A stretch of 63,494 bases of DNA, counting the filler. It is 7 parts of 7 records of this genome, joined end to end, with 100 filler letters (N's around TTAATTAATTAA, not from the genome) between each part and the next. Parts side by side here need not be neighbours in the genome. Positions count along the whole stretch, not along the records: positions 1 to 13,376 come from DRR378314_1204; 6 more parts are not named here. One strand, given 5' to 3'. Positions 1 to 63,494 of this stretch are shown piece by piece. The notes under the pieces were generated by a model. It made no database searches. It worked only from the letters and a program-made list of their open reading frames with translations, and was not told the origin of the DNA. Position 1 is the stretch's first letter. Every line of letters begins with the position of its first letter. The translations under genes were made by a program, and so were the position numbers.

Positions 1-1
1 C

Positions 2-604
2 GGCCCCAACACCGGCGGCATGGGCGCCTATTCCCCGGCACCGGTGCTGAGTCCGGAGATCGAGGCGCGCGCGATGGAAGAGATCGTCAAGCCCACCATG
101 CGCGTGATGGCCGAACGCGGCATGCCCTATCAGGGCGTGCTCTACGCCGGTCTGATGATCAAGGACGGAGAGCCGCGTCTGGTGGAATACAACGTCCGCT
201 TTGGCGACCCGGAATGCCAGGTGCTGATGATGCGGCTGGGCGCGCAGGCGCTGGACCTGATGCAGGCCGCCGCCGAGGGCCGCCTGTCGGACGCCCGGGT
301 GAACTGGGCCGAGGATCATGCGATCACTGTGGTAATGGCCGCCGAGGGATACCCCGGCGCCTATCAGAAAGGCTCTGACATCAAGGGGTTGAAGGCGCTG
401 CCCGAGGACAGCATGAACATGGTCTTTCACGCCGGCACCAAGGCAGACGGCGACCGGATCCTGGCCAATGGCGGTCGGGTGCTGAACGTGACCGCGCGCG
501 GTGACAGCCTGGAGGACGCCCGCGATCGTGCCTATGCGATGGTGGATCAGATCGACTGGCCCGAAGGCTTTGTGCGCCGCGACATCGGCTGGCGCGCCTT
601 GTAA
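2..604 (+). CDS. purD: Phosphoribosylamine--glycine ligase, C-terminal part (5' truncated)
   Basis: GPNTGGMGAYSP, EYNVRFGDPECQ, FHAGT, NGGRVL and RRDIG motifs; frame is open from the window edge. Confidence 0.97.
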   Translation, partial: GPNTGGMGAYSPAPVLSPEIEARAMEEIVKPTMRVMAERGMPYQGVLYAGLMIKDGEPRLVEYNVRFGDPECQVLMMRLGAQALDLMQAAAEGRLSDARVNWAEDHAITVVMAAEGYPGAYQKGSDIKGLKALPEDSMNMVFHAGTKADGDRILANGGRVLNVTARGDSLEDARDRAYAMVDQIDWPEGFVRRDIGWRAL

Positions 605-1068
605 TGCCCGCGCCGGTTCAGCTTTCCTCTGACAGCCCCGCGCTGATCGAGGTTCTGGACCTGATCCGGCGCAGCTTTGCCGATATGGACGGGCGGATCG
701 ATCCGCCCTCCTCCATGCATCATCTCACCGTTGCGGATCTCGCGGCGCAGGCCGAGGCGGGCGAGATCTGGGTCATCGGCGCTCCGGTGGTGGCCTGCGT
801 GCTGCTGACGCCGCGTCGGGATGCGCTCTACCTCGGCAAGCTGGCGGTTGCGGCCAACCTGCGCGGCACCGGTCTGGCGCGGCAGCTGGTGGATCTGGCC
901 GTGGGTCGGGCCCGTGTCCATGGGCTTGCGGCGCTGGAACTGCAGACCCGGGTCGAGCTGGTGGAAAACCACGCCACCTTTGCGCGTCTGGGGTTTGTGC
1001 AGACCGCCACCAGCGCACATCCGGGCTATGCGCGGCCGACCTCTCTCACCCTGCGCCGCCCGCTCTGA
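604..1068 (+). CDS. GNAT-family N-acetyltransferase
   Basis: LAVAANLRGTGLARQL acetyl-CoA motif A and 'N...F..LGF' motif B; start overlaps the purD stop (TAATG). Confidence 0.85.
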   Translation: MPAPVQLSSDSPALIEVLDLIRRSFADMDGRIDPPSSMHHLTVADLAAQAEAGEIWVIGAPVVACVLLTPRRDALYLGKLAVAANLRGTGLARQLVDLAVGRARVHGLAALELQTRVELVENHATFARLGFVQTATSAHPGYARPTSLTLRRPL

Positions 1069-1169
1069 TCTGGGTAACGGTCGCAGCACGGCCCTGATCC
1101 GGCGCGTGGCGGCAGGATCGCACACGCGGGATTTGCTCTTGAGGGCGCAACCGCAATGGAGTGCTCCCG

Positions 1170-2054
1170 ATGATCGTCCGTCACAAACCCGGTTTCCTGG
1201 AACTGCTGATCGCCACCCATGGCTCCGTGCTGCCGAGGATCCTGCCGCGCATCGCGGCGCTGACGGCCTTGGCCGCGCTGCTGGTCTGGGTCGACGCGAG
1301 CCTGCTGGCCCTGCCCCACACCAATGCGGCGCCCTTTGCGGTCTTTGGCGTGGCACTGTCGCTGTTCCTCGGCTTTCGCAACAATGCCGCCTATGACCGC
1401 TGGTGGGAGGGCCGCCGGCTCTGGGGGCAGCTGGTCGCCGACATGCGCGCACTGGGCCGCGAGGTGGTGATGTTCCAGCCCGAGGGTCATCAGCGCCGCC
1501 CCCTGCGGCTGGCGCTGGCCTTCATCCACCTGCATCGCGCCAACCTTCGCCGGCTCAGCCATTATGACGACGGGCACAAATGGCTGGAGGAGGGCGAGAA
1601 CCTGCGGGAGGTGCCGCATCCGCCCTGCGCCGCGCTCGACCTGATGGCGCGGGACGTGGCGCATCACGCACCGGACGGGTTTGCCAAGAAGGCGCTGAGC
1701 GAGCGTATCGGCTCCATCGCGCTGGCGCAGGCGGGCTGCGAGCGTATCGCGGCGACACCGCTGCCGTTTGTCTACACGCTGCTGGTGTTCCGCACGACCT
1801 ACCTCTATTGCCTGCTGTTCCCCTTTGCCCTGCTGGAGGGCGCGGGCTGGATGACGCCACTGTTCGTGGCCATCATCGCCTATGTCTTCTTCGGCCTGGC
1901 CGAGGTGACCGAGGAGCTGTCCAACCCCTTTGGCGAGACCGTGAACGGCCTGCCGCTGGATGCCATGTGCCGCACCATCGAGATCTCTCTGCTGTCGCAG
2001 CTGGGCGAGGAGGCTCCGGCGCCGCTGAAACCGGTCGGCTACTACCTGAGCTAG
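1170..2054 (+). CDS. Bestrophin-family (YneE-like) anion channel
   Basis: FLGFRNNAAYDRWWEGRRLWGQL, ERIAATPLPF and ELSNPFG signature motifs. Confidence 0.92.
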   Translation: MIVRHKPGFLELLIATHGSVLPRILPRIAALTALAALLVWVDASLLALPHTNAAPFAVFGVALSLFLGFRNNAAYDRWWEGRRLWGQLVADMRALGREVVMFQPEGHQRRPLRLALAFIHLHRANLRRLSHYDDGHKWLEEGENLREVPHPPCAALDLMARDVAHHAPDGFAKKALSERIGSIALAQAGCERIAATPLPFVYTLLVFRTTYLYCLLFPFALLEGAGWMTPLFVAIIAYVFFGLAEVTEELSNPFGETVNGLPLDAMCRTIEISLLSQLGEEAPAPLKPVGYYLS

Positions 2055-2871
2055 GGCAGCTGGCAGTCCAGCACGGGACCAAGCCGGGTCTGCATGTCAA
2101 ACGGGCCAAGATCGCGGCGGCTGATGCTGCCGTCCGGGTCGAGGCGTGAGACGATGATGCGGGACCAATCGGCATCGACAGTCACGATCTCCGGCCCCTG
2201 TCCGCAGTCTCGCTGGCCGGAAGTGATGACATCCTCACCGATCAGATGGTTCGTCAGGCCGGGCGCGGCGGCGACGCCCACCAGCTTGCCATAGTGAAAC
2301 CGCCAGATGCGCAGGGTCTTGGTCAGATGGGGCCGGTCGATATAGGCCACCTCGATATGGCCGTCGCCATCCAGATCCGCAGCGCCGACAGGCGCCAGCC
2401 AGCGGTTTGTCTGGCCGATATGGGGCGTGGCGGCGATCTTGTCGCCCGTGCTGTTGTAGACCGCCAACTGGGCGCCCCGCGCCACATCCGTCTCGACCAC
2501 CACAACCTCGGGCATCCCGTCGCCGGTGATATCCCAGAGGCGCGGCGCAAGATCCTCAAAGACATGATCCAGCGGCAGATCGACCTCAAAGACATCTCGC
2601 CGAACGCCTGCCGCGGATTGCTCAGCGGTGCCGCCCTCATCCTGTTGCACATGAATGCGCAGCTGACCGTATTCGACGTCATCCCCCAGAACCGCATGGC
2701 CATAGCGGGTCGTGGGCGCATCAAAGTCTGCGCCCGTGACCTGCCAGGATTCTTGCGCGTTCAGCGCGCTCGCCACCCCCACCAGCGACAGGCACAGCAG
2801 CTGCGCTGCGCGGCGGATGACCGGGGGCCTGGTGCGTGTCAGAAGACGCCGCGCCCGGCCCGCCGACCGCA

Positions 2872-2872
<1 letters not shown>
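2051..2872 (-). CDS. Secreted FG-GAP/VCBS-repeat protein
   Basis: Signal-peptide-like N-terminus; DITGDGMPE and DLDGDGHIE Ca-binding-type repeats; start coupled to the ferredoxin stop. Confidence 0.8.
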
Positions 2873-3264
<392 letters not shown>

Positions 3265-3598
3265 TTACGTCATCCCCGGTGTCGCGTGTCATTTCACGCT
3301 ACATTTTCCATGTTTGTTCTCACCCCGCCACGCGCGCGCCCCGGCCGACAGCCCTGCGCGCCGATGACGCGCCATCAGATGCAGCCGCGTCAGACGCCCG
3401 CAACCGACCCTCGCGTCCTACCGCCTGAAACCCTCACCGCATACGGTGCCAGCAAAAGGCAGGATCTTCTGTCGGCAAAACAGGACCGTAGCACGAATGC
3501 GGGCTTTGCGCGCGCTTCGGATTTAAGATAGCATCCGCCATAATCGGGTCACTACAGGATCCCGAAGCCCGCTTTACCCGAGGACCCTGTCAGAGCCT

Positions 3599-4234
3599 AT
3601 GACCGCCCCGCTGCCTCCGCGTTCCGGCCTCGCTTTTCTGCGACACGATGTCCTGAACCTGTTCCTCATGCGACAGCTGCATGTGCGCGCATCTGTCCCG
3701 GACGGGGTTGTGGTGCCCAGATCTGCGTCCTCACGGCTTCGGCTGGCCGCGTTGATGACGGTCAATCTCACCCTCCTGAGCGGCTGTCTGGCCCCGCCCC
3801 CCTTTGAAGGTGTCGGCCGTCCAGCTCCGCCGGGCGCTTTGCCCGGAACCTGCTGGGATACGCTGATTGAGCCTGCACGGGTGGAGACCATAACCGAGCA
3901 GGTCATGGTCTCGCCGCCGGAAACAGCCGCCGACGGTTCTGTGACAAAACCTGCGGTCTTTGCCACTGAAACCCGGCAGGAGATCACCCGCCCGCGCAAG
4001 GAAACCTATTTTCAGACCCCTTGCCCCGACGCCATGACCCGCGAATATGTCTCCTCGCTGCAACGTGCGCTGGCGGCCCGTGACCTCTATCAAGGCGAGA
4101 TCACCGGGACCCTGAACGCCGAGACCCGCGCCGCCATCCGCAGCTATCAAAAAGACATCGGCATCGACAGCGCCAGCCTGTCATTGCGCGGCGCACGCAG
4201 CCTGGGGCTCAGTGCCGTGGTGGTGGACCGCTGA
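3599..4234 (+). CDS. Putative lipoprotein with C-terminal peptidoglycan-binding domain (true start probably downstream)
   Basis: LLSGC lipobox-like motif; LQRAL..RDLYQGEITG..T..AI..YQ PG_binding_1 pattern. Confidence 0.75.
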   Translation: MTAPLPPRSGLAFLRHDVLNLFLMRQLHVRASVPDGVVVPRSASSRLRLAALMTVNLTLLSGCLAPPPFEGVGRPAPPGALPGTCWDTLIEPARVETITEQVMVSPPETAADGSVTKPAVFATETRQEITRPRKETYFQTPCPDAMTREYVSSLQRALAARDLYQGEITGTLNAETRAAIRSYQKDIGIDSASLSLRGARSLGLSAVVVDR

Positions 4235-4361
4235 GCCGCGATTTGCTGCACAATGGCACCGCAAACATTCCAGTCTTGATGCCTGAGCTTGCGCGACGCC
4301 GCCTTGCCGCCTAAAAGCCGAACATCGCCCCGATATCGTTCGCCCTTGCCGGAGATCTCCT

Positions 4362-5030
4362 ATGCCCGTCGCCCCGCTTCCTGCCTCCAGCTTCCTGTTC
4401 GGAGCCTCGGAGCGCCTCAGGGCGATGCTCGACAGTCAGGCCACGGATGTGCATCTGGCCACCGGGGATGTGTTGTTCGAACGGGGCGACGAAGGCGATG
4501 CGCTCTATGCGATCATCTCCGGTGCGCTGGAAATCTCGACGCTTTCGGCAGCGGGGCGGAAGCTGTCACTCGACATGATGCGCCCCGGTGCAATTCTTGG
4601 CGAAATCGCCATGTTCGACCCCGGAGAGCGCACCGCCACCGCCACCGCTGCGGAGCCAAGCCACCTGCGCCGTCTGCGTCATCGCGATGTGCTGGGACAG
4701 CTGACCAGGCACCCGGAATTGGCCGGCGATATGCTGAAGCTTGCCGGACAGCGCATGCGCTGGATGAACACCCAGCTGAACGAACAGGTGTTCCTGCCGA
4801 TGCCGGTGCGGCTGGCGCGCAAGCTGCTGTATCTCACGCCGGCGGATGGCAACGGCCATCTCAGCCTGTCGCAATCCGAACTCGCGGAATTTGTCGGCGC
4901 AACCCGTGAAGCGGTCTCCAAGACGCTGTCCAACTGGCGCAAGGCCGGGCTGATCGAGATCAGCCGCGGCGGGCTGCAGCTGAAGGATCGCGGCGGGCTG
5001 GCGGTTCTGGCCGATCCCGAGGGCATCTGA
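4362..5030 (+). CDS. Crp/Fnr-family transcriptional regulator, cNMP-binding CRP type
   Basis: GEIAMF..ERTATA phosphate-binding cassette; HTH LSQSELAEFVGATREAVSK with CRP-like R-E..(K) recognition helix; no FNR cysteines. Confidence 0.93.
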   Translation: MPVAPLPASSFLFGASERLRAMLDSQATDVHLATGDVLFERGDEGDALYAIISGALEISTLSAAGRKLSLDMMRPGAILGEIAMFDPGERTATATAAEPSHLRRLRHRDVLGQLTRHPELAGDMLKLAGQRMRWMNTQLNEQVFLPMPVRLARKLLYLTPADGNGHLSLSQSELAEFVGATREAVSKTLSNWRKAGLIEISRGGLQLKDRGGLAVLADPEGI

Positions 5031-5111
5031 GATGCACGGGCATCAGGGCTGAGATCTTATCCACAGAAAACAACGCATTTTGCGGCCAAGAAGACAAAAA
5101 CCGTCTGCCAA

Positions 5112-5127
5112 TGTGACCTGTTTCACA
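5112..5127. promoter_or_regulatory. Perfect CRP-type binding site TGTGA-cctgtt-TCACA
   Basis: Exact match to TGTGA-N6-TCACA, about 80 bp after the Crp-family gene; centre at 5119.5 equals -41.5 for a start at 5161. Confidence 0.75.
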
Positions 5128-5160
5128 GTCGGCACCTCACGCCCCTGTCATAGAGGTTTC

Positions 5161-5240
5161 AAGGCGGTCATTCTCCTATCCATCCCAATGATCGCCCGTC
5201 CCATCGTGAGCCATGTGTCCGCCCGACACATGGCTCTTTT
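5161..5240 (+). ncRNA. Candidate ~80-nt trans-acting sRNA with anti-Shine-Dalgarno loop
   Basis: 10-bp stem GGCGGTCATT/AATGATCGCC (5163-5196) with loop CTCCTATCCATCCC, then an intrinsic terminator; upstream CRP box; loop is complementary to the hflK RBS. Confidence 0.7.
5208..5240 (+). terminator. Rho-independent terminator
   Basis: 12-bp perfect stem GAGCCATGTGTC-cgccc-GACACATGGCTC followed by TTTT. Confidence 0.85.
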
Positions 5241-5295
5241 GGTTTTGTGGCGCCCCCCCCATCACTGCAGCGGGTATACCGGTGATCCGATACGC

Positions 5296-5323
5296 AAAAC
5301 GGCCGGCCCGATTGGGCCGACCG
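5296..5323 (-). terminator. Rho-independent terminator of degP
   Basis: Minus strand CGGTCGGCCC-aatc-GGGCCGGCCG-TTTT, about 40 nt after the degP stop. Confidence 0.75.
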
Positions 5324-5365
5324 CTATGTGGTTTCCTGCGTGCCCCATGAATGGGGCAGGCCTTG

Positions 5366-6874
5366 TTACTCGTCCAGGTTCAGCGCGACAAACCGCGGTT
5401 CGCCACCACGACGCACCATCAGGAAGATCGACTTGCGCCCAGCCTCCTCGGCAGCCTCGATCTGTGCTTCGAGATCAGTGATGGAGTTGAGCTTATTCTG
5501 CCCTGCCTCGGTGATCACATCACCGGCGCGCAGACCTTTTTCCCATGCGCCCGAGGTTTCATCCACCGACAGGATCACCAGACCGGTCGTCCCCGCATCG
5601 AGGCTCAGGTCTTCACGCATATCATCGCGCACAACGCCGACGGTCAGACCAAGCAGTTCTTTTTCGCCCTCATCCGGCACCGCGCCTTCGCCGGAACCGG
5701 AGCCCGCGTTGTTATTCACCGCGTCCTCCCGGCGGCCCAGCGTGACGCGCAGGGTCTCGGTCTTGCCATCGCGGAACACCACGACACGCACGGTCTTACC
5801 GACCTCGGTGTCGCCGACGCGGCGCACCAGATCGCGAGTGTCCTTGACCTCGAAACCGTCAAAGCTGGTGATCACGTCACGCGCCAGCAGACCAGCCTCC
5901 CTGGCGGGGCCTTCGGGCACATCTGTGATCAGCACACCTTCGTCGTTCTTCAGACCAATTGCCTCGGCCAGATCATCGGTCACATCCTGAATGCGCACAC
6001 CAAGCCAGCCGCGACGGGTCTCGCCAAACTCCTTCAACTGGCTGACCACCTTTGTCACCACATTGGAGGCCATGGAAAAGCCGATGCCGATGGAGCCACC
6101 ATTGGGCGACAGGATGGCGGTGTTCACGCCGACCACTTCGCCGTCCATGTTGAACAGCGGACCGCCCGAGTTGCCACGGTTGATGGCCGCGTCGGTCTGG
6201 ATGTAGTCGTCATAGGATCCCGACAGCGCCCGGTTGCGGGCAGACACGATCCCGGCAGACAGGGAGAACCCCTGCCCAAGCGGATTGCCCATGGCGACAA
6301 CCCAGTCGCCAACGCGGGCGACATCGCTGTCCCCGAACTTGACGAATTTCAGCGGCATTGGAGCGTCCACTTTCAACAGCGCAATATCGGTGTTGGGATC
6401 GGTGCCAACAACGGTTGCGGGCAGAAAATCGGCAGGCTGGCCATCACCGGGAAAGAACTCGATCTCGATCTCATCAGCGCCATCAATCACGTGGTTGTTG
6501 GTGACGATATAGCCGTCCTCGGAAATCACGAAACCCGATCCCAGCGCCGAAGAACGACGCGGGCGGTTGCCACCGCCATTGCGATCCTGGAACTCGCGGA
6601 AGAAGTCCTCGAAAGGGGAGCCTTCGGGCACGATGCCCTGGGGACCGGTCCGCCCTTCGACCACGGTCGATGTGGTGATATTCACCACGGCGGGGCTGAC
6701 CTTTTCGGCCAGCGGCGCGAGGCTTTCGGGCCGTGCCGCTGCCGACAATGTCTGCAGGACCAGCATTGCGGTCCCGAGGACCGCGATCCAGAACAGACGC
6801 CAACCGGTCTGCGTGCGCGGGAGGGCACGGTCCTGGCTCAGTGTCTTGGTACTTGTGATGGGATGCACGGACAT
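5366..6874 (-). CDS. degP: DegP/DegQ (HtrA/Do) periplasmic serine protease with two PDZ domains
   Basis: TNNHV, DIALL and GNSGGPL catalytic-triad motifs; two PDZ-like C-terminal domains; AGGAG SD. Confidence 0.95.
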   Translation of the reverse strand: MSVHPITSTKTLSQDRALPRTQTGWRLFWIAVLGTAMLVLQTLSAAARPESLAPLAEKVSPAVVNITTSTVVEGRTGPQGIVPEGSPFEDFFREFQDRNGGGNRPRRSSALGSGFVISEDGYIVTNNHVIDGADEIEIEFFPGDGQPADFLPATVVGTDPNTDIALLKVDAPMPLKFVKFGDSDVARVGDWVVAMGNPLGQGFSLSAGIVSARNRALSGSYDDYIQTDAAINRGNSGGPLFNMDGEVVGVNTAILSPNGGSIGIGFSMASNVVTKVVSQLKEFGETRRGWLGVRIQDVTDDLAEAIGLKNDEGVLITDVPEGPAREAGLLARDVITSFDGFEVKDTRDLVRRVGDTEVGKTVRVVVFRDGKTETLRVTLGRREDAVNNNAGSGSGEGAVPDEGEKELLGLTVGVVRDDMREDLSLDAGTTGLVILSVDETSGAWEKGLRAGDVITEAGQNKLNSITDLEAQIEAAEEAGRKSIFLMVRRGGEPRFVALNLDE

Positions 6875-7001
6875 ACTCCTTGAATTGGCCTGTCAACTCT
6901 GTCTTCGCCCGCCCCTGCGGACAAGGGGAAAGGGCGCCACCCTGCCTCAGGCACTTGTAGCGCGCCGACGCTCGGGTCGACACACGCCGGGGTGAATTCT
7001 C

Positions 7002-7036
7002 TGGCTACAATGTAGCCACTCCGCGAGAGGTCGCAA
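7002..7036 (-). promoter_or_regulatory. Possible RpoH-type promoter (TTG-N18-CTACAT) of degP overlapped by a 17-bp palindrome
   Basis: Minus strand TTG-cgacctctcgcggagtgg-CTACAT; palindrome TGGCTACA-A-TGTAGCCA at 7002-7018. Confidence 0.4.
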
Positions 7037-7175
7037 TGGGGGTTGGGTTCATCTCAATTCGACGTGAAGGCTGGTGAAGGTTCCGCGACGGCGTCGCGGC
7101 GGCAACAGGCGGATCTTCGCCCAATGATGGCTGCCATATCGGGACATCCGCCCTGTCAGCCGCTGTCACGCATCA

Positions 7176-7213
7176 AAGCGGCCTGTCGAAGCGGCCTGTC
7201 GAAGCCACCTGTG
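7176..7213. repeat. Short tandem repeat, 13-nt unit AAGCGGCCTGTCG, about 3 copies
   Basis: aagcggcctgtcg aagcggcctgtcg aagccacctgtg read directly. Confidence 0.7.
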
Positions 7214-7242
7214 AAAAAGGCCACTCCGAAGAGCGGCCTTTT
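7214..7242 (-). terminator. Rho-independent terminator of hflKC (possibly bidirectional)
   Basis: Minus strand AAAAGGCCGCTC-TTCG-GAGTGGCCTTTTT with a UUCG tetraloop. Confidence 0.85.
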
Positions 7243-7270
7243 CCTGTTTCTCATGCTTGCGTAGATGCGA

Positions 7271-8158
7271 TCACTCGCGCGCCGCGCCAGCGGTCCCTTG
7301 CGAGGACTTCAGGTAGTTGAAGAACTCGCTGTCGGGAGACAGCACCAACGAGGAGTTGCCCGCCTGCAGCGACCGCGAATAGGCGGTCAGGCTGCGGTAG
7401 AATTCAAAGAACTCCGGATCCGCGCCATAGGCTTCGGCAAAGATGCTGTTCCGTTGTGCATCAGCCTCACCACGAATGACTTCCGCCTCGCGCTCGGCTT
7501 CGGAGACAAGCTCGACCTCGGTCCGGTCGGCCTGGGCACGCACACGCTGTGCGGCCTCTTCACCACGGGCGATCTCGTCGGCGGCTTCGCGTTCACGCTC
7601 AGCGCGCATCCGGGCAAAGGTCGCCTCGAGGTTGGCTTGCGGCAGGTCGGTGCGCTTCAGACGCACGTCGATCACCTCGAGCCCGAGACCTTCGGCCTGT
7701 GCAATGGCACCGTTACGGATGCGCAGCATCAGCGCCGCACGATCCGACGACAGGATGTCGTTGGAGCTGACGGTACCCAGAACTTCACGGGTCTGGTCGC
7801 GCATGATGTTGTCGAGACGGCTTTCGGCAGCGCCGATATTGCCGACACCCACCGCTTCGCGGAAACGACGCACATCGGTGATGCGATAGCGCGCGAAGGC
7901 GTCGACCACCAGGCGGCGGTCGTCCAGAGGTGTGACCTCAAGCGGGCCGACTTCGAGGCTGAGAATACGGTCGTCGTACTTCACCACCTCATCAACGAAG
8001 GGCATCTTGAGGGCGAGGCCCGGGGCCTCCTGCACGTTCACGACCCGGCCAAAGCGCATCACCAGCGCCTTTTCCCGTTCGTCCACGATGAAGACCGCCG
8101 ACAGGCCTGCAAAGACCAGAGCGGCAAGAACAACCAAAGAAATGACAGAGCGGTTCAT
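7271..8158 (-). CDS. hflC: FtsH protease modulator HflC
   Basis: N-terminal TM and SPFH domain; RMRAERER...A.G.E.A and FFEFYRSL motifs; coupled to hflK. Confidence 0.96.
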   Translation of the reverse strand: MNRSVISLVVLAALVFAGLSAVFIVDEREKALVMRFGRVVNVQEAPGLALKMPFVDEVVKYDDRILSLEVGPLEVTPLDDRRLVVDAFARYRITDVRRFREAVGVGNIGAAESRLDNIMRDQTREVLGTVSSNDILSSDRAALMLRIRNGAIAQAEGLGLEVIDVRLKRTDLPQANLEATFARMRAEREREAADEIARGEEAAQRVRAQADRTEVELVSEAEREAEVIRGEADAQRNSIFAEAYGADPEFFEFYRSLTAYSRSLQAGNSSLVLSPDSEFFNYLKSSQGTAGAARE

Positions 8159-9321
8159 CAGTTGTCTCCTCCCGATCGACGGATTTCATTCAGCGGCAGA
8201 TACGGAACGATCCCCTGTCCGCCAGCGCCACTGGTGGTTTCGTCGAGGATGATCTTGTCGACGCGGCTGAACACATCTTCCATCGTTTCCAGATAGAGAC
8301 GCTTGCGGGTCACCTCGGGGGCCTTCTCGTATTCCGCCAGAACGGCGGAGAAGCGCGACGCCTCACCCTGGGCTTCGTTCACCACCTGCGCGCGGTAGGC
8401 CTCGGCCTCCTCGAGCGTCTGGGCGGATTGACCACGGGCCGATGCCAGCTTGCGGTTGGCGTAGGCATCCGCTTGCTTTTCAAGCCGGTCACGTTCCTGA
8501 CCAGCGGATTGCACCTCGCGGAAGGCGTCCTTGACCGGCTCCGGCGGATCGGCGCCGTCAAAGTTGACCCGGACGATGTTGACGCCGGAATCATAGCTGT
8601 CCAGCGTGAACTGGATCAGCTCTTCAAGGCGCTGAGAGATCAAACCCCGGTCGCGGTTGAGGATCGGTGCCAGCTGCGACTGCGCGATAATCTCGCGCAT
8701 GGCGGATTCAGACACCGCCTGAATGGTCGCTTTGGGGTCGCGCAGGTTGAAGAGATACTGATCCGGCGCGGAGATGTTCCAGACCACCTGGAAATCCACG
8801 TCGATGATGTTCTCATCTCCCGTCAGCATCAGACCAGCGTCGGAGCCACGGGCGCCCGCGCCGATGCTTTCGGTCTGCTCAACGCTGACCGGAACCACCT
8901 CATAGGTGACAAGCGGCCACGGAGCGAAGTTCAGGCCGGGTTCGCCAACGCTGGAGAATTCGCCCAAGAACAGCTCCACGGACTTCTCTTCCGTTTTCAC
9001 GGTATAGAAGCTGCCGTAAACCCAGAGGCCCGCCGCCACCAAGGCCGCCAGTGCGACGCCACCTTTGGAAAAGAGCGGGCTGCCACCGCCAGAGCCGCCA
9101 CCTTGCGGGCCCTTGCCGTTGCCACCGCCGCCACGACCGCCCATGAGGACGCGCAGCTGCTCCTGCCCTTTCTTCACCAGCTCGTCGATCTCGGGGATCT
9201 GGTTGTCTTCCGGACGGCGGCCACCGCCACCGCTACCGTCACCACCACCATTATTGCCCCGGTTGCCTCCGCCGCCGGAGGAACCGCCGCCCCCCCAGGG
9301 GCCACCACTGTTCCCAGCCAT
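8158..9321 (-). CDS. hflK: FtsH protease modulator HflK
   Basis: Gly-rich GGPWGG N-terminus, TM, MLTGDENIIDV and APEVTRKRLYLETM; start MAGNSGG follows AGGAG. Confidence 0.96.
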   Translation of the reverse strand: MAGNSGGPWGGGGSSGGGGNRGNNGGGDGSGGGGRRPEDNQIPEIDELVKKGQEQLRVLMGGRGGGGNGKGPQGGGSGGGSPLFSKGGVALAALVAAGLWVYGSFYTVKTEEKSVELFLGEFSSVGEPGLNFAPWPLVTYEVVPVSVEQTESIGAGARGSDAGLMLTGDENIIDVDFQVVWNISAPDQYLFNLRDPKATIQAVSESAMREIIAQSQLAPILNRDRGLISQRLEELIQFTLDSYDSGVNIVRVNFDGADPPEPVKDAFREVQSAGQERDRLEKQADAYANRKLASARGQSAQTLEEAEAYRAQVVNEAQGEASRFSAVLAEYEKAPEVTRKRLYLETMEDVFSRVDKIILDETTSGAGGQGIVPYLPLNEIRRSGGDN

Positions 9322-9370
9322 GTGTCTCCTATCCATCTCTCCCCGCCGTATCAGCGGATATTGCCCTCTA

Positions 9371-9398
9371 ACCTGTGGTCACCGCGCCGATATTCAAG
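9371..9398 (-). promoter_or_regulatory. Possible sigma32/RpoH promoter upstream of hflK
   Basis: Minus strand CTTGAA-N14-CCACAGGT; the -35 fits well and the -10 is degenerate. Confidence 0.35.
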
Positions 9399-9428
9399 GC
9401 GGAGCAGCTCCCAAAGTGACCGAACGCG

Positions 9429-10784
9429 TCAAAGCGTCCGGACAGGGGTTTTTAGTGTTACCAATTCTTCCGACATGGTCGGATGAACTGCAACAGTTTG
9501 GTCGAAATCTTCCTTTGTCGCGCCCATCTTGACGGCAATTCCCGCCAGCTGGATCATCTCGCCCGCACCGGGTGCGACAATATGACAGCCCAGCACCTTG
9601 CGGCTGGCCTGACTTACAATCAGTTTCATCAGCACACGCTGCGCCCGCCCGGCAAAGCTCTGCTGCATCGGCTTGAAGGACGTCGAATAGACCTCGATCG
9701 TTTCCTGTTCTGCCGCCTCTTCTTCGCTTAGGCCGATGGTGCCCATTTCCGGCTGCGTGAAGATCGCAGTGGGGATCAGCTCGTGGTCGGGGCTGGTGGG
9801 ATTGCCGTTGAACACGGTCTCCACGAAGGCCATGCCCTCGCGGATCGCCACCGGGGTCAGGTTGACGCGATCGGTCACGTCGCCGATCGCATAGACCGAC
9901 GGCACTGCCGTCTGACTGTATTGATCTACCTTGATTTCGCCGCCCTTGCCGCGCGCGATGCCCAACTCCTCCAGCCCGAGGTCATCCGCATTCGGGTTGC
10001 GGCCGGTGGCAAACATCACCTGATCGAACAGGCTTTCGTCACCATTGGTGGCCTTGACCCAGATCTGGTCGCCTTCCTTGCGCATCTCCAGCACGTTGGT
10101 GCCGAGTTTCAGGTCGATGCCGGACTGGATCATTTCCTCGGCCACCAGACCGCGCGCTTCCTCGTCAAAGCCGCGCAGGATCTGGGCGCCGCGATAATAC
10201 TGCGTGGTGTCCACCCCAAGGCCGTTCATGATGCCGGCGAACTCGGACGCGATATAGCCGCCCCCCACAATCAGGATACGCTTTGGCAGCGTCTCCAGGT
10301 GGAACATCTCGTTCGAGGTGATCGCCAGCTCGGAGCCCGGGAACTCCGGCACCCAAGGGCGACCGCCGGTGGCGATCAGGATGTGTTTCGCGGTCTTTCG
10401 GGTGCCGTCAGACAGCTCCACCGTGTGGGCATCCGCCAGCTTCGCGCGGGCATCAAAGCTCTCCACGCCGGAGTTTTTCAGCAGGTTGCGATAGATGCCT
10501 TCCAACCGGTCCAGCTCGGTGTTGAGCTTAGTCTTGAAGTGGTCCCAATCGAAGCCCTTGTTCTCAAGGTCCCAGCCATAGGCCCGGCCATCTTCGACCA
10601 TGCCAGCATACTCGGAGGCAAAAACCATCAGCTTTTTCGGCACGCAGCCGCGAATGACGCAGGTGCCGCCATAGCGGTCCTCTTCCGCCAGGGCCACCGA
10701 TGCGCCGCCTGCGGCTGCAACGCGCGCTGCGCGCACCCCACCGGAGCCGCCCCCAATGACAAAAAGATCATAATCAAAGCTCAT
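9429..10784 (-). CDS. gor: Glutathione-disulfide reductase
   Basis: GGGSGG, GGTCVIRGCVPKK redox-active disulfide, HPTMSEE; start at MSFDYDL. Confidence 0.97.
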   Translation of the reverse strand: MSFDYDLFVIGGGSGGVRAARVAAAGGASVALAEEDRYGGTCVIRGCVPKKLMVFASEYAGMVEDGRAYGWDLENKGFDWDHFKTKLNTELDRLEGIYRNLLKNSGVESFDARAKLADAHTVELSDGTRKTAKHILIATGGRPWVPEFPGSELAITSNEMFHLETLPKRILIVGGGYIASEFAGIMNGLGVDTTQYYRGAQILRGFDEEARGLVAEEMIQSGIDLKLGTNVLEMRKEGDQIWVKATNGDESLFDQVMFATGRNPNADDLGLEELGIARGKGGEIKVDQYSQTAVPSVYAIGDVTDRVNLTPVAIREGMAFVETVFNGNPTSPDHELIPTAIFTQPEMGTIGLSEEEAAEQETIEVYSTSFKPMQQSFAGRAQRVLMKLIVSQASRKVLGCHIVAPGAGEMIQLAGIAVKMGATKEDFDQTVAVHPTMSEELVTLKTPVRTL

Positions 10785-10939
10785 AGTCGTCGCCCTTCTT
10801 TGGTCTTGCGCGAGGTATCCCACAGCGCGATGTGAATTGCCAGTGTCGCAAGTGGGGGTGCGACGTGACTTTTCATATGCCTGTCAGGGCTTTTGTCGCA
10901 AAAGCGTGAAGTCCGCGTGAAGAACAGCGCGTACTCAGA

Positions 10940-11437
10940 TCACTCCGTATGCGAATGCACCACAACGTCAAAGCCTTCCTGCGGTGTTGGCGGCGCGAAG
11001 TGCCGGGTGAACTGGTGAAACTGCGCCTCTGTCGCGGCAAAGGCATGGTTGCCAGCAGCATTGCGGCGACGCAACCGGGCCAGGCATGTGTCATCAGATA
11101 CATCGAGCAGATGGAGCTGATGCGCCGCCCCGGTCTGTGTCAGGAGATCCCGCATCCAGGCCCGGGTCGCGACGGTATTGGCGGGAAAATCCAGAACCAC
11201 CGAAACCCCGGCCTCCAACAGCGCCGCCACATGCGGGGCCATGACTGCGCGCAGGCTGGCCGAACAGCGGACATAATCCGCCGGGGAAAACATCTGATCC
11301 GCATAAAGCCCATGAAGCCATGCGTCCTCCGCCAGCAGCACCGTGGCGTCCTGCGCCGCAAGCTGCGCGGCGAGGGTGGATTTTCCGGATGCGATCTTGC
11401 CACACAGCAGGTGCAGCATCGGATGAGACTGAGACAT
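10940..11437 (-). CDS. Small P-loop kinase-like protein (AAA_33 type)
   Basis: Walker A CGKIASGKST, VVLD Walker B, R...R lid. Confidence 0.8.
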   Translation of the reverse strand: MSQSHPMLHLLCGKIASGKSTLAAQLAAQDATVLLAEDAWLHGLYADQMFSPADYVRCSASLRAVMAPHVAALLEAGVSVVLDFPANTVATRAWMRDLLTQTGAAHQLHLLDVSDDTCLARLRRRNAAGNHAFAATEAQFHQFTRHFAPPTPQEGFDVVVHSHTE

Positions 11438-11763
11438 GGCGGCCTTTCAACAGTTGGGCAGGTCCGGCACGACCCGCGCCAAACCACAGCAGAGCGTCCG
11501 ACCCACATAATGTGATGGCGTTGGATTGGCACAGGTCTGATGCGGCGTCCACCTGTTCCCACCCTGTGCAGCGTGAGGCCCACTGTACGCAGTCGGGGGA
11601 TGTGGTGCCCCTGCCGCGACACTTCGGAATGCACCAACGCCGGTCTGACCCCCGCAACAGAATGCCCCGCTCATAGCCACAAGATCACATGCGCCAGCCA
11701 CTTCGCCTGGCCACCTCATCAGTGGGGTTGAACCCCGGTCACCCTTGTCCCACATTGCCCCTT

Positions 11764-11830
11764 GCAGGGACGACCCTGCTCACGGAGCCACCCCGATGGC
11801 GACGTGGTTTGTCACTTCGGGACGACCCGA
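11764..11830 (+). promoter_or_regulatory. Guanidine-II (mini-ykkC) riboswitch
   Basis: Two GC stems capped by ACGA tetraloops, GCAGGG-ACGA-CCCTGC (11764-11779) and TCGGG-ACGA-CCCGA (11817-11830), with a 37-nt linker, just upstream of the SD and ATG of a transporter. Confidence 0.85.
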
Positions 11831-11851
11831 TTACGCAGTATGAGGTCGCCC

Positions 11852-12289
11852 ATGCGCTCCCCCCTTGACCGTATCCGTCATGCCCTGAGTTTTGAGATCA
11901 TCGCGTTGTTGATGGTTATCCCGCTTGGGGCCTATCTGTTTCACCTCCCCATTCATGACATCGGGGCGGTCGGCGTGGTCAGCGCCACGCTCGCGACACT
12001 GTGGAACTTCGTCTACAACTACGCCTTTGATAGCATTCTGAAACGCCGGACGGGCACGACGCTGAAAACCACACCGATACGGGTCTTTCACGCGGTGCTG
12101 TTTGAGGTCGGCCTGCTGCTGGTCCTGATGCCATTTATCGCCTGGTATCTCGGCGTAAGTCTCTGGCAGGCCTTCGTGATGGATGTGTCCTTCGCCCTGT
12201 TCTACATGGCCTATGCCTTTTGCTTCAACTGGGCCTACGACCGGCTGTTTCCCCTGCCGGAGTGGCAGAACGCCCGGCAGAGCAGCTAA
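11852..12289 (+). CDS. PACE (AceI/BTP) family efflux transporter
   Basis: Duplicated R..HA..FE motif (RIRHALSFE, RVFHAVLFE), WNFVYNYAFD and FNWAYD; four TM segments. Confidence 0.93.
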   Translation: MRSPLDRIRHALSFEIIALLMVIPLGAYLFHLPIHDIGAVGVVSATLATLWNFVYNYAFDSILKRRTGTTLKTTPIRVFHAVLFEVGLLLVLMPFIAWYLGVSLWQAFVMDVSFALFYMAYAFCFNWAYDRLFPLPEWQNARQSS

Positions 12290-12349
12290 GGAGCAGGCGC
12301 GCCCCCCTCTTCGTGCGCGCCCGGCACGGCGGGCCAGGGACTGGCGCGC

Positions 12350-13138
12350 CTACTCGCTCAGGTCGGTGAACAGGTTCTCATCATCAACGAAGTCGATGCG
12401 ATCAGTCTCCACCGTGCCCTCGTTGATGTCGCGCACCTCCACCTTGCCGTCACCATTGCCGATCACCACCGTATCGCAGATGTCGATGAACAGCCCGTTC
12501 TCCACCACGCCGGGGATCTGGTTGATCACCAGCGCCAACTGACGCGGATTACCGATACGGGTCAGATGCAGATCGAGGATGTGATTGCCCTCATCCGTGA
12601 CATAGGGGCTGGCACCATTCATCCGCAGGGTGGAGGTCCGGCCCATCACATCCATCGAGATCAGCGTTTCCTCGACCAGGGCCTGTGTGGTCTGCCAGCC
12701 GAAGGGGATAACCTCGATCGGCAACGGAAAGGCCCCCAGTGTTGCCACCTCCTTGGCCTTGTCGGCGATCACAACCATCTGGTCCGAGGCGGTGGCCACA
12801 ATCTTCTCGTGCAGCAGCGCGCCACCACCTCCCTTGATCAGGTTCAGATCGCTGTCAAATTCATCCGCCCCATCGATGGTCAGATCGAGCCATTTGGCCT
12901 CATCCAGAGTGATCACCTCGATGCCAACTTCACGCGCCAGCGCGGCTGTGCGGGCAGAGGTGGGCACGCCGGTGATCTTCAAACCGTCCTCGCGCACCAT
13001 CTCGCCAAGACAGCGCACCAGCCAGGCGGCCGTGGACCCGGTCCCAAGCCCCACGCGCATGCCGTCCTCGACCATTTCAGCGGCGCGTTTGGCGGCCACG
13101 AACTTGGCCTTGTCGATAGGGGAAAGCTCTCCGCTCAT
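12350..13138 (-). CDS. rpiA: Ribose-5-phosphate isomerase A
   Basis: GLGTGST, DGADE, KGGGGALLHEKIV and GVVENGLF motifs. Confidence 0.97.
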   Translation of the reverse strand: MSGELSPIDKAKFVAAKRAAEMVEDGMRVGLGTGSTAAWLVRCLGEMVREDGLKITGVPTSARTAALAREVGIEVITLDEAKWLDLTIDGADEFDSDLNLIKGGGGALLHEKIVATASDQMVVIADKAKEVATLGAFPLPIEVIPFGWQTTQALVEETLISMDVMGRTSTLRMNGASPYVTDEGNHILDLHLTRIGNPRQLALVINQIPGVVENGLFIDICDTVVIGNGDGKVEVRDINEGTVETDRIDFVDDENLFTDLSE

Positions 13139-13376
13139 GATCTCGTGACCTCCGTGTGTTTGAATTGGACGATGACTGCACTCACCGATTTTGCAAGAGG
13201 TATAGGCCGATTGTCCGCCCTCTGCGAGGAACGAAGTGGCAGCCGACATGCGCATCGCCTCTAGGGCACGCGCTGCGATCCACGCCTGCCAACGCATCGG
13301 AACGCACCGTTGCGAGGTTCCCCAAGCGCCGCGCGCCATAGGCGCGCGGCGCGGGTCGTTTCGGGCCTTGCCCGAA

Positions 13377-13476
13377 NNNNNNNNNNNNNNNNNNNNNNNN
13401 NNNNNNNNNNNNNNNNNNNNTTAATTAATTAANNNNNNNNNNNNNNNNNNNNNNNNNNNNNNNNNNNNNNNNNNNN
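13377..13476. other. Artificial contig spacer (N44-TTAATTAATTAA-N44); also at 19451-19550, 25428-25527, 39867-39966, 47078-47177 and 57953-58052
   Basis: Identical 100-nt linker with stop codons in all six frames. Confidence 0.99.
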
Positions 13477-13570
13477 TGTTTGTTTGCTTGCTTGCTTGTT
13501 TGTTTGCTTCCTCTCACTGCTCGCTTTGTCCTGCGACGCCGTACTTTTTTTTTCTTCTCTTTCCATGCAG

Positions 13571-14874
13571 TACTCGTGGAGCGCTGGAGTGTGTATCATG
13601 ATGCACGAGAGCGCCTCCTTAGAAAATTGTTGCGCCAGAGTGCGCCTTTTGTGTTCCTCAGTGGTGACATTCACATTGGCGAGCTCTCGGAGATGCAGTG
13701 CGGAAGCAGGCGCGTGGTCGAGGCGACGTCGTCCGGGATGACGCACAGGTGGGAAGCGGTTCGCGGCTTGCGTTGTACGATGCACTTCTGGTGAATCTAC
13801 CGCGTTTTTGTGTGTGCGCGCGCAAAACAGAAGAACAAGAGCCGAAGAACATATTACTTCCTCGCTCCGGGCGCCTCTGCTACTTGTGCAGCCGTGCACT
13901 GTCGCCGCGATGGAAAGTGCTACGCGTTTCCCTCCCATGCACATGCTCGAGCGGCGATGATGTCGAAGGCGCATACAAAGTAGCCTTTTGCTCTTGTTTC
14001 TTTTCAAGATCTTGGCACGTCTGTCTAGCTAGTGTATTCGATTTAATTTTGTGGTGTGAGATTGCATTTTGTTTGCAAAGGTACAAATGTCTAGGTGATG
14101 CTTAGACGGTAGCTGCATTGGATGGCTGTCGCGCGCAGGCTCGCAGAGGGTCGCTGCTGCCTCCACATTATTCTGTACGCTAGGCGCTCTGGAGTGCGTC
14201 CTCCAGGCGTTCAGTGGGCGGTCGTTGCGTGGCATAGTCGAGATATGACTTTGTTCGGTACGCATTGGATATAGTTGTACGAGCAGTGGCTTGCATAGAC
14301 TCTTCACGTCTTTTGCTGGGGGATGTGCATTTTATTCTCTGCATGCGACTGCCGATTCGGGCTTCGTGAAGGGTTCTAGGCGCATGCTTAGCACATGCCG
14401 TACGCAGCGGACGCGTTTGCGAGTCGAACGCCTTTCGCACTCGATGTGTAGATCACCCAAAACTAAGAAACAGCACAACCGGTCGAATCTACTGTCGGTG
14501 CACTCTTTTGTAGCTGGGGCAACATATTTGGGCGCATGTGGCCGTATCTGGAGATGCTGATTCCGTGTGAGATGCGGCGAGGCGCGCGTTTCGGCGGCCT
14601 CAACTACGGCCTGTTGCACATTGACTGGGAGCGGCAAGAGATGGACGTCGAAATCAAGGGAATCGGAGTTTACGGAGAATCGCCTGTTCGCATACGCGTT
14701 CCGTTTGCACAAGGTGCGGGTGGCGCACGATGGACCGCACTCGTTGAGGATCGACAGCACGGTGCGATTGAGCAGTCTGGCCTGCTTATCGCGCTGTTTG
14801 CACCGCTAGATTCGAGCGCGCGGTGCTCGTTTTGCGTCGGAGCGCCGCTTCCAGGCAAGAGGGTATTGTGGTAG
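13571..14874 (+). CDS. PhoD-like alkaline phosphatase D, 3' exons (5' truncated); exons about 13571-13748 and 14514-14874
   Basis: ERW...RERL, FLSGDIHIGE, EATSSGMTH|SW and NYGLLHIDW; GT-AG intron keeps the frame; 3' end uncertain. Confidence 0.75.
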
Positions 14875-15554
14875 TTGGGTATTTGCGCGCCTGATTGCTA
14901 TGTCCTTTTGTCTGTACGCTAATATAGTGATGTGCGTGCGTTTGGCGTTTGCTGGATGCCTTGTTCAACTCTTTGCTGTGCTGTGCAGCTGGCGGGGAAC
15001 CGGAAGGAGTACTGGGATGCGTTCCTTCGCCAGACACTGCGTTGTGGGAGCGCGCGTTCCCGCGTGTGTTTCTCGCTCTTGTTTGCTTAGGGCCTCTTTA
15101 TGCAATCATTCGGGTTTCTTATGCAATTCTTTCGAGTATGAAGCGCGGAAAAGCGAAGCTATCATAATTCTCGTGTTGCGCTATGCGCGCAGGTAGACGG
15201 GAAGTGGGCATGCGCGAATTGATTTGAAGTGCGGGTCTCGGGCGCGCGCTTGGGTGAGAGTTACTCGAGTGTGCGTCTTCCGCGGTTCGGTTGAGCAGGC
15301 CGTCGTGCATGGTCCCACGTTGGGTGCTACATCATTCGATTATTGATATATGCAAGTGAGTTTGGAATAAAATTTGCGCGATGGGGAACGAAGGAACACC
15401 CGTTGCGGATGGTTGCTCGGGCAGGAGGGAGCCCACGCGGTGACTGGGTGGAATACTTCGCTGTGTCTCTCGCGACCAGTCCCTGCGCCGATGGTTGTCC
15501 CGATTTGGCACAGGACTGTTGTAGTGTCTTCCAAGGTTGCTTTATCGATTCGAT

Positions 15555-18158
15555 TTATTTCCTACCGATATGCTCGTCACTTTGTCGGGTCTTTTTCTGC
15601 AGGCGACGGTTCTGCCACGACGTTCTGTCACGCTCGCGGCGCCGAACATCTCGGAGAGGCTGCGGCGGGGCGTGGACCCAGCCGTCGACCTCGCGCTGCA
15701 GAAACGTCCCCGCCAGCCGAGGTTTTCGCAGCCCGCCGTTCACCTGTTAGAGGAAAGTTCTTACTGCATCATGAAGATACGCATGGTTGCATCATCTCCC
15801 GGGGCGAAATAGCGGATTTAGCATCGCGGCGAACGTTGAAGGCGCTGTCGCACCTCGTAGGATTCCTAAAGTTCAGTGCGATCTGGAGGTTTCATTCGTG
15901 CAACTCTCCGACGGAATGCGCACATGCTGCCTTTGTCGCCGAGCGATGGGGCAAGAGTTTCGGGGAAATGCGATTAGATCGTTTGTGTAGAGGATGGGTA
16001 GTGATTTAAACTGTGCAACGTACGCGCTGGGCATCATTTCGGGCGAGCTTGTCGAACCAGTCGCGCCGAAGCGCTCTCCGCTCGTCGTCGGGCATCGCAC
16101 CGCGCAGCTGCAGATTGCACATCGCGAGCCACAAGCGAGGCAACCCGCTTTTAAGCGAAAAGTTTCAGAGGCACACAAAATTCCATATATTTTGTTCTCA
16201 AACATGCGGTTTTAACGACAGTGGAAAGAACGCGTGTTGCTTGGCAAAGTGAGGTGAGCTACGGCGGATGTGCAGTGCGAGCAGCGCGCAGCGCCAGGCG
16301 GGATCGCAGTGCGCGGCAGGAAATGGCGTACCGAGGGGTCCAGGCGGAATACGTTTTGTAGGACGAGAGCGGTAGCGACGCTTAGGTTGTACGACTCAGT
16401 AAAACCATACATCTGGAGGTACACGCGCCGGTCGGCAGCTTGGAGCATTTCCTGCGAACGGCATACGCATGTGGCATCGGCGTGCTTGCTGGGTACGCTG
16501 CCCGCCTCCTCGCGCGTGTTTCTACTCGCACGTGGAAGAAGTCCTCAAGCGCTTGGGCAGAACGAGTGGAAAAGGCACGTCATTTCTGGAGAGCACAAGG
16601 GAAAAATTTGGACTACACCACATGCACACATAGTTTTCCATGCAGCGGCCGCTGTGTCTCTCGCACGGGCGTGCTCAGTGGGCAACGCTGGATACACGTA
16701 GGCGAGGTTGATGATTCCCGTACCTCGCTCAGACCGTCCGTTTCGCGTCCGAATGCGATGGCAAGCCTTGTAGGGATGTCGCGCGCACCGACTTCGGTAT
16801 CGAGGCACAGCGCGAATTGGCTGCAGAGCGCGTTGGTACGACGAAGATGACAATTGGTTTCGATGAGCTGCGTCGTATCCGTGGAAGAGCTGTACGGTGG
16901 ATGGAACGCTGCCGCAGCTCGTACCTGAGATCGGTAGCCCACAATTCGTAGCGCTCCTTCCGGAGAGCGGTCAACACGTCGCCGGTCGAGGCAAACTCCC
17001 GAATCGTCAGCCACTCGCTGCTCTGCCGGCTGATACGTGATTTGTGTCCATTTTTGAGTCGTGTCTGATCGGCCAAAACGATCCAAACGTGCTGCACGCT
17101 GCACCAGAGCAGTCGCCACCATAGCGCGGACCTTGTACAGTGAGCACGCAGGGAAAGCGACACCGGCGGTGACACGCCTCGTGGTGGCTGTCGTGCGCTG
17201 GTAGTTCGGCACTCTTTCTTTTTCTTTCTATCAGGTACGCACCCAAGACATTCTGCTGTCCGCAGAATTGCGTGGTGATTATGAACATCGTACGACTGCT
17301 CAATGACGAGAATCACCCGAGATGTGCGTGCGCGAAGCACGGTTTCCGCACGCCGGAAGCGATACGGCGCACTCTGCAGTAGGGGCAAGGTCGAGAAGCA
17401 CGCGCGCAGGTCCGACACTGCGAACTCAAACAGGCCGTACGAAAGCAAAAAAGAAAAAAGAGAGGCTTTCGTAGAAGAAATGGAGTTGACTGTACCATTT
17501 CTACGCGCCCCCATACCGGCAGCAGCCATGCGTGCTCCTGTTTCGAGACGCGCAGGAGCAGTCGCACGCGGCTTGCGCAGCACACTGGTGCATGGGTTGG
17601 CGCGTGCGTCGAAAAGCAGCGTACCGACTCATCGTCATCGTCATCATAATCAGTACGCGCCTCTGCCGCTACGCGGTCGCGATAGGTTCGCTCACCGAAA
17701 TGATGCCTTCTTGACCGGAAGTGCGCCTGCATGGCGTCGACTGTTGCAACGGCAACATCACAGAGAGGGCACTCGTACGGCGGGCTGCCGGCGGTGAGCT
17801 CGTCGAGTGTCGGTACGCGAGGAGCTGCTTGCGCACGAGGTAGGCACGTTTCCGCTCACGTGAGCTCGCCATCGCGCCCAGGCTCCTCATGTATGCAATG
17901 GAGGATGACATGCTTGTGAAGTGCACGTCAAGAATCTTTTTGCAGAATGACGGCGGCGGAGAGAGCTGCGAGGCACGCACGCTAGAGGCAAGCAAGCGAG
18001 TGCGGTGCCTGCTTGGTGGGCGCACCTTGCTGTGTGCACGCTGCACCGCTCGCAGCCGTGGCAGTCGCACACTGTCGCCTCCAAGCAAGCCAGGTTATCA
18101 CCGCGGTACCTGCAGCAGCAAGAGCGACGGCATACGGGGCCACGGCATCGCGGGCCAT
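15555..18158 (-). CDS. SpoU/TrmH-family 2'-O-methyltransferase with N-terminal TM and C2H2 zinc finger (8 exons, about 359 aa)
   Basis: Exons 18158-18026, 17824-17625, 17373-17243, 17098-16925, 16820-16724, 16451-16332, 16107-16024, 15695-15555, all GT-AG with matching phases; HNHHAILRTAECLG, FGRETDGLS and MYGFTESYNLSVA SPOUT motifs. Confidence 0.85.
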
Positions 18159-18424
18159 TTCCTTCGGCTCGGAGCGCGCAAATGCCACTTGCTCTTGCGG
18201 GGGTGTGTGCATGCGCGCGCAGCACGTAGGCGCAGCGCTGCGCGAGCATGTTGTTCTCTTTGTATCATACAGCAGAATATGCGCCGCCGTTGTGCGAGGG
18301 CGTGTCAGCGTTCCGTTGGCGCACCGCATCACCTCTGGCGTTGGAGAAGGCGGTAGCGGAGGGCACGCGTCGCTTCGCCTAGAGCGCACAGCAATAACGG
18401 CACGGGTAGTAGTTGGAGCATAAG

Positions 18425-19450
18425 ATGACGTCTTCTTGTGCGTGGTTACGTCCCTGTATATGTGAGATGCCGGGGTCGTTAGATCCGCACGGGCAGCGAG
18501 AAAGAGTGTACTCGTTTATTGGCTGGGAGGAGAGCGATCCCCGCTCAGGGCCGCGTGCGCATGCGGTGCGCCTCAACGCGCTATTCTCGCACCATTCGTC
18601 GCACTATTGACTGATCGATTGTTTCCTTCATGTATACACCGATGTTTAATTCTTCTGCGGCTACCAGTTCATTGTATGCGCATTTGCGCATGCTTTCGCG
18701 AGGTTGGCGTTTACCCACAGCCCGCAGCGGGCGGTTTCGCCGAGTGTCGCTGTTCCGGAGCGGTACTCTTGCAATGCGTTTGTTTCTCCAGCGATGCAAC
18801 GACGGCGAGAAGCTCCACCGGAGCACATGGGGTGTATTTGGTGGAAACCATGGCGTGCTGGACGGACACGGTGGAGTTGGAAAAGGCAGCGTTTGGCTCC
18901 CATCCCATTCTCTCGTGCCAAACGGCTCGTGGCAAGCGAAGCCGCCGTCCACTGTTCGCCTGCGTGCTGGACTTGGCTTTTTCTTCTTGCGGCGCAAAGC
19001 ACTCGTATGTGCTCCCGCGCAAGTTGTGCGTCTGCGTCGCGATTCTTTTGGACTAGAGGAATTTTTTCTTTCCCGGAGAGCGTTGTTCCTGTGCATCATA
19101 GTGGTGAGAATACAGGTTCTTCTTTCGTCAGGGCCCAGACTGTCACCGCGAGCTATGCGCACGTGACTAACGACAAGCGCACCACGAGGACGAAGCTCGC
19201 GCAAGGTGCTCCGTTTGCCGCTCGGTATCTCTGCATTCTTTCTTTTATCGAGGCTGGTGCTTGAAATCCTTCGGCCTCAGGCTGAAGGCGCTTTTTGATC
19301 GCTGTCGCTTGTGCATGTCGTGCGAGGAAACGGCAGGTGCGGACGGCTGCTGCAGCGGTTGCAGGTGTGCGGCGCAGCCCTGTGCGCGCAGCTTCGCACC
19401 GGCTTCCGCTCTCTCGCCCTGCAATGCAGGGCTACCTCTCCCCTAGCGCG
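18425..19450 (+). CDS. Possible 5' exons of a divergent gene, weakly PP2C-like (3' truncated)
   Basis: ATG at 18425, donor GTGCGC, next exon contains GVLDGHGG resembling the PP2C DGHGG motif; model unresolved. Confidence 0.25.
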
Positions 19451-20099
19451 NNNNNNNNNNNNNNNNNNNNNNNNNNNNNNNNNNNNNNNNNNNNTTAATT
19501 AATTAANNNNNNNNNNNNNNNNNNNNNNNNNNNNNNNNNNNNNNNNNNNNCTCTCTCTCTCTCTCTCTCGCTGTGAACCTCTCCATTTCCTCCCTTTATC
19601 GTCAACACCACCCGGATTCATGGCTACAGCTTGAACGCACAGCTGATGAGATGATACACCGTATAGATGTAGGACTCATTGACTCCGCTGGGTAAAAATT
19701 TCTTGTCATACTTCTATCGCGATATTTTTTTGTGGCAGTTTGCATCGCGAAATCGCTGCAGGTCGAAGCTGCAATTCCCTATTGGTCGATTCGCGCTCTC
19801 CGCAATGCGGGTTGTACTCCTTTGGCATTTGTTTGTGGTGTCAAGTCTGTATTGGCTGTCTCGCACTGTTTGCTGCGCGGTGGGAGTTCGCTGGCTTTCG
19901 TAGCTGTTGTCGAGTCCGCGTCCGTTACGTCGCTCTCTGTTTCCTGCTCTTGTAAAGCTTCTCAGGCTCTCGCTCGAGAAGTCCCTATTCGCTTCCTTTG
20001 CCAACCCCGCAACGCCCTCATACCCTTCTTCGTCGCGTATGCTGTGCTGGATGCGCTTTTGATTGGCACCGCTTCGTCTGTTCTTTTCCTCTGCGAAAG

Positions 20100-20931
20100 G
20101 AGCGGGCGACGATCGCGTAGGTCCCGACCTGCAGATTCTGAGGAACTACACGAACGCTGTACTTGGGGAACTAGGTGTAGGTGAGTTGTCCCTCATCGCG
20201 CAGCGCGCGCTCCATCGCCTCCTGCCGCTGCGACGGCGCTGGAACGACCCTAAACTGTATCTGGACGGTATTTCATAAGGGAATGAAACATTTATATGCC
20301 TCGAAACCCCGTGGGGCATGCTGCATGTACACAGTCACGTGTTCAGGCGAATGGGGGCGTCTCTTTCTTTCCCGGTTTTCGCTTTCGCCGATAGAATATC
20401 GATTGCTGCGCTCCTGTCGAGACTGGGCTAGACTTTCGTATTCGCCGGAGAAAAAATCGTATTGTGGTTTTCTCATGCATTTTTGCCTGGTGGACCTCTT
20501 TGCATGCTCATTGGTAAATTTTCACACGATCTCCTGTGTCTCGCAGCGGAAATGGTGTCCGTCACCGATGAGTATCTGGAGGAAGTCTGCCGTTACGGCG
20601 GCTGTGAGCTGCACACGATTGCTTCGTTCATGGGAGGGATTACCGCCCAGGAGGTGATCAAATCTCTGACCAGACAATACACTCCGATGAACAATACGTT
20701 TGTGTACGTTGTTGCTGTTGTATTCGGAAGGCGTGGTCATCTTGAGCGATGCACGAAACGGGCCCGCATGTGTGGACCGAGTGCTGGTGGACTGCACTGC
20801 GTCCGAGGTGCCGGATTCCCCTTCTGCCATGCGTATTGTTCGGCACTTATCGGAACGTGATGTTGCGGTTTCTGTTCGTTTTTCTTAGATACAATGGCAT
20901 ATCGTCGGTATCAGCAACATTCGAAGCGTAA
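20100..20931 (+). CDS. NAE1: NEDD8-activating enzyme E1 regulatory subunit (NAE1/APP-BP1/Ula1), last exons
   Basis: [49 protein letters not shown] matches the conserved NAE1 C-terminus; exons about 20100-20180, 20548-20703, 20889-20931. Confidence 0.9.
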
Positions 20932-23900
20932 CATGATTCTTGGAAGTCACGCTGTCTGCTGGGGGGAGAGATGGAGTCTGTATTGGGCGATGGAGACATT
21001 GGTTGCCTGCGGGACAAATGGTCATTGACGAACGCGAGCTGCTACCTTTGTTGCGATAGCCGACATCTGTGCATTTCTTTTTCTTCGCGAGCTGAGATGA
21101 AGAACGTGACAGCAAATGAATGATAAACTTGCTATATTCTCTTCGTCACAATGAGGATGCATGCGATCCAGTGTGGAGCATCGGTTGTAAGTGCTCTCGT
21201 GTTGTACGCATTTGATGGATTTTCTGTGTACTGATGGCGCGCGTGTGGAATGATGCCAAGGTTGCTAGCATGCGCGACTGTCGCTGCATTTGCTCTTTCC
21301 CTCGTTTTCACAAAGCTCATGATTTGCAATTGATCGAACTATGAGAAGCTATCCCTAGTTCGTAGAGCGCTCAGACTGGCGTGGGAGTGGTAGGGAGCGC
21401 GCTTCTGGCGGCTGGGTCCCTGTCAACGCGGCGGTGCGCATGCACGGGGCGCACGGCACTGCGGCTCGTGCAGCGCGGTTACTGCTGCCTGCGCCGGCTT
21501 TTCGGGGAGGAGGGCATTATTGTGGACACCAATGCAAACGAAAACAACTCTTACAGAAACGTATAACTCTGTGCTAAAAGGCTTTCCGTTCCCGTGTGGA
21601 GGGAAGTGGCGGTAACTGTGCAAGTAGCCAGCGTCACACCGCCTTGCAAAGCTTGCAGGCGTATTGACAGCCGACCGGCAACCGTTGCGGACTCACGCTG
21701 CAAGATGCATTCGCATTCGTTGTTGTGCTTAACTTGATGTGAATTTATTAGTATTGTGTGTAAGAAGGGCAGCTGTTGTAGAATCGGTGGCATAGACTCC
21801 GCGTGCTCATTGAACACTCGCTTCGTCTGGCGATCGGGCGCTTGTTGAGCAAGGCAAATGCGCGTCCTCAGAAGATGGTGGAAGTAACTTGAAATCCTTT
21901 TCATTCAATGAAAAATAGGAAAAGCAATGCGATCCTGGGTTTAGTACAGATCGCGGATATGCCACACTGGAGAGGCGCCGCGCGTGGTACAGCAGCTCGT
22001 TTTTCCCGCTGCGGTCAGCGGGGACTGCTGTTCGGTGCGGTAGGGGTATTCTGAACAACAACCAGTTCTGGAGTTAGCAGGTCGGTATGATAGAAATTTG
22101 ACTGACTCGGAAGATTGTTGCTGCTTTCAGATCCGTTTCGTATCGATACTGAGGCGGAAGTCGGGCAGGCTCTCCGCAGAAGCGCGTTGTGCGCATAGCA
22201 TTGCTCGAATTCTAAGCGCTAGAAAACACGCGCAACATATATTCAAAGGTGGGCGCGCACCCTCTCCTTTCCCCTTTGTGTACGTGTGTATATGATAACT
22301 TGTACAGGGCAAGAGGGAGCGCAGTGGTAGGTGAAACAAAGAAGTTCCCGTTTCCACCCAGATTACCTTCGGGCTGCCGCGGGCGTTGCGGCTGCATGAA
22401 GGTCGGCGAGTCGCTAAAGCGACGGGGGGGGGAACTACCGCGCGCTTGAAGGCGATAGGAACGAAAAGGCGGGCCGCAGCTGCGCATGGTGCTCCGCGTA
22501 AATGTATTTTCTGTTGTGTGTGGTGTACCTTCTCTCGGCTGAGAGGGTGACGGAGTCATTGGCGGAGACTGTGGTGCCCTTCCTCAGTCGTCCGGAGCAA
22601 GACTGCGCTACTCCCCTTGTTCGAGTGACACGTGCGCACTGTAGCTTCTTCAAGTGGTGAAGCTCGTTGTGTATTGGCGTGCTGGAAACAGTGGATGGGA
22701 GCTGCGCACGGGGCCGGAATACGAGCGTTGGTCCGGCTTCACAGAGAGAGAGAGGGCGTGGGCACTATACAGAGTGCGCCTATAATGTGATATAATGCGG
22801 AACATGTGGCGTATACCTGTACGGAATAGCCGTCCAGTGAAGGGACGGGAGTCGGGCGCCTGTGGCTCCAGGGCGCGTGCTTCCTGCAGGTGGGGCGCTG
22901 GGTGTGAACGAACAACGCTGCGAGGTGCCAGGAGTTGTGCGGCAGAGAAATCCCGCGGAGTTCTCTACGTCGCGAAGTGCCATGGAGAGCTGCTTGTGTG
23001 GGAAGGAATGACAGCTTATCTTAGGACATTTTCAAATTATGTGACTGCTGGGCATATAAGTTGCGTGAAGAGCGCTGCGTGCGTGTACGAGCATTAGACC
23101 GCGAGAGCTTCGGCAGTGTTTGGAGGCGGTGGCGCGAAGAGTGCGTTAAAGTGCAAGCGCTGCCAGCTCCGCGCGGTAGCGCGGAGCTGGCCTGCTCGCT
23201 TGGCCTGCGTTCGACCGGAGTGCACGAGAAATTCGTTGAGATACTCCACGAGCATTCGGGATCATTACTCATACAGCTTGGGTGCGGTTACTATTCTGCA
23301 GTCCCTCGTCGCGCTTATTTCCGTAGTATGCGCTCCAGATGGAATGAGGCTCCTAGTGTAAGGAAGAAGCGTTGACTATCGTGTACACATCTGTGCGAAT
23401 CAAGGCCCCTTTCGAGGGTGTTGTGCGGAGGCTCGGGAGCTCTCTAGAGCACTCTTGTCCATACTTTGATAAGCCGTTTGGCAGCACCGTAGCGCGCCCT
23501 GTTTCTCATAAAATTTGTCTTGCCAACTCTTAGTATGTATCGGATACCCTGTCGATCTTGCGAGGAACAAAACGCTCGAATTGCTTATTTGTGCGTGATG
23601 ATTCCAGCGGTCTTCTGTAGTGTGCCTTGCGAGGCTCTTAGTGACGGCTCTTCGTTCGCAACATTAAACGGGCATCAAATTTACTGTTCGTGTATCAAAG
23701 GACTGAGATCTATAGGCGATCGTGGTTGATTTTTTGGAAAGAGAGCCCATACTGTGGCGGAGGTATTGAAGCTCGCATCGGAATCTCCTGCTTTCGCTAG
23801 TTAGAGTGGGATTGCGTTACACGAAGCTGGGTGCCTTCGTTTCTCCGAAAACGAATTTCTATATTTGTGCAGAGCCTTATAATCGATTTTTGCGCGCACT

Positions 23901-24741
23901 ATTACACGCACAAAAATTCTATTCTTGTTTTCCATTCATTGTTAAATTTATGCATTGCAAGGCATCCTTTTACGAATTGGTGGTTACATTACTTCTTGTG
24001 GCATCGCGTGCTCTTGCGCTGGTGGAGCAAGGCAGCTGCACTCGATAACTGTCTGCTGCCCGTGGGCTGCGAAGAGGTGGTCTCGTGTTGCTGTTGCTTT
24101 TATTTGTACGCGTCATCCCCGGACTACCTTTCGTATTCTCATCAATATACAAATATATATTAATTATTAACGTTTGGACAGGCGGGGTAGGTCTGATGGT
24201 GCGGTAGTTGCATTTTGCCGCTCGTCAGGCGGGCGTGAGAAATGTCGACAGTGCGCGCTACGCAATCTGTAGTCTTAGCAAAGCAAGAGCTGCTTTCTCC
24301 TTCCTATCATGCATGTTGTTTTGTGTCAAACTCCTGTGAGCTGCTTTTTCTCAGGTGCAGTAGTGTTACAGTGTGAGCTCTTCTGCTCTTTGAGTAGATT
24401 TCCCAGCTCGCGATTTCGTTTCCACTCATAATCGTACACGCCATCTTCCAGTGCTTACGTGTACCGAAGTGCGTGTTGCAATGCAAAAGAAGTAGAAATT
24501 GGCGAACATGGCGGTGAAAAAAGATTGCGGTGGGAATGTAGACTTTTGTTATGCGAATAGGCACTTTGACTATTGAAGCTGCTGGCTTAAACTTGTCCAG
24601 CGGATCGCAGTAATTCTGCGCTCTAGACATGCCATTTCAGTGCATGTTCTTTCCCGTATTTGATAAACTAACATTGGCTTCGCTGATGGGGTTTTCGCGA
24701 TGTCCCATTCATCTTTACCAGGAGAGGAAGCACGTGGAAAG

Positions 24742-25427
24742 ATGGACGAGGTACGCGAAGCTATCCAGAAGATGCGGAAAGGGAAGAAACTAGTTAGTCT
24801 GTGGTGGAGAGAAATCAAAGACGAAGGAGCGAAAAAGATTTCCGAGGAAGTCGCGCAGAATTCCAGTCTCACCGCGCTTGAGCTCGGATATAACAGCATC
24901 GGAGATGAGGGATGCGTGGCGCTGGCATCAGCGCTGCAGTCGCCACAATCTTCGCTCACTGCACTTTATCTCGGAGCCAATAACATAGGTGATGAGGGAT
25001 GTGCTGCACTCGCGTTAGCGTTGCAGTCACCGCACTCAACGCTCACTGTACTCAATCTTGGAGCGAACAAGATCAGTGACACCGGAGCTTCTCTTTTGGC
25101 TTCGTCGCTCATAAAAAAGTCCTCTCTCTTGCACATTGACTTACGTTTTAACGACGGCATCACCATACCCACAAGTGCTCGTATTTACGCCCTAGTTCAA
25201 TTGTCCCGCGACGGTGAAGACGATATTCCTCGCCACTTCGTCGCCAAGCTCACCAACAAGTATCTTGAGGAGGTCGTTTTTGACGAGTATAAAGCAAAAA
25301 TCAGGTGTGGTGTTAAGTCGCATACCTGGACATTCGAGCGCATTGCCGACTTCAAGCCGATCCTTGTCACTCTCCGCGCCCTCATCATGCCAACACGGCC
25401 GCCGCCGCGATCCCCAGCTGCTCCGTC
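24742..25427 (+). CDS. Ribonuclease-inhibitor-like leucine-rich-repeat protein (3' truncated)
   Basis: 28-29-aa repeats of LTxLxLGxNxIGDEGCxALAxAL. Confidence 0.85.
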
Positions 25428-25527
25428 NNNNNNNNNNNNNNNNNNNNNNNNNNNNNNNNNNNNNNNNNNNNTTAATTAATTAANNNNNNNNNNNNNNNNN
25501 NNNNNNNNNNNNNNNNNNNNNNNNNNN

Positions 25528-26844
25528 GCATCACTCAACTATTCTCCAAGCACTAATGATGTTCCGTTTAGAGAGCTGCCGGGCGCCCCGACGGGGGCTT
25601 CGGCTATACACGGCGATTCAAGAGTGTCACTATCGTGGTTTGCACCTGTGGAAAAGGGAGGAGAGGCGCTCACCGGCTACCGTATCGAAGTGGCTACGGC
25701 AGGAGGGCCGTTCACCGTCGCCGTGGACGACACCCAGAGTACTGCCACGTCGCATGTGTTCCTCGGCCTGAACAATGGCACCGAGTATCGGTATCGGGTA
25801 TCAGCACGCAACTCTGCCGGGCCAGGTCCTGCATCAGACACCGTCGTTGTAACACCTGCCACTTTTCCCAATCCACCCGGAAGCGTGACAGTAGTGCCTG
25901 GGGACAGTTCTATTGCTGTTTCGTGGACCGCACCCGCATTTGATGGCGGTTCGTCCGTACAGGGGTACGCTGTCGCCTTTTCGGTCGACGGGCAGGAGAC
26001 TGTTGTGAGTGAGGACACTGGAAACACGGACACAAGTTTCCAGGTTCCAGATCTTGATAATGGGGTATCGTACGTTGTGCTCGTAGCAGCAATCAATGCT
26101 GAAGGGTACAGCGTGCCGAAGAACTCTGCAGTTTCTGTGCCGCGCACTGTTCCCGGTGTGCCACAGGATGTTGCAGCAACGCCGTTGGATGGAGCAATCG
26201 AACTGCACTGGAATCCCCCATCGAGTGATGGCGGAGCCCCCGTCACTGGATACATTGCGCAACTAAGGCCCAGTGAAGGTGATGCGGTGGAGCATGAAAT
26301 CGCTGCCGGACTGAGCTCTCATGTTGTAGCGGATCTTGGAAACGGCATTGAGTACGATGTCAGTCTTCGAGCTGCAAACATAGCCGGTAGATCTACTGTG
26401 GTGTCCGTCGCAGATCCTGTCGTGCCGTACAGCGTGCCGTCCGCTCCTCGCAATGTCGCGGTCAGCGAATCTGAGGCGAAGACCGTCACGATCTCTTGGC
26501 AAGCACCGGTTTCGGATGGAGGGCGCCCTATTACGCACTATGAAGTAGAAAAAAGCGCAGATGGGACGACGTGGGCGCTTTTGGGCACATTGGCGGATCC
26601 CAACGCAACAGAAATCGTGTCGAATGACGTTCGTCTGGGCCAGGACTACGTGTTCCGTGTACGCGCGGTAAACGCGCGTGGTCGAAGCGACCCGTCAGAG
26701 CAAACTGCTCAGCTCACGCTCAGGACCTGGGCGTGGTACTCCTATGTCTTTGCTGGCGTCGCTGCTGGCGTAGTGTTGACTGTCATCGCGTCACGGCTCT
26801 TTGGAAAAGACCACAGAAGGAGAGCGGTTGCGGGCGTGGTGTAG
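25528..26844 (+). CDS. Type I membrane protein with at least 4 tandem fibronectin type III domains (5' truncated)
   Basis: Four W.aP..dGG.....Y ... L.NG..Y...V.A.N..G repeats, then TM WYSYVFAGVAAGVVLTVIA and a basic tail. Confidence 0.88.
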   Translation, partial: ASLNYSPSTNDVPFRELPGAPTGASAIHGDSRVSLSWFAPVEKGGEALTGYRIEVATAGGPFTVAVDDTQSTATSHVFLGLNNGTEYRYRVSARNSAGPGPASDTVVVTPATFPNPPGSVTVVPGDSSIAVSWTAPAFDGGSSVQGYAVAFSVDGQETVVSEDTGNTDTSFQVPDLDNGVSYVVLVAAINAEGYSVPKNSAVSVPRTVPGVPQDVAATPLDGAIELHWNPPSSDGGAPVTGYIAQLRPSEGDAVEHEIAAGLSSHVVADLGNGIEYDVSLRAANIAGRSTVVSVADPVVPYSVPSAPRNVAVSESEAKTVTISWQAPVSDGGRPITHYEVEKSADGTTWALLGTLADPNATEIVSNDVRLGQDYVFRVRAVNARGRSDPSEQTAQLTLRTWAWYSYVFAGVAAGVVLTVIASRLFGKDHRRRAVAGVV

Positions 26845-27156
26845 CACATCTCGTCCCGCTCGTGGACTGATTCTGGAGGGTTACTTGCTTTGTATGTTGG
26901 TCTGCACTTGCTGGCACCACAAATCGCAGGTCCTTTAATACATGGATTTCTGCACTTGCCCGTGAAACAAATACACCGCCAAAAACCAACAACGAAAGAA
27001 GATGCAGGTGGGCAAACGTCTGCGTGGCAGAGAGGAGCGCTTGTTGCGCGGACAGTTTTGCGGATTTTTATTCTCGAGGAACAAGAGGGTGTAGCGGAAG
27101 TAGACTTTGCCGGTCCAACACAAAGACCACGGGTTGCGAGCCTACATCGCGCTGAT

Positions 27157-29274
27157 TTACTGCTGGACCGGGAACTCGAAGACGGAACTCTTGCCGGTGA
27201 TGTGCTTGTAGACGGAGGCAAAGGTTCCGGCCTTGTACTCATATCCGGCCTGTTCCTTGGGATCGAGCAGCCTGCGACGGAACAGCAGCCCCGGAGGCAC
27301 AAGCGGAATTGAAGTGAGATGCCGGAAAAAAACAACAACAAAAAATCAAAATAAAAATAAAAACAAATACAGAATAGAAGTAATGCTCGAGGATAATACA
27401 TAACGCCTTCGGCACAAAAGGTTACGTGGTGAACATAGCGTAGTTCAGTTTCAGACCAGCGAGCAAAACGGCCCGGCAAAACAAGACGCCGAGCTCTTGG
27501 CTCGGCGTTTTGGTGAGAGTGGGGCCGAAACACGCACGGCTCAGAACAGGACGCTACACGCGCGCAATGCAGTCACGGCAGCGCCTTTATCACACGGACA
27601 CGATACATTCAGCCTATGCGCAAGGAAACGGAAAAGAAAGCAAAAGAATGAAACAGGTAGGGCCCAACGTACACTTTGATCAGGCGCGTCCCGTCCTGGT
27701 GGAAGCGAGTGCGCTTGCCGACAATCTCGACGGGGTACACGAGATCCTCGAGGACCGCGTTGTGCACCTGGGAGAGCGTGCGGCTGATCGGGCGCTTCTG
27801 CTGTTTGGAGCGGTTCTTCTGCGTCTGGCGCGGGAGAATGCGGCGGTCAGCGACGAAGAGAACGTGGCGGCCTCCGAACTTCTTCTCCAGCTCCTGAACA
27901 AGCGAAGCGTGGATCTTGCGCACGGCCTTCATGTACCGGTACGGCACAGAGATGACGATGGCCTTCTTCCCGTTTGCGACATCCAGCTCCTTCGCGCCAG
28001 AGATCATAATCATGGCTACATCAGCCTTGAGCTCATTGTTGTTCGACTGCAAAAAGAATTGGGGGATTTACAGCCAATCGGCACAAGCACGGCGGGGCAT
28101 AAACAGGTAGCTGGCAGTCATTGATAGCAGGCGCAGCACCTGCACATCTCCCCGCCAACCAAGTGCTCGTAATGGGGAGCCACTGTTGGCCAACGAGTGA
28201 TCCCCTTCAGGCATAACCCATTCTTCCATGCGCATGCCGCATGTGGCGTGCAAGTAGACCAAGGTAGTGCCATTATAGAATGTATCGGGGTTCGCAGGCT
28301 GTAATGGCAGACGAGCAAGATGATGAGGACGCCTACTGCTTGGGAGGGCCACCGCAGGCAGCACGGAGGTGGCGCTCTGTTGGGGGAGGAACTGCGCACT
28401 CTCTTTGCATGGCAATCCAAAGCCCCCCTTCCCACAGCAAAAAACAAACAAAAAAACCTCGCATTCCTAAGAGACATTTCTGCACAAATCGGTGCACTAA
28501 CATGTTATACTGCAAGCTATCCTCGGCGGGGAGTCGAGAGTAGACACACACGGGCGGCCGAGGAACTGCAGTGGGGTTTCGCCACCGCGGCGGTGCAGCA
28601 CGCGCGCAGCAGCGGCGCAGGGCAGTGCTGCTGCGGTGCCCCCCTGCCAGCTCCGCACACAGAGCCCAGAGGACAGCGCGCCGCTTCCACAACAACCCCG
28701 CGAGCCGCGGAGCTTGCCGCTGAAAATACGCACGCAACTACAACGAAACCTCCCGAGAAGTGAACCATTTCTTCCCCAGATATACAGCAAACTTCCTCCT
28801 CATGGGAGTCGGCACACGATGGAAAAGGGACGCGGCGAGTGTGCTCTGTCCGCAGCTGCATGGGCGCGGGGCCGCAGCGCTCCTCGCTTGCCGCCCGCCG
28901 TACGTTCCCGAGGGGGCCGCCTACGGGCAGGTGCGCCCGCACACTACGCACGACGTATTGGCTACTTGGAAAGCTTGATTCACGCCGCATTTCCCCTTCG
29001 CAGAGGCCAATAAAGCTCACAAAATGGTATACTACAACAAACACCAGTGTGTACGGGTCGATAACGTGTCCTTCTTCATTTGCCTTTCCTGTGGCAAGGG
29101 AATGCTCGGCCCACAATTCTGAGAGCGCACGGACGATGACACAGAGCTGTCACACTGCGTATTCCTGCTGCGCGCACGTACCTGGAGGTCGAAGAGAGCA
29201 CGCGTGACCTCTTCCTCGATGCCGGAGAGCTTGGCGCCGCCGGCCTTGACGATCTTGCTACTAGCCGAGAACAT
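27157..29274 (-). CDS. RPS7: 40S ribosomal protein S7 (eS7), 3 exons, 193 aa
   Basis: Exons 29274-29182, 28046-27673, 27271-27157; ELEKKF.G.HV, KRP.SRTL..VH...LEDL.YP.EIVGKR and C-terminal FEFP. Confidence 0.97.
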
Positions 29275-30504
29275 GGCTGGTTCCTCTGATCAAACCAACA
29301 GTCAAATCGGCAACGAGTTCGATCGAGTCAGGTGAGTTACGTGGCAGCGTGAAGAAACGGCTTGCGCGCACAATCGCTTTCGCACCCCCGTGCACGCTAT
29401 CGTGGCACAACGAGCCAGCAAGCAGCGCGACCACTAATACCACTAGGCCTCGCCGCTTGGGCAACAAACGCCAAACCGCGAACAACGTAGCAAGCCGCGC
29501 GCACAATATCTTGTCCATCAACTGGTGATAATCACATTTCAGTAAGCATCCAAGCCAGCGAGGTATTGCGGGCGGAAGCGTCAGCGATCTACCACTCTGC
29601 CGCATACAGCTACCTTTCAGAGCGTAGCACACAGCCAGCGTGCAAGGGGGCAAGGGCGGTGTGCGCACGCGCGGTCAGGTACGCAGATACACTGTCTGCG
29701 CGTAGCAGCAGCGAGGGGTCGCCGAGCTGCGCACAGCAGACGCTCTAATATCTCAGGAAAAGAGAAAGCTATCCAGTAGGCGCAACAATGAAAACTTGAA
29801 ATATGCACATATCACAGGGAATCAAGGCACGAAAAGGGCCCGAAAGCGCGGCCGCGGGCTCGAAGACCAGGAAGGCAGCAGAGGTACGGCGGCGGCGCAC
29901 CTCGTTCCCCGCTGAGAGATATTCTGGTGTGAATCGCATGCCGGGAGCACGAGTCCGCAAAGACCGTAGAATTGGGGGGTTCTGTTTACAAGAATTCATT
30001 TGTTTAACAGGGAGAATGAATGCAGCCCCCCCTTCGAGGCAAACCGGGTCCTGCGCAGGTTGGCACTTGTTCCCTAGTGCTTTCGCGCTTGCATGGGATG
30101 CGCATGGTGAGGACAATGTCATTGCCGTCCGCACAAGAGAATTCGTCTTTCTTTTTGAAAGAAATCAGCAGCCATCGAAGTACTACGGCGACTTGGTGGT
30201 GAGCAAAGACGCGGATTCCGAACGTCGTCGTTTCCCTCCGCAGGTGCGGGTCCTTCACACGTCGGATGGTGGTTAGTAGCCCTAGTTAGAAAGACACCCT
30301 AGTGCATACACGTACTGGAACGCATGCGAGTGCGCGGGCACCCGTGCGCCACAGTCAGTTCGTAGCGGAAGAGCCGCCGAGTCTCGCCAGACGTGCGCGA
30401 GCGTTCTGGGAAAGCGGCGATAGACTACTGAATTTTTCGCACTAAGATCATCTCTTTTCGTTCGCATACCGGGCACAAGCGTATTCTACCGGTCTCGTGG
30501 GCGT

Positions 30505-32697
30505 ATGAGCGCCACGCCGCGCCGTGAGGCCGTCGTTGACGGAGAGCCTGGCGCGTTCGAGGCGGAGCACGTTCAGCGCGTCTATGACGCGATCGCCCCG
30601 CACTTTTCGCACACTAGAGGGGCGATATGGCCAAAAGTAAGAGATTTTCTCGATAGTCATGCTAATGGCAGCATAGTCGCGGACGTCGGTTGTGGCAACG
30701 GAAAATATCTTGGGATTAGCAAGGTGAGTTTTTTTTTCCCCAGTATCTCTGCGGCGGGCTCGCTTGTGCCGTCGAGCACTCTTCCGCCCGGCGAGACACA
30801 CCGCTGCTGAACGCGCAACGGCGGCGCGTGGGCGAACGCGAACAGTGAATTTCGCGGTGATTGTACGTGAATTGCTACTTCAGCTCATATATCGGTATAT
30901 TTCGCTCATGCTTGGGTATCTGGCTGCTTTCGCTGCAGCACGTCTTCGTTCACGGCAACGACGTCAGCGTACCGCTAGTTGAGCTCGCCCGCCGACGGTG
31001 CTCGCCAGCAGCACTCAAAAAGGCAGAAGAAGAGGTCCGTGCTTCGCATTGGAAGGAACTGTATCTCGCCAGCCCTCTTTTTTCCTTCGCGAACATGTGC
31101 ATCCCTTCTGGCAGTCTCGACCTCGCGTGCCTCAGTGCTGGCACTTCGCGTCTGCGGTTGCGGCTCACGTCGTGTTGTCTTGTTCTCCGTTGTGCTGTTC
31201 GGCAGGATCCGCTGCTATTGTCTTCGCACGTATCTCGTGTCGCAGGTGCGCCTGATTGTCGTAGTCTGAAATATGAGAACGTGCACAAACACGACGATGG
31301 AAGCAATAATCAGTTTTCCTTATTGCGCGTCGGACTGCGCGTGTGCCAGGGCCCGTGCGCGTCATGTCGTCTTTCTCCAACAGTTGGCTCGTGATGCTCT
31401 TTCGCTCATTGTCCTGTCGCTCGCAGGAATCGGCGGCGATGTATTTGCCTGCGACGGATTGCGCATCGCAGCGCGCGATAACGTGTACGATGGAGCGATA
31501 TCGATTGCAGTTGTACATCATATGAGTACGAGAGGAAGGCGTATAGCTGCTCTAAGGGAGCTTCTTCGGTATGCGGTTTCCATGACGGGCGTGCGCGGAA
31601 CACAGCGAGTAGGCTGTTCCCGTAGAGTATCGCTAATTTCTCTCTATTTCCTCGCAAAAGAACGTTTTCCCGCTCTTTGTTCCGTAAACGGATACCACAT
31701 ATATTCAAGCATGTGATACTATCTCTTGTCTTCATGTAGCGTTGTTCGTCCGGGCGCTCGAATCATGGTGTACGTGTGGTCGTTTGAGCCGATGCGGGAC
31801 CGGCGCGGCGTTACGTTCCAGGTACGTGTCCACGGCTGAGACGCTGCGCAGCGCTTTGCCTGGAGGATTGCGAACGGATGCCTCGAAAGGGCGGGTATAG
31901 AAAGGAAGCATTTCACCGACTGTCGTGCAGGGTAATGAATAAAGGGTAAAAGATCGAGCACTCGTATTTGCACATGGCAATGTATGGCGATGTGGAGGAT
32001 AGTTGGATCGAGTGGAGTGGTAGTGTGTCCGTGGTGGCGTTTGTCGCTTTCACCGTGCCGTCGTGCATCCTTGCGCCGCGTTTCCTGGAGAATGGTGCAG
32101 TATGGTATTATTGCATGTTCCACCTCTTCCTAATTGCTAAAACGTGCACGGTCGACTACACAGGACGTGTTTGTACCATGGAATTTGCAAAAACGGTTCT
32201 GGAGCAACGACACGACTCGCCACGCTGGCGAGCTGGAGCGCGGGAAGAGCGGCGAGCTCGTGTACGAAAGGTGTGCTTTCATCTGCGGTACACCATCAGG
32301 CGCGTCAAGGCGGGCGATTGCCGTCAACTGTGGCTTTGATAGCATGCTCCCTGGATGTATGTGAGTGTATGGTAGTTCGTGCGCTTTGTTGGCCGCGATG
32401 TGAATGTTCATGGTTTGCTCGCATGCTAAAAAGTTCTACATCTACTTCGTCGCCAGAGGGTCGGTTTCTGGTTCGGATTCCACGTTTCCCCTCCTTGCGC
32501 AAGTAGCACTTTTTTTTAATTCTACCTGTTTTTGCGTGATGCTACCAATCTCGTTTGCGCTTTGCATTAGGTACTATCATCTCTTTGAAAATGGCGAGCT
32601 GGACGCACTGTTTGAAGAAGCGGGCGGGTGTGTCGTACGAGAGTCGTATTTCGACCATGCGAACTGGGTGGTGGTAGCGGAGAAGTTGTCGTCGTGA
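30505..32697 (+). CDS. TRM9: tRNA wobble-uridine (cm5U34) methyltransferase, Trm9/ALKBH8-MTase type, 7 exons
   Basis: E.EHV..VYD.IA.HFS.TR...WP.V, DVGCGNGKY, ISIAVVHH.ST..RR..AL.EL, YVWSFE, QDVFVPW, RYYHLF..GEL and NW; splice phases consistent. Confidence 0.92.
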
Positions 32698-32840
32698 CGC
32701 AAAAGTGGCGGCGGTTTCGCATTGCAGACGTCCTGTCGCCGGAGCATACGTAGTGCTATACGCATATAGGTACCTAAAGCACCAATCGTATATTCCCTTT
32801 TGTCCACACGCGTCAGTCTCAGCGAGTGGTCCTTGGAGTT

Positions 32841-32932
32841 CGAGGAGTCCTCTCCTCTCCTCCGGCACGGCCGACGCGCAGCAGCGTTCGTTTTCCAGCT
32901 CGTGCCATCAGCGGCTCTCCGCGGACGTCTCG
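32841..32932 (-). promoter_or_regulatory. Candidate type II SECIS element in the selenoprotein L 3' UTR
   Basis: Minus strand c-UGAU-GGCACG(A)GCUGG-AAAA-[cg aa cgc ugcu gcg cg mini-stem]-UCGGCCGUGCC-GGAG: GA/AG quartet, 11-bp helix II, apical adenosines. Confidence 0.7.
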
Positions 32933-33164
32933 CAGCTAACTAAGGAATTCTCACGCTCTCTTGTATAGAAGAGAATTCCTTTGTCAAATGATGAAGACAC
33001 TGTGGAATGCATGAAATATACTTCCGGGAAACGTTGCGCCTACGAATATTCGTGCCGCATAGCCGCTCGTTTAGCTGCACCGGATCACGAGTGCACACAT
33101 ACAAGGCAGTCACTTTAGTTCGCAGCACAAGTCACAAATGAGGGATGCAAGATATCGTAACTAG

Positions 33165-36100
33165 TCAATGAGTGCGCCTTGGCTCCGCTATTGCGCACCT
33201 GGGGCGCTCTGCGAGGCCTCGTCGCAGCGCGAGCAGCACCGCGCACGCGGCGACGAGCCCGCCGACAGCTCCGGCAGACACGCACGTCCACCACGCGCAC
33301 TGCGGCGCGCGCGAAAGGTCAGCAGCTGCAGTAGAAAGAAGTTTGCGTCCATTTCAGACATTAGCGGTAGAAATACGGTACTGCGTTGAACGGAGGGAGG
33401 AAGTAGAGCGATTAGCGCAGCGCGAAAGACGTGCACAGGGGATCGTACCGCGTGAGTGCCCGCGCTGCGGTTCTACGTTTCGTTCGTATCCTGCTTCTTC
33501 CGCTGCAGCGCAGAGTCTCGTTTCCGACTCATACGCAGAGGCCGCTGCAGAATCGAAGGCGGCACGGTCACCGTCGCTGGTAGCACCGGCGTTCACACGA
33601 CCCTTGCGAGCATCCGCAAGGACTGAGGAAGGACCCAGTGCAGAGTGCGTCGCAGCGGCCGATAGGCTCCGCAGGCACTCGATCAGCGCGTCCGTCGTCG
33701 GCCTGTCCGTCGGATCGCGGCTGCGGTACGCGAACGCAACGCGCCCGTCGCCGCGAACAATGAAGTCGCCTGCGGGACGATGAGGCACACATCAACAACG
33801 AAAATCAGCTTGGGAGGTACAACTGTGCGCGTTAGTATCCTATTATTCCTCTGCCGCGTCACACAGCGCGCTGCGTGTCTCTGCTACAAGAGAGGAAACG
33901 CCGCTCCGTGCACAACAGCAAGAGCAGAGTGGGAGAGTGCAGGTGGGCAACTGCCTCGCGCGAATGCTCTTTCCTTTTGGATGGATCTATATCTTCCACG
34001 CGCCAGTATGCAGCTCATTGAAAGCAATATCACGCAGTCTCTCCGTTCAAGTAGATTGCGTCATGTTTCCGGAATGAGTACAAAGGCATAGATGGCGCCA
34101 AACCAACTAGCTGTAACAGGGTGCACGAACGGCACAAAGGCGCGGAGCACAAGGGAAGTGCAACCAGTTCCGCTCGTGAGGTCGTGCGGTGAAAGGCGAA
34201 TGCGCTAGCTGCAGCGGTCACTCGCACGGCGCGTACCGCCCAGCTGATTCAGATCTTGACCGGCTTCGGCTTTCGGCAGCTCGCGTCCATTCAGCTTTAC
34301 TTGCGAGTAAAAAGAGAGCGTTTTAGGGTTCCACACAGAGGCAGCTGCAGTGCGAGGAACGCGGGAGTCGCAGACGAGCGAAGGCGGTTCACTTTTCAGC
34401 GGTCGAACGGGCGTATTGCTACACGGGAAAGCGACAAACGCATCCACTTGCCGCGTGCGATTGCTCAAATAATTCATGCGAATCTCTAAACGATACGCGT
34501 GTCTTTCAGTGGAGGTAGAACATATACGAGGCAACAGACTCACAAGTCGGCAGGTCCGAACTCTCCGATCGTGATCTTTGATCCTCTGTCGCGACGCGCA
34601 ACGCCAGGTTCGAAGCAGCACCGTCCTCTTGCGTTCCTATGCCTGCGATGTGTATGCGTACCGTTACGTGGCATTTGAAACCCACGAGCGCCGTAGAGGT
34701 CTCTGTGCAGAGAGGAGTCGATGAGGACATCGTAGCGAGAGCCCGTTTCCTGCGACCATCGCTGCCCTCCACGGAGCGAGCCAGGCTGATCGAAGCAGAG
34801 CACGAGTACTTGTGCTCCACACGCAGCAATCTACATCCACGGATGCCCAAAGTAGTAACAATCGTAAATACTAAGTAGATGAGAATCATGAATGGAGCGT
34901 TGTACGAATGAACAGGAACCTTTTTTATGGGTGAATTGCAAAGAGAGTCGAAAGCAAGTCGGAGCGCAACGGAGCTCAGAACCGAAATCGCGCTACGAAA
35001 TCGACCAACGCCTGGCTGTGCGCACGCGGCATCTCCCCCTTTTCTTCCCGACGGGACTGTCGATGAACGCGCATAGAGCGACTTCAGCAGAGCTTATTCG
35101 GAAAAAAGAGGAGACGTAGCACGTTCTTGTGTTCGTATCCATGAGCGACTATGCTGTCCGCACCTCGTCCTGGCGCTGCTCGAGGAGGGCAATGTGATCG
35201 CGTCACGGGACTCATCCCCAGTGGCGAAGGAAGACAAGCACACTCGGCTGGTTGCCGATAAAGGCGCCGAGAGTGTCTTCTTTCCCGTCTGACGCGCGAC
35301 GAACAGGAAGGTTCATCGGGGCTACACATGGCAAGAAAGGAGAAAAACAGGGAAAAGTCGAAGTTATATAGCGAGGTTCAACACCACACGCGCGCAACGC
35401 TCGATGAGCAGAGAGGTACGACGACTCGCGCTACAACGTCTTGCGCTTCTGTGTTTCAAGCTAGTTCCCTTACCCACACAGCAATGCGAGCCTTGATTTC
35501 TCTTTTACATTGGAATTCTCCGCTGCATAAGTACACAGTCCCCACCATGTTTGACGGGAGGAAAGGAAAACAGGAGTCCTGCGCAACTACTCCTCGCGCT
35601 TCGCTGCTTTCGCACAAGAGTGCCGAATCTACTGCTTCCACACGTAGTAGAAACGAAATACCACCCACTCACGTACCTACATCACCAACATCAATGACAG
35701 TGGCAAAAGTGTTATCTGCCGTATTCGCATCGCCGTATCTGGATTCTCCGGGCAATTCGGAGCACCGCAGAAAGAGCAATTTGCAGGAGAAACCACGTGT
35801 TAGCTTCGATCAATATGCTGCGAGAACTTATGTGAAATAGCGACAATACCGCGATGAAATTCCCGACTTCTGATGCGATGCACATGAACTTCAATAGATC
35901 GGTAGACATGTGTAAATGTGTACACACCTATTTTCCAAATCGGTTACCTCGTTGATCCATTCCGCGTCAATGCTCGCGAGCTCGCGCAGCGCTCCACGGC
36001 ATTCTCCGTCGCCCCGGTCTGCGTAGTATTCCAGCGCTACTCGTGGCAGGTAATCCCCACGAGTAATCCGAAAGCGACGCATGAGCAGGGGACAATACAG

Positions 36101-37255
36101 TGGAGAAGGCAAAAATACGGACGCTGCACAGAACAAAGCGATAGCCGAGACAAACTTCTCCTCCACGAACGTTTCCTGAAGATAGCGACAGGATCAGGAA
36201 GGACGACGCCGTCATCGCACCTCGTTCAAACGAATCTTGATCACGAATATTGTTCCTGGCAAATACTTGCTCTTGGTTACCTGCATTGTGTACCCATAAC
36301 AAGGGAAAAAGAGCGCAAAACCACGGCCCCGCGCGAAGCGCACAGGATAGGAACGATTTGCGCTGGTCAGGCGGGTCGTCCATGCAAATACCGTGGATGT
36401 ATGCGTACTGTGCGAATACGCTCTGCGAAACATCAATCTCTGCGTTGCGACATCTACCCCCCGCCTCTGGATCTATATTTTAAGAGATTTTCAGCCCAGA
36501 CTTTCTGCTGTGTGGACTTGTAAAGAGGACGGCACTATCGAAAGTCTGGTGAGTGCAACCTCGGTTGCTCAAACACGAACTACGTCGCTGCTTCACCGCG
36601 CACAATCGCTGCAGCAGAAACGGAGAGTATCTGGCGCACACTGCCTCACCTATAAGCGCTCCAAGCGCTCGAATTTTTGTTTCGAACACATTTTTTAGTT
36701 CAGTCTGCCGCTGTTCTGTTGTGGAATCCTGAAGCTCAGCTTCGAGCGCTTCCAGTGCCACGCGCATCCTGTGCGCCTGCAACGACACAGAAACCAAGGG
36801 CGCAGCACAACGCCTCAGCAAGTGAGAGGAATTGGCAACGCGTAATCACAGCCCCCATGCACGTGTACAAGAAGGGCTAACGAAACATTTTGAACTTGGC
36901 GGCTTCGCTAACAGTCAAGGACCGCAAACGTGCAGCCGCGCGATTGTAGGTAAGAGCAAGCGGACGAGACCGCGCAGCGTGGCGCTCTTGCTCGGAAAGG
37001 CACGCGCGACCACGTGTCCTCCCACTACCGGTTCGCCGTATCGCGCGCCGGAACTAGCACGCTCTGCGCTGCAAAAGGATTTCCGTACCCGTGCCCTGTC
37101 TATCGAGTCCACTGTACAATGGATGTCAGATGTAGTGGACAGATGTGTGTGCGACTGCGAGAGGATACCTCATCTTTTACTTCTCCGCGTACGCCAGCAA
37201 GCTCCTCGGCAACGTCGAGCGCGTCGTCCCTGTCGAGAGCTGGAGCAGCCGCCAT
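33165..37255 (-). CDS. SELENOL: Selenoprotein L (AhpC/TSA-2, thioredoxin fold) with UxxU motif; 9 exons, about 462 aa
   Basis: Exons 37255-37169, 36776-36650, 36123-35928, 35738-35677, 35321-35164, 34830-34662, 34344-34237, 33769-33449, 33325-33165, phases consistent; VGDVAP..LVFLRHWG-TGA-V-P-TGA-RDHI, then W..ETG....L.D, QLGGDF, Y.S.DP.DRP. Confidence 0.9.
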
Positions 37256-37596
37256 TCCGCTGTGCGCCAATGCACGCGTTGCGTACTCCACAGGACACAC
37301 CCGGCCCTTACTGGCGACTACTGGTGCCGCCTTGCACTGCGAATTGTCCTCGCAGCGCAGGTATGGGGCGCGCAGGCAGGGTACTGCCTCGCGCGCTGCG
37401 CTCGCTGGAGCGCGCCTCGGACGTATCACAACTACCAAATCCAACCAAAGTCAGTTTCCAAATTCAATGGAAATCGACGTTTGGGCAGTGAGCACACAAC
37501 TGCGCAGCGGAGCACCAGTTCCACACCTGTCGGGCGTGAAGAACACCCGCCTCGCTTTGCCGCTCATTACTCTCCGGGCGAGAATCGAACGACGGT

Positions 37597-39866
37597 ATGG
37601 AGAAAGAGGTGCGCAGTTATAGAACTGAAGAGCAGGAGTGAAATTTCGACGGCCGTGTCCGTTCTTCCGTGGGTCTGGTGTCGCGAACGCGTCGCTCGGG
37701 ACGGCAGTGCTGCGCGTTCATCGCGTTTGGCGTTGCACAGTCCGACGAAGGGCCCAACAAGGTTCCCTTGTCTTGTCAACGCCGGGCATTCTTTTGCGCA
37801 CGGTCGCATGGAAAAATGAGAAAGCGCCATCGCAGAGTGGCACTGAAACCGAACCAATTGTCTGGTGTCGCTTTGTGCCGGTTATATCCAGTGGCGCTCT
37901 GGTGTGGCGGCCTTCGCTGCAGGCAACTTTGACGAAGCTCTGTCGAAGTTTCGCGAGGTCAACAAGCAGCAGCACCAGAAGAGTGGCCGAGCGCTGTTCA
38001 ATCAGGCGAATGCCGCCCATCATGCAGGGCAGTACGTTCACATGAACGAACAGAGAGCCGAGCGTATATTCAATGCGTGTAATATGTCCAAAGTAGTGCT
38101 GCTATAGTGGCATGGTGCAAGAGCGTTGCACGAGTGCTCTGCGAAATCGAAGGGAACGAGTGCCCGCTGCAAGAGTGCTGCAGTGCTGCTGGCCTTGCCA
38201 CGCGCTGCTGTTTTGCGCAGCTTTACGAGCATCACTGACGGAAGTATCTTGCTGTATCTTTGCCGTTGGCAAACCCGCTCCTTTAGTCTTAGTCGCTTTT
38301 TCAACTGTAAGATCGCTGTGTGGAGATTCAAATTTCATCTGCGGAAATGTGGGACGCGTCGCAGGTCGCCGCAAGCTTGTAGCGGAAAGTGAGGAGTTGC
38401 GTGAGAAGCTGTCGCTGTCGTGTCCTTTCCTGCGCGGTGCGCGCGCTTGGGCTGGGCTGGGAGGGGGAGCGTCTGACTCGAACTGCGCGGGCTCAAAGTT
38501 GTGTGCGCGCTCTATCCGACGGCGCGCCCCTTGTCCCTGGCTGTGATTATCTCTGACGTGCAGATTTTCAGTCGCTCGAGACTTTCTCGAGTCTTTCTCG
38601 TCGAAAATGCCCAATCCTCTGGCGGTTGACTTTTTGTATGGGGTTGTAACAATGCGCTGCGAGGACTATGCAACGGCGTCGCAACGATTTTCCGCCGTTA
38701 TCAAAGTACGCTACTGACTCATCGCCGACGCTATGCGCTCGGCGAGAGCAACTGTCCATAGGACGTTCACCTGGGATTTCTGTGTCTAAATTGCTGTACA
38801 GCTGAACCTCCTGTATTGTCTACTTTCTCCGTTTTGATCGCTGTCCTGCTATCGCGGCGTGAATGAAGGAGCTGGGAAACCGCAATGCTGTCGACATGTC
38901 CGGCGAGGGGCTAGTTGTTGTATTGACTGCGACAAAGTGCCTGTACAATAGGGCGCTGTGCTCGCTTCACTTGGGTACGTGTTTCATGGCACAGACAGTA
39001 ATGTAAGTAGCAGTACCATTCTTTTCCAGTGGCAAGAACGCGCATTGGCAGATGGCTTTGGGAAAGTTTGTGGGTTCCTGTGGGGACTAAAGTGATCCCG
39101 CGCCTGATAGTGCTGCGTGCTCACCTGTGGATGGGAGAGCGGCAGAGGTTTTCCTCACTGGATGCGGATCGGGACACTGCCGCGCTGTCCTCTTGCCGCA
39201 ACATTAAGCGCACACGGTCGTGAGAAAATTGAATGGACCGGATCTTTCAGAGCCCGAGGATCTCGATTGGAAAGCCGCATGTTTCCTTATATGCCTCGGC
39301 TGGTAGTAGCGTTTGGTCGCACTGATTTCTTCCCTAGCTGCCGCGCGACTGTGTGTGACCATGACCCTCTAGGTGGCGATGATGCGGTCGCCTCTGCGGT
39401 CGAGGATCTTTGTTTGGCGAAGAAGATGCGCCAGCCTGCTGATGAGAGCGTGATTCCTTCCGTTGAGAAACTTTTGGCGTATGCTCAATCACTTCCTTCT
39501 CGGAAATCAAGTGAAAGCACGAGCAAAGAATCGGGGAATGCATCTTCGGGAATCCGCAGGAGATCGGCGCCGCGGCTGCCGGGTCCTCCGGCCGGAATTC
39601 CGACAGGCACGCTTCGTGGCGCGCCGTCTGGCGATCTGCCCGGTCCACCCCCTGGATCACCCTCGGCATCGAAAGGCAACCCTGTCGCAGCGTCCGACGA
39701 TACGGATGGGACAGGGCGTAAGCCTGATTCAACTAATAAGCTTCCCGGTCCGCCGTCAGTAGCGAAGCCAACGCCGCCTGGTGCCGTAAAGCTTCCAGGA
39801 CCGCCGTCGAAGGAGCCAGCTCTGCCTGGTGGTGTGAAGCTTCCCGGTCCTCCGCCACCCAAGGAG
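37597..39866 (+). CDS. TPR-repeat protein with Pro-rich LPGPP repeats (3' truncated); N-terminus weakly p67phox/NoxR-like
   Basis: Exons MEKE|WRSGVAAFAAGNFDEALSKF..RALFNQA..|FSVARDFLE..LAVDFLYGV....EDYATASQRF|; last exon has five LPGPP units; middle exons uncertain. Confidence 0.55.
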
Positions 39867-39966
39867 NNNNNNNNNNNNNNNNNNNNNNNNNNNNNNNNNN
39901 NNNNNNNNNNTTAATTAATTAANNNNNNNNNNNNNNNNNNNNNNNNNNNNNNNNNNNNNNNNNNNN

Positions 39967-42900
39967 CAGCGGAGAACGTGGAGCTTCTGCTGGATCTTCC
40001 TCGAGGCTCTTCCGCCCCTGCGGCGATTCCTGGAGGCTCAGAAAACCAGGTCAGGGTCTTGCCAGAGCAAGTAATTTCGGACAGTGTTGCAGCGGATGCT
40101 GCGCCGAGCTCGCCTTCGGCGTCTGATGTTTCGGTTTCGCCGCGCCCTGCGTCTGCGCCGGCGAATGTGGAGGGTCTCGGGCGGTCCCGCGGTCCGAGCA
40201 CTGACTCCGCGCCCTCGCGAGCCTCTGAATCCGGCGACGAGCAGGTATCACGATCAAGGTTCGATGAAGATTTCGAAGAAGTTGGTGTGCTGGGCAAGGG
40301 GGCTTTTGGTCGTGTGGTAATTGCGCGCAATCGGTTGGACGGCGCCGAGTACGCGGTGAAAAAGATCCCGGTTCTCTCATCCCTGCTTTCGCAGCAGCGC
40401 CGCGAGCGTATGTTGCGTGAAGTGACGGCGCTCGCAAAGCTCGATCATGCCAATATTGTACGGTATTATCAAGCTTGGATTGAGGATAAGCCGTTGGAGC
40501 AGGACTACGAGTGGATATTCGGGTCGTCGGGCAGCCTTTACGCTGGGAGTGGGCACAAGGGCGAGCTGGATGATTCGGCGGTCAGCGATGTTTTTGGTGG
40601 GGCGCTGGATTCCGGACTACCCGGCGGTCTGTTGGAAGAGACGGGCTCGGCGCTGAGCACGCGCGACGGAAGTTTGTTGCATCCAGGAGGGAGCATGCCG
40701 GCGTCTCCGTCAGGCTCGCTCGCGTCGCGCCGAGGAGGCCAGGGTGCAGGCTTTGCCCGTCGGCGCGGCGCTGGCGCGCATAGGGACAGCGGCGAAAGCC
40801 TCTTTGCGCGCGAAGATGCAGTAGAGTCTGGCGGCGCAGAGTCACCGTGGAGCCTCCGCGAGACGCCTTCTCCGGCTAGCGAAGAGGGTCTGCGCCACGA
40901 TTTGCAGCATCTCGAGCTTGCGTCGCGTCTTGAACAGCTGGGCACCGCACTAAAGCCCTCGGTGTGCACTCCGCAGGGAAGTGCGTCCTGTGGGAGTCCG
41001 TGCAGCGAAGGCCTAGATGGCGACGGCGCGGCCTCGCCGTCCTCGAGCAGCTCGTCGTCGGGAGACAGTACAAATAGCGTTCCGTTTTCGATCACAGACG
41101 ATGGCGAGTCTTCATCGATTGCTTTTGGCGCGACTGCAGATTCCGCGGGCACCGCATCATCGCGCTCGCAGGATCGGCCCGAGGTGTTTATGCTGTACAT
41201 CCAAATGCAGCTTTGCGGCGGCGGGACGCTGAAGGAGTTTCTGTCGCGGCGTGCGCACGAGGAGCGCGGTGTCGACACAGCGGAAGCTCTGCGCGTGTTC
41301 GCGCAGATTGCCGAAGGCGTGGCGTACATTCATTCCCACGGGCTTATCCACCGCGACCTGAAGCCCTCGAATATCCTGTTTTCTAGCGAGGACGTCGTAA
41401 AGCTCGGCGACTTTGGGCTCAGCAAGCGCGCCGACACGCAGCGTACTCCAGACGGTACTCTTGATGGCCGTCTGGGCTCCGGGCGCACTCCCGCAAAGTC
41501 GGAACCCGCAAATCTTGCCCTGAAAGAGGCAGCGCGGTGGGACGGCAGCGCGTCGCGTCGCGGCAAATCCGGGACGCGTGGGATCGGGACGCCGCTGTAC
41601 GCGGCGCCGGAGCTGGAGGCGGGGCATCCGATCCCCGCCGAGTGGCAGGATCGCGCCGATGTGTACTCGCTCGGGATCCTGCTGTTTGAGCTCTTCTCGG
41701 ATTTCGGCACGGATATGGAGCGTATTCGCTCGGTCTCGCAGCTCCGCCGCGGGATCCTTCCGGCCTCGTTCCGCAAAACGTACCCCAGGGAATCGAAACT
41801 CATCCTCAGCATGTGCGCGTTGCGCCCTGAAAATCGACCTGACGCGGGAACGGTAAGTCTTCATCGCCTTACACCTTGCATTTCTGTTTGTTGTTGTTGG
41901 AGCGCCGCCCTTGGCTGTAAAACGCTTGTGACGACTGTCGTGTGCACTGTCCAGGGAATGATTTGGGGAAAGCGCAGGAAAGAGGCGCCTGCGGGAGACG
42001 TGTCTGGTTGTTCGAGCGGGGCGTGGGACCAGGGCTGGCACAGTGGAACATCTTGTGTGGCGTTTGTGCTGTGTTTCCTTTGCGTCAGTGTCTGCGGTGG
42101 CGCCAAAAATTTAGCGTATGTGAAGATTCACGTTCCTGTCTTTGGTACTCGGTAGGTGGGTGCTATGTGACGTGCGCGGCCAATGTATGATATTCGCTGT
42201 CTCAATGTGATGTTGCCGTGATTTGGTTTCCGGCGTTTCTGTTTCCGTAGGTGGTACAGTCCGAGGCGCTCCGTCCGCATTACATGTCGCAGGCGCTTCT
42301 CTCTCGCGCGCCGTCTGCCATATCGGGCGGTGGGGACGATTCCTCTTCACAGCCGTCGTACATCTTTGTTGCTGTTCAAGCGACTAATTCTCCCTCTGTG
42401 TACCCTGATATTACGAGGTAAGAGTGCTTTTGTTTTTCTCTGCCGTGCTGGCGGGTGTCGTGAAGCAAGATGCCGATCCCGTTTGCGTTGGAGGGCGAAA
42501 GGCTGCGTCTGCGAGATAGATGGGTGGGTTTGGGGTCCGCACGATCGTGTGAATGTGTTTATCTTAGTGCCATGTGGCTGTATTCCTTCGTTGCGTGCTT
42601 AGCGTTTGTGCGAGCACCGGTGGCAGTACGCGTGCCCCGCTCCCTCTTGGCGCGCCGCAACCGTAGATGGCGTACCGTTTTTGTGTTCTCGCCCGTAGAG
42701 GTAATGCCACCCACTGCCGCCACTGTAGAAAATCACCGCGCTTGGGTGATGCATTGGATGCCGGCCGGCGGTGCGCACACAAGAGCCTCTTTGATACACA
42801 ATGTGTACATCATCTTGGTCTCACGAGCGCATAGGGTTCGCAAGGTGGCAGGCAGCGAGGGACGCAAGTATGATTTTCTATGCATGAGCGACGAGTGCGG

Positions 42901-43211
42901 TGCGCCGCCTTCATGCGCGATTTCCGCTTTGGTCGAATCCTGTTTCCAATACCTTCCTCTTCTCCCCTTTGTTGTGTCCCTGTAGCGTTCTCGTTGATGC
43001 AAAACGGCGAATAGCTGCATCGAACACGTACGTAGATGGGGATACTGTACGACTGGAATTCTCCCTTGTTGCTGATGACGAAGACGCATCCTCGTCGTTG
43101 GGCGGGAAGGAGGGTGGTGGTGCGAATCAGTCTTCAAAGGCTGTGTGGGAATCTATTCGAAAGAGACTGCATCGCGTGGCGGGCGTCATGGGCGCGGAAG
43201 TCCACGCGTAA
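39967..43211 (+). CDS. eIF2-alpha kinase (GCN2/HRI-like) with long kinase insert and C-terminal ACT-like domain (5' truncated)
   Basis: SRF..DFEE...LGKGAFG.V...RNRLDG..YAVKKI, YYQAWIE, LYIQMQLC, HRDLKPSNI, GDFGL, GTPLYAAPE, F.T.MER; exons <39967-41852, 42251-42417, 42986-43211. Confidence 0.92.
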
Positions 43212-43622
43212 GATGCTCAACACGTTTTCAGTGTTTTCTTTGGCACACTGGTAGATATTTTCTGTTTTCTTCCCTATTTTGTCAAATTTTTGATACACTT
43301 GTGTTGTTGTACGAAATACACGAGGGTGCGCAGCACCTTTGAACTGCGGGCGCGATCGCAGAGCACGGGCTGTAACCTTCAAAATAGGCCAACGACTTCA
43401 AAGCAGCAAAAACTCCCAATATGATCCTCATTCAGGATCTGTATGCATAATGTGGCACTTGTCCTGCGAAACGAAGAAGAAAGTGGCTTGCATGCGCGGG
43501 GAGCAAGCTTGTTGCAAAGCGCCCAGTGTCCGGGCTGGGCGAAGGGCGCAGGAAAGCGCAACCGCTAATTCTTTCGAAGTAAGGCTTCATATACAATTGT
43601 TTTGCCCTAGTTTGTGTATTTT

Positions 43623-43705
43623 GCAAGCATGGCCGAGTGGTTAAGGCGTCTGACTCAAGTTCAGATTCCCGTTAGGGAGCGTGGGTTCGAACCCCACTGC
43701 TTGCA
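43623..43705 (+). tRNA. tRNA-Leu(CAA), intronless, eukaryotic type
   Basis: GCAAGCA/TGCTTGC acceptor stem, TCTGA-CT CAA GT-TCAGA anticodon arm, long variable arm, GGTTCGA T-loop, no encoded CCA, followed by a poly-T Pol III terminator. Confidence 0.96.
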
Positions 43706-44572
43706 TGTGTTTTTTTCTTTTCTTGGAAAGAGTAACCCTAGTACTACCAGGATTCGAATTTCGGATCCCTGGGTTGGTTGCAAAGATTGCCCGCATGTAT
43801 CGCCTCAGACGCGCCAGCCTTGCAGTGCGGGCGAGTTTCTGTTATGTTTGTCGCACATGCTCTCACTCGGATGGACGACTTGGTTATGGTGTGATACTCT
43901 CCGGGTGGGCTCTCCGTTGTCGGATGTGGCGGTGTGGGCACAAGGCGGCGATCTCGAATGGACAGATGCGTGGCGCGAGGCGGGACCAGCACGCGAGAAC
44001 GCGACTCAACTTTCAGTTTTTCCGAGTTCAGTTTATGTTCACTTGCCTCTCCTGCGCATTGCAAATGTATGGGTTTAATGATAAGCAGAGAGAATACACA
44101 CAATGATCTTGTCTTTGCTGAGGAAGGAGGAGTGCCTGCCTCGCAGGGTGATGCGGTGTAGGGCGTGGTTTGGAAGAATCGCGACCGGTAGCCGAGGAAA
44201 ACGCCGTGCCAAGGTCACTCGGATTCGTGCGCTCCAGAGGCTTCACGTCCGTCGATGCTCCGCGCCACTCCGACCGCCTTCCAGATACGCGGCGTGACAC
44301 GAAATGCACCAGATCTGCACATACGTGAAAAGCAACCACCGCCCCCATTTTAGGTAGTGTGATTTCGGCGAGCCAATCTTGTCGAAACAGCAATCGCTCC
44401 AGGTTTAGGGTCGAGGTCATCTAGCAAATCGGCTCTCTACCAGTATAGCAACACCGTTCGCAATGCGGCGGACATGGCTCCCAAAGAAATATAGAATCGT
44501 GCAAACCCAAACTACGCAACATTGTATGTAATATCTCCCATTAGTCACGACGTGGCCACAAAGGGCGGCATC

Positions 44573-46736
44573 TCATCGTGCTTTCGGAACCGAGCACCTG
44601 CGGACATGCCTTGCACCTGCGAGATTCAGAGCGTCCGGCCCGAGCTGGAGCGCTGCGTAAGCACCCATGACGAAGAATTGATCGTTCTCGCGCCATCGAA
44701 GTGATTCGTGGAGCGCAGGCAGTCCCGTAAAGATCTGCAGTGCACCCGTGGGAGATACACGGTCGCATTAAGATGTACAGGATCGGGATCGCAAGCGGCA
44801 TAAAAAGTTGCCCCCAGCAGATGACTCCGCGGGTAGGAGTCCCGCTCTGTATCCGGAAGCTCGCGGACGTGGCCAAGCTCCTCCCCATGTCTTTGACAAA
44901 GCACGAACCCGGGGCGATTCTTCATCCACATTATCACGAGAAAACGTGCGAGGTACCTCCCCGTCCGAGGATGAGCTACGTCCGCTTCATTCGCCTTTTT
45001 TCCGACAAGGGAGCACTTGCAAAGCTTTCCACAGGATACGCCGTGCATCTCGCGAAACCGCCAGCTCCAAAACGTACGTCCACTGGGCATTTTTCCCGCA
45101 GCTTCACATACAGCGGATCCTTCGTTATATCAGCAATGTACCTACATAAACAGGATAGGCCGTTGCGTAGAAAAGTTGCTTCAGATGAGCAAATAATCTG
45201 GGTCTACTTATGTAGTATAGTGCACGCCGCGCTCGTCATCCGCAACTTTGCGAGTTTTCCTTAAGAAGCAGCAGCGCGATAGGCGCAAACATCGTGCTGG
45301 CATCTTGTCGCTGCTCTGCAATTCGACCAAGCGAAAGAACTCTATCTGTATACAGTTTGAGCAGTGCATGCAATGCACGGGACCCGTTTCAACGGGCCGC
45401 GCCCTCACTCTTGGCTTACACGATCCTGTACACCCTGCCACGACGAACAGGGTCAACGGCGAATATCAGGCCCATCGTTGTCGGATCCTATGGAGCACAA
45501 TGCCGAGCATATCCACGTCCTTACATTCCGCCTTGGTCAAGTCGAGGCACGTGTTTATAATTGAAACGATCTCTGTACACACATTGTGCGAGACGCGTGT
45601 ACGTAGCGTACCCCGTTGCGAGAAGAACCGAGTCAAAGTGCTCAAGCTCGTCATCATCGAGATCGAACATTACATCCCAGCAGTCGTCTGCAGAAGGGTG
45701 TAACGTAGCCGCACAAACAGTGTATCCTGTGAGGCACCAAAATACTGCCATGAGATATCACCTTTTTCATACGGAACGAGTGTACGAAGCTGCTTGTGTA
45801 AGTATGGGAACACTGGCGTCGAGAACATGCAAGCGGCGGTGAATTGTCTACTTCGGGGATGAGGCGCGGCGACTAGAACAAGCGCCGTTGGCGACGCCGA
45901 GACAACAGCAGAGGAATCGCCGGAAAATTCCAGTCACAAGCAGTGCATCCCCAACCGGTGGGCATACGAGCTATTGAAGACGTACCTGCAGTGTTCCATG
46001 CGAGGAGCACGACCTCGTGGTCGTCTCGCACGTCCACGCCGCTCGCGCGGAGGTCGAGAACGGCCTCGGGGGTGACGCTGCCTCCTCCCCTCGCCTCCAT
46101 GAGGATTCTCCTCCGCGCTGGGCGTAGCAACGTCCGAAGCGCGCCCGAATCGGTCACAGTCGGATCCCAGTGTATCAGCTTTAACGCACAACGAAGCAAC
46201 ATCGCCTCCGTTTTTTCCAGCTTTGTGCACACCCGTAAAGAAGTACTCGGATTGGCGCGGGAAGCGAGCCCAACACGTGAGGCGGGATTCGCCTTGCACA
46301 AGTGCAGCAAGTGGCGCCCACGTACCTGCGAAATCGCGCTCGGACCAGAATCGCGCCAAATTCTGGAACCTCCCTGCAGATACCCATTCATTTCCAATGT
46401 CGAATTGTTTTTCTGTAATTGTGTCTCGCACAATGAGCACCACTTCTCCGCCGAGCTCCTGCTAGGTGTCGGCGTGCACGGGCGCACAGTCATGAGTCAG
46501 AACAACGCCACACGCATACGTCTTCCGGCAGCACTTACGACGGAAATGTTAGACTGCACACGGACCGCACTACAACGGTAAGAATGCGGATGTGGCGGCA
46601 TATTTTTGAATACTTTGGTTTCGTACCTCGATTCGCACAGCAATTTGCGCCGCTGTGAGTCCTCCGCCAACAACGAGTGTGCGTTTGCCTTTTCCAGCTC
46701 GTAAGATGGATTCCAGGGAAGGGTCGCCGCGCCGAC
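44573..46736 (-). CDS. FAD/NAD(P)-dependent oxidoreductase (lysine/ornithine N-monooxygenase-like fold), multi-exon, 5' truncated, 3' end uncertain
   Basis: Spliced motifs VVGGGLTAAQI, EKQFDIGNEW, ARGGGSVTPE, FDSVLLATG, GLPALHESLRW and FVMGAYAALQLGPDALNLAGAR. Confidence 0.8.
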
Positions 46737-47702
46737 CTGGGGAAGGCGACGATGTTTCAAAATGGGCAAAGAAGTAAAGGGAGGTCGAAACTTATAAAAA
46801 TCAAACAAAATGGGATCGTAGAGCGCTCGGAGGGGATGGTGAAATGACCTTCGCCTTTGATACCACACACACAGGAAGACAAACAGCCAAGCAAATAGAC
46901 CTTTGCAATACAAGGAGTTGAACCCGCAGAAAATGCACGAAACAAGGAACATCTTCTCAATCCCTGCAGACTTTCGAGCTCGGCGTGAGCTGAATGCGCT
47001 GCAGCACAGTGCCCGCGCGCACGACGCGAGCGGCGACAGCAGCGCCTGTGATGCGTCGCGTGCGAAACGCCCAGTACNNNNNNNNNNNNNNNNNNNNNNN
47101 NNNNNNNNNNNNNNNNNNNNNTTAATTAATTAANNNNNNNNNNNNNNNNNNNNNNNNNNNNNNNNNNNNNNNNNNNNGGGGGGGGCGCACTTTTTCGTGC
47201 ATGCCGTGTATATCGAGTAACGGTTGTATATTGAGCGGACTCTCCCATCACTTGCGGCTCCTGTGCGCTGGCGAGGGAGCGTGATCGGCGAGCAGCCATG
47301 TCCGTCCGCGCGGCTGAAGCGCGCGGCGCACTCCCGCGCTAGCTACAGGGCTCGCCGCTGTAACATACTGCACGCCTGTTACCGCAGATGGCGGAACCGA
47401 AATAAACGAATTGTGTGACTGTTATAATATCTACTGCAGCACGCTTAGCATGGCCGCCGCGTCGAACCTGGGCTCCTAAGCGAGTGCGAGCCGAGCCCAA
47501 CCACCCAGCAGCGGGGAGCAACGCGACGTTTGCGCCGGCGATTGGATCAGTCATGTTGACAGTGTTACCTATATATAAGGGTCTGTAGATTCGAAAATGC
47601 GCGCCGCAGCGCTCGCTGTGCCAGAGGGCCCCCAGCGCCGACGCGCGAGCGGGAAGTACCGGCACGCGCGGCAGCGAAGACGAAGAGCGTGGCGCTACTG
47701 CA

Positions 47703-50700
47703 ATGACAGGGAACGAAGATAGGGTGCATATTGAGACGACTGACGTTTCGCCGGAGGTGCGGGACCGCATTGTGCGCGAGGCGCGCGAGTACGTCCCTGC
47801 GTTTGCAGCGGCGGAGGACGGAGCGCTGTGCGTGTCGCAGGTGAGCGGCGGGATCACCAACTCGCTCTACCTCGTAGCGAATACCGCAGCCGCCGAAGCC
47901 GCCGAGCCGCGTCGCGCGCTCGTTCGCATCTTTGGCGAAAATACCGAGCTCTTAATCGATCGGGCGCGGGAGAGTTTTATTTTCCACTTCTTTGAGTCCA
48001 AGGTTCGTCGCTTCTGGCGCTGAACACGAGTGTCCGCACTGCACGCACTGTACGACAACAAGCAGAGTTCCGTCTGGTTAATGATAGCGCTTGCCGCTCC
48101 CGAGCACCGAGCACGTTGTTTTCGAATTCTATATTTCTTTAACGAGTTGCAGGGAGTTTGTAAGCGGTGGTTGCGTGTGGTGGTCCCATGGTGCTTCTAT
48201 TGGCGTGTAGCGTGTTGCGCTTGCTGGCGCGCGCCCCGCGCTTCCGCGCTTCCTTCACGTGCAGAAACGCACAAACGCTCAGACGATCCCGGTCCTTTCA
48301 ACCTCGCATAACAGTTATCCTACCATAATCGTCTATACTATCCGGTACCGGTTCTTGTGTAGGGACTCGCGCCGCACTTGTACGCGGAGTTTCCCTGCGG
48401 GCGAGTGGAAGAGTTTCTCCGCTCGCGCACGTTTGGCAGCGACGACATTCGCGATCCGCGGTTATCAGCCCTCGTAGCGCGAAAACTCGCCGAAATGCAT
48501 GCCCTGCAACCGAGTGGGCCTGGGCTTCATCGGTATGGAAGAATGCGACATGCAAGATACGAGCAAGGAGGATCAGCATAACAGAGAGAGAGAGGGGGGG
48601 GGGAGAAAGAGAGGGAGGGAGGGAGGGAAAGTGCCTTCTTGTAGCTCGACAAGTGGAACGCGAGCTCGTGCGCGTTCCCTTTCCACATGCTCTATCTTCT
48701 CCTGGAGCGACATCGTGGGTGTTCTTGCGTTTCCTTCTCGCTCCCTGTTTTCGTCTGCTCCTACGGTCAGTGTATCTGTCGCTTATATTCTCGCATGTGC
48801 TCTATCGTGGCGATGCCACATCGCTTTCTCTCTCCTCGTTCTGAACCAATCAGCGAGGACGGCTCGTCGCTCTTCCCAACGCTTTGGAAATGGCTCGACC
48901 AGGCGCTTCAAGTGACACTCCAGGGAAAGGACCAGACACGCCTCGAATCGCTGCAGCTCAATGCAATGAAAGAGCAAGTGCAATGGCTGCAGAGCACTCT
49001 CGAGGTATAGTCTTCATTGTAAGGTGCAGAGGCTACACGTGCAGTGCGCTCGTTCAAGCGGATATGGGCGCGGTGTGGGTCGTCCTCGCTCGCTCGCACC
49101 GAACGAGAGAAACGGCGGTAGCGCGCATGCATGTCGCTCTGTGATGAATCTTTGACCAAAATGGAGCTCCTTCTAACTCGTTTATTGTCACGCGGTACTT
49201 GTTTGTCGGGGATTTCGTTGGTTTCGCTATTGTTGCCGCGCAGAGTGACGAATTCAAGTCGCCCGTCGTCCTTTGCCACAACGACTTGCTTGCGGGTAAT
49301 ATCCTGATTCGCCTCGGTGAGAACGATGAGGAGCTCGGTCTCACGTTTATTGACTATGAGTACTGCTCCTACTCCCATCGGTACGAGTCGTCAGGTATTG
49401 CGACCCGAAATAGAAATCATATCGTGCTCGAGTAGAGACGAAGTGCCAATGGTTGTGAGCGACGATCATTCGCTTGACCCCCAATGTGACAGCTTCTGTG
49501 TTCGTTTCCTTGTTTCTCCGCAGTAGTATCTCATTCTTCGCTGCATAGCGCAGCTTGCACACGCGTGTGTGTATGAATCTGATTGTGTGGTGTTTTTGTT
49601 TTCTACATCACTCTTAGGGCAGTGCATTCTTGTCACTTCTTCCTACGTGCTGAAGCGATGGAGTGAGATGCACTTGAGCGCGCACCTTATGCCCCGAAGG
49701 GAGAGCGTTTTTCTCACGTTGCTGCACGTCTTCTGCATACGCGGATGTATCGTGTCTTTCGTCACTATCGTCTATCAGAGATTTTGATATTGGGAATCAT
49801 TTTTGTGAGTGGGCAGGATTTGACGGAGATTTCTCGAAGTATCCGACGATGGAGGAGCAGCTGGCGTTTCTGCGAGCGTATCGCGAAGCTGCTGGACTCT
49901 CCACTGCGCGCGAAGACGTGGAGAAAATGCAGCGAAAGGTGCGTAAAACAAGATAAAAGAGTTGCGTGTTCCTACTATTGCGCAAATTTTCTCCACGAAT
50001 ATACGCATGTAGCGTTTTGCTTTTCTCTGTATTGTTTTTCTTCTCCTTTTCTTACTGCACTTCAATTGCGATGTACTTGATACCGCCTGTTTGAGCTTCG
50101 TTCCTATTTTCTTCTGAGAACTGGAAGTGCCTTGTTCCGTCCTTGATTGTGCTTCGTGTGGTGCAGGTGGATGCGTTTTCCGTAGCTTCGCACCTCTACT
50201 GGGGACTGTGGGCAGTTGTACAAGCATCTTCCTCAAGGTAATTCCCTTTCGGTAGTTTCACACAAAAGAAGCTGGATGAGCACTGCTGTGCGTAGAGCTC
50301 GTCAATATAGAAGGAGAATCGAGGTAGACGGTCGATGCGTCGATAAGAGATGAGCAGATAGCGGGGAAGAGTGGACGAGCGCGCACGCGGACAAGGATAT
50401 GCTAGTTTTCCAAGGAGAAATGTCATTTCCTATTGTTGCTGCGCAATTGTTGCGATGTTTTGGAAGAGAAGGTAGAAGCTGTAAAAGACTTGCTTTGAGA
50501 AAATCATACGTGACAATGGAATGTGATTCTGCGCTGTCTTTTCACAGCATGTGGTGCGTATTGCCAGTGGCTCGAATCATTGCTGCAGCTCCTGCTTCGC
50601 ACACCCGATTGTGACGCGTTTGTCCCCTGCGAAATATCTTCTACATTGAACTCGGTTCCTATTTCTGACGGGTTGCTGTTCTCCCTTTCCCTCTGCTTTC

Positions 50701-50795
50701 GTCCATACTCCAGCATTGATTTTGATTTTTTGGAGTATTGTCAAATGCGCTTCAAGATGTTTTTTGCTTGTAAGGAGCGAGTGTTCGCAAAGTAG
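47703..50795 (+). CDS. Choline/ethanolamine kinase, 7 exons
   Basis: SGGITNSLY, LVRIFG.NTE.LIDR..E, GRVEEFL, Brenner motif CHNDLLAGNIL, FIDYEY, FDIGNHFCEWAG, SHLYWGLWA and IDFDFLEY. Confidence 0.94.
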
Positions 50796-51407
50796 AGGTG
50801 GATCGCCGTGAGCGGGGCGGCGATCTGGTGCAGATATGTGCATGGCAGCGAAGGATTTGTTCTCATGTATGCGTTTGTGTCTACCGTGAAGGAAATCATT
50901 GTGATTGGGGCACTCTCTGACCAATCTGAATTGTAAAAAAAAAGAAACCAACGAGGAGAAACTGGATTGTCGTTATCGAGAGAAGGGGCTGTTGAACTTG
51001 GCATCTCCCTCACCAGCTGCAGGAATACATGTACATGCACTGTTCGCGCTGCACGTTGCCCCGCTCGTGCGCGCTCAACGAATCCCCACGCTACGAATAT
51101 TTTTCAGAGGTAATATGCCGATGAAATTATAATTATTCTTATTGTATAAAGAAAAAAATAGCAGAAAAGGCTCTCGTTTTGGCTGCGGCAGAGCGGCCAT
51201 TGCGCAAGCACGCGCCAAAGGCGTTTGTCAAGCTGTCGCCGCCGCGGTCTCCTTCTTATAGATTATTTAATGCACTCGATCCAGTTTCTTGTACAGTGCG
51301 TGAGAGCATGTCCGCGACGTTTCGAGCGTCGTCCTGTGCGCGCACGCTGCGGCGCCGCGCAGCGTCGAGCGCGGCACTTTTCCCCTGTGCGTTCGCTTCT
51401 TGCTACC

Positions 51408-54400
51408 ATGTTGCACCGAGTTGTCATCGCTTTCGCGCTGATAGCGTGTTGTGTGGGATGTCCCGGGTCTCCTTCGGATCTTCCGATCTGGAGCGGCGAG
51501 CCGTCGCTGCTGCGGACGGTGCCGAACGCGAAGCTCTTCCTCGCTGGCGTGAGCGACAACCCGCTGCACGTGGTGCACGTTTGGGGAAGCGCGTACGACA
51601 TGGGATACGCGCAAGGGAAAATCCTACAAGACGAGATCCAGCAGAACGTGGACCGGTTCATGAAGTACCTCGACGATGAAGCTGCTTCCTTCCTCAAATT
51701 CATTCCCGGCTTCATGCGTTCGGTAGTGGCGGATTTCGGCGTCGAAGGTGCGTTGTTGTCGTCTTGGCTGCTAGCGCCCAGCCTGCCGAAGCCGCTGCTA
51801 GCCGCCACAGGTTCGACGCTGTGCGCCTGCTCGGAATTTCTTCCGATTTGGCGAGTTTTAATGCGGTGGCTACCTGCTCAGGAGTACAGGAAAGTTGTAC
51901 ATGCTTCCTTTGTTGTACATTGAGGTTGTTTTTGGAAGTTGTTTCGCCGGGTGGGGCGCGGCGCGTTGTGGCTGGTCTCGCTCGTCCAAGCGTGCGTGCG
52001 TCGCCAGGGGCCCTCGGGCGCCGGCTCCTGCGATACGCAACGAGAGACGCGATTGTCTTTTTCTCACGGTGTACCGCAATATGCCAAAGTTGTGCAGATG
52101 AAGGGATGAGCTAGTCTCATGTCTTCCTGGCTTGAGGTGTATGAGTACTTTGGGGACGCAGTGGACGAGGGGTGGACAAGGCCCACCTGTCTCAGCGCCT
52201 GCTGCTGCGCCGTCCTGGGCTGGGTTGTGCGCTGCAGTCCGCGCGCGCGCCGCACTGACAGGTGGCCTCCTCCCATGTGCTTGTTGCGGCCTCGTTTCTG
52301 TGTGTCCGCTTTTCTTGTGCGCAGCTGCGCTCGAAGCCACATGGTTCGCCGTGGAGAAATTTACGCCACAGCATTTCAAAGATGAAATGCGCGGCCTTGC
52401 CAATGGTGCAGGGGTGCCGTATGCGAAGGTCATCCGCATGCACATGTTCCCTGAGCTGATCAAGGTACCGAAGCGGCGGCAGCGCCGAAAACAGCGCTGT
52501 CCGCTCCGACCATGGGCTGCGCGCCGAGCGACTGCACTGCAGCTGCGAACCGGAGGAGCAGCACCACATATATCATTGTAATATTTTGCTCAGAGACAGA
52601 AAAGTGACCTTATTCTTCCCATTGTGGGCGCATATCCGCGCGATCTGCGTCCCACTGCCGGGCCTGTGTTGCTGTACGTGGCGGTGAGAGAGGCGGCCGG
52701 CGCGTAGTCGCCGAGAAAGTACCGGCTACCGATGTAGGGTTACGAGTATCCGTCGCGCGCTCCCCCTCTGCGTTCTCGTGCTGCCGTTTCCGCACGGTTC
52801 ACCTTCCCGTCGTGCGGCGCGGCACTTCGTTGTGGTATGATAGCGTTCACGGTCTCACGATAGGGATGATGTTCTTTCTGTGTGTGCTTGTTTGCGGTAG
52901 GCCGGCTGCAGTATGTACGGCGCGTGGGGAAACGCGACGATGCAGGTGTCGAGTGCGCCGGGAGGACTCGTTCAGCTCCGTGCGCTTGACTTTGGCATCG
53001 ATATGCCAATCGTTGATTTCCCGGTACGTTACTCCAGCTGATAACGCACGTGTACATGTAGACGTCAACTCATGACCGCCCTAATGCGCACCGCTTCTCG
53101 CTGCTGGAACGCCGAAGTGACACGCTCTCTGTCACGCTGTTGCTGTGCTCGTTGTTGCAGGTGTTGGTGGTCCATCACCCAACGGAAGGACATCCGTTCT
53201 CCACCCTAACGTGGATGGGACTCCTCTCCGGCCTGACAGGTAACGTTACTGCTCTCCGCTCGCATCCTGTGCCCAGAAAGGGAGAGAGGAGGGGGAGAGG
53301 GAAAGGGCAATGCTGTCGGCGTACGCTGTGGTCGTGGCGACAGTCCTCGCACTGTGCACTGAGCCGTTACATATCTCCACCACGCCATGGAGAGGTTCCG
53401 CAGCTACGTATTGCGCGCCGGTGCTCTCATGATCGCAATATATCGCATGCGTGGAGGCAACGGCAAGTGTGGTGAAGAGCGAGCGAAACCATTCCGTGCC
53501 GCTTGGGTTCTGTTTCGGCGCAGAAGCTGATGGTCAATCACTTCGTCATGATAGGGGAAGTTGCGCTTGGCTCTTCACTTTCGTCTCGTTTTCTCCTATT
53601 TTCTATTCGATTGTCGTGCATGGTTCCTACTCGACAGCGCATTACGTATCGTATATTCTCTTATCGTGCTATCCCTATGTTTCACCTCTGCGTTCCGTGT
53701 TGTTGTGGCCGGTCGTCGTTGTAGGTTTCTCAACGGAACTCGGGATTAGCGAGAAAGTTTGGCTGCACTACAACGAGACTTCTTCGCGAATCGGGTATCC
53801 GATCCACTTTGTTCTTCGCGATATCTTGCAGTTTGACAACACCGTCGACGATGCTCTTTCCAGGTATCGTGCGAACAATACGAATGCAAATGCGAAGTTT
53901 GGTGAAAACGAGTGAGAGTCCTTGTTGGAGAAATTACACGGAATGATCATGTTCAGGATTATTTGTACAGTTCCCTTTCGACAGATTTTTCTGTTCAATA
54001 CGTGTATGTTGCAAGATTTCCCCGACTCGATGTATCTTCCACAGCAATTCCGCGCAAACGCTCCCTATTTCGCCCTGTAAGTTGAAGTTTGCGTTATCCC
54101 TAGCGATTGTAACGCTAATTGCGTCGCTGTCACTTCGGTGTTGTCGGTATTTGTAGGATTGCGAATGCTCGTCGTACTTGTTCGGTGTTTGTTGGAGTCG
54201 GAGGACACCAAACGAACGAATTCCGCGCCGTCGAATACGGGCACGAGTACATCGAAGTATTCGATGATAAGAACTATCCGTTGTATCAGCAGCATCCGCG
54301 CATGGACGGTGCGTTGTTCGTGTCGTAGAATTTCGGGTGATACGGAGAGAAACGATTCGAAGCAACGAAAGCTCTGTCGTTGTATCCACGAAGCGGCATC

Positions 54401-55520
54401 GACATGGTCAACTGGGACTAACTGAGTAGATTCTTTTCTTGTTGGTAATTTGATACTGCATGAAGTGTTGTTTTGGTCGATCATATCGTTTGTGAAGCTC
54501 ATTCCTGAGCCATTTACTTGTTCATTGCTTGGAAGAAGCTCCTTTATCCCATCAATGTTCTTCTCGTAGTTGGAGCTTGTGACAGCTTTTCACTTACTGT
54601 TCGTTTCGCTTCTCTCTTCCTCCTCATACAATACCCTTTCTTTTTTTCACCGCTTTTCACGTTGTAACCATGTACTCCTTGTCTTGCTTTCTATGGATGT
54701 GTGTTCAGGCCTGGTGTACATCAATAAGCACACGCAACCGAGCAAAGATATGTGCATGACGTCCATGATGGAGAAGTATTACGGTTCGATTGATCCGGTG
54801 AACACTATTCATGGGATCTTGCCCGTAACGCAATCCGGTATGTTGGTATTGGGAGAGACGTTTTAGCGGATAAGTAGCGGCTGAAGAGGGAAATCTTGCG
54901 CTCGATTGCGTTCTCCTTCTGCGACAGTTGATCGTATCGCTCGCCTTCGTTGCTGTGATGTTGCCTGCGATTCCCATGTGATTGGTGTACGGTTGTTCCT
55001 CGCTCGAGTAAGCGTCGAATCTCGCGTGTTTTGCGGGAATGTACTTGCCTTGTCGGGCTGTTGCACGGAGTGCGTGACGGTTGCAATGTCGCAGCGGTTC
55101 CACCGTTGCAAACAATCTCGATCTTCTTTCAAATTTTCTCTCTTCATCCTTAAGAAACACTCCATAGTGGTCACGATCCTTCTTCACCAATCTCATCTAC
55201 TTTTTTTCCTCAGTTTCAGTGACAGTTACATCTTCGTGTCTATTCGCAAGTGAGTTTGCCGATTTGCTCCCTTCTGCTCTTTCGCTTCGTCTGTATCCGC
55301 TCGTGATGACACGCACGCGCTGTATTTGGGTTGCGATGGTATCCCTTCAGGTGATCTGCATTCCGCCATTTACGACTACAAGAACAACAAAATGTTTGTG
55401 AGTGTTGCTGGAAAACCCGTTTCGTCCGCTGGTCAATCGGGAACGGCCCTCTTGCCGGCGTACGCGCGCCCTTGGTTCGAATTCAACATGAACGAGCAGT
55501 TTGCGGAGCAGAAGCCGTAA
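51408..55520 (+). CDS. Secreted acid-ceramidase-like Ntn hydrolase (Dcd1/C45-like), 8 exons
   Basis: Signal peptide; WGSAYDMGYAQG.., EMRGLA, PELIK|AGCSMYGAWG (Cys nucleophile), QLRALDF, LRDILQF, RTCSVFVG and GDLHSAIYD. Confidence 0.82.
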
Positions 55521-57139
55521 ATGGGATCAGAGGAGTGGAAAAAACGATCACGGCGAGAAGAAACGAAGGAGCAGTGCCCATGGAAGAAAGTGAACGATGG
55601 AGAAGCGCGAAATCGATCGCAAAATGAGATGCGGATTTCGGAACTGCTGTTTCACCGGAATCGAGAAACGGAGAATCCAGGTCGATATCAACCGGTGAAA
55701 GCTCTTTCTTTTTGCGAACGAATTATTCGCGTGTCCTCAGCTTCCTCTTTTTTCCGCCGGAAATGAGTTGCGCAGTGTGTGTCTCTCTCTTCCTGTTTCT
55801 TGGTGCTCTTTCACCTTGCCATCGAGGATTCTTCGGCCCTTGTCGAATCGATAGGGTGTAACGTCCCTTTTCTTGCTCTTGGTCGCCGCATCTTCCCTTC
55901 ATTTGTTGTGCTCCTTCTTGTTGGTGCGATGAACGTTGTCTTTTTCAACCTTTTTTCTTTGTTTGATACTTTCGCTTTCTTTTTCATGGGTGGAAAAGAA
56001 ATCCGTACTCGTTGCGTAGAGGGGACGAATGTTTCTCTGTCGTTGTCTTTGGAGGTGCCGATTGCCCGTTGTCCCTTTTGTTGTTGTCCTGGTTCTGCTG
56101 GCGTGTCCTCGTCGTTGAAATGAAACAGTAATCGAGTGGGAGATCGGAGCAAACCGTTACAGTACGTGGTAGGGGTTTCGTTTGTTGCTGTACTGGTGTT
56201 TGTCGCGAGCAATGCTGGTTTTCCGTTGGTTGCGCTGGGCTCTGATTCGTCGCTGCTGGCGCCGCGCGCAGCCGTTGCGAATACACGAACGGAGGTCTTT
56301 CCGTTGCGGGGAATTCGCCGGTTTCTTCGTGGATATCCGTTATATCCTCGTCACCAGTACGCATCTCCCTCAAAATGTTTCGTGCATACGCATTGAAAAC
56401 CTGTGCACGTGGAAATCTATATGACTTTCAGGTCGATGCCTGTGGTAGCGGTACTGACTTCAGTTGTAGCGCGTATGGTAGCGAAAGTGGCGCGGATTCT
56501 TCTTTCCGTTACAGAGTGATTGCTTCTCTCTCGTGCAAGCTGCATGCCCAGTATCACGATGTCGCTCGTACAGCTCGGATGATCGAGTATATTGCGCATT
56601 GCTATCGGTAGCACTGTTGACGTGCACTCGTGCGCGTAATCGTATACGCGAGGAAAAGGCGCGAATGTGCGCTGCGGAATCATACCGGTGTGGCCGTTGC
56701 AATGCACGTTCGCGCGTGCGCGCCCGAGCGAGGGGAGAAACTTGCACAAGCATGGCGGCAACGCGAAAACACAGCCTCGCATTCTTTCGACGATGTCCAT
56801 ACGTACACTGAAGAAGTGACGATACTAAGAAATAACCATTCGTTGGGCACACGAGCAGAGCCCAAGCACAGAAAGGGACAGAAATGCGCACAATGCCGCA
56901 GCGTTTGTCCAAGGCTGACCGAGAACGGATTGGGCACGCGTGAATATATGGTTAACATACTAGGTTTATAATTACAATCCCCTTTCGTGGTTCTTTTTCA
57001 AATCTTTTTGATTGATGTTGCGTTCCTGAGCTTTCGCGTTTTGCCGCTGCGCCTTCTCTCCTCTCTCTCGCTCTCGAGGACCGTTCCTGCGCACCATCAG
57101 CCGCCTCTTAAGCGTTTCATTCTGCTTATCTACGGAGTC

Positions 57140-57295
57140 ATGGAGCAGCGCAAGGTTTCTAGCGCTGATCGTGATGCGATTGACATTTCCTCATTGACGG
57201 AAACGCTTCGTCAGGGTCTTGATATTCGCGACCGGAAGTATCACCTGCGAACCTACAAGAGCGTGTTCGTTGGCAACGAAGCCGTCTCATTCATG
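57140..57295 (+). CDS. First exon of a DEP-domain protein (remainder not resolved before the contig end)
   Basis: GLDIRDRKYHLRTYKSVFVGNEAVSFM is the DEP N-terminal signature; followed by donor GTATGT. Confidence 0.8.
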
Positions 57296-58052
57296 GTATG
57301 TTTGCGGGTGCATTATCCAGACGCAAACCTATTTCCCGCGCTCCGTAACAACAAGAGTATTGTATCACGCATATACACATGTGTCGTGATTGCGCACGCG
57401 CCCTGTCGCACATTGCTGTACCTTAATGTGCGAGTATAAGAGCAAGAGAAAGTCTAGTGCTGGCTGTGCCACTTCACCGCTGGCGACACGTAGCGCACAG
57501 GAGCTCATGCTTTTGCGACCAAGAGGGAGAAAGGGCGCATTGTACCTCATTCAAAAGAGTAAGAAGTAGACGGGGATGTAAGGTAGAGAAAGTGAGATAG
57601 TTGGAGTGTTGCTTGGATGTTGTACGGGTGACAGAGTCCGGTAGAGACACGGTCCTGGTTTTGCGTTTCCACAAGGGCTGCTCGTTGGGCTTCCGCGCCT
57701 GCTGCTCCTCGCGGAGTAGTTTTTCGCCCTTTCGTGTCCCCGTTTCCTTCACCTCTGGTCTTCCGCTGTCATTGTGCGTGCGCGGTAGTGTGTCGCTGCT
57801 CGCTTGCTCGTTGCAGGCGATTATGCTTCTGTATTGTCTGGTTTTGCAGTGTGATACGCGTAGTCCTGTGTGGTTTGCCCGAACAGCAAGGCGAAAGCTG
57901 CGCGTGCCGCAGAGCGCGGAAATGCTCAGTAATACGACTGCGTAGGCGGGACNNNNNNNNNNNNNNNNNNNNNNNNNNNNNNNNNNNNNNNNNNNNTTAA
58001 TTAATTAANNNNNNNNNNNNNNNNNNNNNNNNNNNNNNNNNNNNNNNNNNNN

Positions 58053-58080
58053 ACGCGCTACCAGGCTGCGCCATAGCCCG
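58053..58080 (-). tRNA. 5' fragment of a bacterial tRNA-Pro (cut by the contig end)
   Basis: Minus strand CGGGCTATGGCGCAGCCTGGTAGCGCGT, typical tRNA-Pro acceptor and D arm; usual position after ihfA-merR; anticodon not visible. Confidence 0.8.
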
Positions 58081-58141
58081 ACGTTGGAGTGTTCATAAAG
58101 ACTTTCCCGGCAGGGGCAAGAGGAAATCATCGCCTTTTTTG

Positions 58142-58732
58142 CTATCCCGCCGCGTGGTTTTCAACACGATCCAGCCACTTGCGCAGGTCTTTCGCAAGTG
58201 GCGCAATCTGATGCAGAAGTTCTTCATCATAATCTGAACGATTCCACGCCAAAGAGGCAATTCCACCTATTAGCGGGGCAGCGTCGACCTCATCCGGTTG
58301 TGGCCTGGATTGCTCGTCAATGGCGGGTTTTGCGACCAAAGGCGTCTGGGTGTCCGCAGGATCACCTAGGTCCAGGTCGATCTGATTTGCCGGTTGCTTC
58401 GATTCTGCAGTGAACGGTACGACGGTGTCGTCGTCCTGCGAGGCAGGTGTGTTTTCATCTAGATTGGGCGAAAGCGATGCGACATGCGCGACGCCTTGTT
58501 CGCGCAATATCCTCTGAACACCTTTTATGGTGGTCCCGTCTTCGTGCAGTAGCTTTTTGATGCCGCCCAACAGCCGCATGTCATTCGGGCGGTAGTACCG
58601 CCGTCCACCGGCGCGCTTGACTGGCTTCACATGCGAAAACTTACTTTCCCAGAAGCGCAGAACATGAGCCTGAACTCCGAGCCAGTCCGCAACTTCACTT
58701 ATGGTGCGAAAGGCATCGGGGGACTTACTCAT
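58142..58732 (-). CDS. MerR-family transcriptional regulator (ihfA-linked)
   Basis: [14 protein letters not shown]....HVLRFWE.KF...[12 protein letters not shown]. Confidence 0.92.
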
Positions 58733-58750
58733 AACCAAAATGTCCTGAAC

Positions 58751-59053
58751 TTACTTACGGTTCCCTGCAGCGACGCGATCCTTCATCAGGTGCGACGGGC
58801 GGAAGGTCAGCACGCGGCGCGGCTGAATCGGAACCTCTTCACCGGTTTTGGGGTTGCGGCCGATGCGGGCGGTTTTGTCCCGAATGCTGAATGTGCCAAA
58901 AGACGAAATCTTAACCTGTTCGCCACGCACCAACGCGTCAGACATGTGGTCCAATACGCTTTCTACCAGCTGCGCACTTTCATTGCGTGACAGGCCAACC
59001 TCGCGGAAGACAGCTTCGCTCAGATCCATTCGGGTCAGTGTTTTATCGCCCAT
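58751..59053 (-). CDS. ihfA: Integration host factor alpha subunit
   Basis: [35 protein letters not shown]. Confidence 0.97.
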
Positions 59054-59149
59054 ACCTATTCCCCTGTTGATGGTAGAACATACGGCGATGGGAAATTCGC
59101 TGTCAATATCAATGAATTGCAGCCGGGTCTGTAAGCCGGATTGCGCCGG

Positions 59150-60121
59150 TCACCAGCGCAGAGCAACTGCACCCCATGCCAAACCGCCGCCAATGGCCTC
59201 GGTTACGATCAGATCACCGCGTTTAATCTGGCCACGTTGCTTGCCGACTGACAGGGCCAGAGGAATCGAAGCGGCAGACGTGTTGCCGTGATCCTGAACA
59301 GTGACGACGACGTTTTCCATAGGCAGGCCCATTTTCTTGGCGGTGCCCTGTATAATACGAATATTGGCCTGATGCGGTACAATCCAGTCCACATCGTCGC
59401 CAGTCAAACCCGCACGTTCCAGCGCGACTTCGGCTGTTCGGGCCAGTTTTTCGACCGCATGGCGAAACACCTGATTGCCTTGCATCCGCAGATGGCCGGT
59501 GGACTGGGTTGATACCCCGCCATCGACGTACAGCAGATCCTTGTACCGCCCATCCGAGTTCAGATCGGTCGCCAGAATACCGCGATCATCGGCAGTTCCC
59601 TGACCTTCCTGTTCTTCCAGCACCAATGCGCCTGCACCGTCACCAAACAGCACGCAGGTCGAACGGTCGGTCCAGTCCATGATTCGCGAAAAGGTCTCGG
59701 CCCCGATTACCAGAACGCGCTTGGCCTGGCCGGACAGGATCAGAGCGTTGGCATTGCTGAGCGCAAAGACAAAACCGGCACAGACGGCTTGCACGTCGAA
59801 GGCGAAGCCCTTGGTCATGCCAAGCTGGGCCTGCACCATCGTGGCGGCCGACGGAAAAGTTAGATCAGCGGTCGAAGTAGCCAGGACAATCGCATCGATA
59901 TCGTCTGCCGTCAGACCGGCATCGGCCAAGGCAGCTTTGGCCGCTTTGGTGGCCAGATCCGAGGTGGTCTCGTCCTCAGCAGCGAAATGCCGCCGTTCGA
60001 TACCGGATCGGGTGCGAATCCATTCGTCCGTTGTTTCCAGCGTTTTCTCGAACTCGGAGTTTGGTACGACGCGTTCCGGTAAATAATGCCCGACACCTAC
60101 AACAACTGAGCGGCCTGCCAT
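59150..60121 (-). CDS. fabH: Beta-ketoacyl-ACP synthase III
   Basis: AVCAGF, FGDGAGA, PHQAN and GNTSAASIP. Confidence 0.97.
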   Translation of the reverse strand: MAGRSVVVGVGHYLPERVVPNSEFEKTLETTDEWIRTRSGIERRHFAAEDETTSDLATKAAKAALADAGLTADDIDAIVLATSTADLTFPSAATMVQAQLGMTKGFAFDVQAVCAGFVFALSNANALILSGQAKRVLVIGAETFSRIMDWTDRSTCVLFGDGAGALVLEEQEGQGTADDRGILATDLNSDGRYKDLLYVDGGVSTQSTGHLRMQGNQVFRHAVEKLARTAEVALERAGLTGDDVDWIVPHQANIRIIQGTAKKMGLPMENVVVTVQDHGNTSAASIPLALSVGKQRGQIKRGDLIVTEAIGGGLAWGAVALRW

Positions 60122-60145
60122 GCTGGGGTACTGCCTTTTTTGTTA

Positions 60146-61231
60146 TTATTCCGATTGAGACACGGAATGGGCCGCATCTTGTGCAAGTGCGGCTGTTGAT
60201 GCAACCCGTGCCGCCAATTTTTCAGCAAAGCCGGATTCGGCCAGAGTGAAGGCCAGTTTGACGGCTGCCGAAACGCCGGTTGCGTCCGCTCCGCCATGGG
60301 ATTTGACCACGGTTCCGTTGAGGCCAAGGAACACGCCACCATTGACGCGACGTGGGTCGATCCGCTTTTTCAGACGGTTCAACGAAGTGATCGCAAGGAT
60401 CGAAGCCAGGCGGGACAGGGGGGAGTATTTGAACGCTTGCCGCAGAAGGTCGCCGATCAGGTTCGCCGTGCCTTCGCCCGTTTTGATCGCAACATTGCCT
60501 GTGAACCCGTCGGTCACGATAACATCGGCCTTATCACCGGGAATATCGCTGCCTTCGACAAAGCCCACGAATTCAAAATTCGCCTGATCGGCAAATTCTG
60601 AAATCATGGCATGCGCTTCTTTCAGCTCGGCCCGTCCTTTGTGCTCTTCTGTGCCGACATTCAGCAATCCGATGCGCGGGCGGCTCAGCGCCATGCCGTT
60701 GCGCGCATAAGATGCACCCATCAGTGCGTATTGCAGCAGATCTTTGGCGTCTGCGCGCACGTCCGCGCCCACGTCCAGCATCACGTTGAACCCATGTGGA
60801 TTACGTGAGGGCCAGAGAATTGCGATAGCAGGGCGATTCACGCCGGGCAGCTTGCGCAGCCGCAACATCGACATGGCCATCAACGCTCCGGTATTGCCGC
60901 AGGACACCGCGCCATGCGCTTCGCCCGCACGAACCGCTTCAAGCGCGGACCACATCGAGGTGTTCTTGCCGCTGCGGACCACCTGACTGGGCTTGTCTTC
61001 CATCGTGACCACATCGGCGCAATCACGAAAAACGACGCGTCCATCAAGGACACGCCGTTTAGCTACAAGCTTTCGTAACACCTGTTCAGGCCCGTGCAGA
61101 ATAAATCCAAGCTTCGGGTTCTTGTCCGCAGATTTGGCAATGCCCGCCACAACGACGGCAGGCCCCGAATCTCCGCCCATAGCGTCAACCGAGATGGTGA
61201 TCCGTTCGGTTTGCGTGGGCTGGTCCGTCAT
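60146..61231 (-). CDS. plsX: Phosphate acyltransferase PlsX
   Basis: DAMGGD, GNTGAL, LLNVGTEEHKG, DGFTGN and KSHG. Confidence 0.97.
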   Translation of the reverse strand: MTDQPTQTERITISVDAMGGDSGPAVVVAGIAKSADKNPKLGFILHGPEQVLRKLVAKRRVLDGRVVFRDCADVVTMEDKPSQVVRSGKNTSMWSALEAVRAGEAHGAVSCGNTGALMAMSMLRLRKLPGVNRPAIAILWPSRNPHGFNVMLDVGADVRADAKDLLQYALMGASYARNGMALSRPRIGLLNVGTEEHKGRAELKEAHAMISEFADQANFEFVGFVEGSDIPGDKADVIVTDGFTGNVAIKTGEGTANLIGDLLRQAFKYSPLSRLASILAITSLNRLKKRIDPRRVNGGVFLGLNGTVVKSHGGADATGVSAAVKLAFTLAESGFAEKLAARVASTAALAQDAAHSVSQSE

Positions 61232-61255
61232 GCCTTGGCCTGCGTCCAATCAGGC

Positions 61256-61462
61256 TTAGGCCGCGTCTTCGTCCAGGTCGATTTCGTCGGCCTGAGCGAC
61301 GACTTCACGGTCATCATAGTGGCCGCAAGATGCACAAACGTGGTGCGGGCGCTTCAGTTCGCCACAGTTCGGGCATTCGTTCGGGTTTGCAGCAACCAGA
61401 GCGTCGTGTGCGCGGCGGTTGTTGCGACGCGACTTGGAAACTTTGTTCTGTTGGACGGCCAT
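61256..61462 (-). CDS. rpmF: 50S ribosomal protein L32
   Basis: [33 protein letters not shown]. Confidence 0.97.
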
Positions 61463-61667
61463 GGTCTCAACCTTTGTCTGATAAGGGCTGACAGATTCGC
61501 CGCCAGCCGGGTTACGTACTTTGTTTTCTCGTGGTTTGACGCGCGTTTAAGGGGCTTGCCCCGCAATGTCCAACCCAAAATCCAATGAGCGCGCGAAAAT
61601 ACTGCGATTCTCGTCATGTTCAAGCAATTTTTCTGGAGGCCTCCTATGACAGGAAATCCCCTGCCTG

Positions 61668-62204
61668 TCACTCGCCTTTTTTCAATGCATCCCGCAGTCC
61701 GGCCAGCCCGGCAAAGGGTTTGACGTCCTCGTCGGTCATGGCCTGTTTTCCCGCTTCGGTAAAGCCAGCCTGTTCCAGTTCGGCCCCATCCTTGCGGGGA
61801 TATTGCGGCAGGGCCAGCGACACCGCCTCGATCATGATCAGCGCAGGATCAATGTCTGTACCCAGCGGTTCGGTCTCATCATCTTCGGGGATTTCAAATT
61901 CAGGTTCATCCGGGTCGTTCCAATCGGCCAGAAATACGCGGGTTACGGGTGTGTCGATGCGTGTCGTCACCGGCTCCAAGGTGACAACGCAGGGCTGGAT
62001 CACCGTTGCCCCCAGTTTACCCGTCAGCGTCCAGTCACGCTTGCCTTTGGCGCGCAGTTCACCGACAAAGCTGAGCTTGCGTAGTCCCAGCAGGCCAAGC
62101 TCGTGTTTGATCGCCTCCAGCGCCTCGCCGGTCGGACGCAGCTCAAACGGGGTGGGGGCGTTCTGGGGCAGGTCGGCCACGTGCAATGATGTCTGGTTGC
62201 TCAT
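61668..62204 (-). CDS. yceD: YceD/DUF177 family protein
   Basis: QPCVVTLEPV, EAVSLALPQYPRK and KPFAGLAGL; conserved position upstream of rpmF. Confidence 0.9.
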   Translation of the reverse strand: MSNQTSLHVADLPQNAPTPFELRPTGEALEAIKHELGLLGLRKLSFVGELRAKGKRDWTLTGKLGATVIQPCVVTLEPVTTRIDTPVTRVFLADWNDPDEPEFEIPEDDETEPLGTDIDPALIMIEAVSLALPQYPRKDGAELEQAGFTEAGKQAMTDEDVKPFAGLAGLRDALKKGE

Positions 62205-62288
62205 AGTTGAGTCTTTCCTGTGTTGAACCGGAGCGCTGGTTTCTGTAATCGGATAGGGTCCGCAACGGGCCAAGGCAAGAGGGTGTGA

Positions 62289-62765
62289 ATGTTGAAGGGT
62301 GTGAACAGGCTGAAACCGGCATCGAAAACACTTGTCTTTGCTGCTTGTTTGGCAGTCGCTGGTGCGTGCTCGCCGATCTTCAAGAATCATGGCTATGTGC
62401 CTCCGCCAGAGGATCTGGCCAAGATCAAGGTCGGCGTTGATACCCGCGACAGTGTGGAAGAAGCCATTGGCGCGCCCAGTTCGTCCGGTGTTGTTCGGGA
62501 TTCTGGTTACTACTACGTCGCGTCGCGAATTCGGCATTCCGGCGCCAAACGACCCAAGGTCGTTTCGCGCCAGTTGGTCGCGATCAGCTTTGATCAACGC
62601 GGTGTTGTCCGCAATATCGAACGGTTCGGGCTGGAGGATGGCTATGTCATCGTGCTCGACCGGCGTGTGACGGATTCCAGCGTGGAAAACAAAGGCTTCC
62701 TGCGTCAGCTTCTGGGCAATATCGGCAACTTTAACCCGGCGAACATTCCGGGTGTAGACAACTAA
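62289..62765 (+). CDS. bamE: Outer membrane assembly lipoprotein BamE (SmpA/OmlA)
   Basis: Lipobox AGAC, NHGYVP, T...V....G.PS, AISFD..GVV. Confidence 0.92.
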   Translation: MLKGVNRLKPASKTLVFAACLAVAGACSPIFKNHGYVPPPEDLAKIKVGVDTRDSVEEAIGAPSSSGVVRDSGYYYVASRIRHSGAKRPKVVSRQLVAISFDQRGVVRNIERFGLEDGYVIVLDRRVTDSSVENKGFLRQLLGNIGNFNPANIPGVDN

Positions 62766-62863
62766 ACTGTCTTATCCACTTGCACGGGTCACAGGACAGT
62801 CACACTTGTTATGGTAAGGACCAGACGAATGTGACCGGTCAGCAACCGCAGGAGGATGCGACC

Positions 62864-63494
62864 ATGACTGTTTTGTTGGACAAGGGACGCTATCGCGCCC
62901 GCCTTGCGCAATGCGAGCGTGACGTCGCAGCGGCGCAGACGCTGCGGACACATGCGTTTGAGACAGATCAGCTGGATTGCGATCCTTTTGATGATCGCTG
63001 CAGCCATGTTCTGGTCGAGGACCTGAAAGCCGGCGGAAAGTTGGTTTGCTGTTTTCGTATGCTGACAATGCAGGACGGTTCTGAGATCGGGCGCAGTTAT
63101 TCGGCACAGTTCTATGATCTGTCTGCGTTGCACGATTTTGCGGGGCCGATGGTTGAAATGGGTCGGTTCTGTATTCACCCCGAATGGCACGATCCTGATA
63201 TCCTGCGCGTCGCTTGGGGTGCGATGACGGCTTATGTCGATCAAAATGGGGTTGAGATGCTGTTTGGTTGCTCGTCTTTCGCGGGGACCGAAACAGCCGA
63301 GTATCTGGATGCATTTGCTATGCTTAGGCAACGGCACCTGGCCCCAAAACGATGGTTGCCACGGGTCAAGGCGCCGGATGTCTTTCGCTTTGCCTCGCGT
63401 CTGCGCCGGCGCCCGAATGTGAAACAAGCGATGCAGCGGATGCCGCCATTGTTGCGCACCTATCTGATGATGGGGGGCTGGGTCAGTGATCACG
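62864..63494 (+). CDS. OlsB/GlsB-type amino-lipid N-acyltransferase (GNAT), 3' truncated; not in the ORF track
   Basis: MTVLLDKGRYRARLA...DPFDD.C.H, SYSAQFYDLS, EMGRFCIHP, LFGCSSF and PPLLRTYL..GG.V; GGAGG SD; position next to bamE suggests the glutamine-lipid paralog glsB. Confidence 0.85.
   Translation, partial: MTVLLDKGRYRARLAQCERDVAAAQTLRTHAFETDQLDCDPFDDRCSHVLVEDLKAGGKLVCCFRMLTMQDGSEIGRSYSAQFYDLSALHDFAGPMVEMGRFCIHPEWHDPDILRVAWGAMTAYVDQNGVEMLFGCSSFAGTETAEYLDAFAMLRQRHLAPKRWLPRVKAPDVFRFASRLRRRPNVKQAMQRMPPLLRTYLMMGGWVSDH

Follow-up and report, generated by a model that had tools for sequence, protein, structure and literature searches.

The enterobacterial sRNAs of the CyaR type are short, trans-acting RNAs that are activated by CRP-cAMP, pair with ribosome-binding sites through a C-rich loop and end in a Rho-independent terminator. 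The CcsR/cuckoo (alpha-r14) and AbcR1/2 RNAs of the Rhodobacterales and Rhizobiales carry C/U-rich anti-Shine-Dalgarno loops with the motif CCUCCUCCC. On the protein side, M. tuberculosis CRP, GlxR and Clr have TGTGA-N6-TCACA specificity, and recognition helices of the R-E type read TGTGA. In the marine Roseobacter group few regulatory RNAs have been studied and Crp-family signalling has hardly been characterised. A search of the literature on the Rhodobacterales found no description of the RNA reported here or of a Crp-sRNA-hflK circuit, and the main text of an R. pomeroyi sRNA survey contains no mention of hflK, Crp, degP or cAMP (PMC4809877). The nearest printed idea to the hflK pairing discussed below concerns S. 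meliloti sra25, which was predicted at low significance (p > 1e-3) to pair with an HflKC-like 5' UTR (PMC2245857).

The window, which is the whole stretch of DNA analysed (63,494 nucleotides, filler included), carries a Crp/Fnr-family regulator gene on the plus strand (4362–5030, 222 aa), the product of which contains a cNMP-binding domain and a Crp-type HTH with the recognition helix TREAVSK. A degP/htrA-type serine protease gene (5366–6874, minus strand, 502 aa) is convergent with crp and with the RNA described here. Further along the minus strand lie the candidate target hflK (8158–9321, 387 aa from the ATG at 9321) and, downstream of it, hflC (7271–8158, 295 aa), both encoding SPFH/Band 7 proteins. 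The likely hflK start, ATG 9321–9319, opens the protein sequence MAGNSGGPWGGGG. A sequence-only reading of this DNA had proposed that the gap between crp and degP hides an sRNA with a Crp-type promoter. Comparison of related genomes bore this out, as the box, the 21-nt spacing, the -10-like element, a covarying hairpin and a 3' hairpin are conserved together, and these sequence comparisons give good support to a conserved, unannotated sRNA gene that has a Crp-type promoter and is present in some of the marine roseobacters. The best explanation of the locus, to which we assign a probability of roughly 0.6, is a stand-alone sRNA of about 80 nt that would be expressed from a Crp-box promoter and act in trans through its loop, with hflK as the top candidate target in this organism and its genus.

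The predicted RNA occupies positions 5161–5240 of the plus strand, its start being placed by promoter geometry and by the onset of conservation. The 80-nt sequence folded with an energy of -34.7 kcal/mol (z = -7.5), and none of 200 shuffled sequences was as stable. Hairpin 1 (5163–5196) has a stem of 10 bp, including one G-U pair, formed by 5163–5172 and 5187–5196, and closes a 14-nt C-rich loop, CUCCUAUCCAUCCC (5173–5186). The 3' half of this loop, UCCAUCCC, is conserved and the 5' half is lineage-specific. The stem is followed by a single-stranded linker, CGUCCCAUCGU (5197–5207), with a conserved G-U-C-C core, and by a 3' hairpin with a U-run, GAGCCAUGUGUC-CGCCC-GACACAUGGCUC (5208–5246), which is predicted to be the terminator and is the most conserved module of the family. 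The 3' hairpin itself is GC-rich, spans 5208–5236 with 12 bp and leads into TTTTGGTTTT, so that the 10-bp hairpin and the strong intrinsic terminator that had been read after 5161 are both present. The U-run is interrupted in Leisingera (CUCUUCCCUUUU) and absent in another genome (G093). A covariance scan of both strands of positions 3500–10500 against Rfam 15 gave no match overlapping 5100–5250 at E values up to 10, consistent with an undescribed RNA.

The locus resembles the CyaR-type sRNAs in having a probable CRP-type promoter of its own, a predicted exposed C-rich loop and a terminator. It differs in its alphaproteobacterial host, in the position of the gene directly behind a regulator gene, and in showing no sequence or Rfam relationship to those RNAs. 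The exposed C/U-rich loop complementary to Shine-Dalgarno regions is shared with CcsR/cuckoo and AbcR1/2; however, the loop motifs here are UCCAUCCC and CUCCUA and not CCUCCUCCC, the gene is single-copy and not tandem, and the promoter is of another type. Judged by these comparisons, the RNA would function like a CRP-activated base-pairing sRNA and like the alphaproteobacterial C-rich anti-Shine-Dalgarno sRNAs, and appears to be new in falling outside the described families. The sra25 RNA is a different molecule from a different organism and, in the part of the source consulted, is without a Crp link (PMC2245857).

The conservation of the element was examined in 40 loci encoding relatives of the regulator, the closest of which, at 99%, was that of Tritonibacter scottomollicae. 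A sister genome that is 99% identical (G001, 4.7 Mb) was used for genome-wide counts. The box and the RNA were found in 27 of the 40 loci in addition to the window, distributed over Tritonibacter/Epibacterium, T. multivorans and Leisingera. Compensatory changes were present at 8 of the 19 pairs in the RNAalifold consensus, and 5 of these 8 fell among the 8 consensus pairs of hairpin 1. In the consensus structure 99.4% of cells were paired, compared with 21–49% in slid controls, and the covariation score was reached by none of 500 shuffled alignments. In the 3' hairpin, 8 of the 11 consensus pairs never varied and the other 3 covaried. The linker columns G40, T41, C43 and C44 were invariant, and a CUGUCCC-like linker motif also occurred in the divergent variants of the family. 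The loop motif UCCAUCCC and the linker G-U-C-C, invariant or nearly so in 28 sequences, together form a conserved single-stranded candidate seed. Conservation across relatives had been named as a test by the sequence-only reading, and its outcome was divided: the box is kept and so is the loop in its 3' half, whereas the 5' half, which supplies the anti-Shine-Dalgarno sequence, is kept only in part. Reading the element as the mRNA of a small peptide was rejected; on direct reading, the clades are offset by 1 nt in the spacing of the sole ATG from the 3' hairpin, and since this moves the ATG out of register the RNA is most simply regarded as non-coding.

The perfect TGTGA-N6-TCACA box claimed for 5112–5127 is present as TGTGACCTGTTTCACA, and no other site in the window comes within one mismatch of that pattern. 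Because 1.9 sites are expected at up to one mismatch, one such box in 63 kb of sequence is unremarkable when taken alone, and the case for it as a predicted activator site centred at -41.5 depends on the further evidence given here. The box centre at 5119.5 plus 41.5 gives 5161, in agreement with the class II start that had been proposed. A -10-like element, TGnCATAGA (5146–5154, plus strand; hexamer 5149–5154), begins its hexamer 21 nt after the box. In the alignment the box was kept as TGTGA/TGTAA...TCACA/TTACA in 28 of 28 sequences, and the spacer between box and CATAA was fixed at 21 nt across clades, while its sequence was scrambled. CATAA itself was nearly invariant, with a TG in front of it in the Tritonibacter clade; about six variable bases came next, after which conservation returned at the predicted class II start. 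A generic sigma-70 consensus scan flagged no promoter, the -10-like element at 5146–5154 included. The sister genome contained seven perfect TGTGA-N6-TCACA sites compared with none for the reversed control pattern, and three of the other six boxes lie between genes and have a -10-like hexamer (TATAAC, TAGTAT or TAGGCT) exactly 21 nt downstream, so the geometry of box and -10 element recurs. A CRP-type, activator-dependent promoter probably drives the RNA.

The regulator encoded just upstream matched PF00027 (1.3e-19), PF13545 (1.1e-16) and PF00325 (3.4e-7). Its best solved relatives were M. tuberculosis CRP (E 2e-26), followed by GlxR-type chains and Clr (7pza), with E values from 2e-26 to 2e-20 over the whole protein; we take these to be Rv3676, Corynebacterium proteins and the Sinorhizobium meliloti regulator, respectively. 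The cNMP-binding domain, the Crp HTH and the R-E pair at the start of the recognition helix that mark the CRP subfamily are all found in the protein, and the first two are shared with GlxR and Clr. The R-E residues that had been noted are retained within GATREAVSK, where ATREAVSK aligns with ASRETVNK of M. tuberculosis CRP; the two proteins share an R-E-x-V-x-K helix (REAVSK and RETVNK) together with the GE...RT residues of the nucleotide pocket. The case for activation by the adjacent regulator is built on adjacency, on this CRP-like helix and on the box-to-(-10) geometry shared with other boxes in the sister genome, and these make it about an even call that this protein is the activator of the RNA promoter. 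The sister genome encodes a further paralogue whose helix, REVISR, is of the R-E type and which is an alternative possible binder of the box. Orthologues of crp at 61–79% identity keep the crp-degP synteny and have neither box nor RNA, from which it follows that the regulator is independent of the RNA and has other work.

The hairpins could instead belong to the 3' UTR and terminator of crp, with the palindrome acting as an autoregulatory or roadblock site and no separate RNA gene being present. There is no terminator from the crp stop (5030) to 5208, so transcripts of crp must run through the element in the window. RNA-library contigs of relatives likewise span the box and both hairpins, covering 5110–5245, or 5160–5239 with flanks, and extending upstream of the predicted start. 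Four such datasets, sharing 2–3 of 54 words, were examined as assembled contigs, which carry no ends, strand or level, and because they include sequence upstream of the start they speak neither for nor against a discrete RNA. Against this reading, box and RNA occur together away from crp in four loci, at 0.8–1.1 kb behind it in L002, L004 and L027 and at 1.9 kb in G162, and in L002 and L004 minus-strand ORFs lie between. The upstream sequence also has the features of a promoter, with a fixed 21-nt spacing to the -10-like element, a scrambled discriminator and then conservation, and other intergenic boxes have the same geometry. Moreover, crp orthologues that do not have the element end in an ordinary GC-rich terminator. 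Together these observations make a mere crp 3' UTR very improbable indeed. The comparison favours an independent transcription unit, which stays intact away from crp and is closed in the window by the 3' hairpin and its U-run, and in several Leisingera the gene downstream of the RNA is one other than degP. A real, independent sRNA gene at about 5161–5240 is accordingly very likely on the basis of these alignments.

The distribution of the RNA was examined at three levels. A covariance model (R1) scored the window RNA at 97.7 bits, found a single copy in each of four genomes and no copy in a fifth (G004), and gave matches in 5 of 151 sampled Rhodobacteraceae genomes. An orthologous regulator was present in 20 of 81 relatives; the 12 that have the RNA are all at least 86% identical, and the 8 that do not are at 58–79%. 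In 7 of these 8, an ordinary terminator or a small gene separates crp from degP, and in the remaining one the box is present with a different sequence after it. The RNA was absent from orthologous crp loci at 61–65% identity. The 3'-hairpin signature AGCCAUGYG-N4-12-CRCAUGGCU was found in 16 of 401 sampled Rhodobacteraceae genomes, once in each, compared with 1 of 401 for a control pattern. Fourteen of these 16 occurrences lie between a crp-like gene (57–99% identity) and degP, and of 12 additional crp-flanked loci that were inspected, 10 had a CRP-type box 97–148 nt upstream. In these wider members the 5' domain varies in length and sequence and keeps C-rich motifs such as CAUCCCC and CUGUCCC. 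The family is marked, in sequence terms, by the box, the 3' hairpin and the crp-degP position, and the Tritonibacter-type loop appears as one variant among others.

This pattern raises the alternative of a genuine RNA that works chiefly through its invariant 3' hairpin, by binding a protein, as a sponge, or in a cis role between crp and degP, and not through pairing of the loop. The AGCCAUGYG...CRCAUGGCU hairpin is the sole module common to all members, their 5' domains differing widely, its 8 invariant pairs of 11 exceed what termination needs, and it holds the crp-like/degP position in nearly every occurrence. On the other hand, no repeated protein-binding motif of known kind was present, C-rich single-stranded motifs occur in all variants, as in base-pairing sRNAs, and on direct reading a hairpin at about 5296–5325, where the terminator scan was silent, seems to belong to degP itself. 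We consider a function mainly through the 3' hairpin highly improbable, and return to the preferred reading of a trans-acting loop.

The claimed 13-nt complement of the hflK leader, covering AGGAG, was verified. The 13-mer TCTCCTATCCATC has exactly two copies in the window, at 5172–5184 and 9325–9337, compared with 0.02 expected; both are on the plus strand, which makes the RNA complementary to the hflK leader on the minus strand, GAUGGAUAGGAGA. The identity is exact over 13 nt, although the 13-mer is not simply the loop, as had been stated, and consists of the last stem base and loop positions 1–12. The complementary leader sequence takes in the AGGAG Shine-Dalgarno together with an in-frame AUG further upstream, and ends 4 nt ahead of the likely ATG, with CAC in between. 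The loop was scanned against 42,298 overlapping 48-nt windows on both strands of the stretch, and the hflK start region was its best non-self partner at -24.4 kcal/mol, the next being at -22.3. Among 5000 composition-matched shuffles of the hflK start region, 6 reached -24.4 kcal/mol and none reached 13 contiguous pairs. In the sister genome the hflK leader was the only site within one mismatch of the 15-nt loop complement, the RNA gene itself aside. Each of the 10 Tritonibacter-clade loci in which both genes are present retained complementarity of 12–13 nt; T. horizontis has an A to G change in the loop that gives a G-U pair, with 12 pairs in all. The hflK start region of T. scottomollicae contains 22 contiguous nucleotides with complementarity to two segments of the RNA. 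An origin of the RNA by simple duplication of the hflK leader was considered and rejected, because the two shared segments are not collinear.

Outside this clade the pairing is weaker. T. multivorans has 8 contiguous pairs between RNA and hflK leader, and in Leisingera the match is limited to 8 nt and its register is shifted (UAUCCGUU with AACGGAUA); the hflK site there ranks at only the 2–39% level among pseudo start sites. Four of 16 Leisingera loops carry changes that break this match, with the leader unchanged. The leader is conserved in its own right: GGAUAGGAGAC is conserved in Leisingera, and the block AUGGAUAGGAGAC is equally conserved in the RNA-less genome G004. In L. aquimarina hflK was not found within three mismatches of the loop complement, and the best complement genome-wide (14/15 nt) is the start region of an unrelated gene. 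A 13/15 match in the sister genome lies upstream of another gene, the product of which seems FlgD-like at its N-terminus. Whole-molecule cofolding did not discriminate, with 58 of 300 shuffled leaders binding as well as the hflK leader, because any G-rich leader pairs with a C-rich RNA. A loop-by-leader matrix showed cognate pairs to be no better than non-cognate ones, the Tritonibacter loop aside.

For each lineage, the longest stretch of the RNA complementary to the hflK leader of that organism was compared with composition shuffles. The resulting p values were 0.001 for the window, 0.051 for T. multivorans, 0.036 for Leisingera, 0.028 for G431 (through the linker, CCUAUCCC), 0.42 for G093, 0.82 for G444 and 0.30–1.0 for six divergent variants. 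With the discovery lineage removed, the Fisher combined p was 0.016 for the R1-type lineages, a generous figure because the lineages share ancestry, and 0.11 for all lineages; the divergent variants alone gave 0.76. Complementarity to hflK was thus not conserved along with the RNA, being kept within the Tritonibacter clade only, and we regard hflK as a conserved target of the whole family as improbable. Of the proposal that the RNA represses hflK, what stands is a good candidate interaction in Tritonibacter/Epibacterium, with 12–13 nt kept there. Direct targeting of hflK in the Tritonibacter/Epibacterium lineage is put forward tentatively, at somewhat less than even odds.

The RNA could also be real and driven by the Crp box while its match to hflK is a lineage-specific coincidence, the true targets lying elsewhere and being read by UCCAUCCC and GUCC(C). 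Most of the hflK pairing comes from CUCCUA, the variable half of the loop, and the conserved half and the linker do not single out hflK. The persistence of the leader where the RNA is absent, the lack of a cognate advantage with the all-lineage p value, the best genome-wide match at another gene in L. aquimarina and the 13/15 match upstream of another gene in the sister genome point in the same direction. Set against these are the rarity of a contiguous 13-nt Shine-Dalgarno match, which no shuffle reproduced and which is the unique best in the 4.7-Mb sister genome, the invariance of the Tritonibacter-type loop across 10 of the 11 members of the clade, whose promoter spacers are scrambled, and the p value of the R1-type lineages outside the discovery lineage for their own hflK leaders. 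Coincidence is on balance somewhat unlikely.

In the preferred reading, that of a Crp-controlled sRNA acting in trans, a cNMP-bound dimer of the Crp family would bind the box and recruit RNA polymerase. The likeliest candidate would be the regulator encoded just upstream, its recognition helix being of the TGTGA-reading type. The RNA would be made when the cyclic-nucleotide signal is present, and its exposed C-rich loop, possibly with the linker, would pair in trans with purine-rich translation-initiation regions and block ribosome binding. Since the 13 contiguous pairs cover the hflK Shine-Dalgarno, the signal would, via hflK, lower HflKC, the modulator of the FtsH protease, in this organism and its genus. 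A broader form of this proposal describes a modular roseobacter regulatory arm, in which a fixed Crp box and 3' hairpin are combined with a 5' seed rewired by lineage, the Tritonibacter/Epibacterium seed, tuned to its 13-nt anti-Shine-Dalgarno match, shuts down hflK and so places HflKC, and with it the quality control of membrane proteins, under cAMP/cGMP control, and the 3' hairpin has a second, sequence-specific function; this we consider rather doubtful. If the proposal is correct, the RNA would be the first direct output for a roseobacter cNMP regulator and would link cyclic-nucleotide signalling to HflKC-FtsH membrane quality control. With a single operator and promoter geometry, one RNA of about 80 nt and one leading candidate target, the module at this locus is defined sharply enough, and is testable enough, to merit bench work. 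The family also provides a natural example of an sRNA in which promoter and 3' hairpin are frozen and the seed region evolves.

Boxes of the same type were also seen beside more distant regulators. Small ORFs behind the boxes of two such paralogues (L035 and L073) were considered as DUF1127 proteins and set aside, as this had no Pfam support. In these distant Crp paralogues (42–59% identity; Sulfitobacter, Marinibacterium and others) the box lies just 3' of the regulator's own stop and is followed by unrelated sequence.

The 5' arm of the 3' hairpin of the predicted small RNA, AGCCATGTGTC (5209-5219), occurs a second time in the window at 9316-9326 on the plus strand, at the start of hflK. Together with the match to RNA positions 5172-5184, this gives 22 contiguous nucleotides of the hflK start region (9316-9337, plus strand; -16 to +6 of hflK) that are complementary to two separate segments of the RNA. 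The two helices formed with hflK by segments 5209-5219 and 5172-5184 would be non-collinear. The complete AGCCATGTGTC match at the hflK start was found only in the window and in T. scottomollicae, with GACUUAUGGCU or GACAUAUGGCG occupying this position in other species.

The hflK 5' region (9322-9440, minus strand) contained two conserved elements, a promoter-like block upstream of the gene, CTTGAAT...CACAGGTTAGA, and a short hairpin, CCGC...GGCGG, situated immediately 5' of the RNA-pairing site in the leader. The pairing site itself included an in-frame upstream ATG (9336-9334) that is present in the Tritonibacter clade and absent from Leisingera.

Complements of the hairpin 1 loop were also seen at other genes. 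For the Leisingera-type loop, the closest complement in the whole genome of Leisingera aquimarina (G005) was a 14/15 nt match (L080) covering the ribosome-binding site of a gene that lies in an AT-rich region; the product of this gene begins MSVSQFEKMVAESQEKV... and appears by eye to be a coiled-coil. In the sister genome G001, a 13/15 match to the Tritonibacter loop complement (L076) was located 16-30 nt ahead of a gene encoding a protein that looks FlgD-like at its N-terminus (..SDFETFLRLMTTQ).

Three more intergenic perfect TGTGA-N6-TCACA boxes were observed in G001 (L086, L089 and L085), each followed at a distance of exactly 21 nt by a -10-like hexamer, and one of them was upstream of a gene whose protein begins MRIIPPLTALVV... 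These three boxes are candidates for the regulon to which the box of the RNA would belong. A TGTGA-type palindrome was also present just past the stop codon of distant Crp paralogues of 42-59% identity (L029-L033, L035, L037, L028 and L073). The sequences following these palindromes were unrelated, being a 71-aa ORF in L035 and a 51-aa ORF in L073, and no Pfam family was found for either ORF. There seems to be a recurring layout in which the operator of a regulator lies just behind the regulator gene and precedes a small unit.

Direct reading of the crp start region revealed a palindrome, GGAGATCTCC (4348-4364), containing UCUCCUAU, which has the same sequence, in the same orientation, as the 8 nt that open the hflK-matching RNA segment, probably by chance. 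Direct reading also gave a further inverted repeat of high GC content, GGCCGGCCC...GGGCCGACC (5296-5325), in the interval from the RNA to the degP stop codon. This repeat was not flagged by the terminator/promoter scan; it carries a short run of T on the minus strand and probably serves as the terminator of degP itself. The window-wide scan for loop partners additionally showed a (GA)n run adjoining an N stretch at approximately 19548-19595.
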